A stretch of DNA of 64,000 nt, taken from a virus. Location of the stretch: IMG/VR virus record IMGVR_UViG_3300035670_000026, positions 1 through 64,000 of that record; one strand, given 5' to 3'. The notes under the pieces are model-generated. The model did no database searches and was not told where the DNA came from. It was given only the letters and a program-made list of their open reading frames with translations. This document shows positions 1 through 64,000 of this stretch, in pieces (the first letter of the stretch is position 1; each line of letters starts with the position of its first letter). The position numbers were made by a program, and so were the translations under genes.

Positions 1-225
1 AGGATGATGTTTTTATTGTCTATAAAATATATTGATGTGATTGTGCCATTTGCATCGAATGCCGAGCTTGAATCACATATACACGCTATAAAACCGAAAT
101 ATATGGTAATTGGTGATGATTACCGCGGGCGCGATATTATTGGTTCTCAATTTATTGAAGAAATTGTTTATATTACACGAGATGGTAAATCTACTAGCGC
201 ATTGGTGGATCGTATATACGGATAG
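1..225 (+). CDS. C-terminal part of a cytidylyltransferase-like (RfaE/TagD family) protein, truncated by the window edge
   Basis: Motifs IKP..MVIGDDY and C-terminal KSTS..V typical of CTP_transf_like enzymes. Confidence 0.65.
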   Translation, partial: RMMFLLSIKYIDVIVPFASNAELESHIHAIKPKYMVIGDDYRGRDIIGSQFIEEIVYITRDGKSTSALVDRIYG

Positions 226-291
226 ATGTATTTTGGTTAGTTAAGAAAAGTCTGCGCGCTAAAAGTTTTTTAAAGATTTCTGCGAAAGGAT

Positions 292-320
292 TTGGAATCC
301 CGAAATCCGGTTCGTATATT
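292..320 (+). promoter_or_regulatory. Early/host-sigma promoter TTGG-N19-TAYATT (first of 11 copies)
   Basis: Exact 19-nt spacing at TTGG positions 292, 1962, 3059, 3852, 4163, 5009, 5522, 8220, 11089, 28674, 45867; resembles the Bacteroidota -33/-7 promoter. Confidence 0.75.
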
Positions 321-351
321 CACGGCATAGAAATAAGAAATAATAAAGGTT

Positions 352-1164
352 ATGCAAAACGTAGAAATTAAAAATGTAAGTGTTGTAAAAAGAGGTCGTC
401 CTGCTAAACAAAGTGTAAATATTGAATTTGATTCTAGCTCTATTAAGCTTTTTAGGGGCAATGAATTAAGTTTTAGTGATGAATTATTTAAACCAATGAG
501 TGTTGGTAATGAGCTTGATGTTATTCTTTCTACTGAAGGAGGTTTAATGCCTGGTACTAATATGATGTTAGCTGGAGGACCTGGTTCTGGTAAATCAACA
601 ATTGTACTTGATATGCTTTCTAAGCTTACTCTTCAAGGTTTGAAGGTTTTATTTGTTAGTGGTGAGATGGATGAGATTGCTCATTACAAATACTGCAAAC
701 GTATGCCTAATTTTGCTTGTGTTCAAACATTGTTTTTAAAAAACTATTCTGAGAATGTTAAAGAAACACTTGAGCATGTTTTTAATGAAGGTTATGATGT
801 AATTGCAATCGATTCAATTGCTGAAGTACTTGAAATGTATAAAGATGCTTACCGCACAACTGAAAGCGCTGCAGAATTTTGGTTTTTAAACTTACAAGAT
901 CAACATAAAAAAGGAGGTAATTCTAAGAATTACTATACTACATTTATTAATATTCAACAAATGACTAAAGCTGGTGATTTTGCTGGTTCGAATCGTTTGA
1001 AGCATATGGTTGATGCTTTTTGTCATGTTGAGCGTTCAAAAGATGGTTTAGAGCGTTCATTGTATTTTAGCAAAAACCGTGATTGTGATAAAGATTTTAA
1101 AGTGTTCTTTTCAATCTACAACGGAGGTGTACATTACGCTTACGAAATGGAAAAACAAGATTAA
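352..1164 (+). CDS. RadA/Sms-like RecA-superfamily ATPase
   Basis: Walker A GGPGSGKST, VSGE, Walker B IAIDSI, AGSNRLKHMVD and KNR motifs. Confidence 0.8.
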   Translation: MQNVEIKNVSVVKRGRPAKQSVNIEFDSSSIKLFRGNELSFSDELFKPMSVGNELDVILSTEGGLMPGTNMMLAGGPGSGKSTIVLDMLSKLTLQGLKVLFVSGEMDEIAHYKYCKRMPNFACVQTLFLKNYSENVKETLEHVFNEGYDVIAIDSIAEVLEMYKDAYRTTESAAEFWFLNLQDQHKKGGNSKNYYTTFINIQQMTKAGDFAGSNRLKHMVDAFCHVERSKDGLERSLYFSKNRDCDKDFKVFFSIYNGGVHYAYEMEKQD

Positions 1165-1179
1165 TTAAATTTATAATAT

Positions 1180-1941
1180 ATGAAATCCAAATTCATTCCA
1201 GTAAACAACGACTTAAACAAAGCAAAAGCATTTGCTAACACTCTTGATCCTGAGTACATCAAAAAAGTTCAGCGTATCAAGCAAAAAGAGTTTTATATTC
1301 CTACTATTGATGTAGTTCAAAAACTTCAAAAGGAAGGATGGATGATTAATGGAGTTGATGAACAACGTAGTAAGAAAAATCGTAAGATTTCAAGTAACTA
1401 TGTTCAAATGACTCATCCTGATTTTGCTATTAAAAATAAACAAGGTAAAGATGAAGCATATTCATCAATTACTATTTCTAATAGCTGTTCAGGTAATCAA
1501 CCACTTCAAATGAGTTTAGGAGCTTATCGAATGGTATGTTCTAATGGTTTAGTTCGATTTGATGAACATGCTGAAAATGAGAAAATCAAACATATTGAAA
1601 TCAACTATAGAGATTTAGATCGTTTTGTACATAACATGAATAATAAAGCTCAAGAAGTTATTGCTCAACTTAATACTTGGAAAGAGCAAAATTTAACTGC
1701 TGAACAAATTAAACAATTCGCATATAACGCAGCTAAATTACGTTTCAACGAAACCGATGAAAACTTTGATCCAAACGCATTAATACGCGTAAATCGCGTA
1801 GAAGACGAAGATAATGACGTATGGACTGTATTTAATCGTATTCAAGAAAATTTAACTCATGATGTTAAAGATAAACAAGCTGATATTTGGTTAAATCAAC
1901 AGTTGTTTGATTTAGCAAATAGAGAATTAGTTTACGCATAA
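1180..1941 (+). CDS. DUF932/DUF945 family protein
   Basis: ISNS..G, GAYRMVCSNG and WTVFNRIQENL motifs. Confidence 0.75.
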   Translation: MKSKFIPVNNDLNKAKAFANTLDPEYIKKVQRIKQKEFYIPTIDVVQKLQKEGWMINGVDEQRSKKNRKISSNYVQMTHPDFAIKNKQGKDEAYSSITISNSCSGNQPLQMSLGAYRMVCSNGLVRFDEHAENEKIKHIEINYRDLDRFVHNMNNKAQEVIAQLNTWKEQNLTAEQIKQFAYNAAKLRFNETDENFDPNALIRVNRVEDEDNDVWTVFNRIQENLTHDVKDKQADIWLNQQLFDLANRELVYA

Positions 1942-2012
1942 AAAGAAAATTACGAAGGGATTTGGCTTTGTCAGATCCCTTTCGTATATTTACGTATAAA
2001 GAAATTAAGGTT

Positions 2013-2495
2013 ATGAAAAAAATATTGTATTTACACGGTTTAGAAAGTTCTAACATTTGTAGTAAAGTTGACTTTATGCGTGAACATGCTAATGTGTTAG
2101 CTCCTTCAATTGATTATAATAAATCAAACATTGAGGAAGAACTCATGTATATGGTTGAGTCATTCCAACCTGATTTGATTATTGGTTCTTCGATGGGTGG
2201 CCATGTTGGTTTAATGTTAGCTAATTATTATAATATTGATGTTATTGTTTTCAACCCAGCTATTCACTCACGTTCATTTGATCCTGCTTTAGAAAAATTA
2301 GCAGCTAAAGAACCTAATTTTAATTTTCAACCAGTAGTTATTTTAGGTATGGAAGATGATGTTATTAATCCTTTAATTACTAGAGAAATTCTTGATGATG
2401 CTTTATTTTATTGTGATATTGAAGAGATTGAAGATTTAGGTCACCGTATTCCATTTCAAGTGTTTGTTGATATTTATAACAAATACGTAAAATAA
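2013..2495 (+). CDS. YqiA/UPF0227-like alpha/beta hydrolase
   Basis: LYLHGLES, nucleophile elbow GSSMGG, NPA, GH; start moved to ATG 2013 downstream of the promoter. Confidence 0.8.
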   Translation: MKKILYLHGLESSNICSKVDFMREHANVLAPSIDYNKSNIEEELMYMVESFQPDLIIGSSMGGHVGLMLANYYNIDVIVFNPAIHSRSFDPALEKLAAKEPNFNFQPVVILGMEDDVINPLITREILDDALFYCDIEEIEDLGHRIPFQVFVDIYNKYVK

Positions 2496-3055
2496 TGTCT
2501 TTCGATTATAAAGCTTACCTAAAAAATAACCCATTGTTAGAGGAATTACCTAAAGGACAGTGGATTGACCTTGATAAAAAAGAAACCGAAGAATATTCTG
2601 ATGATATTTTTGGATTAATTGACACAGCATATGCGTCAATTGGCGGTAATCTAAATTATAAAAACGCAAGTGACGTAACAGGTGCGGAAGGTGATGCCGA
2701 TTATGAAGTAATCGATATAGACGGTGATCCTGAACCAGATGCTGTGCTTGTTTCTAAAAGAAAAGAAGCCGGAAATAAATTAACTGCTTTAGGTCACGAT
2801 GGAAGCTCCGATGCCAAATCAAAATCACTTAATAAACAAGCAGATATGCTTAAACAACCCGGTAATTATATTGAAGTTTCTGGTCGTATTAAAGATATTC
2901 TTTTAGGTAAAGGTGTTCCTGTAGTTACAGATAAATCCACTATTGAAAAAGTAATGGGTAATAAAGCTATTGATATCCAAGATGATGGTTCTTATACTCG
3001 CTATATTGGTGGAAAGCAAACCCAAAAAATCCTTCTTGGAAAACCTTTAGCATAA
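2495..3055 (+). CDS. Hypothetical protein, possible capsid cargo
   Basis: 186-aa ORF; ATATTTATA motif at 2470; N-terminus MSFDYKAYLKNNPLLEE resembles the cargo-type leaders. Confidence 0.6.
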   Translation: MSFDYKAYLKNNPLLEELPKGQWIDLDKKETEEYSDDIFGLIDTAYASIGGNLNYKNASDVTGAEGDADYEVIDIDGDPEPDAVLVSKRKEAGNKLTALGHDGSSDAKSKSLNKQADMLKQPGNYIEVSGRIKDILLGKGVPVVTDKSTIEKVMGNKAIDIQDDGSYTRYIGGKQTQKILLGKPLA

Positions 3056-3118
3056 AATTTGGAGGAGCGAAATTTCGTTCGTATATTTACCATGTAATAA
3101 GAAATAAAAATAAAGGTT

Positions 3119-3430
3119 ATGATTAAGATGTGTATTAAAACAGTAGAAAATTTGGTTGAAGAATTTAATACTGGTCAAATTTCAGAAGAAAATTTTTATA
3201 AAGCACTCCAAAACACCGCTAAAATGGGTTTGGATAATGTTCGTCAACACAAGATTTGGAATATGAAGGATGAACTTCGTCCTGGTAATATGGTTTTTGT
3301 TGATCATAAGCGAGTTGCTGGTCGTCAATTCCGAGTTAAAGAAGTTAAGCGTGTAAAAGTAATTGTTGTTAATCCTAATAATGAGCATGAAAGTTTTATT
3401 GTTCCACTTAGTTTAGTTAAAAAAGCGTAA
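3119..3430 (+). CDS. Hypothetical protein (SH3-like beta-rich C-terminus)
   Basis: ORF follows promoter 3059 and a TAAAGGTTATG start context. Confidence 0.6.
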   Translation: MIKMCIKTVENLVEEFNTGQISEENFYKALQNTAKMGLDNVRQHKIWNMKDELRPGNMVFVDHKRVAGRQFRVKEVKRVKVIVVNPNNEHESFIVPLSLVKKA

Positions 3431-3432
3431 TT

Positions 3433-3627
3433 ATGAGTTTTAAACAATCTCTACTAGATGCAATCGAAGATAATCAAATGGAAATGGTTATGCCTTCTCG
3501 AGAATATAAAGAAGGTGAAATCGTATGGATGAAAGGTTATACTCAAGCACTTAAAGATATGCTTGAAGATTACGATAATGACATCGAAGACGCTATTCAA
3601 AAATCACTAACATTTTCACTTAATTAA
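3433..3627 (+). CDS. Hypothetical protein
   Basis: Tightly packed ORF in the operon. Confidence 0.55.
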   Translation: MSFKQSLLDAIEDNQMEMVMPSREYKEGEIVWMKGYTQALKDMLEDYDNDIEDAIQKSLTFSLN

Positions 3628-3628
3628 T

Positions 3629-3859
3629 ATGGAAGATTTTATCTCACAAAACGAATTCCAATTAGAAATGTCTGCAATTAAAGAAGCAAAAATTAATGCT
3701 GACTGTGACCATATTTTGACTGAAGCTGATCGTTATGGTCTTCAGTTGGAGGTAGTTTGGTCTGCTTTTAAACATAAAGAAGATTTTCCAACTGCTTCTT
3801 TTCTTGAATGCCTACAAGTAGGTGCAAAAGATTGGGATGTTATAACTAAGTTTGGATAA
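3629..3859 (+). CDS. Hypothetical protein
   Basis: Tightly packed ORF in the operon. Confidence 0.55.
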   Translation: MEDFISQNEFQLEMSAIKEAKINADCDHILTEADRYGLQLEVVWSAFKHKEDFPTASFLECLQVGAKDWDVITKFG

Positions 3860-3894
3860 TAAAAAAAAAGGTTATATATTTATATAACAGAAAT

Positions 3895-3980
3895 ACCGCC
3901 TTGGTGAAATAGGTAGACACGAGGGACTTAAAATCCCTTGGGCAGTGATGCTCGTGCCGGTTCGATTCCGGCAGGCGGTA
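3895..3980 (+). tRNA. tRNA-Leu(TAA)
   Basis: Acceptor ACCGCCT/AGGCGGT, AGGGA-CT-TAA-AA-TCCCT, long variable arm, GGTTCGATTCC. Confidence 0.95.
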
Positions 3981-4002
3981 CAAAGATTGTTCTTTAAAAT
4001 AT

Positions 4003-4076
4003 GGTTCGGTAGCTCAGCTGGATAGAGCAACAGCCTTCTAAGCTGTGGGTCACAGGTTCGAATCCTGTTCGAATCA
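4003..4076 (+). tRNA. tRNA-Arg(TCT)
   Basis: ACAGC-CT-TCT-AA-GCTGT; canonical D and T arms. Confidence 0.95.
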
Positions 4077-4081
4077 CTAAA

Positions 4082-4155
4082 GCGCTTATAGCTCAGTTGG
4101 TTAGAGCATCCGACTCATAATCGGCAGGTCCTAGGTTCAAGCCCTAGTAGGCGCA
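4082..4155 (+). tRNA. tRNA-CAT (Ile2-lysidine type or elongator Met)
   Basis: CCGA-CT-CAT-AA-TCGG; body resembles bacterial tRNA-Ile2. Confidence 0.9.
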
Positions 4156-4230
4156 CCTAAATTTGGAGATATAAAATATTTATATTATATTACCATTATA
4201 GTTCTTTGAAAATATTAAATACCCAAAAGT

Positions 4231-4560
4231 GCCCCGATAGGATAACCTTTTTGCAATAACCTGCTGAAATTGCATTAACGGAGAGGTTCGCAAGCAGGTG
4301 AGGGTTCCCATTGGATATGAAAGTCTGGTGAGAAATAGGTTGGTTTAGTTCCCGTTATGTTTTTAGTAACATTATCGGGGCCGCTAAAAACGAGCGGAAG
4401 TTAAATTCAAAGTATTAAAGCAAAGTCAACACAATAGCTTTGTTCTCACAGCTTATTAGTAATACACGTCGGGAGGTGTAGCTAGTAAGGGAAAACGAAT
4501 AGGACGTCGGGTTCTAATCGCCAGATAGAAATATCATATTGCCGTGCTTAGAAATAAGCC
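4231..4560 (+). ncRNA. Unassigned structured RNA between tRNAs
   Basis: GCCCCGATA (4231) pairs with TATCGGGGC (4373-4381); internal TGCAAT/ATTGCA and ACCTGC/GCAGGT helices; has its own promoter (4163) and boxA-like site (4201); no credible ORF. Confidence 0.55.
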
Positions 4561-4565
4561 AAAAT

Positions 4566-4636
4566 TGACGGTTCGTCTAACGGCAGGACGCTTGGCCCCG
4601 ACCCAAGAAATGTAGGTTCGATCCCTACACCGTTAA
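4566..4636 (+). tRNA. Atypical tRNA, anticodon CCG (nominal Arg) with C33 and a Gln-like body
   Basis: TGACGGT/ACCGTTA acceptor, CTTGG-CC-CCG-AC-CCAAG, GTAGG-TTCGATC-CCTAC. Confidence 0.75.
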
Positions 4637-4666
4637 CAAAGTTAGCTACAGACTTAAATGTGGAAT

Positions 4667-4751
4667 GGAAGATTGGCAGAGTGGTCGATCGCGGCAGTCT
4701 TGAAAACTGTTGTACCGCAAGGTACCGTAGGTTCGAATCCTACATCTTCCG
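4667..4751 (+). tRNA. tRNA-Ser(TGA)
   Basis: GCAGT-CT-TGA-AA-ACTGT, long variable arm, G73. Confidence 0.95.
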
Positions 4752-4773
4752 CTAAACTTAAAAATAAATAAAC

Positions 4774-5031
4774 ATGAATGAAGTTACAGTTACAGTACTG
4801 CCACATCCAGTGACAATGTTCTTTATAGGAGCAATGCTATTAGGTATAGTTTTACTGTTAATCGAATTTTCCAAAACCCGTCGTGAGGTTCGGGAAACTA
4901 AAAAAGAATTTAATACTATGAATAAACATATCATTGATGTTAAATCCTACACAGAAAAATCAATTCAAGAAGTTTCTCGTAAAGTAGATTCAAGAATCGA
5001 CAAAGCGCTTGGAAATTTAAAAAAAGATTGA
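4774..5031 (+). CDS. Small membrane protein with coiled-coil tail
   Basis: N-terminal hydrophobic helix followed by a coiled coil. Confidence 0.6.
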   Translation: MNEVTVTVLPHPVTMFFIGAMLLGIVLLLIEFSKTRREVRETKKEFNTMNKHIIDVKSYTEKSIQEVSRKVDSRIDKALGNLKKD

Positions 5032-5068
5032 TATATTTATATAACACAATTAATAATTAAAAACAAAG

Positions 5069-5230
5069 ATGAAAAAAACCTTTTTCGCACTTGTAGCAAT
5101 TGCTACCCTTGCTTCATGTACTAATAATACCGAAGCCACTTTAACTGATTCAACTTCGTGTGATACATGTGTTGTTGATTCAACTGTAGTTGATACGCTA
5201 TGTGTTGACACTACAGTAGTAGCCGAGTAA
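5069..5230 (+). CDS. Small lipoprotein (53 aa, not in the ORF track)
   Basis: MKKTFFALVAIATLASC: signal peptide II with LASC lipobox; follows promoter 5009. Confidence 0.75.
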   Translation: MKKTFFALVAIATLASCTNNTEATLTDSTSCDTCVVDSTVVDTLCVDTTVVAE

Positions 5231-5242
5231 TCGGCTTAAAAT

Positions 5243-5315
5243 GCCCGCGTAGCTCAATAGGTAGAGCAATTGATTTGTAATCAATAGGTTGTAGGTTCGA
5301 TTCCTATCGCTGGCT
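5243..5315 (+). tRNA. tRNA-Thr(TGT)
   Basis: ATTGA-TT-TGT-AA-TCAAT cloverleaf. Confidence 0.93.
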
Positions 5316-5339
5316 CAAAAAAATGTTCTTTAACATAAT

Positions 5340-5412
5340 GCGGTAGTAGCTCAGTTGGTAGAGCATGACCTTGCCAAGGTCAGGGTCGCTGGTTCGAACC
5401 CAGTTTGCCGCT
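5340..5412 (+). tRNA. tRNA-Gly(GCC)
   Basis: TGACC-TT-GCC-AA-GGTCA; GCG acceptor start, U73. Confidence 0.95.
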
Positions 5413-5417
5413 CAAAT

Positions 5418-5489
5418 GCGAATATCGTATAATGGTTATTACTCCTTCCTTCCAAGTAGGAGATGTCGGTTCGATTCCGGCTATTCGCT
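5418..5489 (+). tRNA. tRNA-Gly(TCC)
   Basis: CCTTC-CT-TCC-AA-GTAGG; GCG acceptor start, U73. Confidence 0.92.
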
Positions 5490-5596
5490 CAAAAAGCTTT
5501 TTAAAATTTTTTTAAAATAGCTTGGATGTTTGAAATTTCGTTCGTATATTTACGGTATAGAAATTGAAAAACAAAACGTTCTTTAAATTATTGAAA

Positions 5597-6431
5597 TATC
5601 CATTCAACGCAAGTTGATAAAAGATATTGGCCGTCTATGGTCGTTAAATAAACCTCGAAAGGGGGATAAAGTGAATTACATGACAAAGTAGTTTGCGGCT
5701 TCGAAAGGAGCTCGAGTAGACAAGCGAGATATCATTTAGTCTAAAGTAGTGAGGGTAACTCCGTAGCGAAACGATTGAATGACCTAGCGATGTGGGTCGT
5801 TAGGTTGAGTCCGGAAGGACAATAAGAATAACTCGTAGAATATATGTAAGAAGTATTTCCATCCAGATTTACAATTGCGTTATTCAATATCAGAGGGTAC
5901 TTAAAGCCGAAAGGCATGTAAATGTACAGGTGGTGCTGTTATTTACCTTGACCTTAGTCTACCAAGACATGAGTCATGAAGTAATCTTAAAGTATGGAGG
6001 TAGGGATATCTCAGAGAGTAGTTTAGTATTTTCTCGCTCAAAAGGTGAGAAAGCTAGGTTGGTAAGCCACTACTTTCAATCATCCACGTCAAAAACTTTG
6101 CTATTTGGAATGCAAATTCAAAACTAACAAAGCAAAAGTGCTTACCAGTCACGGACGAAAGATGCCTACATAGTAGTGAGTTGTTCACTGCCACTAGAGG
6201 TTGCAAGCCAATAGTGATTCGTTTGAAAAATTTGTAACCTCGGCAGGGGTTTATCAGACCGCAAGTTTGAACAGATAGAGTATAGCGAGAGTAGTCCAAT
6301 ACAAGTGACTTAAAGAGTGGTTCACTTAAATAACCGGCATTGTTAGGATACAAGTCAAAAGCTTGTGGATAAGAAGGGAATAAATAATCCGACAAAAGAT
6401 CTAACATATAAACGTATAATCTCAGCGTTTT
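5597..6431 (+). ncRNA. Large ornate ncRNA, probably GOLLD family (about 830 nt)
   Basis: Higher GC than flanks; many hairpins (CCTCGAAAGGGG, TCCGGAAGGA, GCCGAAAGGC, terminal AAACG..CGTTT); own promoter (5522) and boxA (5578); size and tRNA-array context match GOLLD; boundaries approximate. Confidence 0.65.
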
Positions 6432-6498
6432 AAAAATTTACGCAAGTTGGACATTTTAGAGGATCGTTTCCTCTATTGCGACAAAAATAAAATTTAAC

Positions 6499-6507
6499 AT
6501 ATTTATA
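6499..6507 (+). promoter_or_regulatory. ATATTTATA putative phage (late-type) promoter upstream of the leader ORF
   Basis: Same motif recurs before many structural and cargo genes. Confidence 0.6.
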
Positions 6508-6533
6508 ATAAACATTTTTTAAATTCGATAACA

Positions 6534-6620
6534 ATGACACGCCATAGTATATATAACCTTCAAATGAACATTTGGTTTGCACCAGTGAAGGAGGATACCT
6601 TGCCGTGCTTTGTTGTATAA
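6534..6620 (+). CDS. Putative attenuator leader peptide MTRHSIYNLQMNIWFAPVKEDTLPCFVV (28 aa)
   Basis: 19 of 20 amino acids in 28 codons; 3' end overlaps the antiterminator strand. Confidence 0.8.
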   Translation: MTRHSIYNLQMNIWFAPVKEDTLPCFVV

Positions 6621-6658
6621 TGTGAAAATAAAAAACACTATGAAAAACAAAGCCCGGC
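6602..6658 (+). promoter_or_regulatory. Antiterminator helix
   Basis: GCCGTGCTTTGTT (6602-6614) is complementary at 12/13 positions to AACAAAGCCCGGC (6646-6658), which contains the terminator 5' arm. Confidence 0.8.
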
Positions 6659-6681
6659 CCTAAAAAGCCGGGTTTTTTTTT
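6651..6681 (+). terminator. Intrinsic terminator (attenuator) upstream of the tRNA array
   Basis: AGCCCGGC-cctaaaaa-GCCGGGTT followed by a T-tract. Confidence 0.9.
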
Positions 6682-6683
6682 GA

Positions 6684-6695
6684 GTTCTTTGACAT
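6684..6695 (+). promoter_or_regulatory. boxA-like antitermination site GTTCTTTGACAT
   Basis: Similar to rrn boxA (GCTCTTTAACA); GTTCTTT copies at 3989, 4201, 5325, 5578, 6684, 8274. Confidence 0.65.
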
Positions 6696-6709
6696 GTTGG
6701 AAAAAAGAC

Positions 6710-6784
6710 GACCTCATAGCTCAATTGGTTTAGAGCACTATACTTTTAATATAGGGGTTTCGAGTTCGAGTCTCGATGGGGTCA
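6710..6784 (+). tRNA. tRNA-Lys(TTT)
   Basis: CTATA-CT-TTT-AA-TATAG. Confidence 0.93.
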
Positions 6785-6861
6785 CAAAAAAATCGTAGCG
6801 TACCGAAAGGGAAAAAGATGATTTAGCCAATCATCACAGGTTAAGCGATATCCTGTAATTT

Positions 6862-6934
6862 CCCACCTTAGCTCAGTTGGTAGAGCGCTTGCCTTACATG
6901 CAAGATGTCGCTGGTTCGAGTCCAGCAGGAGGGA
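6862..6934 (+). tRNA. tRNA-Val(TAC)
   Basis: CTTGC-CT-TAC-AT-GCAAG. Confidence 0.93.
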
Positions 6935-6941
6935 CAAAAAT

Positions 6942-7023
6942 GCCAGTATCGCATAGCGGCAATTGCAGCTGACTGTAAATCAGCTCCCTTACGGGTTCGG
7001 AGGTTCGAGTCCTTCTGCTGGCA
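6942..7023 (+). tRNA. tRNA-Tyr(GTA)
   Basis: GCTGA-CT-GTA-AA-TCAGC, long variable arm. Confidence 0.92.
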
Positions 7024-7033
7024 CAAATAAAAT

Positions 7034-7106
7034 GGATAGGTAGCTCAGTTGGTAGAGCGTCGGCCTGAAGAGCCGAGCGTCGGGGGTTCAAATCCCTCTC
7101 TGTCCA
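7034..7106 (+). tRNA. tRNA-Phe(GAA)
   Basis: TCGGC-CT-GAA-GA-GCCGA. Confidence 0.93.
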
Positions 7107-7112
7107 CAATAT

Positions 7113-7186
7113 GGAGATATAGCTCAGTTGGTTAGAGCACTTGCCTGATACGCAGGGGGTCATAGGTTCGAGTCCTATTTTCTCCA
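7113..7186 (+). tRNA. tRNA-Ile(GAT)
   Basis: CTTGC-CT-GAT-AC-GCAGG. Confidence 0.93.
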
Positions 7187-7192
7187 CTTAAT

Positions 7193-7265
7193 AGTGATAT
7201 AGCTCAATGGTGAGAGCAGATGCCTTATACGCATCAGGTTACGAGTTCGAGTCTCGTTATCACTA
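7193..7265 (+). tRNA. tRNA-Ile(TAT)
   Basis: GATGC-CT-TAT-AC-GCATC. Confidence 0.9.
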
Positions 7266-7270
7266 CAATT

Positions 7271-7354
7271 GGAAGGTAAAGCAACCAGGGTGTTGTCACC
7301 GCCTGCTAAGCGAGTGGTACTTTCGAGTATGAATTTCGATTATTCTGCCTTCCG
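7271..7354 (+). tRNA. tRNA-Ser(GCT), atypical D and T arms
   Basis: GGAAGGT/GCCTTCC, G73, CGC-CT-GCT-AA-GCG, long variable arm. Confidence 0.8.
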
Positions 7355-7398
7355 CTAAAATTTAAAAACTATGTAAAAATATTTATAAAAAAACAGCT

Positions 7399-7851
7399 AT
7401 GCAATTCAAGACTCTCCGAAACAGAAAAGACATTGATCTGGTTGAATACGTTCGGGACTACATCAATGAAAATCCACAAGTTGAAATCCTTATAGGATGC
7501 GACTCACAAAACCATATAGACACTACAGTATATGCTACAGTGGTTGCTCTATACAAACCACAAGCTGGTGCCCATGTTCTTTTCTGTAAAGAGGTTACTC
7601 AAACAGAAAAAGTTCGTCAAGTTAGATTGATGAATGAAGTTTGGAAATCAATTGAAGTTGCCGAATTACTAAAAAATTCAGGTTTACCAAGAGCAAAATA
7701 TATCGATATTGACCTTAACCCAGATAAAAGATTTAAATCAAATGAAGTTCTAAGAGCAGCAGTTGGTTTAGTTGAAGGAATGGGTTACAGCGTTAGATAT
7801 AAATCATTAGGTGCATTAGTAACTACAGCGGCTGATGCATTGGTAAAATAA
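7399..7851 (+). CDS. RNase H-like YkuK (DUF458) family protein
   Basis: IGCDSQ, RLMNEVWKS, IDIDLN and AAD motifs. Confidence 0.8.
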   Translation: MQFKTLRNRKDIDLVEYVRDYINENPQVEILIGCDSQNHIDTTVYATVVALYKPQAGAHVLFCKEVTQTEKVRQVRLMNEVWKSIEVAELLKNSGLPRAKYIDIDLNPDKRFKSNEVLRAAVGLVEGMGYSVRYKSLGALVTTAADALVK

Positions 7852-7855
7852 TCAA

Positions 7856-7929
7856 GGTCCCTTAGCTCAACGGATTAGAGCACTTCGCTACGGACGAAGG
7901 GGTTAGGAGTTCGAATCTCTTAGGGACTA
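7856..7929 (+). tRNA. tRNA-Arg(ACG)
   Basis: CTTCG-CT-ACG-GA-CGAAG. Confidence 0.93.
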
Positions 7930-7934
7930 CAAAT

Positions 7935-8005
7935 GGTCCTATGTCCGATTGGCAAGGTGAAGCTCTGCAAAAGCTTTTATGTTGGTTCAAATCCAACTAG
8001 GACCT
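7935..8005 (+). tRNA. tRNA-Cys(GCA)
   Basis: AAGCT-CT-GCA-AA-AGCTT, U73. Confidence 0.9.
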
Positions 8006-8011
8006 CAATAC

Positions 8012-8075
8012 ATGGGTGTGGTGAAATGGTATCATTACGGTCTCCAAAACCGCAGTTCAGGGTTCGAATCCTTGC
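8012..8075 (+). tRNA. tRNA-Trp(CCA)
   Basis: CGGT-CT-CCA-AA-ACCG; G73 plus encoded CCA; 3' coordinate approximate. Confidence 0.88.
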
Positions 8076-8125
8076 ACCCGTGCCAACTATCCGATGTGTT
8101 TACCGAGCTAGGTCGGTTTTAACAT

Positions 8126-8199
8126 GGTGGATATAGCTCAATCGGGAGAGCGTTGGTTTGTGGAACCAAAGGTAGTGGGATCGAAACCCACTATTCACC
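8126..8199 (+). tRNA. tRNA-His(GTG)
   Basis: G-1/C73; TTGGT-TT-GTG-GA-ACCAA. Confidence 0.92.
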
Positions 8200-8297
8200 C
8201 AAAAAATTTCACCAAAAATTTGGAGAAGTAAAAGATTAGTCGTACATTTACGACATAGAATTAAGAACAAGTTGTTCTTTGACGTATTGGAAAAAAT

Positions 8298-8379
8298 GCC
8301 TTGGTGGTGGAAATGGTAGACACAGCGGTCTTAGAAACCGTAGCTTTATCGCTTGCGAGTTCGAGTCTCGCCCGAGGTA
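8298..8379 (+). tRNA. tRNA-Leu(TAG)
   Basis: GCGGT-CT-TAG-AA-ACCGT, long variable arm. Confidence 0.93.
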
Positions 8380-8382
8380 CAA

Positions 8383-8582
8383 ATGAAACACTTCCTACAG
8401 AAGACAGATTAGCACTGTTGAAAGGAACCTTGGCTTACGGGAGTAATTACCATAGTAAGTTACAAAATGACCCAAGGTACTCTGTGATGGACCCTGCTCT
8501 GTGGTGCACTCATAACAGGTGGACAGTAAACTATGTCCAGTCAAATCCACAACTACGGTGAGCGTAGAGGAAGCAGTTTCAT
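8383..8582 (+). ncRNA. Unassigned ~200-nt structured RNA
   Basis: Closing helix ATGAAAC..CTTCCT / AGGAAG..GTTTCAT; internal CCTTGG/CCAAGG, CTTAC/GTAAG, TGGACA/TGTCCA. Confidence 0.6.
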
Positions 8583-8586
8583 ATTC

Positions 8587-8658
8587 GTCTTGGTAGCTCA
8601 GTGGTAGAGCTAGCGGCTGTTAACCGCTCGGCCGGAGGTTCGAATCCTCCCCAGGACG
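8587..8658 (+). tRNA. tRNA-Asn(GTT)
   Basis: AGCGG-CT-GTT-AA-CCGCT, G73. Confidence 0.93.
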
Positions 8659-8666
8659 CAAAAAAT

Positions 8667-8738
8667 GGCCCGTTCGTCTATCGGTTAGGACACCAGGTTT
8701 TCAACCTGTAAAGACGAGTTCGACTCTCGTACGGGCTA
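8667..8738 (+). tRNA. tRNA-Glu(TTC)
   Basis: CAGG-TT-TTC-AA-CCTG. Confidence 0.93.
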
Positions 8739-8742
8739 CAAA

Positions 8743-8836
8743 AATTATATCCTTAGGTACCCATACAGCGGTGAGATGGGCTAAGTTAGATACAATTCCT
8801 CGGAGCTGGGAGTAGAATGCCTAATGTGATATGATT
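8743..8836 (+). ncRNA. Unassigned ~94-nt structured RNA
   Basis: AATTATATC/GATATGATT and TTAGGTA/TGCCTAA closing stems with internal hairpins. Confidence 0.5.
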
Positions 8837-8847
8837 TAAAAATAAAT

Positions 8848-8922
8848 TGCGGGGAACTAGAGCTGGTGCACTGACGAGTCTCATAAGCTCGGACTAGGTG
8901 GGTTCGATTCCCTCCCCCGCAA
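8848..8922 (+). tRNA. tRNA-Met(CAT), initiator-like acceptor, atypical D arm
   Basis: TGCGGGG/CCCCGCA; CGAGT-CT-CAT-AA-GCTCG. Confidence 0.82.
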
Positions 8923-8928
8923 CTATAT

Positions 8929-8999
8929 TTTCCTCTCGTCTAATGGCAGGACAAGTGGTTTTGAGCCACTGAATCGGAGTTCGAATCTCTGGGGGAAAA
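8929..8999 (+). tRNA. tRNA-Gln(TTG)
   Basis: AGTGG-TT-TTG-AG-CCACT; U1-A72. Confidence 0.9.
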
Positions 9000-9004
9000 C
9001 AATT

Positions 9005-9077
9005 GGGGTTGTAGCTCAACTGGCTGAGCGCTTCCTTTGCAAGGAAGAGGATGAGGGTTCGAATCCCTTCTGCTCCA
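9005..9077 (+). tRNA. tRNA-Ala(TGC)
   Basis: CTTCC-TT-TGC-AA-GGAAG; G3-U70. Confidence 0.93.
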
Positions 9078-9080
9078 CAA

Positions 9081-9157
9081 TTGGTAAGTTCCTCACACCT
9101 AGGGTTAGTGAATAATTTAAAGGAGGCATGTAAATACACAAGGTTACAACTTACCAA
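9081..9157 (+). ncRNA. Unassigned ~77-nt structured RNA
   Basis: Perfect 10-bp closing stem TTGGTAAGTT/AACTTACCAA. Confidence 0.45.
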
Positions 9158-9161
9158 ATTC

Positions 9162-9233
9162 GGTCCATTGGTGTAATGGCTAACATGCAGCACTGTCTAT
9201 GCTGCGCTACGAGTTCGATTCTCGTATGGACCG
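9162..9233 (+). tRNA. tRNA-Asp(GTC)
   Basis: CAGCA-CT-GTC-TA-TGCTG, G73. Confidence 0.9.
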
Positions 9234-9235
9234 CT

Positions 9236-9363
9236 AAAGAAAAAGTAGTGAAGCTGTAATTGAGAAGTAGAGTGTATTAATTGCTGAAAAAGGGTTTATA
9301 GTAAGTAGGCGTCACTCATTGCACTCAATCAGAAACCCTGAAAGACCCGAAGCTTTTTCTTTT
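9236..9363 (+). ncRNA. Unassigned ~128-nt structured RNA
   Basis: AAAGAAAAAG/CTTTTTCTTT closing stem; AGGGTTT/AAACCCT internal helix. Confidence 0.45.
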
Positions 9364-9365
9364 CT

Positions 9366-9438
9366 CGGGAAGTAGATCAGTTGGTAGATCGCCTGGTTTG
9401 GGACCAGGAGGCCGCAGGTTCGAGTCCTGTCTTCCCGA
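9366..9438 (+). tRNA. tRNA-Pro(TGG)
   Basis: CCTGG-TT-TGG-GA-CCAGG; CGG acceptor start. Confidence 0.95.
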
Positions 9439-9500
9439 CAATAATTTTTCCAATATGTCTTTGTAATTGGTTAATATTTATAATAAAAAAACCAATTATT

Positions 9501-9671
9501 ATGAAAAATATAACTAAAGAACAATTTTTAGGTATTGTTAGACATACCTTAACTTTCGTAGGTGGTATTTTACTTACTCAAGGTATAATTGATGCTTCGC
9601 TTTTAGGTGAAGTTTCTGGTGCTATTGTAACATTAGCTGGTGCTATTTGGTCTGTAGTAAGTAAAAAATAA
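9501..9671 (+). CDS. Putative holin (two TM helices)
   Basis: Real start at ATG 9501 (the upstream extension overlaps tRNA-Pro); GIVRHTLTFVGG motif; adjacent to the endolysin. Confidence 0.65.
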   Translation: MKNITKEQFLGIVRHTLTFVGGILLTQGIIDASLLGEVSGAIVTLAGAIWSVVSKK

Positions 9672-9886
9672 TGAAAGATTTTATAGTTAAAATGTTTTCC
9701 AATAATGAAGGTACTTCTTCTAAAAGAGTACTTGGAGCTATTGGATTACTTTCTATGATAGTATTTATGTTTTTACACCCTACTAGTGATATAGCTGTTG
9801 AAACTGTTGGTTATGTTACTATAGCTTATGGTGTAGGAACAGTAGTTGAAAAATTTGCTAAAAAAGGTACTAATCCTGAAATATAA
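9671..9886 (+). CDS. Small membrane protein (holin/antiholin-like)
   Basis: SSKR motif plus two TM segments, in the lysis cassette. Confidence 0.55.
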   Translation: MKDFIVKMFSNNEGTSSKRVLGAIGLLSMIVFMFLHPTSDIAVETVGYVTIAYGVGTVVEKFAKKGTNPEI

Positions 9887-10545
9887 TGTCTATACCAAAA
9901 ACAACATTAGTTGAGTTTCCTGAAAATCAGTATTATAAAACTCAATTTAAAAAAAATCAAATTTATTTACACCATACTGCGGGAAATGCTGATGCAAAAA
10001 ATGTTTTTCATGGATGGAAAAGTGATAAAGGAAGAATAGGAACTTGTGTCTCTATATCAGGTAAAGGTAAAAATACGATTGATGGAGAAATAATACAAGG
10101 TTTTTCATCTAAATTTTGGGCTTATCATTTAGGTGTTAAAACTAAACATTTTCAAGCTATGAAATTACCTTATAAAGAGTTAGATAAATTTTCTATAGGT
10201 ATTGAAATTTGTAATTGGGGACAATTAACTTTAAAAGATGGTAAATTTTATAATTATGTAAATCGTGAAGTTCTAGCTAGTGAAGTTTATGAATTATCTA
10301 TACCACATAGAGGATACAAGTATTACCATAATTACACTGATGCTCAAATTGAATCTACAAGACAACTTTTAGTTTATTGGGGTAAATTATATAATATTCC
10401 TTTAATATATAATGAAGATATTTTTGGTTTAACTCCAAGAGCATTTAAAGGAGAAGCAGGAATATTTACACATAATTCAGTTCGACCTGATAAAGTAGAT
10501 ATATATCCTCATCCTAAATTAATTGAAATGTTAAAATCGTTATAA
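9886..10545 (+). CDS. N-acetylmuramoyl-L-alanine amidase (Amidase_2) endolysin
   Basis: IYLHHTAG, WAYH, SIGIE, THNSVRPDKVD. Confidence 0.85.
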   Translation: MSIPKTTLVEFPENQYYKTQFKKNQIYLHHTAGNADAKNVFHGWKSDKGRIGTCVSISGKGKNTIDGEIIQGFSSKFWAYHLGVKTKHFQAMKLPYKELDKFSIGIEICNWGQLTLKDGKFYNYVNREVLASEVYELSIPHRGYKYYHNYTDAQIESTRQLLVYWGKLYNIPLIYNEDIFGLTPRAFKGEAGIFTHNSVRPDKVDIYPHPKLIEMLKSL

Positions 10546-10648
10546 ACGCATATATTAATTTTAAACATTTAGACGCGGGGTATTGTGAATGCCTCGCGTC
10601 TTGCGTTTATATGCGCTATAAAAACGTTCTACGCACATATTTATACAT

Positions 10649-11086
10649 GTGGATATAAACAAAATATTTGGATTATTTAATAATGATGAACCTGAATCTT
10701 TGCAAGAAAAAGCAAGGATAGCAGATGAATTGTTAAATTATAAAGAGCATCCTTTATTCTGGGTAGGTATGTTTAAAAAACTTATTCATAATCATAAAAA
10801 TTTTAATCACCAAATACTTGGTTTTTTTAGTAAAATGGATGAGGAATTAGATTTATATGATGTTGAACAAGCCGGAGAATTTGTAACTTACAATAGAGCT
10901 TGGCATTGGATTTCAAAAGTAGATATTCAAGATAGGAAATGTCAAGATGCTATCATACATTACACCGACGAATTCCTAGAAACCTACTTAAAATTTACTA
11001 TTTCATACTTCCAGGAATTTGAAGAATATGAAAAATGTGCGCATTTGAAAAATATTTTAGACTTAGTTCAAAGTCTTTTAAAGTAA
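10649..11086 (+). CDS. Hypothetical protein with C-terminal UVR-like EEYEKCA motif
   Basis: GTG start after ATATTTATA at 10637. Confidence 0.6.
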   Translation: MDINKIFGLFNNDEPESLQEKARIADELLNYKEHPLFWVGMFKKLIHNHKNFNHQILGFFSKMDEELDLYDVEQAGEFVTYNRAWHWISKVDIQDRKCQDAIIHYTDEFLETYLKFTISYFQEFEEYEKCAHLKNILDLVQSLLK

Positions 11087-11152
11087 ACTTGGAGATACTA
11101 ATTCCATATCGTATATTGGAAATACGGGAAAAAAAGAAAATAAAAGAATGTT

Positions 11153-11350
11153 ATGAAAAACAGAGAGATTATAATGAGAAGGTTAGAGCGAGCCGAGGGG
11201 GAAATTGAGAAAATATATTTCTTCCTAAATCGTGGAGGTTCAAGAGAACAGGTAGAAGAGGTACTTATTACCCTTCGTGAATCTATAGATGATGCTAAAT
11301 CATTTATACAACAAGAACCTCTAGGTCCGGGAGAAATTAACCAATATTAA
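11153..11350 (+). CDS. Hypothetical protein
   Basis: ORF after promoter 11089. Confidence 0.6.
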   Translation: MKNREIIMRRLERAEGEIEKIYFFLNRGGSREQVEEVLITLRESIDDAKSFIQQEPLGPGEINQY

Positions 11351-11353
11351 GTT

Positions 11354-12139
11354 ATGCAACTAACAGCAGAACAAATTCACCAAAATTGGGTAGATTTTAT
11401 TGGTTTCATTGATGACCATATTTCTGAACCACGTAAAACAGCTCTTAAAGCATTTTACGAAAAATATGAGGATCGTATCATTTTGATGCCTGCGGCTCAT
11501 AAAAAAGAATATCATAATGCTTTCCCTGGAGGATATGTAGAGCATGTAAATCGTGTTGTAACTTGTGCTATTCACCTTCACAAATTATGGGGACAAATGG
11601 GAGCAGATTTAACTACATTTACTAAAGAAGAACTTATATTTTCGGCTCTGAACCATGATTTAGGTAAAATGGGTTCTGAAACTGAAGAATCATATATCCC
11701 CCAGACTGATAATTGGAGACGTGAAAAATTAGGTGAAGACTATATGTTTAATACTAAAGTACCATTTGCTTCTGTTCCTGATCGTGGTCTATTTTTACTC
11801 CAGGCACATGATATTAAATACACTTTTAATGAAATGGTTGCCATCCAGACTCATGATGGTTTATATGATGATGCAAATAAGAAATACCTTATGACTTATA
11901 TGCCAGAACAAAAACCTCGTACTTCTCTTCCTTTTATAGTACATCAGGCAGATTTAATGGCTGCTCGTATTGAGTTTGAACGTGAATGGTTACCTAAATT
12001 GAATGGTAACGTGGAGACCAAAAAGACAAGTTTTACATTAGAGGCAAATAAAAAACAACCTTCAAAAGATAGTAAACAAACAAAAGCATTAGGTTCACTA
12101 AAAAATGAAGGTCTTAAAAATCTATTGGATAATTTATGA
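11354..12139 (+). CDS. HD-domain phosphohydrolase
   Basis: PAA..YH.AFPGGYVEH, NHDLGK, HDG, HQAD. Confidence 0.85.
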   Translation: MQLTAEQIHQNWVDFIGFIDDHISEPRKTALKAFYEKYEDRIILMPAAHKKEYHNAFPGGYVEHVNRVVTCAIHLHKLWGQMGADLTTFTKEELIFSALNHDLGKMGSETEESYIPQTDNWRREKLGEDYMFNTKVPFASVPDRGLFLLQAHDIKYTFNEMVAIQTHDGLYDDANKKYLMTYMPEQKPRTSLPFIVHQADLMAARIEFEREWLPKLNGNVETKKTSFTLEANKKQPSKDSKQTKALGSLKNEGLKNLLDNL

Positions 12140-12417
12140 TAGTACTAGTAATAATTTTAAGTATATTGGTCGTGATCTTGGGATACACGACCTTTAACCT
12201 CCTACGTAAAAACGAGAAACAAGAGGATATCCTTTCAGGATATATGGCTTATTTAAATAAAGTTTCCCAAACTATTGAAGCCGCAGATAAAAAAATGCAA
12301 GAAGTAGATGTAAAAGGTAGCTTTAAATCAGATGATGAGGTAGGATTTTTCTTTCAACAAATACAAAGTATTCAAACTATTTTAAACTCCTTCATCATTA
12401 AAAATGTTGAAAAATAA
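12136..12417 (+). CDS. Small membrane-anchored protein
   Basis: N-terminal TM helix; FKSDDEVGFFF. Confidence 0.6.
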   Translation: MIVLVIILSILVVILGYTTFNLLRKNEKQEDILSGYMAYLNKVSQTIEAADKKMQEVDVKGSFKSDDEVGFFFQQIQSIQTILNSFIIKNVEK

Positions 12418-13124
12418 TGGAGACTATAGTAAAAAAGAAAAAAAAAGGGGTACAATACTTTACCCAAGATACTGAAAATGCTATAGTATTATATAATAAT
12501 ACACTTGATCCTGAAGAAAGAAGTAATATCTATCGAGAAAGAATTCATTATGGTTTTTTTAAATTAACCGAAAATATTATTCATACCTTCAAATTTTACT
12601 ATACAGAAGTAGATAATATTGAAGATTTACAACATGAAGTAATTACATTTCTTCTTTCTAAAATTCACCTTTATGATCAATCTAAGGGAGCAAAAGCATA
12701 TTCTTACTTTGGAACAATTGCAAAACGCTATTTAATCCTTTCAAACCAAAAAAATTACAAAAAGCGTGTTGATACCGCTCCTATTGAAATTTTAGAGGAA
12801 GATGAAAATCATTCATATACCATAGATGATAGTCCGTATAATGAACGTTTATCTAAGTATATAGACAAATTTACAGAACATTGTACGCAACATATATTTG
12901 AAATATTCCCTAAAGAATATGACGCTCAAATAGCAGATGCTATTTTAGAATTATTTCGTAAACGAGAACATTTAGATATTTTTAATAAAAAAGCACTTTA
13001 TATTTATATCCGTGAACAAGTTGATGTAAAAACTCCAAAAATTACTAAAATAGCAAATCAACTTTATAGCATATTTAAAGAAAACTATATTTTTTATTTG
13101 GAAAACGGATATACAAATTTTTAG
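12417..13124 (+). CDS. Phage sigma factor, T4 gp55-like (late transcription)
   Basis: Region-2-like EDLQHE..YDQSKGAKAYSYFGTIAKRYL; located before structural genes. Confidence 0.6.
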   Translation: METIVKKKKKGVQYFTQDTENAIVLYNNTLDPEERSNIYRERIHYGFFKLTENIIHTFKFYYTEVDNIEDLQHEVITFLLSKIHLYDQSKGAKAYSYFGTIAKRYLILSNQKNYKKRVDTAPIEILEEDENHSYTIDDSPYNERLSKYIDKFTEHCTQHIFEIFPKEYDAQIADAILELFRKREHLDIFNKKALYIYIREQVDVKTPKITKIANQLYSIFKENYIFYLENGYTNF

Positions 13125-13157
13125 TTTCAATATTTATAAGAAACTAATTGTATATTT

Positions 13158-13493
13158 ATGTCACAATTTGATAATATAATCTTTGGTAAGAAAAAATTTT
13201 CCGATGTTTTAGAAGAAATTTATAACAACCAAAAGAAAAAAGACCAACAAGTAACAGCTTTAATCTCAGAGCTAAAACCCCTTATTTCTGATATTGGGGA
13301 CGCTACTTTAGTAGTTCCTTTAATTAAGGAATATATGGAAATTAGCGTTAAAAATGATGATATTTTAATTAAGATGGCTGCTTTAGCTCAACGTGCTATG
13401 CAAACTCAAACAGCAGATGGTGCTTTAACTATTTCTGATGAAGAAAAAGAGCAATTACTTTCGGCAATGAATGAATTAAAAGGAGAAAAATAA
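13158..13493 (+). CDS. Hypothetical coiled-coil protein
   Basis: ORF after ATATTTATA at 13130. Confidence 0.6.
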   Translation: MSQFDNIIFGKKKFSDVLEEIYNNQKKKDQQVTALISELKPLISDIGDATLVVPLIKEYMEISVKNDDILIKMAALAQRAMQTQTADGALTISDEEKEQLLSAMNELKGEK

Positions 13494-14728
13494 TGGCTAC
13501 AAGATATGGCTTTGCTTCAGTTAACCAGAATTTAAATCCAAATTTAAATAATGGTTTTGGTGTTCAACAAGCCATTGAACAAGCTGGTTTAATCAAAGCT
13601 GTTAGAGTATTAAGTATTATTTTAGATGAATCTCATCCTCGATTTGAAGAATTAGGTGAATGGAATGGTTTAGGTATTATTGAATATGAAGATGTAATTA
13701 ATCCATTACCTTCTCCTTCACTCCCAATAGCTAGACCTTTAATGGGAAATTCTAAAAATTTTCCATTAGTAAATGAAATAGTATACATAATATTTTTTCC
13801 AAGTACTAATATTGATACTGTTTCTTCTAATGGTACTGAATATTATATTGATATAGTTTCTTTATGGAACCATCCTCATCATAATGCTTACCCTACTGCT
13901 CCTAATGAATTACCTCCTTCACAACAAAAGGATTATGTACAAACGGAAACAGGTAATGTTAGAAGAATTACAGACCAATCAACAGAAATATTTTTAGGTA
14001 AAACCTTTAAAGAACGTTCTAATATTCACCCACTTTTACCTTTTGAAGGTGATATAATTTATGAAGGAAGATGGGGAAATAGTATAAGAATTGGTTCAAC
14101 TGTACCTAACACACCAAACAATTGGTCAACAACAGGTTCATCTGGAGATCCAATTTTTATTATTAGAAACGGACAAGGTAAACAAAGTGAAGAAGGATGG
14201 ATACCAACTGTAGAAGATATTAACAATGATGATTCTTCTATTTATGCTACAAGTACCCAAAAAATACCTTTAAAAGCATCAAGTACTAATTATTTCAGTT
14301 ATAAAAACAATGCTCCACAAACTCCAGATCAATATGCTGGAAAGCAAATTATTGTAAATTCTGGTCGTTTAGTATTTAATACTACACAAGATCATTTATT
14401 ATTAAGTTCTGCTAAAACTATAAATTTAAATGCTGTTGAAGGAGTTAATATTGATTCTCAAACAGTAGTAGTACAATCTGGAAACATTTATTTAGGTTCT
14501 AAAAATGCTACTGAACCTTTATTATTAGGTAACCAAACAGTTACACTGCTAAACCAATTAATATCAAATCTTTCAGCATTCGCTCAAATTTGTAGTACAT
14601 TAGTTTCAACACCCCCAGGGACTCCAATTGCTCCTTTAAATGTAGCAGCTGTTCAATTAGTAGGTTCTTTAAATGCTGTTCAAGCTAATTTAAATAACTT
14701 AAAATCAAAATATAATTATACAGTATAA
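13493..14728 (+). CDS. Baseplate hub/central spike protein (gp5-like)
   Basis: OB-like N-terminus (PLVNEIV), EGD..EGRWGNSIR, beta-helix-like C-terminus with EPLLLG. Confidence 0.55.
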   Translation: MATRYGFASVNQNLNPNLNNGFGVQQAIEQAGLIKAVRVLSIILDESHPRFEELGEWNGLGIIEYEDVINPLPSPSLPIARPLMGNSKNFPLVNEIVYIIFFPSTNIDTVSSNGTEYYIDIVSLWNHPHHNAYPTAPNELPPSQQKDYVQTETGNVRRITDQSTEIFLGKTFKERSNIHPLLPFEGDIIYEGRWGNSIRIGSTVPNTPNNWSTTGSSGDPIFIIRNGQGKQSEEGWIPTVEDINNDDSSIYATSTQKIPLKASSTNYFSYKNNAPQTPDQYAGKQIIVNSGRLVFNTTQDHLLLSSAKTINLNAVEGVNIDSQTVVVQSGNIYLGSKNATEPLLLGNQTVTLLNQLISNLSAFAQICSTLVSTPPGTPIAPLNVAAVQLVGSLNAVQANLNNLKSKYNYTV

Positions 14729-15663
14729 TGGCTACTCCTATTGAACAAGAACAAATTAGACAAGAAGAATTAGCAGCTGCTGAAAAACAATCTGCTCAAG
14801 CTAATCAAAAAACTGTAGATGTTAATTTAATACAAGGTGCTACCCCTGATGATCAAAAACCAAAAGGAACAGCTAAATTGCCTTCTTTATTATTTGCCTT
14901 AGGATCACAAATCCCTCAAATTATACAGCCATCTTTACAAAATTTAATAAATCAATATATACAGAATGTAGATGTTTGTCCAAATGAGATAGTATTAGCT
15001 GAGTTAATAGTTCAAAGAAATAATATTGTTCAATCACTTAATAATATAGGTACAAGAATAAACCAATTAGGAACCTCAATTTCAGGAGTATCAACATTTT
15101 TAAATACAACATTAGGTATAATAACAGCTATAGACATTGCTTCTGTAGTAATTTCAACAGCAGCAAAAGTAGTTCCCCTTATACCAGGTGCTGTTCCTGC
15201 TGCTTTAAATGATTTACAAACTTTAATTAGAAAAGTTACTTTTGATCAATTAGGTAATTCTAAATTATCTAAACTTCAAGGTGTGATTAGCAGTTCTGCT
15301 TTAGTTATATCCATTATAGGAACGTATATTTTAACAGCAAAAGCTATTTTGGATATAATCGATGCTTATATTAAAAAATGTAATAAATTAGCTAATTTAG
15401 ACCCAACTTCTAAAATTATAAATGATATAGCTGATGCTCAGTTACAAGCCCAGCAAACTTTAAACCAAACAACATACCAGGGTTTTATTATAGAAATTGA
15501 AGAAGTACCTTATACTCCAACTGTAATAAGAAGAAGAGCAGTTGGTAAAACTCAACAAGGTATTCCTTTAATTCAAACAGAATTATCCTTTACTACAGAT
15601 AATCAAACATTAATTAATGAACTTAAGCTAATAATTGACAGAGATAATTTAAAAGCTTATTAA
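14728..15663 (+). CDS. Hypothetical virion protein (helical)
   Basis: ORF in the baseplate operon. Confidence 0.55.
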   Translation: MATPIEQEQIRQEELAAAEKQSAQANQKTVDVNLIQGATPDDQKPKGTAKLPSLLFALGSQIPQIIQPSLQNLINQYIQNVDVCPNEIVLAELIVQRNNIVQSLNNIGTRINQLGTSISGVSTFLNTTLGIITAIDIASVVISTAAKVVPLIPGAVPAALNDLQTLIRKVTFDQLGNSKLSKLQGVISSSALVISIIGTYILTAKAILDIIDAYIKKCNKLANLDPTSKIINDIADAQLQAQQTLNQTTYQGFIIEIEEVPYTPTVIRRRAVGKTQQGIPLIQTELSFTTDNQTLINELKLIIDRDNLKAY

Positions 15664-15681
15664 TTTTAATATTTATAAACA

Positions 15682-16026
15682 ATGAAAACTACAGAACTTA
15701 AAAATCTAATTAAAGAAGCTGTAAAAGAAGCTATCCAAGAGGAATTAAAAGAAATCCTTTTGGAAGCAGTTCGTGCTCCTAAAACAATTGTACAAGAATC
15801 TTTAAGAGATACGTATGCTCAACCCCACATTGAATCACCTAAAAAATTAACAGTTGCTGAAAGACAAGCAATGTTTGGTGGTATTTTGGGTGAAATGCAA
15901 AATGGTGGAGCCGCAACTTCACAATATGCAGGAAATTTCCAACCCCAATCAGTAGATACTATTAATGGAGCTTTACCTGAAGGAAATGTTGGTTTAGATC
16001 AAATAATGGCTTTAATGAATAAGTAA
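15682..16026 (+). CDS. Hypothetical protein
   Basis: MKTTELKNLIKEAVKE leader. Confidence 0.55.
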   Translation: MKTTELKNLIKEAVKEAIQEELKEILLEAVRAPKTIVQESLRDTYAQPHIESPKKLTVAERQAMFGGILGEMQNGGAATSQYAGNFQPQSVDTINGALPEGNVGLDQIMALMNK

Positions 16027-16433
16027 TGGCATTTGGAGCAAAAAGAATATATCCTATAGATACCAAACCAGGAACAGGTGTTGGTGTTGCTATTCCCTTT
16101 AATGCTCCTGGTGTATTTAAAACAACTTATACTACAAGAGAAGCTACTAAATCTAATTTAATTAATTTCTTTTTAACTAATAAAGGAGAAATATATTTAA
16201 ATCCTACATTTGGTGGAGGTTTAAGAGCATTTTTATTCCAACAAATTACAGAAGGAAATACAGAAGATCTTAAACAAGATATTCAACAACAATTAGGTTT
16301 ATATTTTCCTCAAGTGGTAGTAGAATCTCTAAACATAGATTCATATCCTGATATAAACCAAATTAATATTGTATTAAAATATAATATAGCAGATACTGGA
16401 CTTAACGATACTATAGAAATAGCATTTACATAA
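16026..16433 (+). CDS. Baseplate wedge protein, gp25-like
   Basis: NLINFFLTNKGE..NPTFGGGLRAFLF. Confidence 0.8.
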   Translation: MAFGAKRIYPIDTKPGTGVGVAIPFNAPGVFKTTYTTREATKSNLINFFLTNKGEIYLNPTFGGGLRAFLFQQITEGNTEDLKQDIQQQLGLYFPQVVVESLNIDSYPDINQINIVLKYNIADTGLNDTIEIAFT

Positions 16434-18295
16434 TGGCAACTAAAAGAAAAAATATTCAATACATTAATAGAGATTTTAGTGAAATAAGAGCAAGTCTTAT
16501 TGACTATGCTAAAACCTATTTCCCTACAACCTATAATGATTTTACTCCAGCATCACCAGGTATGATGTTTATGGAGATGGCGGCTTATGTAGGTGATGTA
16601 TTATCTTTTTATCTTGATAATCAAATACAAGAAACATATTTACAATATGCTCGCCAAACAAATAATTTATATGAGTTAGCTTACATGTTTGGTTATAAAC
16701 CAAATGTAACTCAAGTTGCTACAACTTATATTGATTTTTACCAACAAGTTCCATCAAAACTTTCAGGATCAACTTATATTCCTGATTTTGATTATTCTTT
16801 ATTTATTCCTCAAAACGCAAGAATTCAATCTACTCTTAATCCTAATACATCTTTTCTAGTAGAAGACCCAGTAGATTTTTCAGTATCAAGTTCAGGCGAT
16901 CCTACAGAAGTAACTATTTTTTCAGTAGCAGGTAGTAACCCTCAATATTTTTTATTAAAGAAAACACGTAAAGCAATATCAGCTGATTTAGGTACTACTA
17001 CATTTACTTTTGGTGCACCTCAACAATTTTCAACAGTAACTATCAATGATGATAGAATTATAGGAATTCAAGATATATTCGATTCTGATAGTAATGAATG
17101 GTATGAAGTAGATTATCTAGCTCAAGAATGTATTTATAAATCAATAAAAAATACAAATCCAAATTCACCTAATCTTTTACAGTATGAGGGTGATACCCCT
17201 TATCTTCTTCAATTAGAACAGGTTCAAAGAAGATTCATTACCAGATTTATAGATTCAGGGTCTTTACAAATACAATTTGGAGCAGGTACGGCAGCTGATA
17301 CAGACGAAACTATTATCCCTAATCCTGATAATGTAGGTTTAGGTTTACCTTTTGAACAAGCTAAATTAACAACTGCTTTTTCCCCATCTAATTTTATATT
17401 TACAAAAACGTATGGTATTGCTCCTTCACAAACAACATTAACTGTAAGATATTTAACTGGTGGTGGAGTAAGTTCAAACGTCCCAGCAAATGATTTAACA
17501 ACATTAATAGGAACTAATACTCAATTCTTAAATTCAAATCTAAACTCAGTAACAGCTCAAACAGTGTTTAATTCCTTAGCAGTTACAAACCCAGAAGCAG
17601 CTGATGGTGGTGGAGACGGAGATACAATAGAGGAAATTAGACAAAATGCTTCTGCAAATTTTGCAACTCAATTACGTAACGTAACACAAGATGATTATTT
17701 AGTAAGAGCACTTTCAATGCCTGCTAAATATGGGGTTGTATCAAAAGCATATATTGAACCAACAAAAGCAGTATCATTATCGGCTGGTCAATCTAATTCC
17801 GTATTAGACTTATATATATTGTCTTATAACGTGAACAATCAATTAACCACAGCGTCTACTGCTTTAAAACAAAATTTAACTACATATTTATCTCAATATA
17901 GAATGGTTAATGATGCTGTTGCTATTAAGGATGCATTTATTATTAATATTGGAGTAAATTTTGACATCATTGTACTCCCAGAATTTAATAGTAATCAAGT
18001 ATTATTTGATTGTATATCAGCTTTAAAAGATTACTTTAGAATAGATAATTGGCAAATTAATCAACCAATTATATTAAGAGATATTTATATTCTTTTAGAT
18101 AGAATAACCGGAGTTCAAACAGTAAAAAATATATCAATTTCAAATTTGACAGGAACTAATTTAGGATATTCAGTATATTTTTATGATATAAACGCAGCAA
18201 CAATTTCAAATGTGATTTATCCTTCACTTGATCCTTCAATATTTGAAGTCAAATTTCCAAATACAGATATTCAAGGTAGAGTAGTAAACTTATAA
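16433..18295 (+). CDS. Baseplate wedge protein, gp6-like
   Basis: RDFSEIR, AYVGDVLSFY, FGYKP, GGGDGDTIEEIR, VTQDDY. Confidence 0.85.
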   Translation: MATKRKNIQYINRDFSEIRASLIDYAKTYFPTTYNDFTPASPGMMFMEMAAYVGDVLSFYLDNQIQETYLQYARQTNNLYELAYMFGYKPNVTQVATTYIDFYQQVPSKLSGSTYIPDFDYSLFIPQNARIQSTLNPNTSFLVEDPVDFSVSSSGDPTEVTIFSVAGSNPQYFLLKKTRKAISADLGTTTFTFGAPQQFSTVTINDDRIIGIQDIFDSDSNEWYEVDYLAQECIYKSIKNTNPNSPNLLQYEGDTPYLLQLEQVQRRFITRFIDSGSLQIQFGAGTAADTDETIIPNPDNVGLGLPFEQAKLTTAFSPSNFIFTKTYGIAPSQTTLTVRYLTGGGVSSNVPANDLTTLIGTNTQFLNSNLNSVTAQTVFNSLAVTNPEAADGGGDGDTIEEIRQNASANFATQLRNVTQDDYLVRALSMPAKYGVVSKAYIEPTKAVSLSAGQSNSVLDLYILSYNVNNQLTTASTALKQNLTTYLSQYRMVNDAVAIKDAFIINIGVNFDIIVLPEFNSNQVLFDCISALKDYFRIDNWQINQPIILRDIYILLDRITGVQTVKNISISNLTGTNLGYSVYFYDINAATISNVIYPSLDPSIFEVKFPNTDIQGRVVNL

Positions 18296-18300
18296 TAAAA

Positions 18301-19488
18301 ATGGCAGTATATAAAATTTTCCCAGAAAAAGACGCTACATTATATTCTCTATTCCCTAACATGAATACGGGATTAGATGAGATTATAGAGGCAACTGAAA
18401 CTTCTTTTGCATATTCAGACCCAAATCCTCAAACAAGCCGTTTTGTTATTAATTTCTCCGAAACTGAAATTGATGATTTATTAGATAATAAATTAAAAAT
18501 AACAGAAGGAGCTATTAGTTCATCAAAATTTTTAGATAACAATTATTGGAAAGTTAATTTACAATGTTTTATTGCTACTTCTACTGGGTTACAATCTAAT
18601 ACTACAGTTGAATGTTATCCAATTTCAGGAGCTTGGGATATGGGTACTGGTAGATATTTAGATGATCCTATTGCTACTAATGGTACAAGTTGGATTTGGA
18701 GAGATTATTCTGGATCTGCTAAATGGGCTATTGGTCCTACTTATGGTTCTAACGCAACAGCTTCTTATAACACAACTTATGCTGTCGCTGGAGGTGGTAA
18801 CTGGTTTACAGGTTCCGCTCAACCTTGGTTTAATTCCGATACTTATCCAATAACATCATCAGTAACTTTTGGATTTTTTAATACTAAAGATTTAAATTTA
18901 AACGTTACAAATATTATTAGAGCTCGTTCTACAGGAGCTATATCTCCAGATGGATTTATTATTAAACAAGAAGTTGAATTTATTGATAATAAAGATGTTC
19001 AACCTGAATTAAAATGGTTCTCTAGAGATACTCACACAATTTATCCTCCTGCTTTACAATTTAGTTGGAGAGATTTTGTATTTAATACTGGTTCATCTAC
19101 TCAAACTATCCAAAATACCCTTCCAGTTACAGTAACATTAGCTCAAAACCCAGGAACTTTTTATCCTCAAAGTTATAATAGATTTAGAGTGAATATTCGC
19201 CCTGAATATCCTATTCAGTTATGGACTACAAGTTCAGTCTATACAAATAATTATTATTTACCAACTGCATCTTATTGGGCTATTAAAGATTTAGATACTA
19301 ATGAAATGGTAGTGGATTTTGATACTCAATTTACTCAAATTAGTGCTGATGCTACTTCAAGTTATTTTGATGTTTGGATGAATGGTTTAGAACCTGAAAG
19401 ATATTACGCTATTTTAATTAAATCTGAAATAGCAGAAACAACTCAAGTATTTGATGATCAATATTACTTTAAAGTAATTAACGGATAA
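18301..19488 (+). CDS. Putative virion structural protein
   Basis: Beta-rich S/T-rich protein in the baseplate operon. Confidence 0.55.
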   Translation: MAVYKIFPEKDATLYSLFPNMNTGLDEIIEATETSFAYSDPNPQTSRFVINFSETEIDDLLDNKLKITEGAISSSKFLDNNYWKVNLQCFIATSTGLQSNTTVECYPISGAWDMGTGRYLDDPIATNGTSWIWRDYSGSAKWAIGPTYGSNATASYNTTYAVAGGGNWFTGSAQPWFNSDTYPITSSVTFGFFNTKDLNLNVTNIIRARSTGAISPDGFIIKQEVEFIDNKDVQPELKWFSRDTHTIYPPALQFSWRDFVFNTGSSTQTIQNTLPVTVTLAQNPGTFYPQSYNRFRVNIRPEYPIQLWTTSSVYTNNYYLPTASYWAIKDLDTNEMVVDFDTQFTQISADATSSYFDVWMNGLEPERYYAILIKSEIAETTQVFDDQYYFKVING

Positions 19489-19847
19489 TGGCTGAACAAA
19501 TAAATTTAAATAAAACCGCTTACGCTAAAACTCAATATGAAAGGGTTATTGATACTTCTTTTACTCAATTAGTTGAGCCAACTCCTGTTTCACCATTATC
19601 TATTCCCTCAATTTCGGTAGCCGATTTCTTTATCAATTACCAAGAAATTTTTTATCAAATACCTAAACTTGGAGATATAAATTCTCATGAGTATCTTATT
19701 AAAACTTCTCAAGCATATATCGGAAGTAGTCAAGCAGATAATGATACTATACAAGCATTAATTGACGAGATTACTCAATTAAGACAAGAAAATGTTGATT
19801 TACAACAACAATTAATTAGTACACAAACCACAGGAAACATTATATAA
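19488..19847 (+). CDS. Hypothetical virion protein
   Basis: Coupled ORF in the structural operon. Confidence 0.55.
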   Translation: MAEQINLNKTAYAKTQYERVIDTSFTQLVEPTPVSPLSIPSISVADFFINYQEIFYQIPKLGDINSHEYLIKTSQAYIGSSQADNDTIQALIDEITQLRQENVDLQQQLISTQTTGNII

Positions 19848-22800
19848 TGTCTGAAATAGTTAACATAATCCCTATCAACCCAACTAATTTTGAGTTACAG
19901 GAATATTCTGTAGATGATACTTCTCTCATTACAAATGTTGAGGTTCAAACATCATTCAACCCATCTACAGATAAAATAGAATATTTTGTTTATGATTTAA
20001 ATCAAAATCTTCTTTATAGTAATGTTAATGGGTATAGAGGTTACAGTTTAATAGATAATAATTTAGTTTTAGATCCGGAAACAGACCTAAAAAATTCAGG
20101 ATTTACTGAAGGACAATATAATACATTATATAATTTTGTTAGTCCAAAATTAGCATCTAGTCCTTTATTTCCTTATTTTATATCTCAAATTAGTACTGAT
20201 AGAACAGAGATAAGATTAGATACTACTTCAATCCCAAATGAACTAGTAATTACTTCTTCTTTAGAATTAACTACTAATATACAAAATTCAACCGGAAGTT
20301 ACTATGATTTTTATTTAGATTTTGGTGATAATCAACTTGTAATTGCTAATAATATTTTATTAGATACTTCAAGTATTGATAATCCAACAGTATTAATTAA
20401 ATTATATGAAGCTTTACCAATCCAATTTGATATAAATTCTCAAGTTTGGGTTGTAACACAAGTTGCGAATCCTGTAGCATACAATATTAATATTACTCAA
20501 ATATTTGATTTAGTTGATGAAACTATTAAATTAAAGGGACCTAATTTAAATATTAGTATTAAGGATCAAATTAATAATTCAACAGATTATAGTAATTTAT
20601 CTCAATTAGATTCAACTAACCAATCACAAGGTTCAGGAAGCTTACAGTACCAATTAAACAGTATGCTTGCTCAAACAGGTGTTGAGATAAATGTTGATTA
20701 TTCTGATTATACTAATTTTATTCACTTCTCCTCAGCTCAAACTCGCTTAGAGAATTTTTATTATAAATTAGCTTTAATTGAAACATATCAAGCTAGTTCT
20801 AGTATTGCGGTTGCTGCTCCTACAAACTATTATGTTTCCTCTAGTAATATAATTTGGCAAGCTAAAATTAATGAAATTATTACGGGATTTGATGATTATG
20901 AATATTACCTTTACTTTGATTCAGGTTCAACATCTTGGCCCAAAACAAATACAACACCACCTTATATAAATGATACTACAACTTCGGTTGCTGGTTTAGC
21001 GTGGTTTGCTTCTCAATCTTTAGTAGCAGAAGAATATGATTTAGAAAATAATAATGCTCTTACTAAAGCAATTCCAGGATACCTTTTAGATGATCCTGAA
21101 AATACCCAATATGAGTTATTTATAGAAATGATTGGTCAATATTTTGATACAGTATTTTTATATACTCAAGATGTTACCAACAAATATAATGCTGATAACC
21201 GTGTAAATTATGGTGTATCAAAAGATGTAGTTGCTGATATATTAAGAGATATGGGTATTAAAATATACCAAAACAACTTCTCTACAAACGATTTATACTC
21301 AGCACTTTTAGGATTTACACCCTCAGGCAGTTTATATAATTTACCTTATACGACGGGCTCATTGCCAACTCCTACGGGATATGAATATATAAACACGTAT
21401 ATAACCTCATCAGCTACGGGTTCATTGGTACCGACCGAAGACATAAATGCTGAAATATATAAACGTATTTATTCAAATTTACCATATCTTTTAAAGAAAA
21501 AAGGTACTACAGCAGGGTTAAAAGCTCTTGTTACTCTTTATGGTATTCCCGATACTATTTTACAAGTAAATGAATTTGGTGGTCAAAATAAGCTTGATGA
21601 AAATGACTATGATCTTTGGTTTGACCAATTTAATTATGCGTTTGATACTCAAGGTACTAATTATGTATCTTCTTCATTTGTATCTAATAATTCTTGGTCA
21701 CCACCAGATGGTATTCCTGCTTCTGTAGAATTTAGATTTAAAACTAGAGGATTACCTACTAGTTCTTTATATTATTCTCAAAGTTTATGGTCAACAGATG
21801 AGGGATCCTTATTACAATTAAGATATACAGGATCAGGATTAACAAGTGGATCATACTCAGGTTCAATACCTAATCCATATAATCAATTTGCATTATTAGA
21901 ATTAATTCCGGATACTACTGATCTTACTACATCCGCAAGTTTATATTTACCATTCTTTGATGGAGAATGGTGGTCTGTATTAATTAACCGATCAGCTAGT
22001 AATTTTACTTTATATGCTGGTAATAAAAATTATTTAGGAACAGATGCTAATTATACATCTTATTTAGAATCATCTTCGATAACAGGATATGCAATACCAT
22101 GGACTCAAGCTCTTATAGCTTATCTAGGTTCAGGATCATTTGGACAAATATTCTCAGGTTCATTTCAAGAATATAGATTCTACAGTGAACCATTAACTAC
22201 AGAACCATTTAGAGATTATGTAATGTATCCTTATTCGATTGATTCGAATGGAGTAAATACATCACCAGATACTTTAATATTCAGAGCATCTTTAGGAGGC
22301 GAATTATACACTAGTTCAGTATCAATACATCCTAAAATTACAGGATCTTGGGTTACAACACAATCATTTACTAGTGATAGTAATTTTAGTTTTAACTCTA
22401 CTCCTATATTTGTTAACAACAGAGAATTAGTTTACCCAAATCAGTTCCCTGCAGGTATTAAAAACAGAGTATCTAATAAAATTAGACAACAAAACGAAGT
22501 TTTACCATATAGCGGAAGTAAAGAAACAAATTTACCACAAAATACAGCTCTATCTCCATTCATTTCAGTACAACAAGATGTACCTGAAAGTGGTTCATAT
22601 ACTCCAAACATTGATTATGTTGAGGTAGCATTTTCCCCTCAAAATGAAATTAATAATGATATTGCGGGTCAATTAGGATATTTTAATATTGGAGAATATA
22701 TTGGTGACCCTCGTTTAGTATCTTCCTCAGCAGAAACATATCCTGCTTTAGATGCTTTGAGAGATTATTATTTTGAAAAATACACAGAAAATTATAACAT

Positions 22801-24823
22801 TTGGGATTATATAAGACTTATTAAATATTTTGATAACTCTTTATTTAAAATGATTCAAGATTTTGTTCCTGCGAGAACAAACCTTGCTTCTGGTGTTGTA
22901 ATTAAACAAACAACTTTAGAAAGAAATAAATATCCTGTTCCACAACTTGATACTTACACAACTTCTTCTTATTATAGTGGTAGTGGATGGGATACACCAA
23001 CAGCAACCCAAGATATTTTATTTACGGGTTCTATAGAAATGTATACAACAACAGGTTCTACAGGAGGTACAACACCTGACTTAGTTCCTGATTATGCTTT
23101 TAGAGCTGTAACATCGAGTGATGGTCAAACATATTTAGCTGAATACGGTACTCCTTTAAACCCAATGTTAAACTTAACCCAAAGTTGGTTAGGTAGTACA
23201 CCTTCTATAAGCGGTTCAGTACCATTTACTCAAAGCACAGCTATTGAATTTTTTAATGGTGAATTTAGTGGTTCAAATTTAGTAGTAACTGATGGTGAGT
23301 TAAATAATTGTAATGTAGAAATAATTGAAGTTTATACTACTGCTTCTCTTTTTACAGGTGTAAATCCTAACACAGCAACTAATTTTTATTTTACTGATTA
23401 TGATTTAAATTTTGATAAAACTTATTATTTTTCATTTACAGTAACTGAGACAAATGGTTTTGCTCCTGGATTTTTAAGATTATTAAACGCTGGTAGACCT
23501 ACAGATATTCTGTATAATAGTCCCCAAATAGCTGCTGGAGGTACTTTAATAGTAGAATATTTACAATTAAATGGAATTATTTCTCCTCTTACTTTTTTTG
23601 CAGCAGGACCATCTGCTATAAGCTTTGATATTACTAACTTTACTATTTATGAAGCTTACATTGAACCCGATTGTTTAGTAATAGAAAATAATGCTGTTAT
23701 AGGAAGACCAAACGCTAAATTATTTGATGTTGATTTTTCTTCAAATGCCATTACAGCAGTAAACGAACAAAATATTATAAGTGCTTCTAGAGGCACAGGT
23801 AGTGCTACACCAGCATCGGTACCTGAATCAAACTACACTATGCTAAGAAGTGCTAATCCAAGATATTTTGGAAGTGAAAATACTTCTCCTGCTATTAATG
23901 TAGGAACAGGAAGTACTTTACCTGCAGTTGAACAACTTGGAAAATTTGCTTTAGTATATAAAGGAGCCGAAAGATCAGATAATTTAGTTCCAAATAATAC
24001 ATTATTATTTAATATTACTGTTGGGGTAGATGAAAATAGTAATATATATCAACCACAAACTTCAAGTGTTTATGAATGGAGTTCTAAAAACTTATTCGGA
24101 AAAGATAATATTATTAAAATTACAGTACAAAATTCAGCATCTGTATCTCAAACAACATTAACTGCTCTTCAAGGAGAACAAACAGTTTTCTCACTTTTTG
24201 AATTCCCAAATTCTTACTTAACCACAACCTCAGCCTCAGCATACAATATATTTGAATATCCAAATGCTATTACTGGATCTATATATTTAGCAGTTAATAC
24301 TACCTTTGGATTTTCAGCCATTGTTAACGCTCCTTATTGGGCCACATCTTCATTCAGTCCTTTTGTTATAACATCATCAACAACGGGTGGTGCATTAGGA
24401 GAATATTTAAATTTAGCAATATCAGGAGCTGATATAGTTCAATATGGTGCTAGTACATCTCCACCACAAAGAGCAGGATTAAATGATCCTATAGATGGTA
24501 TTCTTCCAAGAGTAGGAGATATATTTTATCACCCTAATGTTTTAACTCCATTTACAGTAACTTCTGTAGGAGTTAATGGGGGAGCTTTTGAAGTAGGATT
24601 CGACCAAGCAATTCCTGTAGGTAGTGATACTGCGGCTGAATTAAATAAATTTATATTTATAAGAAACTACCAAAACTTAAATAGAATTAGTATATATTCT
24701 GATATTACAGATGTAACCCCACAAGTAGGATCAGGAGTTATATTTACTCAAAAAGAAACACAAACATTTATTGATAATTTTAGTACAATAACATCAAACC
24801 TTATATCGAAAAATTTACTTTAA
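19847..24823 (+). CDS. Large baseplate/tail protein (gp7-like motif, LamG-like domain)
   Basis: 1658 aa; LPYLLKKKGT motif; SVEFRF..WWSV..FSGSFQEYRFY LamG-like segment. Confidence 0.6.
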   Translation: MSEIVNIIPINPTNFELQEYSVDDTSLITNVEVQTSFNPSTDKIEYFVYDLNQNLLYSNVNGYRGYSLIDNNLVLDPETDLKNSGFTEGQYNTLYNFVSPKLASSPLFPYFISQISTDRTEIRLDTTSIPNELVITSSLELTTNIQNSTGSYYDFYLDFGDNQLVIANNILLDTSSIDNPTVLIKLYEALPIQFDINSQVWVVTQVANPVAYNINITQIFDLVDETIKLKGPNLNISIKDQINNSTDYSNLSQLDSTNQSQGSGSLQYQLNSMLAQTGVEINVDYSDYTNFIHFSSAQTRLENFYYKLALIETYQASSSIAVAAPTNYYVSSSNIIWQAKINEIITGFDDYEYYLYFDSGSTSWPKTNTTPPYINDTTTSVAGLAWFASQSLVAEEYDLENNNALTKAIPGYLLDDPENTQYELFIEMIGQYFDTVFLYTQDVTNKYNADNRVNYGVSKDVVADILRDMGIKIYQNNFSTNDLYSALLGFTPSGSLYNLPYTTGSLPTPTGYEYINTYITSSATGSLVPTEDINAEIYKRIYSNLPYLLKKKGTTAGLKALVTLYGIPDTILQVNEFGGQNKLDENDYDLWFDQFNYAFDTQGTNYVSSSFVSNNSWSPPDGIPASVEFRFKTRGLPTSSLYYSQSLWSTDEGSLLQLRYTGSGLTSGSYSGSIPNPYNQFALLELIPDTTDLTTSASLYLPFFDGEWWSVLINRSASNFTLYAGNKNYLGTDANYTSYLESSSITGYAIPWTQALIAYLGSGSFGQIFSGSFQEYRFYSEPLTTEPFRDYVMYPYSIDSNGVNTSPDTLIFRASLGGELYTSSVSIHPKITGSWVTTQSFTSDSNFSFNSTPIFVNNRELVYPNQFPAGIKNRVSNKIRQQNEVLPYSGSKETNLPQNTALSPFISVQQDVPESGSYTPNIDYVEVAFSPQNEINNDIAGQLGYFNIGEYIGDPRLVSSSAETYPALDALRDYYFEKYTENYNIWDYIRLIKYFDNSLFKMIQDFVPARTNLASGVVIKQTTLERNKYPVPQLDTYTTSSYYSGSGWDTPTATQDILFTGSIEMYTTTGSTGGTTPDLVPDYAFRAVTSSDGQTYLAEYGTPLNPMLNLTQSWLGSTPSISGSVPFTQSTAIEFFNGEFSGSNLVVTDGELNNCNVEIIEVYTTASLFTGVNPNTATNFYFTDYDLNFDKTYYFSFTVTETNGFAPGFLRLLNAGRPTDILYNSPQIAAGGTLIVEYLQLNGIISPLTFFAAGPSAISFDITNFTIYEAYIEPDCLVIENNAVIGRPNAKLFDVDFSSNAITAVNEQNIISASRGTGSATPASVPESNYTMLRSANPRYFGSENTSPAINVGTGSTLPAVEQLGKFALVYKGAERSDNLVPNNTLLFNITVGVDENSNIYQPQTSSVYEWSSKNLFGKDNIIKITVQNSASVSQTTLTALQGEQTVFSLFEFPNSYLTTTSASAYNIFEYPNAITGSIYLAVNTTFGFSAIVNAPYWATSSFSPFVITSSTTGGALGEYLNLAISGADIVQYGASTSPPQRAGLNDPIDGILPRVGDIFYHPNVLTPFTVTSVGVNGGAFEVGFDQAIPVGSDTAAELNKFIFIRNYQNLNRISIYSDITDVTPQVGSGVIFTQKETQTFIDNFSTITSNLISKNLL

Positions 24824-24854
24824 CATATTTATAACATATAACAAAAAATAAAAC

Positions 24855-25517
24855 ATGGGATATTTAAATAACTCAGTAGTAACAGTAGATGCAATTTTAA
24901 CCGATACCGGTCGTCAATTAATGGCACAAAATGAGGGTCAATTTAGAATTACCCAATTTGCCTTAGCTGACGACGAAATTGATTATACACTTTATAATCC
25001 AAACCACCCATCAGGTTCTGCATACTATGGTCAAGCAATTCAAAACATGCCTTTGTTGGAGGCCTTTCCTCAATCAACACAGGTAATGAAATATAAATTA
25101 GTTACTTTACCTCGTGGAACAGCTAAAATGCCAATTCTTGATTTAGGTTATAGTGCTATTATTATTAAACAAGGGGCTTCATTAGCAATTACACCCCAAA
25201 CATTAAATTACTTAGGTGGTAACACATTCGAAACAGCTGGATACACAGCAACAATTTCTGATGTTCGTTTATTTAGTACATTTGAAGGTGTAGGTATCGA
25301 TACCCCAGCAGTTCAAGCTCTTAATTTAGCCAATACAACTCAAACATTAGGTACCTCAGTATCAAAAACAGTAGTAGGTACTACAATTAACTTAAGAGCA
25401 ACTACAGTTAATACATTATTCGGTTCAAATACTCAATTACAAGCTACATTAACTGTAGAAGGTAGAGACTCCGGAGCTCGTTTAACTATTCCCGTAACAG
25501 TAACAAAAGTATCTTAA
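24855..25517 (+). CDS. Putative baseplate/tail structural protein
   Basis: DAILTDTGR..ITQFALADDEIDY. Confidence 0.55.
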   Translation: MGYLNNSVVTVDAILTDTGRQLMAQNEGQFRITQFALADDEIDYTLYNPNHPSGSAYYGQAIQNMPLLEAFPQSTQVMKYKLVTLPRGTAKMPILDLGYSAIIIKQGASLAITPQTLNYLGGNTFETAGYTATISDVRLFSTFEGVGIDTPAVQALNLANTTQTLGTSVSKTVVGTTINLRATTVNTLFGSNTQLQATLTVEGRDSGARLTIPVTVTKVS

Positions 25518-25527
25518 TATATAGACT

Positions 25528-26589
25528 ATGTCATTTACAAGATTAGAAGCAGACGATTTTGTGGTAAGTACAGATGCAGTGTCATCAACCTTATTCTCAA
25601 ATGATGCTCCCTCATTAACAACAGCATTCACCTCCTCAGCCCAACAAGCGGGTTCATCAGGAGATTTTTATTTAAATGTATTTAATACTGCTGCTACTTC
25701 TTCAATTCAATTTGCAATTGCCTATGGAAATTCCGCAGGTAGTGGTAGTGCAGTTTATAACGCTGCTGTTGATGGAAAAACACCTACATCAACCGTTTAT
25801 GGACAATGGCAAGATTTAGTGATTGGAGATGAAAATACAAACTTTACTTTTGGAGCTATTACTTCTTCTGAATTTTTTGCTATGACTTTTGAAAGAGCTA
25901 GATATAAAGATGCTTTATTCTTAGGTTCACTTTCATTAACATTATCTGGTTCATCAGGTTCAATTACTTTAACAGATAATAGTAATTATGTAACATCAGT
26001 CCAATTTACTGAAGCTGGAAGAGTATTCCAATTAATTACTGGTTCATTTGGTACTAGAGCAACTATTACCTCAAGAAATACTACAGATGGTTATTCAGCT
26101 AACTCAGGATCTTATGGTTGGTTACTACCAGACATTGGAGCTATTATTTTAAACCCCCTAGCATTAGCGGATTTTGCAACAAGTGGTGGTATTGGATTGA
26201 GCTATAGTGGCTCAGCATTTTCAGGTTCAGCTAATTATATTAGTACTACAAATGCTAATTCATCATTGTTTAGAGCAATTAGTGGTTCAATTGTAGCTGC
26301 AGGTACTACTAACGATTTTTATATTAATTCACAAGAATCTATTACTTCAGATTTTATCTTTGTAAGACCTAGAAGCTCAGCTTATAACTACTCAGAAAAC
26401 CCATCGTTTATTTCTGGTTCAACTGGTGAAGTATTATATAGTGATTTTATTAATAACCCACAGACTTATATTACAACTATAGGCCTTTATAATGATACAA
26501 ATCAATTGTTAGCTGTAGCTAAATTATCAAGACCTTTACCAAAAGATTTTACAACAGAAGCTTTAATTAGAATTAAGCTAGATTTCTAA
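25528..26589 (+). CDS. Tail-collar/baseplate-like structural protein
   Basis: C-terminal YITTIGLYND..LLAVAKLSRPL. Confidence 0.55.
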   Translation: MSFTRLEADDFVVSTDAVSSTLFSNDAPSLTTAFTSSAQQAGSSGDFYLNVFNTAATSSIQFAIAYGNSAGSGSAVYNAAVDGKTPTSTVYGQWQDLVIGDENTNFTFGAITSSEFFAMTFERARYKDALFLGSLSLTLSGSSGSITLTDNSNYVTSVQFTEAGRVFQLITGSFGTRATITSRNTTDGYSANSGSYGWLLPDIGAIILNPLALADFATSGGIGLSYSGSAFSGSANYISTTNANSSLFRAISGSIVAAGTTNDFYINSQESITSDFIFVRPRSSAYNYSENPSFISGSTGEVLYSDFINNPQTYITTIGLYNDTNQLLAVAKLSRPLPKDFTTEALIRIKLDF

Positions 26590-26594
26590 AATGA

Positions 26595-27566
26595 ATGAGC
26601 GCATACAAACAATTTCTAGCAGCAGATATTACGGTTATACCGTTTGAAGTAAATAAGTCATTCTCTTATAAAGGAAATGAACTTACTACTTCTGATGTTA
26701 GTATTGATAGATATTTAGGTTTAAATACAAGTTCATTATTTAACCCTGCTACTGATCCTACAACCGGTACAGTATATACTCAATACCAAAGATTAGTATA
26801 TGATTCTATTAAAGAATTATATTATTCAAATTATTTAAGTTCTAGTTACGGAAGTCCTGCAACTACACAAAGTTTAGTACCTGGAAACAATGTCGAGGGA
26901 AATGCATTTGTAGGGCCTACTGATTCAAGTGGAAGATATTTTAATTATAATCAAACAACATTAACCTTTGAGAAATTTTTTCCTACGGGTGCGAATGATA
27001 TAATAGGAGTAATATCTATTCCTTCAAGACTTTATGGAAATTATATTCAACCTAAATCATTTGTTTGGTCTGGAATTAGTGGTTCAATTTATGATGATGG
27101 GGAAGGAAACTTAATTTATTCATCTTCAGGTGAAATTTGTGGTCAAATATTTTATCCTCATGGAATTGCTATAATTACAAGTGATTCAAACCCAGGTTTA
27201 GATGGTTATGGATTTGCTACTTATGGTACTTCATCTTATGGTGTGGGGGATACAGCTGTTATAGAAGCATTTGTTACATCATCAAATGTAACTTGTTCAT
27301 TTTCATCTTCTCTTACAATTTATGAAACTCAATATAAATGTACTGCTAGAGAAAATGAATTTAATTTTAGTTTAAACCCCTCAGCAGTTTCCAGTTCAAC
27401 AGGAGAAGTTTATCCATTTATGACAGGTTCTTATTTTGAACCTTATGTTACAACAGTTGGACTTTACAACGAAAATCAACAACTACTAGCGGTAGGAAAA
27501 TTATCCCAACCTCTCCCTCTTTCATCTACAACAGATACAACAATACTTATAAACATAGATAGATAA
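26595..27566 (+). CDS. Tail-collar/baseplate-like structural protein (paralog of the previous gene)
   Basis: C-terminal YVTTVGLYNE..LLAVGKLSQPL. Confidence 0.55.
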   Translation: MSAYKQFLAADITVIPFEVNKSFSYKGNELTTSDVSIDRYLGLNTSSLFNPATDPTTGTVYTQYQRLVYDSIKELYYSNYLSSSYGSPATTQSLVPGNNVEGNAFVGPTDSSGRYFNYNQTTLTFEKFFPTGANDIIGVISIPSRLYGNYIQPKSFVWSGISGSIYDDGEGNLIYSSSGEICGQIFYPHGIAIITSDSNPGLDGYGFATYGTSSYGVGDTAVIEAFVTSSNVTCSFSSSLTIYETQYKCTARENEFNFSLNPSAVSSSTGEVYPFMTGSYFEPYVTTVGLYNENQQLLAVGKLSQPLPLSSTTDTTILINIDR

Positions 27567-27570
27567 TATT

Positions 27571-28218
27571 ATGGCGACTTTAAATAATTCAAATATTGTA
27601 AATGGTAATATAATTGAACCAAATGATTTACTTCAATTATATGACGCTTTTAATTACGCCGGAGCATCTACAAAATACGATGTTACTTTAAGTGGTAGTC
27701 TAACAGGAAATGCAACAACAGCAACTACTGCTACTACAGCAACTTCAGCTTCAAATATCACAACAGCTACAACAAGTTCTGGTGTATATTATCCTGTAGT
27801 TGTTAGTGGGGTTGGAACTAAACCTCCAAAATTACTTTCTAATTTTGAATTATCTGGAAGTGTACTAAATAATATCACAGCATCCCGTGCTATTACAGCA
27901 TCATATGCTAATAATTCAATAGTAAGCCAAGTAAATTCTCAGGAATATGATAATGGAGGTATTGTAACTGGTGATTTTAAATTTATTGCTGGTAAAGCAT
28001 TTATGTCCTCAGGTAATGCTACTAGTAGTGCATTTCCTACTTTAACAGGAAAAACATTAGGTATAGATGCTTGGATTACAGCAAATTATCAAATAGGAGC
28101 AATAGCTAATGATATATTAATGATAACAGATATTACTCCAACAGGAGAAATTTTATTTGATGGTTTTGCAGGAAACCCAGCTTCAGCAGAAATAATATTT
28201 ACAGGTATATACATTTAA
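27571..28218 (+). CDS. Putative tail fiber-like protein
   Basis: GNATTATTATTA repeat; S/T-rich. Confidence 0.5.
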   Translation: MATLNNSNIVNGNIIEPNDLLQLYDAFNYAGASTKYDVTLSGSLTGNATTATTATTATSASNITTATTSSGVYYPVVVSGVGTKPPKLLSNFELSGSVLNNITASRAITASYANNSIVSQVNSQEYDNGGIVTGDFKFIAGKAFMSSGNATSSAFPTLTGKTLGIDAWITANYQIGAIANDILMITDITPTGEILFDGFAGNPASAEIIFTGIYI

Positions 28219-28234
28219 TAAAAAAAAACAATTT

Positions 28235-28696
28235 ATGAAAAATTGGTTATATAAAAATAAGGAGGTTATCTCTATGGAGAATTTACCTCAAAATGCTTTT
28301 GGTTTTATATACGTAACTACACATATACCAAGTGGGATATCGTATATTGGGAAAAAAGCGTTATATCATAACGTTAAACGCAAATTAACAAAAAAAGAAT
28401 TAGCAGAGCAAACCGGCAGAGGTCGCAAACCAACAACTCAAGTTGTTCAAAAAGAAAGCGACTGGAAAACATATTTCGGTTCGGCTAAACCAATTCAAGA
28501 ACTAATCAAATCTGGTAAGCAAGACGAATTAAAACGAGAAATTCTACAAGTAGTCGACAATAAAAAATTGTTAACTTATTATGAGTGTAAATATCTTTTT
28601 ATGATGGGTGTTTTAGAACATCCCGAACTTTATTTTAATGACAATATTTTGGGAAAATTTTTCTCACGTGACTTTGGTTCTCCAAAAGAGGATTAG
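28235..28696 (+). CDS. GIY-YIG-like (Seg-type) nuclease
   Basis: FGFIYVTT..YIGKK, WKTYFGS, YFNDNI. Confidence 0.7.
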   Translation: MKNWLYKNKEVISMENLPQNAFGFIYVTTHIPSGISYIGKKALYHNVKRKLTKKELAEQTGRGRKPTTQVVQKESDWKTYFGSAKPIQELIKSGKQDELKREILQVVDNKKLLTYYECKYLFMMGVLEHPELYFNDNILGKFFSRDFGSPKED

Positions 28697-28708
28697 TACA
28701 TTGTCGTT

Positions 28709-29638
28709 ATGATAAATCAATCTTTAGTATCACTGGCTAACTCTGTACTTGGTACAGGTAAAGCAACAGCAAGAGGTAACTATGCTTACCACTGCCCGTT
28801 GTGTCACCATCCAAAGCCAAAACTAGAGATTAATATGACCGAAAATACTAAAGGCGAAAACGCTTGGCATTGTTGGGTTTGTGATAAAAAAGGTAAAAAA
28901 TTATATCAATTATTTAAAGCAGTAGAAGTTTCACCTGAAATAATGGCTGAATTAAAAGCTATTGTGAAATATACTGGACCTGAAACAGACGTTAAAATTG
29001 AAGAAAAACTTAAATTGCCTAAAGAATTTCAACCCTTAACTAATATCCAAAAATCAAATATTATTGGAAGGCATGCTTTAGCATATTTAAAATCTCGAGG
29101 TATTACAGAAGAAGATATACTTAAATATGGTATTGGATACTGTGAAACAGGTCGTTATGCTAACATGGTTATTATACCATCCTACGATGTTAAAGGAAAT
29201 ATAAACTACTTTACAGGAAGATCGTTTGAGAAAGAACCATCTGTAAAATATAGAAACCCAACAGTATCTCGTGATATTATTCCATTTGAATTGTTTATCA
29301 ATTGGGATTTACCTTTAATATTGTGTGAGGGTCCATTCGATGCTATTGCTATTAAACGAAACGTTATACCACTTTTAGGTAAAAATATACAATCAAATTT
29401 AATGAAGAAGATTGTTATGTCTTCTGTTGAAAAAATATACATTGCTCTTGACCGTGATGCCCAAAAACAGGCATTAGATTTCTGTGAAAAACTTATGAAT
29501 GAAGGTAAAGAAGTATATTTAGTAGACATGAGAGATAAAGATCCAAGTGAAATGGGGTTCGCTGGCTTCACTAATCTTATACAAGAAACTTACCCCTTAA
29601 CCTTCTCAGGTTTACTTGAGAAAAAACTTTTCCTATGA
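28709..29638 (+). CDS. DNA primase (zinc finger plus TOPRIM)
   Basis: CPLC..HCWVC; CEGPFDA; ALDRDA; KDPSE. Confidence 0.85.
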   Translation: MINQSLVSLANSVLGTGKATARGNYAYHCPLCHHPKPKLEINMTENTKGENAWHCWVCDKKGKKLYQLFKAVEVSPEIMAELKAIVKYTGPETDVKIEEKLKLPKEFQPLTNIQKSNIIGRHALAYLKSRGITEEDILKYGIGYCETGRYANMVIIPSYDVKGNINYFTGRSFEKEPSVKYRNPTVSRDIIPFELFINWDLPLILCEGPFDAIAIKRNVIPLLGKNIQSNLMKKIVMSSVEKIYIALDRDAQKQALDFCEKLMNEGKEVYLVDMRDKDPSEMGFAGFTNLIQETYPLTFSGLLEKKLFL

Positions 29639-30408
29639 AAAAAAGAAACATTAAACATGTTAACAATCGAATCCTAGAAATTTCAGAAGATTCTAAACAA
29701 ATTACCCTTCCTGATTCAAGATACTATAGACGAAATGGAGAATATTATCCATCCATTACCCACGTTTTAGGTTCTTATCCTAAAGGTAAACATTTTGAGG
29801 AATGGCTTAAAAACATGGGTCGCTCAGCAGACTATATTGTTAAAAAAGCAGCTGAAGATGGAACTAAAGTTCATGAAATGATTGAAGATTATTTAGAAGG
29901 TAAAGAAATGAACTTTTTAAATCAATATGGTAATCCACAATATGATCCTTTTATTTGGCAAATGTTTTTACGTTTTGTTGATTTTTGGGAAACTTGTAAA
30001 CCTGAATTAATTGATCAAGAAATTCATCTTTATTCTGATGAACTTAAGGTAGCAGGTACAACAGATTTAGTTTGTAAAATTAATAATGAATTATGGATTA
30101 TTGATCATAAAACTTCAAACCACATCCAGACTACTTATGAATTACAAGCGGCAGTTTATGCTCATTGTTATGAGGAATGTTTTGGTGTTAAACCTGATAA
30201 GACTGGTATTTTATGGTTAAAATCTTCTAAACGTAAAGGTTCAAAAGATAAAATGCAAGGTAAAGGATGGGAAATGATTTTACCATCTCGCACACAGGAA
30301 GAAAATATTGAAATTTTTAAAACAGTAAAACGTTTATTTGATTTGGAAAATCCAAATGAGGCACCAGTCTTTACTGAATTTAAAACGCAAGTAAAAAGAG
30401 AAATATAA
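29635..30408 (+). CDS. PD-(D/E)XK exonuclease
   Basis: YPSIT, GTKVH, AGTTD, IIDHKTS, QAAVY. Confidence 0.8.
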   Translation: MKKRNIKHVNNRILEISEDSKQITLPDSRYYRRNGEYYPSITHVLGSYPKGKHFEEWLKNMGRSADYIVKKAAEDGTKVHEMIEDYLEGKEMNFLNQYGNPQYDPFIWQMFLRFVDFWETCKPELIDQEIHLYSDELKVAGTTDLVCKINNELWIIDHKTSNHIQTTYELQAAVYAHCYEECFGVKPDKTGILWLKSSKRKGSKDKMQGKGWEMILPSRTQEENIEIFKTVKRLFDLENPNEAPVFTEFKTQVKREI

Positions 30409-30429
30409 TATTTATGACAAACCCTATCT

Positions 30430-31191
30430 ATGATTGGACTGATATCAATTTTAAAAGAAATTCAAGGCAAGCCAAAAGCAATTTTCATGGCAGGCCCTGC
30501 TGGTTCAGGTAAATCATTTATTTCTAAACAATTAGTACCTTCTAATTTTCAAACTATTAATGTAGATGATACCTATGAGGAATTACTTAAAACCTCAGGT
30601 ATTGGAATGAAGTTAGCTAAAATGTCGCCTGATGAATTAAAAAAAGCAGGTGAGTTAATGGGCCAAGCAAGAAAAACTACAGATATTAAATATAAAGAAG
30701 CATTAAAAAATGCTAACAATATTTTAATTGATAGTGTAGGAGGTTCCTCTAAAACCTTACTTAAGAAAAAACAAGAATTAGAAGACTTAGGTTACGATAC
30801 GGCAATGATAATGACTTATGTATCGCCTATTACCTCATTAGAACGTAATATGAAGCGAGATAGATCATTATTGCCGAGTATTGTGATTCGTTCTTGGCGC
30901 GACGTAAATAAAAATATAGACGTATATAAACAAGCATTTGGAAATAATTTTACAATAGTAGATTTAAATCCGGAAGATGCTAATAAGGAATTTGATGAAG
31001 AATTTATTTATAAAACTTACATTGAACCCTTAGGACAGGTAGGTAAAGAAAAATCACCTGAGGAATTAAAAAAATCTAAAGCAGAATCAGAACAAATATA
31101 TTCAGATATTAAACAATCTCTTAAATCACAACCTGATTTTGATACTAAAGAGCAAGCAAAAATAAAAATCACTAACTTTATACAATCATGA
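30430..31191 (+). CDS. Zeta-toxin/AAA_33-like P-loop kinase
   Basis: AGPAGSGKS, INVDD, SLERNMKRDR. Confidence 0.7.
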   Translation: MIGLISILKEIQGKPKAIFMAGPAGSGKSFISKQLVPSNFQTINVDDTYEELLKTSGIGMKLAKMSPDELKKAGELMGQARKTTDIKYKEALKNANNILIDSVGGSSKTLLKKKQELEDLGYDTAMIMTYVSPITSLERNMKRDRSLLPSIVIRSWRDVNKNIDVYKQAFGNNFTIVDLNPEDANKEFDEEFIYKTYIEPLGQVGKEKSPEELKKSKAESEQIYSDIKQSLKSQPDFDTKEQAKIKITNFIQS

Positions 31192-31586
31192 AATTAACCG
31201 ACTTATTAAACGAAGTAGAAAAAGAAGAAAAATCCGTTAAAGAAATGACTCCTGTTGTTGAAGCAGAAAGCATTCCTGTAGATGAGATTGGTAAATTCTT
31301 TATAGTTGAAAAACCAACCAAAGATTCAGAAATGGAAGACGTAGTATACGAATTAACGCTTCCTGAATTTGCTCTTCAAATTAAAGGTGGTTTAGAAATT
31401 AAAAATATTTTAGGTGTTTATAAACAAAAATCTGATGCTAATAGAGCTGGAACTGAAGCTATGAAAGCATATCAAGACACCCTTAAGGAAATGGAAGATG
31501 CTATGGAAGCTTTCCGTGCCGCTAAAAAAGATATTAAAGAGAAAAAAGCAGTTGCTAAAGAAAAAATTCAAAAACTTAAACAGTAA
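31188..31586 (+). CDS. Hypothetical protein
   Basis: MKLTDLLNE leader. Confidence 0.6.
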   Translation: MKLTDLLNEVEKEEKSVKEMTPVVEAESIPVDEIGKFFIVEKPTKDSEMEDVVYELTLPEFALQIKGGLEIKNILGVYKQKSDANRAGTEAMKAYQDTLKEMEDAMEAFRAAKKDIKEKKAVAKEKIQKLKQ

Positions 31587-33265
31587 TGAACTCCCTTACC
31601 AAAGTCTTATTAGAAGATGTTTTGGAGGCGGAGAAAAAGAAAGTAACCGCTATTTATGGAGGTGGATTTAAACCACCTACCAAAGGACATTATAATGTTG
31701 TACAAAAAGCAGCTGAGCAAAACCCTGAAATTGATGATTTTATCATTTTTGTGGGTGGGGGCGAGCGTGATGGTATTACTCAAGGTGAATCTATCCAGGT
31801 TTGGGAATTATATAAAAAATATCTTCCATTAAAAGTAAGGATTGAACCGGCAAAAGCACCAATAGGTGATATCTTAAAATATGCAAAAGAACACCCGGAT
31901 GAAGAAATACTTTGGGTAATAGGTGCTCGCGAAAATAATCCTGAAGATTTTGCAGATATTGCTTCTAGAACAAGAACAATAAATAAATATCCAAATTTAG
32001 AATTACGAGTTATTCAAACAGCAGGTGGTGTTAGTGGTACCGCTACTCGTAAAGCAATTAAAGATAATAATAAAGAACAATTCTTTCACCTCATTCCCGA
32101 TATTCCTGAAAAAGAACAAGTTTGGGACATTGTGTCTCCTGTTATTAAAGAAGGTTTTATGGGAGATATAAAATCTAAATTTAATAAATTTATATCTGCT
32201 ATTAAACAAGAAAACCAAGAAACTAAAGAGGTAGTTGGTTTATTGATTAAATCTGCTCAAGGTAAAATAGAATTAACAGATAAGGATAAAGAATATATAG
32301 GCAACCAATTAAAAGATGTTTTAAAATTAATTGGTTTAACGGCAATTGCTACTTTGCCTGGTGGGTTTATTGCTGCTGCTTTAATTAAATTATTTAAGGC
32401 CGAAGCATTAGTTACTCCATCTACTTTTGTAAATGAAGCAGATCCTAAAAAAGGAACAGGCAAAAAACCAAAAGGATCAGGCCGTAGATTATACACAGAT
32501 GAAGACCCAAAAGATACAGTAGGTATTTCTTTTAAAACAAAAGAAGATATTGTTGATACTTTAAATAAAAAATCATTTAAAGCTAAATCACATGCTCGTC
32601 AATCACAAATTATTAATTTAATACATCAACGAGTAAGAGCCGCTTATGGTAAAGCAAAAGATCCTGAGGTAAAAGCTCGTTTAAAAAGAGGATTAGATTA
32701 TATTGAATCACGTAAAGAGGCATCTAAAGAAAAAACTCAACGTTTAAAAAATTTAAAAGAGATAGTAACAAATACAGAAGTTATTTGTGATAATTGTGGT
32801 TGGAAATGGGATAAAGAAGATGGTGGAGATGATTTATATGTTTGTCATAAATGTGGACATGATAATACTCCAACTTCTTTAAAAGAAGGTTGGAATTTGC
32901 AAGATGCTTTTGTATCTTTATCAAAATTCATGATGGTTAATGGGATGAATATCACCCCATTACCTAAAATTAAAACTATACCAGATGATAAAGAAAATGC
33001 ATCTAATCTTTTAGGTAAAACGGCTTATTATAATCCAACCGAAAAGTCTATTACTTTGTTTACAATGGATAGACACCCAAAAGATATATTGCGTTCATTT
33101 GCTCACGAAATGGTTCATCATGAACAAAATTTAGAAGGAAAATTAAATAATATTAACACAACCAATACAAACGAGAACGGAGATTTGCCTGAAGTTGAAA
33201 GTGAAGCATACGAAAAAGGAAATATAATGTTGCGCAATTGGGAAGATTCAATTAAAAATGTATAA
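31586..33265 (+). CDS. Multidomain protein: nucleotidyltransferase-like domain, zinc ribbon and HEXXH metallopeptidase-like domain
   Basis: GGGFKPPTKGH..VSGTATR; CDNC..CHKC; AHEMVHH..E. Confidence 0.7.
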   Translation: MNSLTKVLLEDVLEAEKKKVTAIYGGGFKPPTKGHYNVVQKAAEQNPEIDDFIIFVGGGERDGITQGESIQVWELYKKYLPLKVRIEPAKAPIGDILKYAKEHPDEEILWVIGARENNPEDFADIASRTRTINKYPNLELRVIQTAGGVSGTATRKAIKDNNKEQFFHLIPDIPEKEQVWDIVSPVIKEGFMGDIKSKFNKFISAIKQENQETKEVVGLLIKSAQGKIELTDKDKEYIGNQLKDVLKLIGLTAIATLPGGFIAAALIKLFKAEALVTPSTFVNEADPKKGTGKKPKGSGRRLYTDEDPKDTVGISFKTKEDIVDTLNKKSFKAKSHARQSQIINLIHQRVRAAYGKAKDPEVKARLKRGLDYIESRKEASKEKTQRLKNLKEIVTNTEVICDNCGWKWDKEDGGDDLYVCHKCGHDNTPTSLKEGWNLQDAFVSLSKFMMVNGMNITPLPKIKTIPDDKENASNLLGKTAYYNPTEKSITLFTMDRHPKDILRSFAHEMVHHEQNLEGKLNNINTTNTNENGDLPEVESEAYEKGNIMLRNWEDSIKNV

Positions 33266-33791
33266 ACTAACCGATTTATATAAACAACTTAAAGAGGAAA
33301 CAACTGAAGATCCTCAATCACAATATAAAATTTATTGTGATATGGACGGTGTTTTAACTGACTTTGATAAACGTTTTGAACAATTTGGAGGTATGCCTCC
33401 TCAACAATTTGAAAAAGAAAAAGGTAAAGAACAATTCTGGAACCTTATTGATAAGCAAATAGGTGTTAAATTCTGGGCAGGGATGCCTTGGATGTCTGAT
33501 GGTAAAGAGTTGTGGAATCATATTAAACAATATAACCCAACTTTATTATCTGCTCCTTCACGTGAAAATGAATCGCGTTTAGGTAAACGTGTTTGGGTTA
33601 AAAATAACATTCCGGGTACTCCTTTAATTTTAGCAGCAGCTGAAAAAAAGAAAAATTATGCTCGAAAAAATGCAATACTTATTGACGACAGAGTATCCAA
33701 TATTAACGACTGGAATACAGCCGGAGGTATTGGAATTCTTCATACATCAACAACATCAACATTAGAAAAATTAGCAAAATATGGCCTTTAG
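33258..33791 (+). CDS. HAD-family 5'(3')-deoxyribonucleotidase-like phosphatase
   Basis: DMDGVLTD, LSAP, GK..W, LIDD. Confidence 0.8.
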   Translation: MYKLTDLYKQLKEETTEDPQSQYKIYCDMDGVLTDFDKRFEQFGGMPPQQFEKEKGKEQFWNLIDKQIGVKFWAGMPWMSDGKELWNHIKQYNPTLLSAPSRENESRLGKRVWVKNNIPGTPLILAAAEKKKNYARKNAILIDDRVSNINDWNTAGGIGILHTSTTSTLEKLAKYGL

Positions 33792-34104
33792 AAGAGTAGT
33801 AATTAGCGGAGAAAAAGTACAAGATACAAAAACAGATCTTGAAAACTTCCTTTCAAATAAAATATTCAAAACCAATTATCCAGGTATGAAAACTAAACTT
33901 ATAGTTTCACCAGTTAAAAATGATACTATTGTAATTGATTTGAATGGTGACGGTGCTGATACAGTAGCTAAAAAAGTTAAAGATATTGGACAAAAATATA
34001 AAATGAAAGCTGTTATCAAGCTTGAAAAACCAATGTCTGCTGTTAAAGAAGTTAAAGTTACAAAAACAAAATTAATTGAAATTATTAAAAATTTCAACAA
34101 ATAA
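33781..34104 (+). CDS. Hypothetical protein
   Basis: Coupled ORF. Confidence 0.55.
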   Translation: MAFRRVVISGEKVQDTKTDLENFLSNKIFKTNYPGMKTKLIVSPVKNDTIVIDLNGDGADTVAKKVKDIGQKYKMKAVIKLEKPMSAVKEVKVTKTKLIEIIKNFNK

Positions 34105-34676
34105 TGAATAACAATTCAGTTTTAAAAAAAGAGTTCAAACATAGAGATGTAGAACGTCTCCGTAATCTTGTCACGGGCAAGTACGGAGAAAAAACTACTA
34201 TGGGAACTGGTTATACAAAAGCAAAAGAATTTCACGATGAAGGCGATATTTGGGAAGAAGATGGTCGCACATGGACAATTAAAAATGGCGTAAAACAAAA
34301 TATTACAAAATTGGATAAGGCAAAAGAAGGTATTGTTTTACCTATTTTTTGTCCTTCTTGTTCTCGTACTATGAAACCTCATTTAGATAAAAGATGGTTT
34401 GTAATGTATGGACATTGCTTTGATTGTCAAGTAGATTTTGAACACGATCTTAGAAAACAAGGTAAACTTCAAGAATTTGAAAAACAAGTAACTAACCAAC
34501 ACTTAGAAGGAATGACTAAAGACTTTGAAGTTTGGTTTGATGAATTAATAAACGAAAAAAACCAATTTATCACTGAAAATGGTGATGTTGAAAAGTGGGA
34601 TGGTTCTGGGAAGGAACAGTTATTGAAATATAAACAAGAAGCACTAGAATATCTTAAAACACAGATTAAAGAATAA
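34104..34676 (+). CDS. Hypothetical zinc-finger protein
   Basis: CPSC..CFDC; EGDIWEEDGRTW. Confidence 0.6.
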   Translation: MNNNSVLKKEFKHRDVERLRNLVTGKYGEKTTMGTGYTKAKEFHDEGDIWEEDGRTWTIKNGVKQNITKLDKAKEGIVLPIFCPSCSRTMKPHLDKRWFVMYGHCFDCQVDFEHDLRKQGKLQEFEKQVTNQHLEGMTKDFEVWFDELINEKNQFITENGDVEKWDGSGKEQLLKYKQEALEYLKTQIKE

Positions 34677-35299
34677 TGGAAACTACTTTAATGATGGCCA
34701 CAACTATTATCGTTGCCCTAATTACAGCTGTAATTGGTCCCGCAGTATTAGAATGGGTTAGAGCAAAACTGAAAAAAACAGAAATTGAAGATAAAAAATC
34801 CCCAATAGATGAAGCCATTCATTTAAATACTCTAGTTGATGAACAATTAGATATTATAATAGAAGAACTAGGAGCTGATAGAGTGTGGGTAGCCCAATTT
34901 CATAATGGAGGACATTTTTATCCCACAGGCAAATCCATCCAGAAATTTTCTATATTTTATGAAAAAGTAGCTCCTGGGGCTGTTACTATCCAACATACAT
35001 TTCAAAATGTCCCTTGTTCATTATTCCCAAAAGCATTAGCTCAACTTTATAAAGAAGGTGAATTATCAATTCCAACATACGAGGAAGAAGATTACGATTT
35101 AACAGGCGTTTCATCACCATATGGTACTAAATCGTTTTATATGATTGCATTAGATGATTTACGTGACCATTTTATTGGTGTATTATCTATCGCTTATAAC
35201 AGAGAACATAAATTATCCAAAGAAGAATGGATATTTATACGACAGAAAGCAGGCGTTATTGGCACTTTGCTTGACGAGTACTTAAATAATAAAAAATGA
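34676..35299 (+). CDS. Membrane-anchored GAF-like domain protein
   Basis: N-terminal TM; LGADRVWVAQFHNG; FIGVL. Confidence 0.6.
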   Translation: METTLMMATTIIVALITAVIGPAVLEWVRAKLKKTEIEDKKSPIDEAIHLNTLVDEQLDIIIEELGADRVWVAQFHNGGHFYPTGKSIQKFSIFYEKVAPGAVTIQHTFQNVPCSLFPKALAQLYKEGELSIPTYEEEDYDLTGVSSPYGTKSFYMIALDDLRDHFIGVLSIAYNREHKLSKEEWIFIRQKAGVIGTLLDEYLNNKK

Positions 35300-35514
35300 A
35301 ATTTAGATTAGGACCTTTAGAAAATGCTAGAACCTTTTATTCACCAAAAGGTAATACAACTGTAGTTAGGGACACGGTTGTAAATCAAACTCCACCCCCC
35401 CAACCCGAAACTTTACCCGAACCAGAAATTGAGGTTGTAATGAGTGGTGAACCAACATTAGAAATCTTAGCAGAAGAAACTCCTGCTCCTAAAAATATAA
35501 AATCTAAAAAATGA
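35296..35514 (+). CDS. Hypothetical protein
   Basis: Coupled ORF, P/E-rich. Confidence 0.5.
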   Translation: MKFRLGPLENARTFYSPKGNTTVVRDTVVNQTPPPQPETLPEPEIEVVMSGEPTLEILAEETPAPKNIKSKK

Positions 35515-36866
35515 AAGACTTAAAGAAAATACAAGAATTTTTCTCTAATCCTTTAGAAGAAGAAAAATCATTCACAGACTATTCAAATAATGAGCTTTTA
35601 GCATACTATAAAAATACTAAAGATCCTAAAGCAAAGGGAGAATTAAATAAACGTGCTGAAAAAATTAAAGCTTTAACTAGAACAGATGTTAATGAAGCTG
35701 GGACAGGTGTTGATATGGCTAAAAAGCAATTAGATGCTTTAGGTGTTAAATATGAAATGTCAAAAACTGATAAAGTTAGACCATTCAAAGTAATTCACAA
35801 ACCAGTTAATAAATCAGATGAATTTTATGATAAATTTGAAGATATTGTTGATTTATTTAACTTAAAAGGTGTTGTAAAATCAGAAGCAGGATATGATTAT
35901 TCTTCATTTAAAGAATCAGTAAACGAACAAGCTGATCATGTATCTCCAATGGTGGTGAAAGCTTACAAAGAATACCTCCAAGCTAAAAAAGATGGGGATG
36001 GAGAAAAAGCATATCGCTACTATTCTAAAAAACTAAATAACACATACTCTACCAGAGCAGATAGAGATGCTATTGAAGCTATCTTAAAAAAGAAATATGG
36101 TAGTGCTTTTGACATTAAAGAATCAGTAAACGAACAAGAAGAAGATGCCGTTGATACAATTACAATGGATATTCCTTTATTCCTTCGTATGTTAGAATAT
36201 GCTAGAGAAGATGCTCAAAAAGACCTAGATTTACATGATGTTACCGAAAAAGCAAATAAATTAGGTAAAGAAAGAGGTATCTTATCTATGGAAGATTATG
36301 AAGAAATTGTAGGTGCTGCTGAAGAAATTGATGAAGCAGAATTAACCGAAGCTTATGTTCCTTCAAACATTAAAGACTTTGCTAAAAGAAAAGGTGTATC
36401 TTCTTTAGTTAATAAAGTAGCTGGTTGGGCTGAAAAAGTAGGTAAAAGAATTACTGGTGGAACTGCCATTGGATATAATTATTCCACTCTTATTTTAGAT
36501 ATGGAATACCAAGGTTCAGAAATTCGTATTAATACAGATAATGATACAATTGAGTTGTATGGTGAACCTGTTAGAAGTTTTAATGATTTTCAACGTGTAT
36601 ATATTGATGGGCAAGATGATAATATAGAAGAAAATGTTGCTCCTAATCACGATGGAAAAGCAGCACCTTATGGTTCTGGATACAAACCTTTAGAAGAAAA
36701 AATTGCTAAAGCATTAGACCAAATTAACGAAGAATTATGTCCCGCTGGTAAAGCATACATTAAAAGAAGATTAGCTGCTGGTGAAAAATCATCTGCTTAT
36801 CTTTCAGGCCGTGCCGTTAAAGTATGTAAAGGACAAATGTCTGGTACCTCTAAAAAGAAAAAATAA
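35511..36866 (+). CDS. Modular hypothetical protein (putative capsid cargo)
   Basis: Modules separated by VNE/LEE/IDE motifs. Confidence 0.6.
   Translation: MKDLKKIQEFFSNPLEEEKSFTDYSNNELLAYYKNTKDPKAKGELNKRAEKIKALTRTDVNEAGTGVDMAKKQLDALGVKYEMSKTDKVRPFKVIHKPVNKSDEFYDKFEDIVDLFNLKGVVKSEAGYDYSSFKESVNEQADHVSPMVVKAYKEYLQAKKDGDGEKAYRYYSKKLNNTYSTRADRDAIEAILKKKYGSAFDIKESVNEQEEDAVDTITMDIPLFLRMLEYAREDAQKDLDLHDVTEKANKLGKERGILSMEDYEEIVGAAEEIDEAELTEAYVPSNIKDFAKRKGVSSLVNKVAGWAEKVGKRITGGTAIGYNYSTLILDMEYQGSEIRINTDNDTIELYGEPVRSFNDFQRVYIDGQDDNIEENVAPNHDGKAAPYGSGYKPLEEKIAKALDQINEELCPAGKAYIKRRLAAGEKSSAYLSGRAVKVCKGQMSGTSKKKK
35908..36138 (+). repeat. 24-bp in-frame direct repeat TTAAAGAATCAGTAAACGAACAAG
   Basis: Copies at 35908-35931 and 36115-36138, 207 bp apart (KESVNEQ). 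Confidence 0.85.
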
Positions 36867-37156
36867 TGGACATTAATAGACTACAAGAAATAATTTCCGA
36901 ATCTTTACGTGACTGGTTTAAAAAAGAAGACTGGGTGCGCATTGATACTCAAGGTAATATTACTGGTCCTTGTGGTACTATGAAAAAAGGTGATGCTACA
37001 ACTCGTTGTTTGCCTCGTAAAAAAGCTCAATCATTATCTAAAGCTGAAAGAGCTAAAACTGCTCGTAAAAAAGCCGCTGGTTCTCGTAAAGGAAAACAAT
37101 TTGTAAAAAACACAAAAAAAGCAGAATACAAAAAAGGTACATACCAGAAAAAATAA
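36866..37156 (+). CDS. Small basic phage protein
   Basis: LRDWFKKEDWVRI..GPCG..RCLP. Confidence 0.6.
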   Translation: MDINRLQEIISESLRDWFKKEDWVRIDTQGNITGPCGTMKKGDATTRCLPRKKAQSLSKAERAKTARKKAAGSRKGKQFVKNTKKAEYKKGTYQKK

Positions 37157-37182
37157 CATATTTATAACATATACTTAATAAA

Positions 37183-39447
37183 ATGGCAAAATTTGACTTT
37201 AAAAAAGCAATCCTAGAAAATAAAGCTACCTTTTTTGGTTCATTAAACGAAGGTCAATTTTCTTGGTTTACTCAAGATACAGATCAACAAATTGGATCAG
37301 AACCAGAAAATACTCTTCCTTTTGTTTACATGCACGATAATAAAGGCAATAAATGGTTAGAAAAAAATTATGATGGATATGGTGAATTTGGTGGTAAAGA
37401 TTACTATGAATTACTAGACCAAATGAATGGTGGTGATGGTGATAGAAGTAGAGGTATTGATTTAGCTTTTGATAAAGAAGCTGTTGCTACTGGTAAAATA
37501 TTATTTCCAGCACTAACTGTTAGTGCAACATTACCTTCATACCATAGTTTTAATGAAGAACCAAAAAATGACCCAAACCAATCTTGGTATACTCCTGAAG
37601 AGGATGATTTTTATGATCAAAATGATGAAGAGGAATATGGATATGATGAGGATTATGACGAAGAAGAATTAGATGAAGCAGAATTGCCTGTTTTAACTGC
37701 TGATCAAGTTAAAATGATTGCTCAACAAGTAGCAGATAAATTTTCTGCAACAGATGATTTAGATATTAAATTTTTAACCACCCCAGGTTCAGTTGAAGCT
37801 GACCCTAAAGGAGCAGGATTTGATCTTGATACAATTGCAGGACCAAACACCCCCGGTGACGATTGGAAAGATGAAAATGGATTTACTATTGACAATTATT
37901 TAGGTAAATACGCTGGTGGTTCTTATTATATTAAACCTGAAGGCGGTAAACATAAGATTTATAACGCCGCAGCACAGAATGCTTATATTGGACACGTTAC
38001 TCCTCAAGGTGAGGTAGTATTTGAAATTCCTGGTTTCGAAGGAACTATAGATCAATTAAACTTTCTTGAAGAAGAAAAACCAAAAACAAAAATGAAAAAA
38101 TCAGAATTAAAAGAACTTATTAAGTCATCTATCATGAACGAAGTGTATCTTGATATTGACAACATGGAAGATGCTCCTGAATCAGAAGTTGATTTCTTAG
38201 CAGAAGTTGATGCTATTTTAGCTGAAGCTGATAAAGTAAAAGAAGGTGTATGGTCAGTAGTACCCGCTCGTATCCCTGAATTTATTAAGGCCATTGAAAA
38301 TATCAAAGAAGAATACCACGGTATTGTAGGTAGTGATGATGTATACAATGGGTTAGATGCTGCCATTTCAGCTGCAGAAGAATTATTAATGAATACTGCA
38401 GAAATTAACGAAGCAGACGAAGAAGTAGCAGTAGATGATACTGAAGTAGCAGTTGATGGTGAAGAAAATATTAATGTTGATACAACAATAGAAGTTGATC
38501 CTAATGTAAAAGCAGTTCAAGATTCATTAACACAAGCTCAAGCAGCTGCTCAAAAATTAGGTGATCCTAAATTAACAGATCAAATCGGTAATACAATTAC
38601 ATTCTTTACTCGTGCACACGTTGTAGATAAAGGTGCTGTAGCTGAAGAATTAAATGAAGTAAAATCACTCTTATTTTCGTTTGATTACAATACAGATGAA
38701 GATGATGTGGACTACATCCAAGGTTTATTAAAAGATGCTAGAGTTAATGCGATTGCGCAACCTGGTCTTGAATCAGGCGAAATGATAGTTAAAGCAAAAA
38801 ATGAAGTTGAATTGCGTAAAGCTAAAAAAGTAATCCAAGCAAATGGATTTAAAATCTATAAATCAGTAGAGGAAGGTAAAGAAATGGTAAATGAAGATTT
38901 AGCATCAGCTCTTACAGCGCTTATAATTTCTATAATAGCCATCCCAGCTTTACCAATAACTGGAGCATTATTAATGGGATTAATTGACTATCTATTTAAT
39001 GACTTACCTGATCAAAGAGCTGAAGCAAAATCATTAAGATCATACAAGGGACCTGATAAGCAAGAAAAAGTTTTAGCTTTAGCTAAAGAAATTGAAGCTA
39101 AATTATCCCCAGGTAAAAAGAGATACTTAAAAACATTAGTTAATCGTATTGGTGCTTCTAAACTTGAAGACAAAGCTAGAGAATACCGCGAATTAGATAG
39201 ATATGCTTCATCCGAAAAATCTCGAATGGATCGTGGATTAAATGAAAATCTAAAAACTGATATTGAATCTGCTCTAGAAGATCTTCCTATTCCAACCAAT
39301 ATGGAAGAAGATAAAAAAGAATATTACAAAGATGCTGAATCAGATGATGCGGCACATATTAACGCATTAGAAAAAGACATGAAAGATGATAAAAAATCAT
39401 CAATGAATGAAGTTATGTTTCCAATGTTAAAAAGAATTTTAAAATAA
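37183..39447 (+). CDS. Large acidic modular protein (putative capsid cargo)
   Basis: 754 aa with many LNE/INE/LDE sites. Confidence 0.6.
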   Translation: MAKFDFKKAILENKATFFGSLNEGQFSWFTQDTDQQIGSEPENTLPFVYMHDNKGNKWLEKNYDGYGEFGGKDYYELLDQMNGGDGDRSRGIDLAFDKEAVATGKILFPALTVSATLPSYHSFNEEPKNDPNQSWYTPEEDDFYDQNDEEEYGYDEDYDEEELDEAELPVLTADQVKMIAQQVADKFSATDDLDIKFLTTPGSVEADPKGAGFDLDTIAGPNTPGDDWKDENGFTIDNYLGKYAGGSYYIKPEGGKHKIYNAAAQNAYIGHVTPQGEVVFEIPGFEGTIDQLNFLEEEKPKTKMKKSELKELIKSSIMNEVYLDIDNMEDAPESEVDFLAEVDAILAEADKVKEGVWSVVPARIPEFIKAIENIKEEYHGIVGSDDVYNGLDAAISAAEELLMNTAEINEADEEVAVDDTEVAVDGEENINVDTTIEVDPNVKAVQDSLTQAQAAAQKLGDPKLTDQIGNTITFFTRAHVVDKGAVAEELNEVKSLLFSFDYNTDEDDVDYIQGLLKDARVNAIAQPGLESGEMIVKAKNEVELRKAKKVIQANGFKIYKSVEEGKEMVNEDLASALTALIISIIAIPALPITGALLMGLIDYLFNDLPDQRAEAKSLRSYKGPDKQEKVLALAKEIEAKLSPGKKRYLKTLVNRIGASKLEDKAREYRELDRYASSEKSRMDRGLNENLKTDIESALEDLPIPTNMEEDKKEYYKDAESDDAAHINALEKDMKDDKKSSMNEVMFPMLKRILK

Positions 39448-39453
39448 AAGTAT

Positions 39454-39624
39454 ATGAACACACAAGAAATTTTCGAAAAAATTGAAGCTTTATATGAATT
39501 ATTCAAAGCAGAACATGCTGGAAAATCAAAAGCCGCTCATGGTCGCGCTCGCAAAGCATTAGGTGAAATCAAAAAATTGGTAGCCGAATACAGAAAAGCG
39601 TCAATCGATGAAGATAAAAAGTAA
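39454..39624 (+). CDS. Histone H1-like (Hc1-type) small protein, not in the ORF track
   Basis: MNTQEIFEKIEALYELFKAEHAGKSKAAHGRARKALGEIKKLVAEYRKASIDEDKK; KAA..RARKA..E.RK.S signature. Confidence 0.7.
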   Translation: MNTQEIFEKIEALYELFKAEHAGKSKAAHGRARKALGEIKKLVAEYRKASIDEDKK

Positions 39625-40966
39625 TTTAACTGAAAAGAAGCTTACTAAAGCTGAATTAGAGGCAAGAGAAAAAGTAATTAAAGACTTAAAAAAAAATAAG
39701 TCTGCTCTTGTTAAACGCTACGGCAAAGATGCTGAAGCAGTTATGTATGGACGTGCAACAAATATAGCTAAAAAAATGGCAGAATCAGAAAATAAAAATC
39801 GCATTAAAGAGCTTGTTAAAAAATCTCTTATGCAGGAAGCCGACATCGAAGTAGATGCCGATAGATATGAAGGTGAACAAGAACTAAGTCAAGCATCTGC
39901 TATGTTGGATGATTTAGAAACCAAATTAAACAACCATGATTGGTTTTATATGATGGCTGATGACAATAGAGCTTACACTTCTGGTTCAGCTAAAGAAAGA
40001 GAAATTCGTGATTTAATTTCTAAACTAGAATCTATGGGTTATGGAAAAGAAGCAAAAGATATGTACAATGAAAAAGAACCATATTCAAAAGCTTTTGGTC
40101 GTGATTCTAAATTAAAAGAAGCTAAAGGTAAAGATATGGATAAAGATGGCGATATCGATTCAGACGATTACTTAGCTGCCCGCGATGCTGCTATTAAAAA
40201 GGCAAAAGGCGAAATAAAAGAAGATTGGGGTAGTTCAGATCAATCTATTATGAACCAAGGAATTCATAAAGATTTAGGTAATCCTACAGAATTTCCTTCT
40301 CCATTTGATCCTAAATTTGAATCAGCAGTTGAATCAGCTGTAGATTTTTATTGGGATGAATGGCCTGAATATAGAACAGATAGAGATGGTCTTATAAATC
40401 ATGCTAAAAAACTTTACTACAGAGCTTATTTTCCTGAAAAATTTGAAGGATTTATGAAAATGTTTGGTGAAAGTTTAAATGAAGATATCGATTTAGGTCA
40501 CCAAGATAATGAACCACATATGATTAAAGGCGAATTATACCATATAGGTAAATACGCTATGAAGTTATATGCTATTATGGAAGAATTAGAAGAAGCAGGT
40601 GGTGAATATGACCTTCCAGCTTGGTGGCAGTCAAAAATTACTACTGCTAAAAATATGATGTCAAGTGCTAAACATTATCTTGATTTCGAATTAAAAGAAC
40701 CAGCAATTGATGCAGCCGTTGATGCTTTAACAGGTGAAGAACCTCATATGGGTGAACCAATGATGGAAGCAGAAATTAGTGCTGAAGAAAAATTAGCAGG
40801 TAAAATTGCTAAAGCACTTAAGGATATAGCTAATAAAGATGCTTCTGATCAAAGTAACCTTAAACAAGCTAGAACAGCTTTAAATAAAGGTAATATTGAA
40901 GCTGCTAAAAAAATTGCAAAACCTTATATAGCTGAAAAATTAGCTAAGCAATTAAAATCTAAATAA
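39608..40966 (+). CDS. Modular hypothetical protein (putative capsid cargo)
   Basis: DMDKDGDIDSDDYL EF-hand-like motif; LPAWWQSKI; start uncertain. Confidence 0.6.
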   Translation: MKIKSNLTEKKLTKAELEAREKVIKDLKKNKSALVKRYGKDAEAVMYGRATNIAKKMAESENKNRIKELVKKSLMQEADIEVDADRYEGEQELSQASAMLDDLETKLNNHDWFYMMADDNRAYTSGSAKEREIRDLISKLESMGYGKEAKDMYNEKEPYSKAFGRDSKLKEAKGKDMDKDGDIDSDDYLAARDAAIKKAKGEIKEDWGSSDQSIMNQGIHKDLGNPTEFPSPFDPKFESAVESAVDFYWDEWPEYRTDRDGLINHAKKLYYRAYFPEKFEGFMKMFGESLNEDIDLGHQDNEPHMIKGELYHIGKYAMKLYAIMEELEEAGGEYDLPAWWQSKITTAKNMMSSAKHYLDFELKEPAIDAAVDALTGEEPHMGEPMMEAEISAEEKLAGKIAKALKDIANKDASDQSNLKQARTALNKGNIEAAKKIAKPYIAEKLAKQLKSK

Positions 40967-41445
40967 TGAAAAAAAGCGAATTAAGAGATAAAATTAAAAT
41001 GCTTGTACAAAAAACGTACAAAGCTAAGACCATTGATTTAGATAAAGGTGGTGAAGTTACTCTTGACGCTGAAAAATTTCCTGTTTTAACAAAATTTCCT
41101 AAACTAAAAAAAGTAATCGTAGATCTATTAACAGATCAATACGAAGTTTTTATGACCAATATTGAGTGGGTAGCACCACGACCAACAACTTTCCGAATTA
41201 TACTTGGTAACGATGAAAACTTTTTGTTGATTTATACCGATAGAAGCTGGATTGCTCAGGTTGAAGGTAAAAAGTATTATTTGTTAAACCTCGGCGAAGA
41301 AGAGCAAGCAGCCGAATCTATTTCAAGATTATTAGCATATGGCCAAAAAACAGAAACCAGCACCGAAACCAGCTCAGAAGCCGGTTCCGAAGAAACAGGG
41401 CAAGAAGAAGTAACAGCTTCCTCTGAAGAAGAAACTACAACTTAA
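40966..41445 (+). CDS. Hypothetical protein
   Basis: WVAPRPTTFRI; acidic tail. Confidence 0.6.
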   Translation: MKKSELRDKIKMLVQKTYKAKTIDLDKGGEVTLDAEKFPVLTKFPKLKKVIVDLLTDQYEVFMTNIEWVAPRPTTFRIILGNDENFLLIYTDRSWIAQVEGKKYYLLNLGEEEQAAESISRLLAYGQKTETSTETSSEAGSEETGQEEVTASSEEETTT

Positions 41446-41447
41446 TT

Positions 41448-42566
41448 ATGAATATATTTGATAAACTTATCAAAGAAATTTCTTATAAATTTCCAAAAGG
41501 ATATCTTGACATCGATGATGCTCAAGATGTTCTTTTTTTCCAATCAATATTAGAGTCAATAGGTATTGAACTTTATAATTCTATTTTAATTAACGAAGCT
41601 GCCGAAGATATCAAAAATGAACTTATTGATGCGGGTTATACTCCTGAAGACATTATTGTAAAAAGTAGTAAACAAATTCGTTTATTAACTAAAGGAAATG
41701 AACGTAAATCTACAATGGATAAATTGTTAAAAGATTTAGAAGGTTCACGTTACGATATAAATTTTAAAGGTTCATCCTTAGGTGCTATCATAGCAGATGA
41801 TGGGACAGCAATTATTGTTAAACCAAAAGAAAGACAAGGTGGTTTATCTGCTGGTTTAGATAATGAACAAATGCTTGTAGATAGCATAAACCAATATACC
41901 CAAGATGACCCAATCAACATCAGATTTAAAGGAATAAATAAATCTGTATCTTACAATGATGTTGCTTCAGCTAAATCTGTAGGTGCAGATACAGCAGGTG
42001 GTAAAAAAGCAGATGTTCAATTATTAGATAAAAGTGGTAGTGTTATAGCAAATATTTCTCTTAAAAAAGCAAACGCTGAAATGTGGGAAAGTGCTGATAG
42101 ACGTTATAAAAATTTAATGCTTAAATTATCTGAAAAACTTTTAGATAGCCCATTTCCAAATGTTGCTTTAAGAACAACAGATAAAAAAGATATATATCGT
42201 TTATATAACCCAGCAACCGGAACAGATTTAGGAGGTCTTGTAATTACAGATTTACCAGACAATGAAAATGAATCTATTGTATTTGGTACTGATAATCCAA
42301 AAACAATAGTTATCAAACATACTTTCCAACCTTCAGATTTTAGCTTTAATAAATCTATACTAACAATAGATTCAGGTACTATTTTTACTGATTTAAAAGA
42401 TATTGAAGGAACAAAATACGAACCTATATTAGTAATTAGACACGATGTAACTCGTACTGCAACTAATGGTTTACGTCCTATTGTTTATAATGCTTCTCAT
42501 GCTTATAAAGACGGTAAATTAGCTGGGGGGAGAACAGAGTTAACTTATAATGAAGCAATAAAATAA
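41448..42566 (+). CDS. Putative PD-(D/E)XK restriction-like endonuclease
   Basis: GLDNE..KADV..ISLKK motif order. Confidence 0.5.
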   Translation: MNIFDKLIKEISYKFPKGYLDIDDAQDVLFFQSILESIGIELYNSILINEAAEDIKNELIDAGYTPEDIIVKSSKQIRLLTKGNERKSTMDKLLKDLEGSRYDINFKGSSLGAIIADDGTAIIVKPKERQGGLSAGLDNEQMLVDSINQYTQDDPINIRFKGINKSVSYNDVASAKSVGADTAGGKKADVQLLDKSGSVIANISLKKANAEMWESADRRYKNLMLKLSEKLLDSPFPNVALRTTDKKDIYRLYNPATGTDLGGLVITDLPDNENESIVFGTDNPKTIVIKHTFQPSDFSFNKSILTIDSGTIFTDLKDIEGTKYEPILVIRHDVTRTATNGLRPIVYNASHAYKDGKLAGGRTELTYNEAIK

Positions 42567-42579
42567 AATATTTATAAAT

Positions 42580-43227
42580 ATGTGTGGCTGCGGATGTAAT
42601 ACTTGTGATACTAAAAAATCTGTGCTTATGCTTAATGAAAGTATAGCACCGCGTGGGATATTGTCTGAAGGTCTTAAATACCATATAGACAATAATAGAC
42701 CGCTTACTGAACAGACTTATCGTGCTGGTTCATCAAACTATTTTAACTTGTGGGCTGAAGCTCGCTCATTTTATTCTCGTGAAATTATTGAAGTTACAAA
42801 CGAGGATGATTTAGCTATCTTAACCGAAACCAATTTAGGTGAATATGGTACATTAGAAGATGGTACTCGTGTTCCTTTAGATTTTATTATGGAAGATGTT
42901 TATCTTGATTTAAATGAAAATTTAGATGAAGCTAAAAAATCACAAAAGAAAGATCCACCAATTGGAAAACCAATGCGTGATTCATCAGGTGGTAAAGCTT
43001 ATAAAGTATACGTTCGCGATCCTAAAACCAAGAAAATTAAAACAGTACGTTTTGGTTCAGGTGGTTTAAAAGCTAAAATCAATAATCCTAAAGCACGTCA
43101 AGCATTTGCTAAACGCCATAAGTGTTCAACACGTAATGATAAAACAAAAGCTTCTTACTGGTCTTGTCGCTTGCCTCGTTACGCTAAATTGTTAGGATTA
43201 AAATCATCTTTTTCAGGATTTTGGTAA
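42580..43227 (+). CDS. Hypothetical protein with basic C-terminal domain
   Basis: KVYVRDP..VRFG..FAKRHKC..ASYWSC. Confidence 0.6.
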   Translation: MCGCGCNTCDTKKSVLMLNESIAPRGILSEGLKYHIDNNRPLTEQTYRAGSSNYFNLWAEARSFYSREIIEVTNEDDLAILTETNLGEYGTLEDGTRVPLDFIMEDVYLDLNENLDEAKKSQKKDPPIGKPMRDSSGGKAYKVYVRDPKTKKIKTVRFGSGGLKAKINNPKARQAFAKRHKCSTRNDKTKASYWSCRLPRYAKLLGLKSSFSGFW

Positions 43228-43556
43228 TGATAAAATTATTAAATATATTAAATGAAGCAAAAAAAGTAAAAGAAACTTTTGAAAATTTTGCTGAAAAAAG
43301 AGGCGAGGGTGCTGCTAAAATAGCTAAAACCGCAGAGGAAAAAGGTGGTTTAGCACTTTTAACTTGGCATCATTTTAAAGTTAAAGCTCCCTATTATAAA
43401 AAAGCAACTGAAGGTAAATTTGATAAAGAAGCTGCCAAAAAAGAATTTGAGAATACATTAAAAAGTATTTCATTAAACATGACTCCAATTGAATTTCAAA
43501 GAGAGGTTGGTCGTTTAGAGGTACTAGGTGAATTATTAATTAGAGATAAAAAATAA
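43227..43556 (+). CDS. Hypothetical protein
   Basis: MIKLLNILNE leader; start at ATG 43227. Confidence 0.6.
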   Translation: MIKLLNILNEAKKVKETFENFAEKRGEGAAKIAKTAEEKGGLALLTWHHFKVKAPYYKKATEGKFDKEAAKKEFENTLKSISLNMTPIEFQREVGRLEVLGELLIRDKK

Positions 43557-43559
43557 ATT

Positions 43560-43997
43560 ATGAATACATTTGATTTAAGAAGATATTTAGTTGAAGGTAA
43601 ATTATATGAAGCAGCAATGGCTTGTCCTTTACCTACTCAAGATTTAGAACTAAACACCAAAAATAGAGACTCAGCTATCAAAGCAGATTATATTAAATAT
43701 GGTCCTTTAAATGTTGATGAACCTGGAGATTTTTGGGACGAATTAGCTGAACACTGGGATACAACAGTTGAAGCAGCTAAACAATCACTTTGTGCAAATT
43801 GCGCTGCTTTTGATATTTCTCCTAGAATGGATGATTGTATGCCCGGTCCTTTATCTGATGAAGATGGAAGATTAGGATATTGCTGGATGCATAGTTTTAA
43901 ATGCCATTCAGCCCGTACTTGTAGAACATGGGCTAAAGGTGGTCCTATTGTAAAAGATACTATTTCTTACGAGTGGCAAGAACGTAAAGGAGAATGA
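43560..43997 (+). CDS. Cys-rich hypothetical protein
   Basis: CANCAAF..GYCW..FKCHSARTCRTW. Confidence 0.6.
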   Translation: MNTFDLRRYLVEGKLYEAAMACPLPTQDLELNTKNRDSAIKADYIKYGPLNVDEPGDFWDELAEHWDTTVEAAKQSLCANCAAFDISPRMDDCMPGPLSDEDGRLGYCWMHSFKCHSARTCRTWAKGGPIVKDTISYEWQERKGE

Positions 43998-44254
43998 AAC
44001 CCTATAAAGACATAGAAGTTAATAACAAGTATGTTATTAGAGAATTTAGCGAAAACATTGACCCAATAGAGTTAATGTGGCATCGCGATGATGAAGATAG
44101 AACAGTTGAAATAATTGGTAAAACTGATTGGCAACTTCAATTAGATAATCAATTACCAACTTCTATAAATCAACCTATATTTATACCTCGACACGAGTGG
44201 CATCGCGTTATTAAAGGAACAGGTACACTTACATTAAAGATACACAAATCATGA
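43994..44254 (+). CDS. Small cupin-like protein
   Basis: WHRDDEDR..FIPRHEWHRVIKG. Confidence 0.6.
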   Translation: MKPYKDIEVNNKYVIREFSENIDPIELMWHRDDEDRTVEIIGKTDWQLQLDNQLPTSINQPIFIPRHEWHRVIKGTGTLTLKIHKS

Positions 44255-44862
44255 AATCAATAGATACATTTGATTTAAGAAAATTTATAACTGAAGGACA
44301 GTTAGAAAAAAACTTACAAGAAGTTGATATTAACTTAGATGATAAAGAACAATCCGTAGTTGATGATGTAAAAGACGAAATGTCTGATATATTAAAAACT
44401 ATGGATACTGAATTAGCTAAAGCATCTGAATCTACCAATGAAGGTTTATTAACTGTAGCTAGTATTGCTATTGCATTACCTGCTATTATGGGACTAATTG
44501 CTAAATTTGGTAAAGCAGCGGGTAATATGGTTAATAAAGTTTTAGGTAAAAAACCAACAGACCAAGATGCTTATCAACAATGGATGACTAAATTAGGTCA
44601 TATTGCTGATGAATTACATCATTTGTATATGGCTCCAATTGAATCAATTGTTAAAAAATTTGTTAAAGATCCTGTAAAAGCTAAAAACGTATCAAGTGGT
44701 ATTTTTCACGTAATTGTAGCAACATTTTTAATAGCATCAGGAGCAACAGCCGTAAAAGCTTTACAATCTAAAAACTTATCTTTAGCAACTTTAGAAGGCG
44801 CTTTAAGTGCTATTAAAGGGGGAGAATTAAAACAATTTATCTCAGGACTAATTAGAGTTTAA
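44251..44862 (+). CDS. Hypothetical protein with hydrophobic helices
   Basis: FDLRKFITE leader. Confidence 0.6.
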   Translation: MKSIDTFDLRKFITEGQLEKNLQEVDINLDDKEQSVVDDVKDEMSDILKTMDTELAKASESTNEGLLTVASIAIALPAIMGLIAKFGKAAGNMVNKVLGKKPTDQDAYQQWMTKLGHIADELHHLYMAPIESIVKKFVKDPVKAKNVSSGIFHVIVATFLIASGATAVKALQSKNLSLATLEGALSAIKGGELKQFISGLIRV

Positions 44863-44895
44863 TTTTATAATATTTATAAATAAACACTATAACAG

Positions 44896-45375
44896 ATGGC
44901 TCAACAATTTTACCATATAGCATGTTTAAACGAAACCCAAGCAGATTCATTAGGTCGCGGATTTATTTCGGCGTCTTTAGGAAATACTTCTGGTTTTAAA
45001 GCAGTAGCTATAGAAGATGCTTCCTTTCCAGAGTGGCAAATAGCAAATGTTATAACTTATGGTGTTGCTACACCTTTATCAGCCATCCAAAAATTATTTG
45101 ATCTTTCAGGATACGTTCAAGCACCGTTTGTTGCTATTATGCCCATATTTAGTAGCTCAGGTGCCAAATTAACATCTTGTAGATTGTACCAATTTGAAGA
45201 CCAAAATGATTTTTTAACCAATGGTTGGAAAATACCAGCAATAGATGGTAATCCAATTCAACCTTCAAAAGCACCTTTTGTAGATATTCCACAAGGAGTT
45301 TCTACTATTTCGGCAAATGGAGGTTTATTATATTTTTACGACACCAACTTTTCACAAAACTCAATTTTAAGTTAA
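44896..45375 (+). CDS. Hypothetical protein
   Basis: ORF after ATATTTATA at 44870. Confidence 0.55.
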   Translation: MAQQFYHIACLNETQADSLGRGFISASLGNTSGFKAVAIEDASFPEWQIANVITYGVATPLSAIQKLFDLSGYVQAPFVAIMPIFSSSGAKLTSCRLYQFEDQNDFLTNGWKIPAIDGNPIQPSKAPFVDIPQGVSTISANGGLLYFYDTNFSQNSILS

Positions 45376-45381
45376 TAAATT

Positions 45382-45792
45382 ATGCCATCATATCATATAG
45401 GATCATTTGACCAAGCAGTAGTAGATGCTATGCCCCCAAGCGGAAAAATAGTAGCAATTCAAAATAATCCAAATAATAATAATAAATGTGTTGCTTATGA
45501 TGATACTGATTTTAATAATTTTGGAGTTAGTAAGGCTAAAACTCAACAAGTATTCCCACTTGCTGCTACAGTATACTGGACTGTAATGCCATATAATAAT
45601 GAAGGAGTATGTTTATATTGTTCATTCCCAACATTATCAGATCTTCTAAACAATGCTCAATTTACCCCAGATTTAGGTGGTGGAGCTATAGGAGGAGGCA
45701 CATTTGGTACAGTAGATGATGTAGCGATTTATTTATCAAATATAGGGGGAATGTTAATTATACCAACAGGTATTCCTTATGTAGGACCTTAA
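45382..45792 (+). CDS. Hypothetical protein (distant paralog of the previous gene)
   Basis: Shared YHI.., K.VA.D, MP and GG.L pattern. Confidence 0.55.
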   Translation: MPSYHIGSFDQAVVDAMPPSGKIVAIQNNPNNNNKCVAYDDTDFNNFGVSKAKTQQVFPLAATVYWTVMPYNNEGVCLYCSFPTLSDLLNNAQFTPDLGGGAIGGGTFGTVDDVAIYLSNIGGMLIIPTGIPYVGP

Positions 45793-45853
45793 TAATTGAA
45801 TAACTTACAGACGGATTCATAGCCCGTCGCTTTAATAAAAATTTTTAGAGAGC

Positions 45854-45884
45854 TGTGGCCTCCAATTTGGAGGCCACATTTTTT
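45854..45884 (+). terminator. Intrinsic terminator overlapping the next promoter
   Basis: TGTGGCCTCCA-att-TGGAGGCCACA plus T-tract. Confidence 0.8.
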
Positions 45885-45916
45885 GTTTGTATATTTAAAT
45901 GTTAAACTTGTAATAA

Positions 45917-47278
45917 ATGAAGAGAATTGTAATTGTAGGAGCTGGAGTTGCAGGAGTAAATGCAGCAACTAAACTTGTAGATAATGGTTATCCTGGAGAA
46001 CTAATCACAATCATTGATATGGGAAAAGATCCATACCAACGCAAACCAGAAGAAGTAATGACTGGTTTCCTAGGTGCAGGTGGTTGGTCTGATGGTAAAC
46101 TAACTTATCACACAGCAATTGGAGGACAATTATCAAAGTATTGTGGTGAAGAAAAAGCAATGGAATTGATGGATCAAGTAATTACCAATTTCAAACGTTT
46201 TCATCCTAAACCTGAAGAAGTACAATGTTCAAATCCTGTCGAAGAACCTGAATTTATTAAACCATATTTTGGTTTACGTTTATTTCCAGTATGGCACGTT
46301 GGAACAGATTATCTATCTGAAATTGCTAAAAATTGGTACGATTATTTAGTATCTAAAGGTGTACAATTTATTTGGGAAACTAAAGTATATGCTATTGATT
46401 TTGAGAATTGTAGAGTATTAGCTAATTCATTAATAGAAAAATTAGAATACGAACGCAGATACGATGAATTAATTTTTGCAGTAGGTAAATCAGGTATCGA
46501 TTTTGCTCAAGAATTAGCCCAAGAATATAAACTTCCCGACGAACCTAAATCAGTTCAGATTGGTGTACGTTTTGAAGCCCCACAAAAACACTTCCAAAAG
46601 TTGATTGACATCAGCTATGACTTTAAGTTGTATCGTAAGTTTGAAGATAAAGGTGTTTCGCTTCGCTCATTCTGTACAAATAACAATGCTGCTTATGTTG
46701 CTGTAGAGGAAACCTATGGAGATCACAGTTACAATGGTCACGCTAAAAAAGACGAAGCATATAGAAATAATATGACTAACTTTGGTATCTTGATGGAAAT
46801 TAATGGTATTGAAGATCCATTTACTTGGTCACGTGAAGTAGTAAATAAAGTACAAGCAAACGGAACTGGTTTGTATTATAGTCCATCTCGTAAACCATCT
46901 ACTACCTCTGAAGGTAATAATGTAACTTCAACTCAAATTAGTTTAGATACACTTGTTCATGTTGTAGAACCTGCAATGGGTGGTTATTTTAAATATGTAA
47001 TGGATTTTATTATGGATATGAAAAAAGTATTCCCAACACTTCAAGATGATTGGGGTATGTATATTCCTGAAGTAAAATATTTGTCACCTGAGGTTAAAGT
47101 AGATTATAATAATTTAGCATTAGCTGATTATTCAAATGTACATTTTGTGGGTGATGCTTTGAGTGCTCGAGGTATTACAGTATCAGGAGCACAAGCGATT
47201 TATGTTGTTGAATCTATGCTTGGAGAATGGAAAAAACATGTGTATCTTTTAGATCAAGGAACAGGAGATTTATTTTAA
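45917..47278 (+). CDS. FAD-dependent oxidoreductase
   Basis: IVGAGVAG, GAGGWSDGKL, GVRFE, SFCTN, FVGDA. Confidence 0.85.
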   Translation: MKRIVIVGAGVAGVNAATKLVDNGYPGELITIIDMGKDPYQRKPEEVMTGFLGAGGWSDGKLTYHTAIGGQLSKYCGEEKAMELMDQVITNFKRFHPKPEEVQCSNPVEEPEFIKPYFGLRLFPVWHVGTDYLSEIAKNWYDYLVSKGVQFIWETKVYAIDFENCRVLANSLIEKLEYERRYDELIFAVGKSGIDFAQELAQEYKLPDEPKSVQIGVRFEAPQKHFQKLIDISYDFKLYRKFEDKGVSLRSFCTNNNAAYVAVEETYGDHSYNGHAKKDEAYRNNMTNFGILMEINGIEDPFTWSREVVNKVQANGTGLYYSPSRKPSTTSEGNNVTSTQISLDTLVHVVEPAMGGYFKYVMDFIMDMKKVFPTLQDDWGMYIPEVKYLSPEVKVDYNNLALADYSNVHFVGDALSARGITVSGAQAIYVVESMLGEWKKHVYLLDQGTGDLF

Positions 47279-47283
47279 AAATT

Positions 47284-47535
47284 ATGGAAAATCATAAATA
47301 CACCCCCGCAAAAAAACTTATTAAAGCTGATGGTACTATCGCTTATGTATTTGACAATAAACTTCACAATTGGGAAGGTCCAGCATTAATTCCAGAAGGT
47401 GATATGCGTAAACGTGAATACTATCTTAATGGTATTCAACTTACAGAAGATGGTTGGAAAGAAGCTCGTAAAAATAGAGAAGGATTGCCTTGGTATAAAC
47501 AAGCTTCATCAAAAGGAGGCACAAACAGATTTTAA
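47284..47535 (+). CDS. Hypothetical protein (LH..EGPA..EYYLNG repeat type)
   Basis: Start moved to ATG 47284. Confidence 0.6.
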   Translation: MENHKYTPAKKLIKADGTIAYVFDNKLHNWEGPALIPEGDMRKREYYLNGIQLTEDGWKEARKNREGLPWYKQASSKGGTNRF

Positions 47536-47536
47536 A

Positions 47537-47920
47537 ATGGGACACAAATATGAACCAATACCCCGTAAGGGAGATACATACAAAAAAGCTTGGGGACATG
47601 AGCTTTGGATTGTTAACGATGATGAATATTGTGGTAAACTTCTAGTGTTTAATAAAGATAAAAAATTTTCTATGCATTATCATTTGATTAAAAAAGAATC
47701 ATGGTATGTTGCTGAAGGGGAATTTGAATATAGTTGGTTAAACACAGAAACAGCTTCCCACGAATCAACTGTGATTTGTCAAGGAGATGTTGTAGATTTA
47801 GAACGTGGACAACCTCATCAATTAAGAGCACTTACAGAAGGAGCTACAATTTTTGAAGTATCAACCAAACATTACGAAGAAGATAGTTATAGAGTACTAC
47901 CAGGATCATCACAATTATGA
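47537..47920 (+). CDS. Cupin (mannose-6-phosphate isomerase-like)
   Basis: KAWGHE, SMHYH..KKESW, PHQL, EVST; start at ATG 47537. Confidence 0.75.
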   Translation: MGHKYEPIPRKGDTYKKAWGHELWIVNDDEYCGKLLVFNKDKKFSMHYHLIKKESWYVAEGEFEYSWLNTETASHESTVICQGDVVDLERGQPHQLRALTEGATIFEVSTKHYEEDSYRVLPGSSQL

Positions 47921-48447
47921 AAATAGGTTTTTGCGGAACAATGTCAGTAGGTAAAACAACGCTTGTTAATGCGTTGAAAGAATTACCTGAATTTAAAGAT
48001 TATACATTTAGAACAGAACGTTCAAAGTATTTAATGGAATTAGGCATTCCTTTGAATACTGATTCAACATTAAAAGGTCAATGTATATTTCTAGCTGAAC
48101 GAGCTAGTGAATTAATGTGTGAAAATATTATTACAGATAGAACTGTAATTGATATTATTGCATTTACTAAAGCAGCTAAATCAATTGATTACCATGAAGC
48201 TGAAGATTTTATTGCTTTAGCCACACGTTTACTCCCCGAATATGATTATTTATTTTATGTTTCACCTGAAGGAGTAGACATAGAAGACAATGGGGTTCGT
48301 GAAACTGATCAAGAGTACCGCGAACTGATCGACTTTATTATAAAACATCAATTAAAGACACATAAGTGGAAGATTAAAAATTTAGTAAATATTAAAGGTT
48401 CTACTGAAGAACGTATTACACAGGTGAAATCTGTCCTTTCTTTATAA
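47917..48447 (+). CDS. AAA_28/NadR-like P-loop kinase
   Basis: GTMSVGKTT, ITDR, EDNGVR. Confidence 0.75.
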   Translation: MKIGFCGTMSVGKTTLVNALKELPEFKDYTFRTERSKYLMELGIPLNTDSTLKGQCIFLAERASELMCENIITDRTVIDIIAFTKAAKSIDYHEAEDFIALATRLLPEYDYLFYVSPEGVDIEDNGVRETDQEYRELIDFIIKHQLKTHKWKIKNLVNIKGSTEERITQVKSVLSL

Positions 48448-48469
48448 TATTTATATCCAAAATACTGCA

Positions 48470-48871
48470 ATGAAAAAATCAGAAGCTAAAGAATATATTA
48501 AAGAACTTATTATTTCTGAATTAACAGAAGTTGATACCGATAAAACTCGTGGTACTGTAGTAATGCCTAAAGCAGCTAACCCACAAGATATTAAAAAAAT
48601 GACTGATCAAGGTGTTGATGTAGAATTAAAAGAAGAAGAAGAAGATATTGAACCAACTGCAAAAGATATTGCAGCTAATGCTTCAATTGCTAAACTACAA
48701 TCTAAGTATAGTGAAGTAGTTAAACAAATGAAATCAGTAGTAAATAAGTACAAATCAGCTGAAGGTACTGAAAGACAAAAATATGTTGATCAATTAAAAG
48801 GTTTAACTAAGCTTAAAAAAGAATTAGAAGCTATGATTAATCCTTCTCTTGATGACGAAGATCAAGATTAA
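48470..48871 (+). CDS. Hypothetical protein
   Basis: MKKSEAKEYIKELIISE leader. Confidence 0.6.
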   Translation: MKKSEAKEYIKELIISELTEVDTDKTRGTVVMPKAANPQDIKKMTDQGVDVELKEEEEDIEPTAKDIAANASIAKLQSKYSEVVKQMKSVVNKYKSAEGTERQKYVDQLKGLTKLKKELEAMINPSLDDEDQD

Positions 48872-48874
48872 TTT

Positions 48875-49456
48875 ATGGATTTAAAAAAGGTTTTTAACAA
48901 TTTTCAAACAATACTAATAGTAGTATTAGTAATAATCATATTTTTAATGCGTGAATGTAGTGGAGGAAAATCCTCTACTACTCCTCGTATTGAACGAGAT
49001 ACAGTAATTGAATATGTTACTGTAACTAAGGAAACAAAAGTATACGTTCCTAAAATTAAAACTATAGTTAAAACTCGTATTGATAGTTTCTTAACACCTA
49101 TTGATACAACAGCTATTTTAGCTGATTATTATGCTGAAAAGTATTATGATGATGAACAAGAATTAGATAGTTTATATTTAGTAATTTTAGATACAGTAAC
49201 TCAAAATTCAATTACAGGAAGACAAATTAAATATACTTTAAAATATCCTATCAAAACAATTACAGTTAAAGAATATATTAACCAACGAGAATTATATTAT
49301 GGTGTAGGTTTAGATATTTCTACTCTTAATTATTTTGGAGGAGAACTATTTTACAGAACTAAAAAATCACAGGGATACGGCCTAAGTATTGGACTTAATA
49401 ATAAACTCCAACCAGTTGTAATGGGTCGTATGTACTGGAAATTAGGTAAAAAATGA
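48875..49456 (+). CDS. Membrane-anchored protein (spanin-like candidate)
   Basis: N-terminal TM/Cys, D(S/T) motifs, beta-rich C-terminus. Confidence 0.5.
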   Translation: MDLKKVFNNFQTILIVVLVIIIFLMRECSGGKSSTTPRIERDTVIEYVTVTKETKVYVPKIKTIVKTRIDSFLTPIDTTAILADYYAEKYYDDEQELDSLYLVILDTVTQNSITGRQIKYTLKYPIKTITVKEYINQRELYYGVGLDISTLNYFGGELFYRTKKSQGYGLSIGLNNKLQPVVMGRMYWKLGKK

Positions 49457-51021
49457 GCCAACCCGATTTAAGAAACATAATTCGTGAAGAATATTTAAAG
49501 TGTGCCCAAGATCCGGCTCACTTTATGAAAAAATACTGTCACATTCAACATCCTCAACGTGGCCGAGTATTATTTAATCTATATCCATTCCAAGAAAAAA
49601 CATTACGTTTATTTAGAGATAATCCATATTCAATTGTATTAAAATCTCGTCAATTAGGTATATCAACATTAGCTGCAGGTTATTCTTTATGGTTAATGTT
49701 GTTTCATAAAGATAAAAACGTACTTTGTATTGCAACTAAGCAAGAAACTGCTAAAAACATGGTTACAAAGGTTAAGTTTATGTTTGATAACTTACCTTCT
49801 TGGCTTAAAATCTCAGCAGACGAACATAATAAATTAACATTAAGACTAAGTAACGGATCACAAATCAAAGCTACCTCAGCAAGTAGTGATGCTGGTCGAT
49901 CAGAAGCAGTATCTTTACTAATTGTCGATGAGGCAGCGTTTATTGAACAAATTGGTGAGATTTGGGCTTCAGCTCAACAAACACTAGCAACTGGTGGTGG
50001 AGCAATAGTACTTTCAACTCCATATGGAACTGGAAACTGGTTTCATAAGACATGGGTATCAGCAGAATCAGCAGAAAATGATTTTTTACCTATCAAGTTA
50101 CCTTGGTATGTACACCCTGAAAGAGATGAATCTTGGAGAAAAAGACAAGATGAATTACTTGGTGACCCTAGATTAGCAGCACAAGAATGTGATTGTGATT
50201 TTAGTACATCTGGTGATGTAGTATTTTACCCTGAATGGGTTGAATTTTTAAAACAAACAACAATTAAAGATCCATTAGAGCGAAGAGGTACTGATCAAAA
50301 TTTATGGGTATGGGAACCAGCAGACTATACACGTGAATATATAGTAGTAGCTGACGTAGCCAGAGGTGATGGTAAAGACTCTTCCGCTTGTCATGTAATT
50401 GATATAGCAACTAATACACAAGTTGCTGAGTATAAAGGACAGCTTTCACCTAAAGAATATGGTTATTTTTTAGTAGGTTTAGCTTCCGAATATAATAATG
50501 CAATGCTAGTAGTAGAAAATGCCTCAATTGGTTGGGCAACACTAGATGCTATTATTGAAAGAAATTATCGTAACCTTTACCATTCACCAAAATCTGATCA
50601 ATTAACCGCAGATTCCTATTTAAGGGTATTTGAAGGAAATTCAGATATGACTCCTGGTTTTACAATGTCTTTGAGAACAAGACCATTAGTTATAAATAAA
50701 TTTAGAGAGTATGTTGGTGATCGTTCTGTAACAATTCGTTCAAAAAGATTGTTAGAAGAAATGAAAGTGTTTATTTGGAAAAACGGACGACCAGAAGCAC
50801 AATCAGGTTATAATGATGATTTAGTAATGTCTTTTGGTATAGCAATGTTTTTAAGAGATACTTCACTGAAATTCCAACAACAATCTCATGATATGACTCG
50901 AGCTACACTTGGTAATATGAGTAAAAGTACGTATGTTGGTGCTTACAACCCCAATGCTCCTAAAAATCCATATCAAATAAAAACAGATGGTGGATTTGAG
51001 GATATAAAATGGTTGTTATAA
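49453..51021 (+). CDS. terL: Terminase large subunit (gp17-like)
   Basis: LYPFQ, KSRQLGIST, IVDEAAF, STPYG, ADVARGDGKDSS, NDDLVMS. Confidence 0.95.
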   Translation: MSQPDLRNIIREEYLKCAQDPAHFMKKYCHIQHPQRGRVLFNLYPFQEKTLRLFRDNPYSIVLKSRQLGISTLAAGYSLWLMLFHKDKNVLCIATKQETAKNMVTKVKFMFDNLPSWLKISADEHNKLTLRLSNGSQIKATSASSDAGRSEAVSLLIVDEAAFIEQIGEIWASAQQTLATGGGAIVLSTPYGTGNWFHKTWVSAESAENDFLPIKLPWYVHPERDESWRKRQDELLGDPRLAAQECDCDFSTSGDVVFYPEWVEFLKQTTIKDPLERRGTDQNLWVWEPADYTREYIVVADVARGDGKDSSACHVIDIATNTQVAEYKGQLSPKEYGYFLVGLASEYNNAMLVVENASIGWATLDAIIERNYRNLYHSPKSDQLTADSYLRVFEGNSDMTPGFTMSLRTRPLVINKFREYVGDRSVTIRSKRLLEEMKVFIWKNGRPEAQSGYNDDLVMSFGIAMFLRDTSLKFQQQSHDMTRATLGNMSKSTYVGAYNPNAPKNPYQIKTDGGFEDIKWLL

Positions 51022-51049
51022 TATTTATACATATATAATTAAATAAAAG

Positions 51050-52948
51050 ATGGCAGATACTAGTTTATTCACCCGATTACAACGACTGTTTTCAACAGAC
51101 GTTATTATTAGAAATGTGGGTGGCAACGAATTAAAAGTAATGGATGTTGATTCAATTCAACGTTCAGGTGATATAGCCACTAATTCATTAATGGATAGAT
51201 ATAATCGCTTATACTCTCCAGCATCAACTTCATTGTTGGGAGCCCAGTTAAATATTAACTGGCAGTATATGAGAACAATGGTATATTCAGATTATGATAA
51301 CATGGATTATGATGCTATTATTGCCTCTGCTCTTGATATTATTTCTGATGAAAGTACCTTAAAGAATGATATGGGAGAGGTACTTCATATTAAATCTAAT
51401 AATGAAGATATTCAACAAGTTTTATACAATTTATTTTATGATGTACTAAACATCGAGTTTAATTTATGGTCTTGGATTCGCCAAATGTGTAAGTACGGAG
51501 ACTTTTTCTTAAAAATGGAAATTGCTGAAAAATTTGGTGTTTATAATGTAATTCCTTATACTGCTTTCCATATTGAAAGACAAGAAAACTACGATAGAGA
51601 ACACCCAAATGCTGTAAGATTTAGATACTCCCCAGAAGGTATTTATGCTGGTGGTTCTGGTTATTATGGTGTTCCTAATACTTTTGATAGAGATAAAGAA
51701 AATGGCATTTATTTTGATAATTATGAAATGGCTCATTTTAGATTATTAACTGATGTTAATTATCTCCCTTATGGTCGTTCATATCTGGAACCCGCTCGTC
51801 GTATTTTTAAACAATATGCTTTAATGGAAGATGCTATGTTAATTCATAGAATTTCTCGTAGTCCAGACCGTCGTATTTTTTATATTAATGTTGGTTCTAT
51901 TCCCCCAAACGAGGTAGAAAATTTCATGCAGAAGACAATTTCTACAATGAAACGTACTCCATTAATGGATAGTCAAACTGGTGAATATAATCTAAAATAT
52001 AATCAACAAAACTTATTAGAAGATTTTTACATTCCTATTCGTGGAAATGACACATCAACTAAAATCGAAACTACTCCAGGTTTACAATATGATGGTATTC
52101 AAGATGTTACTTATTTAAGAGATAAATTATTTGCTGCCCTTAAGGTGCCTAAAGCATTTATGGGTTATGAAAAAGATTTAACTGGTAAAGCAACATTAGC
52201 GGCCGAAGATATTCGTTTTGCTCGCACAATTGACCGTATACAACGCATTGTCCTATCAGAATTATATAAGATCGCATTAGTTCACTTATATTCGCAAGGT
52301 TACACTGGAGAAGAATTAACTAATTTTGAATTAGATTTAACAGGTCCTTCAATCATCTATGATCAGGAAAAAATTGCATTGTTAACTCAAAAAGTAGATT
52401 TAGCTCAAAAGATTATGGAAACTAAATTGTTACCAACAGACTGGATTTACGATAATATTTTCAATTTCAGCCAAGATGAATTTGATGAATACAGAGATTT
52501 ATTAGCTGAAGACCAAAAACGTGCTTTTAGATACAAACAATTAGAAGAAGAAGGTAATGATCCTAAAGTAACAGGTCGTTCATATGGTACACCACATGAT
52601 TTAGCATCTTTATATGGTAAAGGAAGAATGTATTCTGAACCAGAAAACGTTCCTGTAGGATATGGGGATGATTTGAAAATGGGTCGTCCTGAAGAAAAAT
52701 CTACTAACCGTAATACTCAAAATGATAATTTTGGCAAAGACAGATTAGGTGCAAGAGGAATGAAAAAAGATGATAATGAATCAGATTCAATCCGCCCTCA
52801 ATATAAAGGTGATTCACCTTTAGCACTTGAAGCAAAGCAAGTTTATCTTAAAAATAAAACATTAATTGAAAATGTCGTAAAGAAAATTTCATTTAATGAA
52901 GATAAACCGAAAGATTCATTGTTAGATGAAAGTCAAATAAGGGAGTAA
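51050..52948 (+). CDS. Portal protein (gp20-like)
   Basis: MEDAMLIHRISRSPDRRIFYINVG; LEDFYIP; ALKVPKA. Confidence 0.92.
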   Translation: MADTSLFTRLQRLFSTDVIIRNVGGNELKVMDVDSIQRSGDIATNSLMDRYNRLYSPASTSLLGAQLNINWQYMRTMVYSDYDNMDYDAIIASALDIISDESTLKNDMGEVLHIKSNNEDIQQVLYNLFYDVLNIEFNLWSWIRQMCKYGDFFLKMEIAEKFGVYNVIPYTAFHIERQENYDREHPNAVRFRYSPEGIYAGGSGYYGVPNTFDRDKENGIYFDNYEMAHFRLLTDVNYLPYGRSYLEPARRIFKQYALMEDAMLIHRISRSPDRRIFYINVGSIPPNEVENFMQKTISTMKRTPLMDSQTGEYNLKYNQQNLLEDFYIPIRGNDTSTKIETTPGLQYDGIQDVTYLRDKLFAALKVPKAFMGYEKDLTGKATLAAEDIRFARTIDRIQRIVLSELYKIALVHLYSQGYTGEELTNFELDLTGPSIIYDQEKIALLTQKVDLAQKIMETKLLPTDWIYDNIFNFSQDEFDEYRDLLAEDQKRAFRYKQLEEEGNDPKVTGRSYGTPHDLASLYGKGRMYSEPENVPVGYGDDLKMGRPEEKSTNRNTQNDNFGKDRLGARGMKKDDNESDSIRPQYKGDSPLALEAKQVYLKNKTLIENVVKKISFNEDKPKDSLLDESQIRE

Positions 52949-52982
52949 GAATCTCTATATATTTATAATAAAACCTATAGGA

Positions 52983-53840
52983 ATGAATATTAAACATTCT
53001 AAGTATAAGAATACTGGAATTCTATTTGAATTGCTTGTTAGACAAATCACTGCTGATACATTGTCTGGCAAGGATTCAAAGGCAACGAGTATTCTAAAAA
53101 AATACTTTGTTAAAACAGAATTAGGAAGAGAATATAAATTATATGAAACTCTATCCAAACATAAAAATTTAACCGAGGGTAAAGCAGAAGTTGTAATCAA
53201 TTCAGTTATCGAATCGTCTAAAAACCTAAATAGAGGTACATTAAAAAGACAAAAATATAACTTAATTAAAGAAATTTCAAATTATTATAATTTAGAAGAG
53301 TTTTTTAAAACTAAATTACCTAATTATAAAATACACGCTGCTTTATATACTTTAGTTGAAATTTATAACAGTGAAAATTTATCTAATCCTGATCAAATTA
53401 TTTCAAACAAAATTGCTATTTTAGAAAGTTTAACAACTAAACAAGTTAATAAGCAAAAAGTTGAAAATGATTTATTAACAGAATTTCAATCATATGATAA
53501 GGATTTACGTATTTTAACCTATAAAGTTTTATTAGAAAAATTTAATGGTAAATACGAATCGCTAAACGATAATCAAAAATCAGTTTTAAAAGAATTTATT
53601 AATTCAGTTGACTCAACTCCAAAATTAAAAGAATTTTACAATACTAAAATTGGAGAAATTAAAGAGGAAATAAATAAGTTAGCCAAAACAGTTACTAATA
53701 AAGCAATTCAAATAAAATTGAATGAAGTAGCTAATTTACTTTCTCCATTAGGTAAAACAGTAAATGTTGGGGATGATGAATTAGTAAATTTGTTACAATA
53801 TTATGCATTATTAGAAGAACTTGTTAAATCAAATGGCTAA
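52983..53840 (+). CDS. Conserved head-module hypothetical protein
   Basis: KHSKYKNTGILFELL; between portal and protease. Confidence 0.6.
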   Translation: MNIKHSKYKNTGILFELLVRQITADTLSGKDSKATSILKKYFVKTELGREYKLYETLSKHKNLTEGKAEVVINSVIESSKNLNRGTLKRQKYNLIKEISNYYNLEEFFKTKLPNYKIHAALYTLVEIYNSENLSNPDQIISNKIAILESLTTKQVNKQKVENDLLTEFQSYDKDLRILTYKVLLEKFNGKYESLNDNQKSVLKEFINSVDSTPKLKEFYNTKIGEIKEEINKLAKTVTNKAIQIKLNEVANLLSPLGKTVNVGDDELVNLLQYYALLEELVKSNG

Positions 53841-54687
53841 TTTTAAATACAAATTAAAAGAACTAGAAGTTGGTGATGTAGAATATGGTAAAGGTACCAA
53901 ATCTACAGTTACTGATATTGATCCTGAAACAGGTAGAATTACATGGAATATTGAAGATGCTCCTGATTTTAGTTCTGTATTTAAAAATTTAAAGAAAGCT
54001 AAAGAATTTATGGATACTTTAGCTCGCAGTAAAGATGTTCGTGGTGATTCAACAATGTTAAAAATCCAACAAGATTTAACTAAAATATTTAATGAATTAC
54101 GCACTCATGTAAGAAAAAATTATCCTGATGAATATACTAGGATTAAAATGATAGCAGAAGATAATACTATTGCTTCTAATTCAGGATTTATTTCAGGTGG
54201 AGAAGGTGAAAATCATACAGGTCCTTCCCCTCGTAAATCAACATATGGAGCTTATACACAAGCTGGATATAAAAAAGTAAATGAAGGTCCGGGCGCAACA
54301 TTAGGTCCTGGTCCTAAAGCAGGTCCTGAAGGTGTAACAGATAATGTTTATGTTAAAGACTTTAAATACAAATTAGTTAATCAAAAAGAACTAAATAAAA
54401 AAGCTAAAGGTATTGAAGTTAAACGAGTAATGGAAGTAACAGATATTGAAAATTTCCTTAATGATATAAACATTACAGACCCTGATAAAAGAAAATTTAT
54501 CATAGATAGATTAGAAGGATTTGATACATTAGAAGAAAAATTAAATGCTTTAATCCCTTTACTACAATCAGCAAAACATGAAACTATGGATTATTACAGA
54601 GCAAATCCAAATTCATTTGCTGTAGTATACGGAACAGATTTAGCAAATGATTATTTAAACGATTTAATAGATTTATTTAAAAAATAA
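53833..54687 (+). CDS. Hypothetical head-module protein
   Basis: Start at ATG 53833. Confidence 0.55.
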   Translation: MANFKYKLKELEVGDVEYGKGTKSTVTDIDPETGRITWNIEDAPDFSSVFKNLKKAKEFMDTLARSKDVRGDSTMLKIQQDLTKIFNELRTHVRKNYPDEYTRIKMIAEDNTIASNSGFISGGEGENHTGPSPRKSTYGAYTQAGYKKVNEGPGATLGPGPKAGPEGVTDNVYVKDFKYKLVNQKELNKKAKGIEVKRVMEVTDIENFLNDINITDPDKRKFIIDRLEGFDTLEEKLNALIPLLQSAKHETMDYYRANPNSFAVVYGTDLANDYLNDLIDLFKK

Positions 54688-54694
54688 TAATAAT

Positions 54695-54922
54695 ATGGCA
54701 AATATACCAGCAAACGCACTTGGAGTAGTAACCACAACATCTGTAACAGGCAGTTTTGCCGGTTTTACAGTAGTATCAGGTTCAGCTACTATTACAGGTT
54801 TAAAAGATGCTAATAATGTAGAATTAGCAGCTACAGATTGGGTTATACCAGCAGGATTTACTATCCCTATCTATGTAACTAGCGCTTCTCTTTCATCAGG
54901 AGCAATAATGCTTTACCCTTAA
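54695..54922 (+). CDS. Small putative virion protein
   Basis: S/T/G-rich beta protein. Confidence 0.5.
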   Translation: MANIPANALGVVTTTSVTGSFAGFTVVSGSATITGLKDANNVELAATDWVIPAGFTIPIYVTSASLSSGAIMLYP

Positions 54923-54934
54923 TATTTATAACAA

Positions 54935-55543
54935 ATGAAAACACTACAACAAGAATATCAACTTATAAAAGAGGGAAAAGGTAATAAAGACCATTTCCTT
55001 AAAATGGCTAGAAATATGTTTCCTGAATATATTGCTCATGGAAATGATTTTAATGCTGCTGTATCTATTTTAAAAAGTAAAAGTCTTTTAAGTGAAGCAG
55101 TAGGTGGTGTAGTAACTTTATCAACTCAACCTAACTGGTTTAAAATCTTTAATGATAATATTGCTGAAGCAGTAGGTGTTAAAGATAAAAAAGAGTATGG
55201 TGATCAAAATACATTTGAAAAAATTGATAAAGATGTAGCTAAAGATTTAGCAAATCAATTTGATAATAATAACCCTAAAAATATTGATAACCTTTATGGT
55301 CAATCATTTTTATTAGGTTATTTAACAGAAATGGGTGATCCTAAAAATGCTAAAAAAACAGTTGATGAATTAAAAGATATTGTAGCTAAAAACATGGCTA
55401 AAGATATCAATTACTACCATACAAATGCTTCATTCGGTGTTAAAGGAATTGGATACACTAAAGATTCAGTTGGAATGGGTGAACCTAAAGCACTAAAAGG
55501 AAAATATAAATCAAGTGGCTACGGCGATTTAGATAAAAAATAA
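54935..55543 (+). CDS. Hypothetical head-module protein
   Basis: MKTLQQEYQLIKE leader. Confidence 0.55.
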   Translation: MKTLQQEYQLIKEGKGNKDHFLKMARNMFPEYIAHGNDFNAAVSILKSKSLLSEAVGGVVTLSTQPNWFKIFNDNIAEAVGVKDKKEYGDQNTFEKIDKDVAKDLANQFDNNNPKNIDNLYGQSFLLGYLTEMGDPKNAKKTVDELKDIVAKNMAKDINYYHTNASFGVKGIGYTKDSVGMGEPKALKGKYKSSGYGDLDKK

Positions 55544-55546
55544 TTC

Positions 55547-56152
55547 ATGAAACAAGTATTAATTGAAACAATTCCGTTTTCAGTTGCTCCCATACAACTA
55601 ACTGAAGGTTTAAAAGCACCTTCTGGTAATCCTTTAGTTGAAGGAATACTTGCTACAGCTGAAGTTAAAAACGGAAACGGAAGATATTATCCTAGAGAAT
55701 TATGGGATAGAGAAATTAGTAAGTATACTGAAATTGTTAAAGAAAATAGAGCAACAGGTGAATTAGATCACCCTGATTCTTCAATTATTAACCTTAAAAA
55801 CGTATCACATATTATTAGAGATATTTGGTGGGACGGAGATAAGGTAATGGGTAAGTTAGAAATTTTACCTACCGTTTCTGGTAATATTTTAAAAGCATTA
55901 ATCGAAAACAATGTAACAGTAGGTGTATCATCTCGTGGTATGGGTTCATTAAAACAAATTGGTGAAACCTTAGAAGTACAAGATGATTTTGAATTACTTT
56001 GCTGGGATTTTGTTTCAACTCCTTCTAATCCAGGTTCATATATGCATTTGGTAAAAGAAGGTAAAGAATATATTGAAAAAGACGATTTTGCAAAAGTAAA
56101 TTCTATATTAACAGAAATACTTTGCGCTAATGGGACTTGTCCCGTTTTCTAA
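55547..56152 (+). CDS. Prohead protease (gp21-like)
   Basis: KNGNGRYY, GELDHP, VSHII, GVSSRGMGS, DFVSTPS. Confidence 0.92.
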   Translation: MKQVLIETIPFSVAPIQLTEGLKAPSGNPLVEGILATAEVKNGNGRYYPRELWDREISKYTEIVKENRATGELDHPDSSIINLKNVSHIIRDIWWDGDKVMGKLEILPTVSGNILKALIENNVTVGVSSRGMGSLKQIGETLEVQDDFELLCWDFVSTPSNPGSYMHLVKEGKEYIEKDDFAKVNSILTEILCANGTCPVF

Positions 56153-56183
56153 GACGCCTGCTACCTTAGGCATTTTAAACCGT

Positions 56184-56226
56184 ACCCGTAAGCATACCAT
56201 AAGAACTGCTTGCGGGTCTTTTTTTT
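56184..56226 (+). terminator. Intrinsic terminator after the protease gene
   Basis: ACCCGTAAGCA/TGCTTGCGGGT plus T-tract. Confidence 0.75.
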
Positions 56227-56374
56227 CCACAATAGGCGACTTTAAAAAATTTTCATATATGTATATTCGTAATATGCGATTTTCTTATATCGCATCACGC
56301 TAATAAATTTTATTACGCTTCGACAATCGTCACTAATAAGCGTATTTCCAACATTTAATTTGAGGACAAAAAGT

Positions 56375-57535
56375 ATGAACAGAGATCTGCTAAAAGAAGC
56401 AATCGCTGATGCAAAAGCTGTTAAAGAAACTGCTATTGCAAATGCAAAAGCTGCTTTGGAAGAAGCGTTTACTCCCTATTTGAAAGAAAAGTTAGCTGCA
56501 AAGTTAGCTGAAATGGATGATATGGAAGAAGCCGAAATCGAAGAAGCTAAAAAAGAAGAGAAAGACATGAAGGAAGGTTACGACATGGACGAATCTTATG
56601 AAATGGAAGAAGCCAATGACAAAAAAGGGTACGAAGGCCAAATGGGCAAGAAAAAATTAGGTACCAAAGAAATGTCAGAAGCTAATGAAATGGAAGAAGG
56701 TAAAGACCTTGACGAAATGGACCTTGATGAACTTCTTAGAGAACTTGATGATATGGAAGAAGGAAAAAAAGAAGACGTAATGGAAGGTGAAGATGACCTC
56801 ATCAACGATCCCAAAGGACCTACAGCACATGGTAATGTTGCTGAAGAGGAAGAAATGGAAATGGGTGAAGAAGATGAAGAAATCGATCTTGAAAATATGT
56901 CTGAAGATGACCTAAAATCATTCATCGAATCAGTAATCGCTGATATGGTAGCCGCTGGGGAACTAGAAGGCGAAGTTAAAGGCGAAGAAGGTGAAGAAGA
57001 AGAAGTTGAAGCTTCTGAAGAAGAAGAAGTAAACATTGACGAATTGGTAGCCGAGTTAGAGGAAAGAAAAAAGTACGGTGGTAATAAAGGAGACGTTCCT
57101 GCTGCTAAACGTGGTGACAAAAAAGACACTGCTGAAGAAGAAGGCGTTGAAGACTACAAGAAAAAAGTTAAAGAAATGAAACATGAACTTGAAGAAGCTT
57201 ATGCCGCTCTTGAAACTGTAAAATCTGACCTTAATGAAGTTAATTTGTTAAATGCTAAATTACTTTACACTAACAAAATCTTTAGAGCTAAAAACTTAAC
57301 TGAATCACAGAAAGTAAAAGTATTGGAAGCTTTTGATAAAGCAACCACAGTAAAAGAAACTAAATTAGTCTACGAAACATTATCAGGTGAAGTTAAAACA
57401 ACTAAATCTCCGGTAACTGAATCTATGATTGGTGGTGCTTCTAAAGCTGCAGGTGTTGCTCTAACAAAGAAACCAATTCTAGAAGTTAACGATCAATTTG
57501 CTAGATGGCAAACGTTAGCCGGTATTAAAAAATAA
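56375..57535 (+). CDS. Prohead core scaffold protein (gp22-like)
   Basis: Very acidic coiled coil located between protease and capsid; start at ATG 56375. Confidence 0.8.
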   Translation: MNRDLLKEAIADAKAVKETAIANAKAALEEAFTPYLKEKLAAKLAEMDDMEEAEIEEAKKEEKDMKEGYDMDESYEMEEANDKKGYEGQMGKKKLGTKEMSEANEMEEGKDLDEMDLDELLRELDDMEEGKKEDVMEGEDDLINDPKGPTAHGNVAEEEEMEMGEEDEEIDLENMSEDDLKSFIESVIADMVAAGELEGEVKGEEGEEEEVEASEEEEVNIDELVAELEERKKYGGNKGDVPAAKRGDKKDTAEEEGVEDYKKKVKEMKHELEEAYAALETVKSDLNEVNLLNAKLLYTNKIFRAKNLTESQKVKVLEAFDKATTVKETKLVYETLSGEVKTTKSPVTESMIGGASKAAGVALTKKPILEVNDQFARWQTLAGIKK

Positions 57536-57569
57536 TTTAAACCAAATTTAAAAAACAAAAACAAAAAAA

Positions 57570-59330
57570 ATGTCACAAGTACAACAATTACTCGAAAGCG
57601 CAGCTGGCTCATGGAAGTCACTTCAGAGCGACGCTGCAAGATTATCTGGAAAGTGGACCAAAACAGGTCTTCTTGAAGGTCTTGGCGAGGTTGAAAAAAA
57701 TAACATGTCTATCTTGTTAGAAAACCAAGCTAAACAATTAGTAACTGAAAATAATACTATCTCTTCTAACTCATCATTCGTTTCTAACGGACAAGGTGAG
57801 AACTGGGCTGGTATTGCTCTTCCTTTGGTACGTAAAGTATTCGGTACTATCGTAGCAAAAGAATTCGTTTCAGTTCAACCAATGAACATGCCATCAGGTC
57901 TTGTGTTCTTCTTAGATTTCCAATACGGAAACAATAAGACACCATTTACTGCTGGTTCTTCTTTGTATGGTAACAGAAACACTGCTTCTCAATTCCCATT
58001 CTCTACTCCAGCTGCTGAAGGTGGTTTATATGGTGGTCCAGAAGGTCGTTTCACTTACGCTACTAACCAATTCTCAGGTTCAACTACATTAACCGGTTCA
58101 ATCGGTGGTGGTGCTGCTCCAACAGCTGCTGCTGGTGTTGCTGTAGTTACTTCAGCTTCATGGGCTGACTTAAACTTTGATTCTGCTTACTCAGCTTCTG
58201 TTGTTGCTGGTGAAATTTACGAAATCTTAGTTCCTACAGCTTCTACTTTATTACCATCATTTGACCAAGATGCAGTTCGTGGTTTCGTTGGTTCAGGTTC
58301 ACTTGCTAGTGGTATCTTTGCTCCAGCAGGTTTGTTACCAGCATTTACAAACTACAACTACACTAACAACACAATTGCTTTCTATTACACTGCTTCTGCA
58401 GCTGCAACTGCCGCTCAATTGTCAGGTTCAATAACGTTCTTCTACGAAAAAGCTGGTTCACAAGATGGTATTCCTTCCTTCTCAGGTGGTAATAACTTCA
58501 GCGGATCTGGTCGTGGTGATTTCGAAGCTTCAGGTTCTTTCTCAGTACCTAACGCTGCGTCTGCTACTCAAATCGTTATCCCAGAGATCAACGTTAGAAT
58601 GCAATCTCAAGCCATCACTGCTAAAACCAAGAAATTGAAGGCAGTATGGACTCCTGAATTTGCTCAAGACTTGGCTGCTTACCAGAACATCGACGCTGAA
58701 GCTGAATTGACTAACATTATGAGTGAGTACATTTCAATGGAAATTGATTTGGAAATCTTAGACATGTTGATCGAAGATGCTGCTGCTGCTACTGAGTACT
58801 GGTCAGCTATTAACAACCAAGTTTATAGCAACGGTGCTTTTGCTGCTAACTCTTCAGCTTTCTTTAACACTCAAGGTCAGTGGTTCCAAACTTTAGGTAC
58901 TAAAATCCAAAAAGTATCTAACAAGATCCACCAGTTAACTTTGAGAGGTGGTGCTAACTTCTTAGTAACTTCTCCTACAATCGCTACTATCCTTGAGTCA
59001 ATCCCAGGATTTGCTTCTACTAACAACGGTGAAGCTGATCAAATGGAATACGCTTTCGGTGTACAGAAAGTTGGTTCAGTAAATGGTCGTTACAAAGTTT
59101 ACAAAAACCCTTACATGACTGAAAACTTGATCCTTATGGGTTACAGAGGTTCTCAGTTCTTGGAAACTGGTGCTGTATTCGCTCCTTACATTCCGTTGAT
59201 CATGACTCCTCTAGTGTACGATCCTGATACCTTCACTCCACGTAAAGGTTTATTGACTCGTTACGCTAAGAAGATGTTACGTCCTGAATTCTATGGTAAG
59301 ATTTACATCAATGGTTTAAATACCATTTAA
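57570..59330 (+). CDS. Major capsid protein (gp23-like)
   Basis: LENQ, VQPMNMPSGLVF, KKLKAVWTPEFAQDL, FAPYIPL, TRY; strong codon bias. Confidence 0.95.
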   Translation: MSQVQQLLESAAGSWKSLQSDAARLSGKWTKTGLLEGLGEVEKNNMSILLENQAKQLVTENNTISSNSSFVSNGQGENWAGIALPLVRKVFGTIVAKEFVSVQPMNMPSGLVFFLDFQYGNNKTPFTAGSSLYGNRNTASQFPFSTPAAEGGLYGGPEGRFTYATNQFSGSTTLTGSIGGGAAPTAAAGVAVVTSASWADLNFDSAYSASVVAGEIYEILVPTASTLLPSFDQDAVRGFVGSGSLASGIFAPAGLLPAFTNYNYTNNTIAFYYTASAAATAAQLSGSITFFYEKAGSQDGIPSFSGGNNFSGSGRGDFEASGSFSVPNAASATQIVIPEINVRMQSQAITAKTKKLKAVWTPEFAQDLAAYQNIDAEAELTNIMSEYISMEIDLEILDMLIEDAAAATEYWSAINNQVYSNGAFAANSSAFFNTQGQWFQTLGTKIQKVSNKIHQLTLRGGANFLVTSPTIATILESIPGFASTNNGEADQMEYAFGVQKVGSVNGRYKVYKNPYMTENLILMGYRGSQFLETGAVFAPYIPLIMTPLVYDPDTFTPRKGLLTRYAKKMLRPEFYGKIYINGLNTI

Positions 59331-59362
59331 TCTAAAGTAGACTAGGATAACTTTTCGAAATG

Positions 59363-59391
59363 AGAACCCCGCGCAAGCGGGGTTCTTTTTT
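59363..59391 (+). terminator. Intrinsic terminator after the capsid gene
   Basis: AGAACCCCGC-GCAA-GCGGGGTTCT plus T-tract. Confidence 0.9.
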
Positions 59392-59405
59392 CATATTTAT
59401 AACAA

Positions 59406-59858
59406 ATGAATAATTTAACAGCATTTAATTATAATCTAAACACTTCAACTTCTGGAGCTGTAGAAGATGGTAACGTATCATATGCTACTGCGTCGTATAT
59501 TGAATCTGGCTCATTTGGATTAACATGGGGATATGAAGTTTGTGCTATTAGTGGTTATACGTTTATAAGCGATTCATATACACAAAATTATTCACCTACA
59601 TCATCTGCTACCCCTATATTTTATGTCACGGCTACTACAAAATCGGTTGATGTTTTAGATACTATAAATAGATTACACGATAGAATCACTCAAACTCCAT
59701 TTACATATATTAATACCGCTTTAAATTGGATTAGTGGTAGCGACAAATATATTACTTTATATACTTGTAGTATTTACGATTACCCAGCAGATTTATTACA
59801 AGAAGACGGAAACTATTTATTACAAGAAGATACATCAAATATTAAGTTAGAATTTTAA
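59406..59858 (+). CDS. Putative virion decoration protein
   Basis: C-terminal LLQEDG/LLQED repeat. Confidence 0.5.
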   Translation: MNNLTAFNYNLNTSTSGAVEDGNVSYATASYIESGSFGLTWGYEVCAISGYTFISDSYTQNYSPTSSATPIFYVTATTKSVDVLDTINRLHDRITQTPFTYINTALNWISGSDKYITLYTCSIYDYPADLLQEDGNYLLQEDTSNIKLEF

Positions 59859-59860
59859 TC

Positions 59861-60505
59861 ATGCCAAATTTACCTATATCCCAATTACCCTCAGCATCCG
59901 CACTATCACCAGATAATGTATTTGCTGTTGTTCAAAATGGTACAACAAAACAATCTCCTTATAGTTTTATTTTGTATGCTCCTACAAATAACTACGGACT
60001 ATTTAATCAAACAAGCTCAAGCCCACCAGTAACAGGAGTTGCTCCTTTCTCAGGTAGTTTAATTGATGGGGGTATTGGAACATTATCTATCCCAGCTAAT
60101 GGATTTATTAAAGGAGATGCTTTTCAAGCTACTTTATCTGGAATAATAAGTGCTGAAAATAATAAAACTCTTGAAATTACTATTAAAGCAGGTAGTGCAA
60201 TTTTAACAGACACTGGAATTATTTCTATGCCTGGAATTAGTACTAAAAATTGGAGAATGGATATAGATTTTTCTATTAATGAAATAGGAGGAGCCGGAAC
60301 AGCAGAAGTATCTACAGCAGGAACTATTACTTTTAGAAAAGATGCATCTGGAGAAGTATTAACTGAAATTTTTAGTACAATTAATAATACAACTTTTGAT
60401 ACTACAACAACAAATACATTAGAAATTATTGCTGAATGGGGTAATTCTCCATCAGCTGCTAGTTCTATTTATACTCAAAACTTTACTTTATTAAAAGTTT
60501 ACTAA
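59861..60505 (+). CDS. Putative fiber/decoration protein
   Basis: N-terminal ISQLPSA..VVQNGTTK motif. Confidence 0.55.
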   Translation: MPNLPISQLPSASALSPDNVFAVVQNGTTKQSPYSFILYAPTNNYGLFNQTSSSPPVTGVAPFSGSLIDGGIGTLSIPANGFIKGDAFQATLSGIISAENNKTLEITIKAGSAILTDTGIISMPGISTKNWRMDIDFSINEIGGAGTAEVSTAGTITFRKDASGEVLTEIFSTINNTTFDTTTTNTLEIIAEWGNSPSAASSIYTQNFTLLKVY

Positions 60506-60584
60506 TTTTTTAGTAGTTTTTTTACTTATAGGTATTTCTACTATATGTATAGTAGAATATAAAGTTTAACTAACGTTTTAAAAA

Positions 60585-61499
60585 ATGAAAGAGACCCCAA
60601 GTCAGTTACATCTACAAAGTTATGTGATGAATTTTCCCTTTACCTTATCAACCTCAGATCCAAATAATATTTGGATGCAGGAATTATCAGATGAGGAACT
60701 AGCTGTTAATAAACCTAAAGCATATAAACAATTTATGGATCTTTATAGCTTTATGGCCAGTAATTCTCTAACGTATTTGCTTCCATCAGAAGGAAACTAT
60801 CAGGATCAGGTGTATGTTGCTAATTTAGGTATTTATTTACCACATATAACCGATGAAAATCACATTATTTTATCTAACTTCACATCAGATCCTCGTAAAG
60901 GAGAAGAACTAGTAGGCGAAAAGTTTTTCACCCAAATGGGTTATAAAACGGCTATTTCTCCTTATAAATGGGAAGGTGAAGCTGACTTGAAATATCTTTA
61001 TGATAATGTTTACATTGGAGGTTATGGTATTCGTTCAAATATTAAAACATATGAGTGGATGGAAAAAAATTATGATATGAATATTATTAAGGTTGCTATG
61101 ACCGATGAATATTTGTATCATTTGGATTGTTCTATTTTTGCACTAAACCCAGAACAAACTTTAATATGTACTGAATTATTTGATCCTGAAGAAATAGCTG
61201 AAATTGAAAAACACACTGAAATTATTGATGTAGATATTGAAGATGCTTTAGGTGGAATGACAAATTCAGTTCGTATGGGTAATATGGTTTTATGTGCTTC
61301 TAATATTTCTGAGATGAAAAAAACTCACGAGTATTATGAAGGTGAAAAACATAAAATAGCTTCATTAGAAAAAATTTGTTCAGACGCTGGTATGGAACCT
61401 GTAATATTTAATCTTTCAGAATTTATGAAATCAGGTGCTATGTTAAGCTGTATGGTAATGCATTTAAACAGAATCGATCACAATAGAACCTTACTGTAA
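60585..61499 (+). CDS. Amidinotransferase/arginine deiminase (pentein) family protein
   Basis: DQVYVAN, WEGEAD, YHLD, SEFMKSGAMLSCM. Confidence 0.85.
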   Translation: MKETPSQLHLQSYVMNFPFTLSTSDPNNIWMQELSDEELAVNKPKAYKQFMDLYSFMASNSLTYLLPSEGNYQDQVYVANLGIYLPHITDENHIILSNFTSDPRKGEELVGEKFFTQMGYKTAISPYKWEGEADLKYLYDNVYIGGYGIRSNIKTYEWMEKNYDMNIIKVAMTDEYLYHLDCSIFALNPEQTLICTELFDPEEIAEIEKHTEIIDVDIEDALGGMTNSVRMGNMVLCASNISEMKKTHEYYEGEKHKIASLEKICSDAGMEPVIFNLSEFMKSGAMLSCMVMHLNRIDHNRTLL

Positions 61500-62245
61500 T
61501 GGCACAAACACTTCAAGATTGGCTAAACGGTGAGGTAAAACAATTACAAAAACTTCCCGTAGGCGAGTTATCTAATACATTTTTCTTTAGAGACCCAATT
61601 CGCCCAATGTATATTGACCATGAGCATTTTTATTCACCCGCTGATGGTACAATTTTGTATCAAAAATACGTTCAAGATCCTACTTCACCTATAATTGAAA
61701 TTAAAGGTATAGATTATACATTACAAGATGTATTAGGTGATGATGAATACAATAAACCATCGTTAGTTATCGGTATATTTATGTCATTTTACGACGTTCA
61801 CATCAACCGCATACCCTATGGTGGAATATTAAAATACAAACCACTAGACGTTATAGAATCAACCAACAAACCAATGTTAGCGGTTGAAAAAGATATTCTA
61901 AATAAAATTGTTAATCCTAACAATATGGAATATCTTAAACATAACGAGAGAATGTGGAATCAAATTTACTCACCCTCTTTAGATTACACTTATTACCTTG
62001 TTCAAATTGCAGATGAGGATGTAAATGTAATTGCTCACTTCACAAATTCACAAAACGATACATTTGCTCAAAATGAAAGATTTTCTTTAATAAGATGGGG
62101 GTCGCAAGTCGATCTAGTACTCCCGTTAGATGAACGATTCGATTTTGACCTTGTTTTAGATAACCACATGCATGTAAATGCTGGATTAGACAAACTAGTT
62201 AAAATTAATTTTAAAGACCATGAACCAACAAAATCACGAAGATGA
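61499..62245 (+). CDS. Phosphatidylserine decarboxylase-like pyruvoyl enzyme
   Basis: FFFR, SPADG, DVHINR.P, autocleavage WGSQV. Confidence 0.8.
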   Translation: MAQTLQDWLNGEVKQLQKLPVGELSNTFFFRDPIRPMYIDHEHFYSPADGTILYQKYVQDPTSPIIEIKGIDYTLQDVLGDDEYNKPSLVIGIFMSFYDVHINRIPYGGILKYKPLDVIESTNKPMLAVEKDILNKIVNPNNMEYLKHNERMWNQIYSPSLDYTYYLVQIADEDVNVIAHFTNSQNDTFAQNERFSLIRWGSQVDLVLPLDERFDFDLVLDNHMHVNAGLDKLVKINFKDHEPTKSRR

Positions 62246-62954
62246 GATCTTCAAAGAAAAAAGAAAACCAAAAAATCCAATTAGATTTAAAATACAACTA
62301 AACGAAGAGCAAAAAGAAGCAAAAGCAAAAATTTTAGATAATACAGTTACATTGTTAGCTGGAGCAGCGGGTTCTGGTAAAACATTGTTAGCATGTCAAA
62401 TAGGTCTTGAAAGATTATTTATGAGAGAAGTTGACAAAGTAATTATTACTCGCCCAACTGTTTCAAAAGAAGAAATTGGATTTCTACCAGGTGATTTAAG
62501 AGAAAAAATGGATCCTTGGGTACAACCAATTTATCAAAACATGTATCTTCTTTATGATAAAGATAAAATAGAAAAACATATTCAAGCTGGTGATATAGAA
62601 ATTGTACCTGTATCATTTATGCGAGGAAGAACATTTGTAAATTCTATTGTAATTGTTGACGAGGCACAAAACGTTACACACGAACAAATGGAAATGATTG
62701 TAACTCGTATTGGTAAAGGATCTAAAATGATTATTTGTGGTGATGACCATCAAGTAGATTTAAAACAAAAACGTGATTCTGGATTTAAATTCTTATATAC
62801 GGCAGCTAAAAAAATTAAAGGATTAGCAGGTATTACTTTAAAACAAAATCACAGAGACGATATTGTAGAATCCTTAATTGATCTTTATAACGAAGAATAC
62901 GAATACAGACAAAACATAGGAACATCAGGTAGCTCAGGAAATTCTCGTAAATAG
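62220..62954 (+). CDS. phoH: PhoH-like ATPase
   Basis: GAAGSGKT, IGFLPG, FMRGRTF, DEAQN, TRIG, GD..QVD. Confidence 0.92.
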   Translation: MNQQNHEDEIFKEKRKPKNPIRFKIQLNEEQKEAKAKILDNTVTLLAGAAGSGKTLLACQIGLERLFMREVDKVIITRPTVSKEEIGFLPGDLREKMDPWVQPIYQNMYLLYDKDKIEKHIQAGDIEIVPVSFMRGRTFVNSIVIVDEAQNVTHEQMEMIVTRIGKGSKMIICGDDHQVDLKQKRDSGFKFLYTAAKKIKGLAGITLKQNHRDDIVESLIDLYNEEYEYRQNIGTSGSSGNSRK

Positions 62955-62995
62955 TAAGGAACCCTAGCTTTTTAATATTTATATCCAAAAAGCGA

Positions 62996-63421
62996 ATGGC
63001 AACTCTTACTACACAAATTTACGAAATTTTAACGCTTGATGGAAACGATGTTGGATCATCCCAAATCCAAACTATTAACGGCATAAACTATGTAGATAAT
63101 AGAGTTTTAAGCGTACCTACAGGGTCGGTAACTACTATATTTTCAATGGATGCTACTCCAGGTGCTGGTACTTTTGTAACCAGCAGTATTAAATACATTA
63201 GAGTATCTAATATTAGTACAGTTAATGCCCCAATTCAACTTGTTGTATCCTCTTCAACTGAAGCAATGAGCTATTTTGTAACAACAGGTAGTTCATATAT
63301 GTTATCAACAAGTAAAATGACAGGTAGTGTAGGAGGATTATTATTTGACGATATTAAATCAGTTAAAGTTGAACCTTCTGGTAGTGCAGCAACTTTAGAA
63401 TATTATATAGCAACAACTTAA
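62996..63421 (+). CDS. Putative virion protein
   Basis: S/T-rich beta protein after ATATTTATA at 62975. Confidence 0.5.
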   Translation: MATLTTQIYEILTLDGNDVGSSQIQTINGINYVDNRVLSVPTGSVTTIFSMDATPGAGTFVTSSIKYIRVSNISTVNAPIQLVVSSSTEAMSYFVTTGSSYMLSTSKMTGSVGGLLFDDIKSVKVEPSGSAATLEYYIATT

Positions 63422-63427
63422 TAAATT

Positions 63428-64000
63428 ATGGCATCTACAGTAATTCCAATTTGGCCCGGTTCAGCATCTTTTGCTCAAGTATCTGCTTCTTATTATGGAA
63501 CAGGTACGTGGCCACCTCCTACTCCATTTGGGTTTTATGATAGCGATCCTGAATTTAAAACCGATGCCAATAAAGTATCTAATTTTTGTGCTTTACACTT
63601 AGGTTATCCTATTGAAAATGTAGAATTACAAGAAATTAACTTCTTTGCTGCTTTTGAAGAAGCAGTAACTGTATATGGAAACGAATTATATGCTTTTCAA
63701 TTAAGAGATAACTACTTATCTTTAGAAGGAGCTTCTGATAGAATTGATGTTAATAATTCAATTTTCACTCCTTCAATGGATACTATTGTTAGATTGTCTC
63801 AACAGTATGGTGAAGAAGCAGGAGTTGGTGGTAATGTAACTTGGTATAAAGGCCAATTAACTTTAGTCCCCGGTCAACAAAGATACGATTTAACTAAATG
63901 GGCTGAAGATTTAGGAATTACAGGTGGTATTGAAATTAAAAACGTTTGGTATCAACCACCCCCTGCTGTTTCTCAAATGTATTCTTCTTATTTAATAGGA
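63428..64000 (+). CDS. Probable neck/head-completion protein (gp13-like), truncated by the window edge
   Basis: Open frame from ATG 63428: MASTVIPIWPGS..LGYPIENVELQEINFFAAFEEAV. Confidence 0.55.
   Translation, partial: MASTVIPIWPGSASFAQVSASYYGTGTWPPPTPFGFYDSDPEFKTDANKVSNFCALHLGYPIENVELQEINFFAAFEEAVTVYGNELYAFQLRDNYLSLEGASDRIDVNNSIFTPSMDTIVRLSQQYGEEAGVGGNVTWYKGQLTLVPGQQRYDLTKWAEDLGITGGIEIKNVWYQPPPAVSQMYSSYLIG

Follow-up and report, generated by a model that had tools for sequence, protein, structure and literature searches.

The enterobacterial amino-acid attenuators (ilvGMEDA for Ile/Val/Leu, thr for Thr/Ile, trpL, hisL, leuL and pheL) combine a short leader with alternative 1:2, 2:3 and 3:4 helices and a terminator before the regulated genes, and the codons of their leaders match the controlled product. 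Attenuators of pheST and other aminoacyl-tRNA synthetase genes, as well as T-boxes, tie the decoding apparatus to the supply of charged tRNA, and rrn-type Nus/boxA antitermination places a boxA ahead of stable-RNA genes. A spacer within the tRNA array of a phage genome resembles all of these systems, and its boxA, a putative Nus site, has the extended form seen in Bacteroidota rRNA and tRNA operons. On the evidence of sequence and folding models, we consider it quite probable that the spacer is a ribosome-mediated leader-peptide transcription attenuator gating a phage tRNA operon. Comparison of relatives supports this reading, put forward in an earlier note on this DNA, in its leader ORF, its competition between antiterminator and terminator, and its tRNA codons. 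We infer the translation of the ORF, the effect of a stall on termination and the physiological signal; the freshwater Bacteroidota phage probably transcribes 18 tRNAs only when their codons are decoded slowly. A leader ORF with start and stop, a terminator before tRNA-Lys, mutually exclusive helices and matching codons were all found, and the main departure from classical leaders is the absence of runs of repeated regulatory codons.

The window, i.e., the whole stretch of DNA analysed, comprises the first 64,000 nucleotides of a 149.8-kb IMG/VR record. ARAGORN and Rfam locate 26 tRNAs between 3895 and 9439, all on the plus strand, and these are every tRNA in the record. The array, which the earlier note began at 6710, actually starts at 3895, and the element lies inside it with eight tRNAs upstream; the other features that the note had described (the ORF, the 12/13 pairing, the terminator, the boxA-like site and the promoter-like box) lie where it placed them. 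The features of the element and the tRNAs behind it are as follows.

6498-6507, plus strand: putative promoter -7-like box CATATTTATA, called from the sequence; the next ATG is the leader start at 6534
6528-6544, plus strand: segment 1, the 5' strand of the predicted anti-antiterminator, which pairs with 6601-6616 when no ribosome is present (MFE and centroid folds)
6534-6620, plus strand: leader ORF of 28 codons plus TAA, with an ATG start and the stop at 6618-6620
6602-6614, plus strand: segment 2, common to the predicted 1:2 helix and the 2:3 antiterminator (complementarity, folds and masking model)
6646-6658, plus strand: segment 3, with segment 2 (antiterminator) or 6667-6676 (terminator) as alternative predicted partners
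6649-6681, plus strand: intrinsic terminator with a 10-bp GC-rich stem, an 8-nt loop and nine T; hairpin of -15.6 kcal/mol
6684-6694, plus strand: boxA-like GTTCTTTGACA, 2 nt after the T run, matching 10/11 positions of GYTCTTTAANA, a gamma-proteobacterial consensus (PMC5725501)
6710-9439, plus strand: the putatively gated array of 18 tRNAs, tRNA-Lys first with its start at 6710 (ARAGORN, Rfam)

A GOLLD RNA (Rfam RF02032) at 6014-6428 (273.9 bits, E 6e-78) separates the two tRNA blocks, leaving 70 nt to the promoter-like box. Gating by the element is possible only for the 18 distal tRNAs after 6710, not for the upstream eight. Their order is Lys, Val, Tyr, Phe, Ile(gat), Ile(tat), Arg(acg), Cys, Trp, His, Leu(tag), Asn, Glu, Met, Gln, Ala, Asp and Pro, and a 150-aa ORF lies among them at 7399-7851. 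A promoter-like site and a second boxA at ~8230-8293 also fall inside this block, and the last eight tRNAs may be transcribed independently from there. Metatranscriptome contigs from four runs cover GOLLD strongly and a few span 6230-6596, 6567-6692 and 6646-6787; such contigs carry no end, strand or level information, and DNA carry-over is possible. Several further observations concern the surrounding RNA genes. The GOLLD region (5597-6428) has a promoter-like box and, at 5578, a boxA copy ahead of it, and its 5' half (5597-6013) is 86-92% identical in four related loci (L006, L015, L016 and L017). A conserved hairpin at 6441-6480 (a 7-bp GA-rich stem within a 5-bp outer stem), located after GOLLD and ahead of the leader promoter, is nearly invariant in the relatives L005 and L006; it lacks a following T run, so that a terminator function is not obvious. 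The freshwater-1 RNA model (RF02979) scores just under its threshold (70.6 bits; gathering score 72) between tRNA-Leu and tRNA-Asn at 8483-8545, and the ~400 nt from tRNA-Met to tRNA-Arg(ccg) (4160-4560) hold no credible ORF or Rfam match, with a boxA copy ahead of them at 4201.

The leader ORF uses 19 distinct amino acids, lacking Gly; its first 10 codons are all different, and its first 21 codons specify 18 amino acids. A sequence check places the promoter-like ATATTTATA at 6499-6507. The -7 boxes in this study were called with what we take to be the Bacteroidota promoter consensus, and they are therefore putative. Among the plus-strand terminator-like sites in 3000-10500, the hairpin at 6649-6681 scored best and was the sole strong one, with its 5' arm at 6649-6658, loop at 6659-6666, 3' arm at 6667-6676 and T run to 6681. 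Rfam searches found no family over 6429-6709, where the Phe and Thr leader models over the terminator were insignificant (E 0.2-0.8), and no T-box match at E<=1 in 3000-10500. A blastn search of 5400-7300 against GenBank phages left the spacer unmatched and returned tRNA matches and two huge uncultured phages at the GOLLD part. Two overlapping minus-strand ORFs (6430-6717 and 6054-6407) gave empty PHROG scans and were treated as spurious, since 6054-6407 falls inside GOLLD.

Segment 2 can form 12 of 13 pairs with 6646-6658, the exception being a U/C mismatch at 6606. The 2:3 duplex is calculated at -17.5 kcal/mol, compared with -8.5 for shuffles (z -4.6). The region is also strongly structured in unconstrained folds (z -3.35 for 6520-6690 and z -3.59 for 6429-6690), and both show the terminator together with a long hairpin that joins the ORF start (6528-6544) to the ORF end (6601-6616). 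This 1:2 helix, which the earlier note did not mention, gives segment 2 two possible partners, as in the trp attenuator. These folds and a masking model, in which the region occupied by a ribosome is unavailable for pairing, support the proposal that the antiterminator and terminator helices exclude each other. In the model, with no ribosome, the terminator has a probability of 1.0. With the ribosome anywhere from codon 21 through the stop, the antiterminator probability is 0, as was anticipated in a caveat that stalls at the last codons would still mask it; only 4 nt separate segment 2 from the stop codon, and it is therefore covered by any ribosome that has reached codon 21 or gone past it, the stop included. 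It had also been proposed that a stall at almost any codon would free the antiterminator. This holds in the model for most of codons 1-20, where the antiterminator mostly reaches 0.1-0.5 at equilibrium if pairing is confined to RNA on the 3' side of the ribosome, but not for codons 9-11, where it falls to 0.00-0.06. The terminator is slightly stabler than the antiterminator at equilibrium. Because the terminator hairpin (-15.6 kcal/mol) is close in strength to the 2:3 duplex (-17.5 kcal/mol), the outcome would be decided kinetically, and the attenuator model, as computed here, needs kinetic trapping, as classical attenuators do.

The proposed mechanism would run as follows. Transcription would begin at a Bacteroidota-type promoter near 6500, and the 28-codon leader would be translated while RNA polymerase nears the terminator. 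Without a ribosome, segment 1 would pair with segment 2 (6601-6616), the terminator at 6649-6681 would form and transcription would stop. A fast ribosome that has reached the last codons or the stop would cover segment 2, and the terminator would again form and stop transcription. A ribosome held within about the first 20 codons would instead cover or separate segment 1 and leave segment 2 free; segment 2 would then pair with segment 3 before the 3' arm of the terminator is made, and polymerase would read through boxA into the tRNA genes. Once made, these tRNAs would in turn shut the switch, a negative feedback on decoding capacity. The leader holds a codon for every downstream tRNA species, and thus a shortage of any one of them would raise transcription of the whole set.

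The codons of the leader track the downstream tRNAs. Codons 2-28 of the window leader include at least one cognate codon for each downstream tRNA species (18/18), both Ile isoacceptors being sampled via ATT and ATA (P<5e-6), whereas random 27-codon strings drawn from the phage codon usage sample 11.0 species (sd 1.6) and never more than 17 in 200,000 trials. Four of the 27 codons (ACA, AGT, ACC and TTG) are unread by downstream tRNAs, and two of these are readable by tRNAs encoded upstream. Each downstream tRNA is sampled once or twice, with no codon run; compared with the repeats in classical leaders, such sampling may make for low sensitivity to any one shortage. The match extends to the other leader families described below. 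At the anticodon level under wobble rules, coverage across 13 family representatives is 0.991 compared with 0.751 (sd 0.047) after permutation (P<1e-5), and 12 of the 13 sample all of their downstream tRNA species, in line with the claim that the leader samples the tRNAs of its array. At the amino-acid level, 98.8% of the amino acids whose tRNA is encoded within the following 2.5 kb are present in the leader, compared with 81% when permuted (P<5e-5). Conversely, the share of leader residues that have a downstream tRNA is 0.49 compared with 0.36 permuted (13 representatives). Windows of the same length from long ORFs of the same phage locus cover fewer species (combined Fisher P 7.5e-12), and codon usage in common thus fails to account for the match. 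The largest family gives a compact example: its leader is rich in Leu, Val, Ala, Asp and Glu with one Trp, and it always precedes tRNA-Asp, followed by Glu, Val, Leu, Ala and Trp.

The earlier note had called the leader pan-amino-acid. Its composition is indeed unusual: 19 distinct amino acids in 28 residues have a probability of ~5e-4 against phage protein composition and real 28-residue windows, and of 0.01 against six-frame small ORFs of the window. Other leaders are similarly diverse, with 20 amino acids in 31 residues in L015 (P ~4e-5), 19 in 32 in L086 (P ~0.004) and a diverse leader also in L106. Families before small arrays, by comparison, use 11-15 distinct residues, an ordinary or low number, and reflect in their composition the few tRNAs behind them (e.g., Asp/Glu/Val/Leu/Ala/Trp), which rules out high amino-acid diversity as a general rule. 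Thus, while 19 of the 20 amino acids do occur in the window ORF, the pan-amino-acid look is not a rule of its own and follows from the position of this leader at the head of a broad, nearly complete tRNA set.

Relatives of the locus provide the comparative evidence. We collected 80 related loci via an amidase-like gene at 9886-10545, and a degenerate pattern search added two. Four of them (L005, L006, L083 and L085) carry the spacer at ~87% identity and keep the 28-codon frame, with a stop that alternates between TAA and TGA at the same place. Across codons 4-21 these close relatives vary at five sites, all third-position and synonymous. The ORF ends vary freely, yet the 2:3 pairing of the L005 type reaches 13/13 with three G-U pairs. 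Arg and Cys codons have been lost in close relatives though tRNA-Arg and tRNA-Cys persist downstream, and the first tRNA after the unit in L085 is Phe, not Lys. As a separate observation, ARAGORN places a tRNA with anticodon TTA (ochre suppressor type) at 2799-2871 of L005, and the window has no such tRNA. In L015, L016 and L017, GOLLD is present at 87% identity and is followed at once by a tRNA with the spacer absent; the leader unit is therefore not an appendage of GOLLD. Weak nhmmer matches to the unit instead appear in L015 and L032 between tRNA-Gly and tRNA-Phe, where each unit has a promoter box, an ORF and a terminator; the boxA is the same, and the terminator sequence differs. The ORF of L015 (5960-6055) has 31 codons and all 20 amino acids, that of L032 (6539-6628) has 29 codons, and a homologous leader ORF also occurs in L107. 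The 3' end of each ORF pairs with the 5' arm of its own terminator (8 perfect pairs in L015, 11/11 in L032), and these sequences, which differ and still pair, are on the predicted helices a co-variation of antiterminator with terminator.

Scanned for the extended boxA motif, IMG/VR yielded over 119 loci and 98 distinct phage contexts. An intrinsic terminator lies within 130 nt upstream of boxA in 35 of the 98, and every one of these 35 contexts has an ATG ORF of 22-38 codons that ends 17-37 nt before the stem, an arrangement found in 7.4% of dinucleotide shuffles. The leader peptides of the 35 modules fall into 13 unrelated clusters. All modules were found via a single boxA motif, which confines the sample to phages of the Bacteroidota type. 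The search that had been suggested for short ORF plus terminator units before tRNA genes in relatives thus returned them in 35 of the 98 contexts and in 13 families. Most of the other families have a putative promoter box, either TATATTTATAA-type or the Bacteroidota TAnnTTTG box, 20-60 nt ahead of the leader ATG. Conservation of the 2:3 pairing was assessed by per-module duplex z-scores, not by aligned columns: the duplex between the ORF 3' end and the terminator 5' arm has a mean z of -2.74 against shuffles (29 modules), and the sequences involved are family-specific. In leader-only folds, the 5' part of the ORF pairs with segment 2 in nearly all families (mean z -2.3). The families therefore appear, from these predicted helices, to share the classical 1:2 / 2:3 / 3:4 layout, and L198 carries an identical G-to-A / C-to-T change in segments 2, 3 and 4 together. 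The earlier note had suggested a test of whether amino-acid diversity and helix co-variation are conserved in relatives; the co-variation is present with changed peptides, and the high diversity is not general. In four loci from three leader families (L112, L131, L142 and L198), 41-67 nt with a promoter -7 box separate the terminator from boxA, and the terminator there may contribute little to control.

The largest family, which heads Asp arrays, has conserved N- and C-terminal peptide motifs that correspond to segments 1 and 2, and both resemble terminator arms. A further feature of this family (L141:122-300:-, L142:7639-7814:+, L156:152-330:+ and others) is a conserved CCTCCTTTCTTA between the leader stop and the terminator, which is similar to the 16S rRNA 3' tail with its anti-Shine-Dalgarno region, and the ORF of the family holds a GAGGA-type stretch. 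The window leader has AAGGAGGA at 6586-6593 and lacks an anti-Shine-Dalgarno-like tail.

In the clade of the window, boxA starts 2-8 nt past the T run and would therefore be transcribed only by read-through. Six of the seven plus-strand copies of GTTCTTTRA in the 64-kb window lie within 3989-8274, before RNA genes (3989, 4201, 5325, 5578, 6684 and 8274, each just before a tRNA or non-coding RNA), and two of them occupy 21-24-nt spacers between tRNAs. These recurrent copies look like repeated, putative boxA loading sites. A repeat, TCGTAyATTTACGr...ATAGAA, was observed ~20-35 nt before leaderless boxA copies (5535-5565, 8232-8262 and L005 ~2395-2432) and may be a second promoter class for stable-RNA units. 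Among 185,579 species genomes, matches to the extended boxA motif are almost all in Bacteroidota (Chitinophagaceae, Bacteroidales, Sphingobacteriales and Saprospiraceae), after tRNAs or in rRNA leaders, and this near confinement suggests that the host of the phage is probably a Bacteroidota bacterium. Only one of 120 sampled bacterial boxA contexts has a terminator and a small ORF upstream. This context (L260, ~4280-4504) is on a 4.7-kb contig of a MAG labelled Candidatus Shapirobacteria, and its leader, which is followed by a terminator and boxA, belongs to the phage family of L112, L132 and L154; the contig is thus probably phage DNA binned into the MAG. Within this sample, the predicted leader-terminator unit is a phage feature, absent from the host rrn leaders examined.

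Other explanations of the same architecture were weighed against these data. It could sense the global state of translation (ribosome availability, elongation speed, toxins or antibiotics), with the codon match a secondary adaptation. The sampling of each tRNA once or twice with no dominant codon would suit such a sensor, as would the masking model, in which any slowing within codons 1-20 frees segment 2. However, a global sensor needs no codon set that tracks the downstream tRNAs, and the observed coverage of 0.99 compared with 0.75 permuted, together with leaders before small arrays that are built from just the amino acids of the array, makes this explanation unlikely. A role of the ORF as a functional micropeptide or a TnaC/SecM-type arrest peptide, with a terminator that merely ends a tiny gene, seems to us decidedly improbable. 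Several families do share an N-terminal Met-Lys start and a late Trp followed by acidic residues, and the promoter box between terminator and boxA in four loci of three families would fit a separate gene. The 13 peptide clusters nevertheless have no common sequence, the conserved peptide ends in the Asp-array family fall on RNA segments 1 and 2, and a micropeptide would leave the codon-to-tRNA match unexplained. Within families, variable sites are spread over the three codon positions as 28/35/41 (chi-square P 0.29), without purifying selection at the peptide level; this even spread, with no frame broken, argues for a leader and against a functional or arrest peptide. A TnaC-like arrest motif (late Trp and Asp) was dropped as a candidate, as it has no codon-position constraint and the conserved ends are RNA helices.

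Two further explanations do without a leader peptide. A switch made of RNA only, with an incidental open frame (e.g., a T-box-like sensor of uncharged tRNA, or an attenuator that binds a protein), would be in keeping with the strong structure of the region (z -3.4 to -3.6), but 6429-6709 has no significant Rfam family, and every module retains the frame, the ATG and the stop although all codon positions vary freely, so that we give it very little credence. The idea that the terminator only ends the upstream GOLLD/tRNA unit and that the ORF is a chance frame in an AT-rich spacer draws on the lack of any other terminator between the GOLLD end at 6428 and 6649, and on the ninety ORFs of at least 20 codons in 4000-10000. 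It fails to account for the GOLLD relatives L015, L016 and L017, which have no spacer after GOLLD, for the units of L015 and L032 elsewhere (between tRNA-Gly and tRNA-Phe), or for an ORF in 35/35 modules where 7% would be expected; it appears largely refuted by these comparative sequence data, and we regard it as barely credible. A ribosome-mediated attenuator remains the explanation that we prefer.

If true, this attenuator would have phage tRNAs made on demand, upon slow decoding of exactly their codons. The finding would extend the logic of attenuation from amino-acid and synthetase genes to tRNA genes, and it bears on the open question of why large phages carry tRNA arrays and how the arrays are expressed. 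It also offers a directly testable handle on ideas about tRNA arrays, which range from compensation for codon usage and degradation of host tRNAs to evasion of anticodon nucleases. A leader could predict, from its sequence only, the tRNAs of one transcription unit, and the 13 leader families offer natural variants of the switch. A broader and more doubtful proposal, which we raise tentatively, is that Bacteroidota phages run a general tRNA homeostat. Each array would stand behind a leader ORF that lists the codons of the array, and the loss of any host tRNA would switch on the replacement set, which would in turn shut the switch off, serving both counter-defence and the tuning of translation, a type of circuit that is not known for any tRNA gene. 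Mismatched codon usage, host shut-off, starvation or the anticodon nucleases of defence systems could each cause such a loss; a link between this element and anticodon nucleases is pure speculation.

Full-text literature searches, with most subscription journals outside their scope, found no leader-peptide attenuation of tRNA genes in phages or bacteria, and the element has no sequence similarity to any Rfam leader family. The described systems nearest to it each differ in a defining respect. T-boxes bind uncharged tRNA directly and have no ORF, and the pheST attenuator responds to a single amino acid and regulates a gene for a protein. The sampled bacterial boxA contexts differ in that a terminator and a small ORF lie upstream in 1 of 120, on a contig that looks like phage. 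Compared with the enterobacterial attenuators, the phage element has no codon runs and samples each tRNA about once, reaching up to 18 species in 27 codons. It is phage-borne, has a boxA past its terminator and, on the reading that we favour, would control tRNAs instead of biosynthetic enzymes.

Follow-up and report, generated by a model that had tools for sequence, protein, structure and literature searches.

Organization of the tRNA locus

The sequence analysed here is a stretch of 64,000 nucleotides of a viral genome (IMGVR_UViG_3300035670_000026:1-64000; hereafter the window), in which a GOLLD RNA, a short leader ORF, an intrinsic terminator and a long series of tRNA genes follow one another (table 1). 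GOLLD was identified at 6014-6428 by a match to Rfam RF02032 (273.9 bits, gathering score 150; model positions 1-416 of 416), and about 880 nt of it can be aligned to 39 related loci. Its end lies some 100 nt upstream of the leader ORF, and no other intrinsic terminator was found between that end and 6649. GOLLD is known to occur near phage tRNA islands (RF02032; bioRxiv 10.1101/2024.12.08.627333), as it does here. The order GOLLD, leader ORF, terminator and tRNAs is kept in more than 30 loci; our literature search found no paper describing it.

Table 1. Features of the leader and tRNA region, in window coordinates.
Feature	Position	Strand	Remarks
Promoter-like site, Bacteroidota type	5521-5552	+	Ahead of GOLLD; CTTGG, 19 nt, TATATTTA
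boxA-like motif	5578-5586	+	GTTCTTTAA; between promoter 5521-5552 and GOLLD
GOLLD RNA	5590-6430	+	5' end approximate; conserved 3' domain 6014-6428
-7-like promoter element	6499-6509	+	ATATTTATAAT; no clear -33 element; invariant in family A alignment
Region 1	6528-6562	+	5' arm of long hairpin, start codon included; MFE fold
Leader ORF	6534-6620	+	28 codons and stop; 19 amino-acid kinds; kept in 9 distinct family A sequences
Region 2	6586-6620	+	3' arm of long hairpin; contains antiterminator strand 6601-6611
Terminator (regions 3 and 4)	6649-6681	+	Stem 6649-6676, U tract; hairpin -14.7 kcal/mol
boxA-like motif	6684-6692	+	GTTCTTTGA; directly after terminator
Putatively gated block, first part	6710-8200	+	tRNA Lys, Val, Tyr, Phe, Ile(GAT), Ile(TAT), sub-threshold Ser(GCT); RNase H-like ORF 7399-7851; tRNA Arg(ACG), Cys, Trp, His
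Internal promoter-like site	8219-8250	+	TTTGG, 19 nt, TACATTTA; followed by boxA-like motif at 8274
Last eight tRNAs	8298-9439	+	Leu(TAG), Asn, Glu, Met, Gln, Ala, Asp, Pro
Freshwater-1-like RNA	8483-8545	+	Among last eight tRNAs

With default settings, ARAGORN places 18 tRNAs for 17 amino acids downstream of the terminator. A further gene, tRNA-Ser(GCT) at 7271-7355, is called at relaxed thresholds only; its T arm is weak and atypical, and the Rfam tRNA models did not match it even at E = 10. The initial annotation, which counted 19 tRNAs for 18 amino acids, is therefore right if this sub-threshold gene is included and one too high on both counts under the default. Its statement that all 18 downstream amino acids appear in the leader ORF likewise holds once Ser(GCT) is counted. 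Upstream of the leader lie tRNA-Thr (5243) and both tRNA-Gly genes (5340, 5418). Between the ORF and tRNA-Lys (6710) there is just the terminator and a boxA-like site, with no promoter, all on the same strand. The array also holds small conserved proteins, such as a lipoprotein at 5069-5230.

In L005, a relative lacking GOLLD, the promoter immediately before the leader is homologous to the promoter-like site that stands ahead of GOLLD in the window (5503-5563 is similar to L005 4934-4993). Members of the same class occur at 1961, 3058, 3851, 8219 and 45866. The -7-like element at 6499-6509 is a possible promoter of the leader itself, and leaders of other families have elements resembling it 5-30 nt upstream. 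An internal promoter had been proposed at 8220. In agreement with this, the site at 8219-8250 matches the recurrent Bacteroidota-type promoter of the phage and is kept in the close relatives L016, L017 and L019 as well as in L028; the last eight tRNAs would thus have a promoter of their own, and the attenuator proposed below would not be their only control. As for the boxA-like motif, six of its seven plus-strand matches in the 64 kb fall in the tRNA region, and of 67 leader terminators 19 have it 4-13 nt past the stem and 24 have it within 60 nt; its background density is 0.19 per kb.

This freshwater phage probably has a host among the Chitinophagaceae. Few long ORFs (9%) have a Shine-Dalgarno core, A makes up 51% of upstream regions, phage promoters are of the TTTG / TAnnTTTR type, and related contigs were binned mainly with Chitinophagaceae and other Bacteroidota. 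Additionally, two isolates of Chitinophagaceae carry GTTCTTTGA in their 16S leaders, and GTTCTTTAA has the same core; in the two isolates 16S is preceded at about 150 nt by GTTCTTTGAAAG, and GCTCTTTAAA follows the rrn promoters. Coupling of transcription to translation is, to our knowledge, uncharacterised in Bacteroidota, which counts against the attenuator proposed below.

Composition and conservation of the leader ORF

The window leader contains every amino acid except Gly, and each of its first ten codons is different. That a high-diversity ORF precedes the terminator and the tRNAs, as initially reported, is confirmed by several comparisons (P about 0.001-0.004). Among all 28-residue stretches of the 64 kb that lack a stop, 0.05% have at least 19 kinds, and the leader ranks first in diversity among the 194 ORFs of 20-40 aa that begin with ATG; of 1055 control ORFs of 25-29 aa from related loci, none reaches 19 kinds. 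The probability of such diversity is 0.004 given the base composition of the ORF itself and 0.0013-0.0017 under the composition of phage proteins.

In family A, to which the window belongs (nine distinct sequences), the residues of codons 4-21 are invariant. The five variable sites in this segment are all synonymous and at third positions, for which the chance expectation is (1/3)^5 = 0.004, and each stays within the reading of one tRNA; those in codons 8 and 20 form a compensatory C-G to U-A pair in the hairpin. This three-base periodicity, together with the conserved ATG and stop codon, points to translation of the ORF.

A rule-based search for an ORF and terminator ahead of plus-strand tRNA blocks, run on 80 related loci and the window, recovered the unit in 55 of 81 sequences, with 57 unique ORFs; many loci are related, so that P values pooled over them overstate independence. 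Although their sequence drifts, leaders that precede near-complete arrays mostly retain 19-20 kinds. A pair from family B, for example, has diverged at 14 of 31 residues, and each member encodes all 20 amino acids; random drawing of the changed residues would give this with P = 0.0026. Amino-acid replacements affect most codons in families B and C, and variable sites are equally distributed among the three codon positions; the frame and the full set of kinds are kept.

Terminator and alternative pairings

The terminator stem has 10 pairs, six of them G-C, and is followed by nine T; its equilibrium probability is 0.94 when no ribosome is present. The long hairpin formed by regions 1 and 2 is the MFE fold (z = -3.5) and shows compensatory changes between the window and L016-L019. 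Within region 2, the strand 6601-6611, which in the hairpin pairs with 6536-6546, is also complementary to the terminator 5' arm (6650-6658), with a duplex of -10.4 kcal/mol that ends 7 nt before the stop codon. The predicted pairings of the window are laid out as in trp-type attenuators, 1:2, 2:3 and 3:4. On the window's sequence by itself, support for the antiterminator is modest (z = -1.7, P = 0.08).

The comparison across loci is more telling. Over 56 unique leaders, the best duplex that each forms with its terminator 5' arm has a median energy of -12.0 kcal/mol (z = -2.1 relative to shuffles), against -6.8 kcal/mol (z = +0.1) for 50 control terminators with no tRNAs after them. In most of these leaders the antiterminator strand ends 6-19 nt ahead of the stop codon (range -5 to 23), and stop-to-stem spacing is 21-33 nt across families. 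The antiterminator sequence tracks that of the terminator over at least eight arm types; in family B, 89% of cells of the 2:3 helix are paired, versus 24-54% with the partner columns slid, and there are compensatory pairs in the 1:2 hairpin and in the terminator as well. Between families the hairpin sequence is wholly different and the logic of the ORF unchanged.

When a 28-nt ribosome footprint was masked at codons 2-8 of the window leader, the equilibrium probability of the terminator fell from 0.94 to 0.0-0.5, and stalls at these codons were the only ones for which it was lost. For the long leaders of families C, D and E, whose terminators are very stable, equilibrium folding predicted no stall that abolishes the terminator, and the switch would have to be kinetic. 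An Rfam search of the region gave no T-box or riboswitch match; Phe_leader (RF01859) and Thr_leader (RF00506) scored 25.2 and 25.1 bits, below the gathering threshold of 55, in matches that span little beyond the terminator.

Correspondence between leader codons and tRNA genes

The codon assignments of the initial annotation are correct: the window leader uses CGC for Arg, AGT for Ser, both ATA and ATT for Ile, and CTT for its first Leu, which anticodon TAG can read only by extended U34 wobble. The exceptions it named are also borne out, since the late Leu codon TTG and the Thr codons ACA (codon 2) and ACC (codon 22) have their cognate tRNAs upstream of the leader. Its account of Gly, as the residue missing from the leader because the Gly tRNAs lie upstream, describes the window but is not a general rule. 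Eight of the nine distinct family A sequences encode Gly at codon 25 though their Gly tRNAs are upstream too; this codon is part of the antiterminator strand, whose sequence is set by structure.

Under strict wobble, the downstream tRNAs read 21 of 27 codons of the window leader. The match of isoacceptor boxes is 6 of 9 informative codons versus 3.6 expected, which is not significant, and the leader fits the larger blocks of other phages better (0.85) than its own (0.78). The window alone has little statistical power and cannot discriminate a match to its own block.

The relatives provide that discrimination. In 53 unique leader/block pairs, the share of a leader's codons that its own block reads averages 0.726; with blocks permuted among leaders the average is 0.630 +/- 0.010, and the observed value was reached in 0 of 5000 permutations. 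For the 17 partial blocks the shares are 0.599 and 0.408. In five phages with two leaders, 189 codons are read only by the leader's own block and 55 only by the other, and the Ser and Arg boxes are divided between leaders, TCN and CGN in one and AGY and AGR in the other. Furthermore, ahead of the antiterminator strand, codons read only by upstream tRNAs number 5 where 46 are expected, an approximately nine-fold depletion, and synonymous choice leans to own-block anticodons in all seven leader families. The correlation between leader codons and downstream anticodons that had been suggested as a check, with a permutation null, is thus present among relatives, and supports the earlier proposal that the leader is an inventory of the operon it controls.

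A probable attenuator of tRNA transcription

We consider it likely that 6528-6692 is a ribosome-mediated, trp-type transcription attenuator ahead of the tRNA genes, which raises their transcription when decoding is slow; the phage would then probably make those 18-19 tRNAs when ribosomes decode slowly. What is established here are the sequence features, their conservation and covariation, and the codon matching; from this anatomy and from comparison we infer the mechanism, including that the ORF is translated, in which direction the switch works and which codons are sensed.

Transcription would enter from the GOLLD promoter (5521-5552), from the weak promoter near 6499, or from both. With no ribosome on the leader, or with one that quickly reaches the stop codon, region 2 would be either paired with region 1 or covered; in both cases the terminator would form and the tRNAs would not be transcribed. 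Scarcity of a cognate aminoacyl-tRNA would delay the ribosome on the early leader codons, leaving region 1 occupied and 6601-6611 free to pair with the terminator 5' arm, so that RNA polymerase reads through. It would next meet the boxA-like site at 6684, probably recruiting the host Nus factors of rRNA operons, and transcribe the tRNA array. Having about one codon for nearly every amino acid, read by its own tRNAs, such a leader would gauge the whole decoding pool and not a single amino acid, and would feed back on phage tRNA supply. If only early codons are sensed, the near-complete set of amino acids over the whole ORF is left unexplained. We found no paper in the literature on leader-peptide attenuation controlling tRNA genes.

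Other explanations account for part of these observations. That the attenuator responds to global translation capacity, that is, to whether ribosomes load and move at all, is unlikely. Diversity would then be a by-product of avoiding bias to any one amino acid, and equilibrium masking does suggest that only stalls in the first 8-13 codons free the antiterminator; the inclusion in the window leader of codons for upstream tRNAs, and its better match to larger blocks of other phages, point the same way. However, a global sensor has no need to split the code by own block, Ser and Arg boxes included, as two-leader phages do, and the depletion of upstream-tRNA codons in the early part of the leader also argues against it. 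Rather less probable is that the ORF encodes a small functional protein, with the hairpin and T run as its terminator and the tRNAs served by other promoters. The invariant residues and synonymous variation of codons 4-21 in family A look like purifying selection on a protein, and the array has other small conserved proteins (the lipoprotein at 5069-5230). Yet families B and C change most amino acids while keeping the frame and the full set of kinds, no promoter separates the terminator from tRNA-Lys, and a protein role explains neither the constant place of the antiterminator near the stop codon and its covariation with the terminator, nor the match of leader to own block, nor the synonymous bias to its anticodons.

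We regard as very improbable a chance frame in the 3' flank of GOLLD, whose transcript the terminator would merely end. The short distance from GOLLD to a terminator with none intervening, the precedence of GOLLD in over 30 loci and the nature of the region as structured RNA would fit; but most family B relatives keep promoter, ORF, terminator and boxA-like site without GOLLD, and the frame is open in all families, with synonymous substitutions and a composition far from chance. Hardly credible, lastly, is a structured RNA switch, riboswitch or T-box-like, that binds a ligand or tRNA directly and in which the ORF is incidental. A long conserved hairpin with alternative pairing beside a terminator is what such a switch would have, but no T-box or riboswitch model matches, the Phe and Thr leader models stay at 25 bits against 55, three-base periodicity with a conserved ATG and stop points to translation, and the hairpin sequence differs completely among families in which the ORF logic is constant. 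A ribosome-mediated attenuator that raises tRNA transcription when decoding is slow is the reading we prefer.

Comparison with known systems

T-box riboswitches are likewise terminator/antiterminator switches responsive to tRNA status, but they bind uncharged tRNA directly and are untranslated, whereas the phage leader carries a coding signal and has no T-box match. The boxA of E. coli rrn operons resembles the core in GTTCTTTGA and GTTCTTTAA, which similarly stand after promoters or the proposed attenuator and ahead of long structured RNA genes; here, in contrast, the motif sits on a phage tRNA array directly behind a putatively regulated terminator, and binding of NusB/NusE is putative. In E. 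coli pheM-pheST, a leader peptide controls an aminoacyl-tRNA synthetase operon, sensing charged tRNA via ribosome speed. This is also leader-peptide attenuation of a component of the translation apparatus, but with a single amino acid sensed, protein-coding genes and a cellular genome. There is also a parallel in layout with the attenuators of amino-acid operons (E. coli trpL, hisL, pheL, leuL; thrL, ilvGMEDA), which share the short ORF and intrinsic terminator, the mutually exclusive 1:2, 2:3 and 3:4 pairings, a stop codon near region 2 and regulatory codons that match what the operon supplies, with two or three amino acids sensed by the multivalent thrL and ilvGMEDA leaders. The phage unit differs in having no sequence or Rfam membership with these (25 bits vs 55), in having region 2 inside the ORF, in being phage-borne with a probable Bacteroidota host, and in gating tRNAs, as we propose, instead of enzymes. 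Moreover, in place of runs of one to three kinds, phage leaders encode 17-20 amino acids with roughly one codon apiece.

Organization of the Leader Unit

The record, a 149.8 kb IMG/VR virus, is represented here by its first 64 kb (32.5% G+C), in which ARAGORN predicts 26 tRNA genes, every one of them on the + strand, between 3895 and 9439. The leader ORF lies inside this array, together with a GOLLD RNA and an intrinsic terminator (table). Under default ARAGORN settings 18 tRNAs follow the leader. The initial annotation had counted 19; the additional gene, a tRNA-Ser(GCT)-like sequence, is degenerate, with a weak T arm and without an Rfam match, and is called at relaxed thresholds only. The Ser(GCT) or Ser(ACT) genes of relatives are normal and occupy other array positions.

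Features of the tRNA region, by position in the window
Feature	Position	Strand	Remarks
ORF-free stretch, 408 nt	4158-4565	+	between tRNA-Met and tRNA-Arg(CCG)
Membrane protein, 85 aa	4774-5031		
Lipoprotein, 53 aa	5069-5230	+	inside tRNA array, just 5' of tRNA-Thr
tRNA-Gly(TCC)	ends 5490	+	upstream border of leader region
Promoter-like site	5521-5552	+	first element after tRNA-Gly(TCC)
boxA-like motif	5578	+	precedes GOLLD
GOLLD RNA	5590-6430	+	Rfam hit 6014-6428, 273.9 bits; relatives alignable over ~880 nt
Long imperfect hairpin	6528-6562 with 6586-6620	+	contains leader ORF, start codon included
Leader ORF	6534-6620	+	between GOLLD and terminator
Antiterminator strand	6601-6611	+	complementary to terminator 5' arm
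Intrinsic terminator	6649-6681	+	3' of leader ORF
Second boxA-like motif	6684	+	after terminator
tRNA-Lys	starts 6710	+	first tRNA past terminator
tRNA-Ile(TAT)	7193-7266	+	75 bits; adjoins tRNA-Ile(GAT)
tRNA-Ser(GCT)-like gene	7271-7355	+	
RNase H-like protein, 150 aa	7399-7851	+	embedded in tRNA array
Promoter-like site	8219-8250	+	boxA-like motif 3' of it
Intergenic gap	8381-8586		folding z = -2.9
freshwater-1 RNA motif (RF02979)	8483-8545	+	between tRNA-Leu(TAG) and tRNA-Asn
Intergenic gap	8740-8847		folding z = -2.1
Lysis module	9501-10545	+	directly 3' of tRNA array

The 28 codons of the leader specify 19 kinds of amino acid, Gly alone being absent, and codons 1-10 are all different. Such diversity is found in 0.05% of the stop-free stretches of 28 residues in the 64 kb (P = 0.004 on the leader's own base composition, ~0.0015 on phage protein composition). 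The leader is the most diverse of 194 small ATG ORFs in the same 64 kb, and it is unmatched among 1055 control ORFs (25-29 aa) from related loci.

Under strict wobble, the downstream tRNAs read 21 of the 27 leader codons. If one allows for the weak tRNA-Ser and for extended U34 wobble, the unread codons are ACA, ACC and TTG only, the very exceptions (Thr and a late TTG) that the initial annotation had named, and its listed codon facts are otherwise correct as well. The observation is real. With isoacceptor matches at 6 of 9 informative codons versus 3.6 expected, the window by itself gives them little statistical support.

Leader Families in Related Phages

Through the ORF of the RNase H-like protein, 94 related phage loci were fetched, many of them from the same contigs. 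In the first 14 relatives the boxA-like site was the sole DNA match in the leader region, and the analogous ORFs were located by position rather than by DNA similarity. The window and 80 loci, 81 sequences in all, were passed to a unit caller blind to composition, which took the longest ATG ORF that ends 12-45 nt 5' of a terminator followed by a + strand tRNA; 55 of the sequences have such a leader-terminator-tRNA unit, yielding 57 unique ORFs. These fall into families with little sequence similarity to each other: family A (the window and loci L016-L019; 28 codons), B (29-31 codons), C and D (39-53 codons), E (39-49 codons), and F and G, which come from two-leader phages with one leader ahead of each tRNA block. 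Leaders before near-complete arrays mostly contain 19 or 20 kinds of amino acid, and those before half arrays 13-18. In two GenBank huge phages (LR756502.1, LR745206.1), the fetched stretch contains GOLLD without a leader-terminator unit behind it.

Substitution patterns carry a coding signal. Family A was sampled from four viral-collection contigs and seven metagenome contigs with the leader (one cut at the contig end; the metagenome scan also gave nine unrelated matches), and comprises nine distinct nucleotide sequences. All five variable sites in codons 4-21 are third-position, synonymous transitions that stay within the reading of one tRNA (chance of five out of five at third positions, 0.004), and those at codons 8 and 20 make up a compensatory change in the hairpin, C-G becoming U-A. 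Only codons 2-3 and 22-28, two mutually pairing strands, show amino-acid replacements, and those of the window itself, at codon 3 and codons 22-25, complement each other. Families B and C have altered the amino acid at most codons, yet retain the open frame and every kind: in one pair of B leaders 14 of 31 residues are different, with all 20 kinds present in each (P = 0.0026 for random replacement of the changed residues). Over nine leader representatives Fisher's combined P is 0.0009, a rough figure only, since the thinning, at a 45% identity cut-off, left most families collapsed and full-array leaders mingled with partial-block ones.

Leader Codons and the Downstream tRNA Block

The initial annotation had proposed that the leader is an inventory of the tRNAs it precedes, and the comparative evidence supports this. 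Among the leader codons of five two-leader phages, 189 can be read by the own block alone and 55 by the other block alone; the lean is in the same direction in 10 of 10 leaders, and the Ser and Arg boxes divide between the two leaders as they do between their blocks. Across all unique leaders the own block reads 633 of 899 informative codons, versus 500 expected from phage codon usage, an excess of the same sign in seven of seven families under strict or extended wobble. When leader codons were compared with downstream anticodons against a permutation null, the observed match over 53 leaders was 0.726, a value reached in 0 of 5000 permutations (0.630 +/- 0.010 permuted); for 17 partial blocks it was 0.599 versus 0.408 permuted. 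Where a single-leader phage has tRNAs 5' of its leader, codons that these tRNAs alone can read are scarce in the stretch preceding the antiterminator strand (5 observed versus 46 expected). The leader and block counts share ancestry, so that these P values are optimistic; the direction of the match is consistent in every family.

The absence of Gly, which had been read as reflecting the upstream position of both Gly tRNAs, holds in the window but does not extend to its family: eight of the nine family A sequences have Gly, and their Gly tRNAs are upstream too. That Gly is codon 25, part of the antiterminator strand, and in the window Gly was lost and Cys gained along with changes linked to structure. 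Thr ACA at codon 2 departs from the match, both in the window and in variants of the L019 type (loci L019, L105, L108, L109, L111, L112).

A Probable Antiterminator Within the Leader

The region 6500-6690 is more stable than 200 of 200 shuffles (z = -3.5). The antiterminator strand can pair with the terminator 5' arm at -10.4 kcal/mol and ends 7 nt 5' of the stop codon, and the layout of the unit is the classical 1:2, 2:3, 3:4. At equilibrium the terminator is predicted to form with a probability of 0.94 if no ribosome is present, and of 0.0-0.5 if a ribosome footprint of 28 nt, placed at codons 2-8, is masked. Such masked folding gives a clear switch in families A, B and some others, and no switch for the long C, D and E leaders; given this dependence on family, it was not used to define the sensed codons.

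Among 56 unique leaders, the best duplex between the 110 nt upstream and the terminator 5' arm has a median of -12.0 kcal/mol (z = -2.1 versus shuffles), whereas 50 control terminators without following tRNAs give -6.8 (z = +0.1). In most of these leaders the strand ends 6-19 nt 5' of the stop codon (full range -5 to 23). Its sequence tracks the terminator through at least eight arm types, among them GGGCUU with AAGCCC, GUUAGAGG with CCUCUAAC, GUUAAGGG with CCCUUAAC, UCCCGAGG with CCUCGGGA, and CCAGGGCU with AGCCCUGG. For family B, both the long hairpin and the terminator emerge from RNAalifold, with five compensatory pairs, and 89% of cells are paired in the 2:3 helix versus 24-54% in slid controls. 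Antiterminator covariation inside this family is weak (one compensatory pair), and the covariation evidence for the antiterminator is between families.

Promoters, boxA Sites, and Host

A promoter class of Bacteroidota type (TTTGG, 19 nt, (C)GTAnATTTA) occurs on the + strand at 1961, 3058, 3851, 8219 and 45866, and a further copy, at 5521, deviates by one mismatch; a looser pattern gives 23 matches versus 11.4 +/- 3.4 expected. The internal promoter that had been proposed at 8220 belongs to this recurrent class and is conserved in four relatives (L016, L017, L019, L028). The copy at 3851 lies directly 5' of the first tRNA, Leu(TAA), and hence the upstream tRNA block appears unattenuated.

Six of the seven + strand matches to the boxA-like motif GTTCTTTRA in the 64 kb fall in the tRNA region (3989, 4201, 5325, 5578, 6684, 8274). 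The motif lies 4-13 nt past the stem at 19 of 67 leader terminators and within 60 nt at 24 of 67, on a background of 0.19 per kb. The same core is present in the 16S leaders of two Chitinophagaceae isolates (L168, L169), where GTTCTTTGAAAG is found ~150 nt 5' of the 16S gene and GCTCTTTAAA follows TTTG / TAnnTTTG promoters. Related contigs bin mostly with Chitinophagaceae and other Bacteroidota, and a Shine-Dalgarno core precedes only 9% of the window's long ORFs. Together, the promoter class, boxA, binning, 16S leaders and scarcity of Shine-Dalgarno cores point to a Bacteroidota host. They further suggest that a polymerase past the attenuator would carry host rRNA antitermination factors.

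Other Elements of the tRNA Region

More than 30 loci from several leader families (within L016-L095) share with the window the succession GOLLD, leader ORF, terminator, tRNA array, often with tmRNA and tRNA-Met upstream of GOLLD; most family B loci keep the leader and have no GOLLD. The leader contains both ATA and ATT, and the array both tRNA-Ile genes; the anticodon TAT is an uncommon means of decoding ATA. Suppressor-like tRNAs are present in the arrays of some relatives (TTA anticodon in L018; CTA in L081 and in L095), and ARAGORN labels them Stop and Pyl.

The RNase H-like protein (PF04308, formerly DUF458/YkuK-like) has relatives encoded in at least 225 stretches of viral contigs, inside a tRNA array in the loci fetched, and may have a role in tRNA processing. 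The freshwater-1 motif scores 70.6 bits, just below the gathering score of 72, and reaches 72.9 bits in relatives (L002, 6989-7050). The ORF-free stretch, with a boxA-like motif at 4201, a folding z of -2.1 versus shuffles and no Rfam match, may be another structured RNA; the two intergenic gaps resemble it. The lysis module comprises a Pam3 gp28-type holin (PF23987), a second small membrane ORF and an Amidase_2 endolysin.

The lipoprotein ORF, Thr/Val/Asp-rich and with an LPAM signal, was considered as a second leader, for the Thr-Gly-Gly block. We reject this reading: the product is conserved as a protein with its lipoprotein signal (42-81% identity in family A and B relatives), and the hairpin is devoid of a U tract.

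Meaning and Comparison with Known Attenuators

Leader-peptide attenuation is textbook knowledge for amino-acid operons. At the level of sequence the present unit shows every feature of the trp-type class, and it plausibly works like such an attenuator. We put forward, at slightly less than even probability, that in Bacteroidota phages a near-pangram leader peptide acts as a sensor of decoding capacity, offering about one codon per amino acid, so that slow reading of any of them leads to transcription of the phage's own tRNA array. The outcome would be replacement on demand of tRNAs that are scarce, mismatched to the AT-rich phage codon usage, or cleaved by host anticodon nucleases, with the sensor wired to a boxA site and located behind the GOLLD RNA. 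GOLLD is reported to pull down ribosomes; given this pull-down, it may belong to the same translation-takeover module as the leader. That GOLLD adjoins tRNA islands has been published (bioRxiv 10.1101/2024.12.08.627333).

Were this so, the phage would take a direct reading, one codon at a time, of the cell's decoding capacity and then correct it, which bears on the reason for phage tRNAs (a mismatch in codon usage, shut-off of the host, or evasion of defences that cleave tRNAs). The leaders would provide a sequence-level readout of the codons that a phage treats as limiting, as well as a compact natural sensor of translation speed, and GOLLD would gain a defined genetic neighbourhood. In the Rfam comparison the unit is a member of no leader family, and a full-text literature search found no description of leader-peptide attenuation of tRNA genes; if the proposal is true, this would be the first attenuator known for such genes and the most multivalent leader known. 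In comparison with known leader attenuators, the present unit differs in its putative regulation of tRNA genes, in the extreme multivalence of its leader, and in having region 2 inside the ORF.
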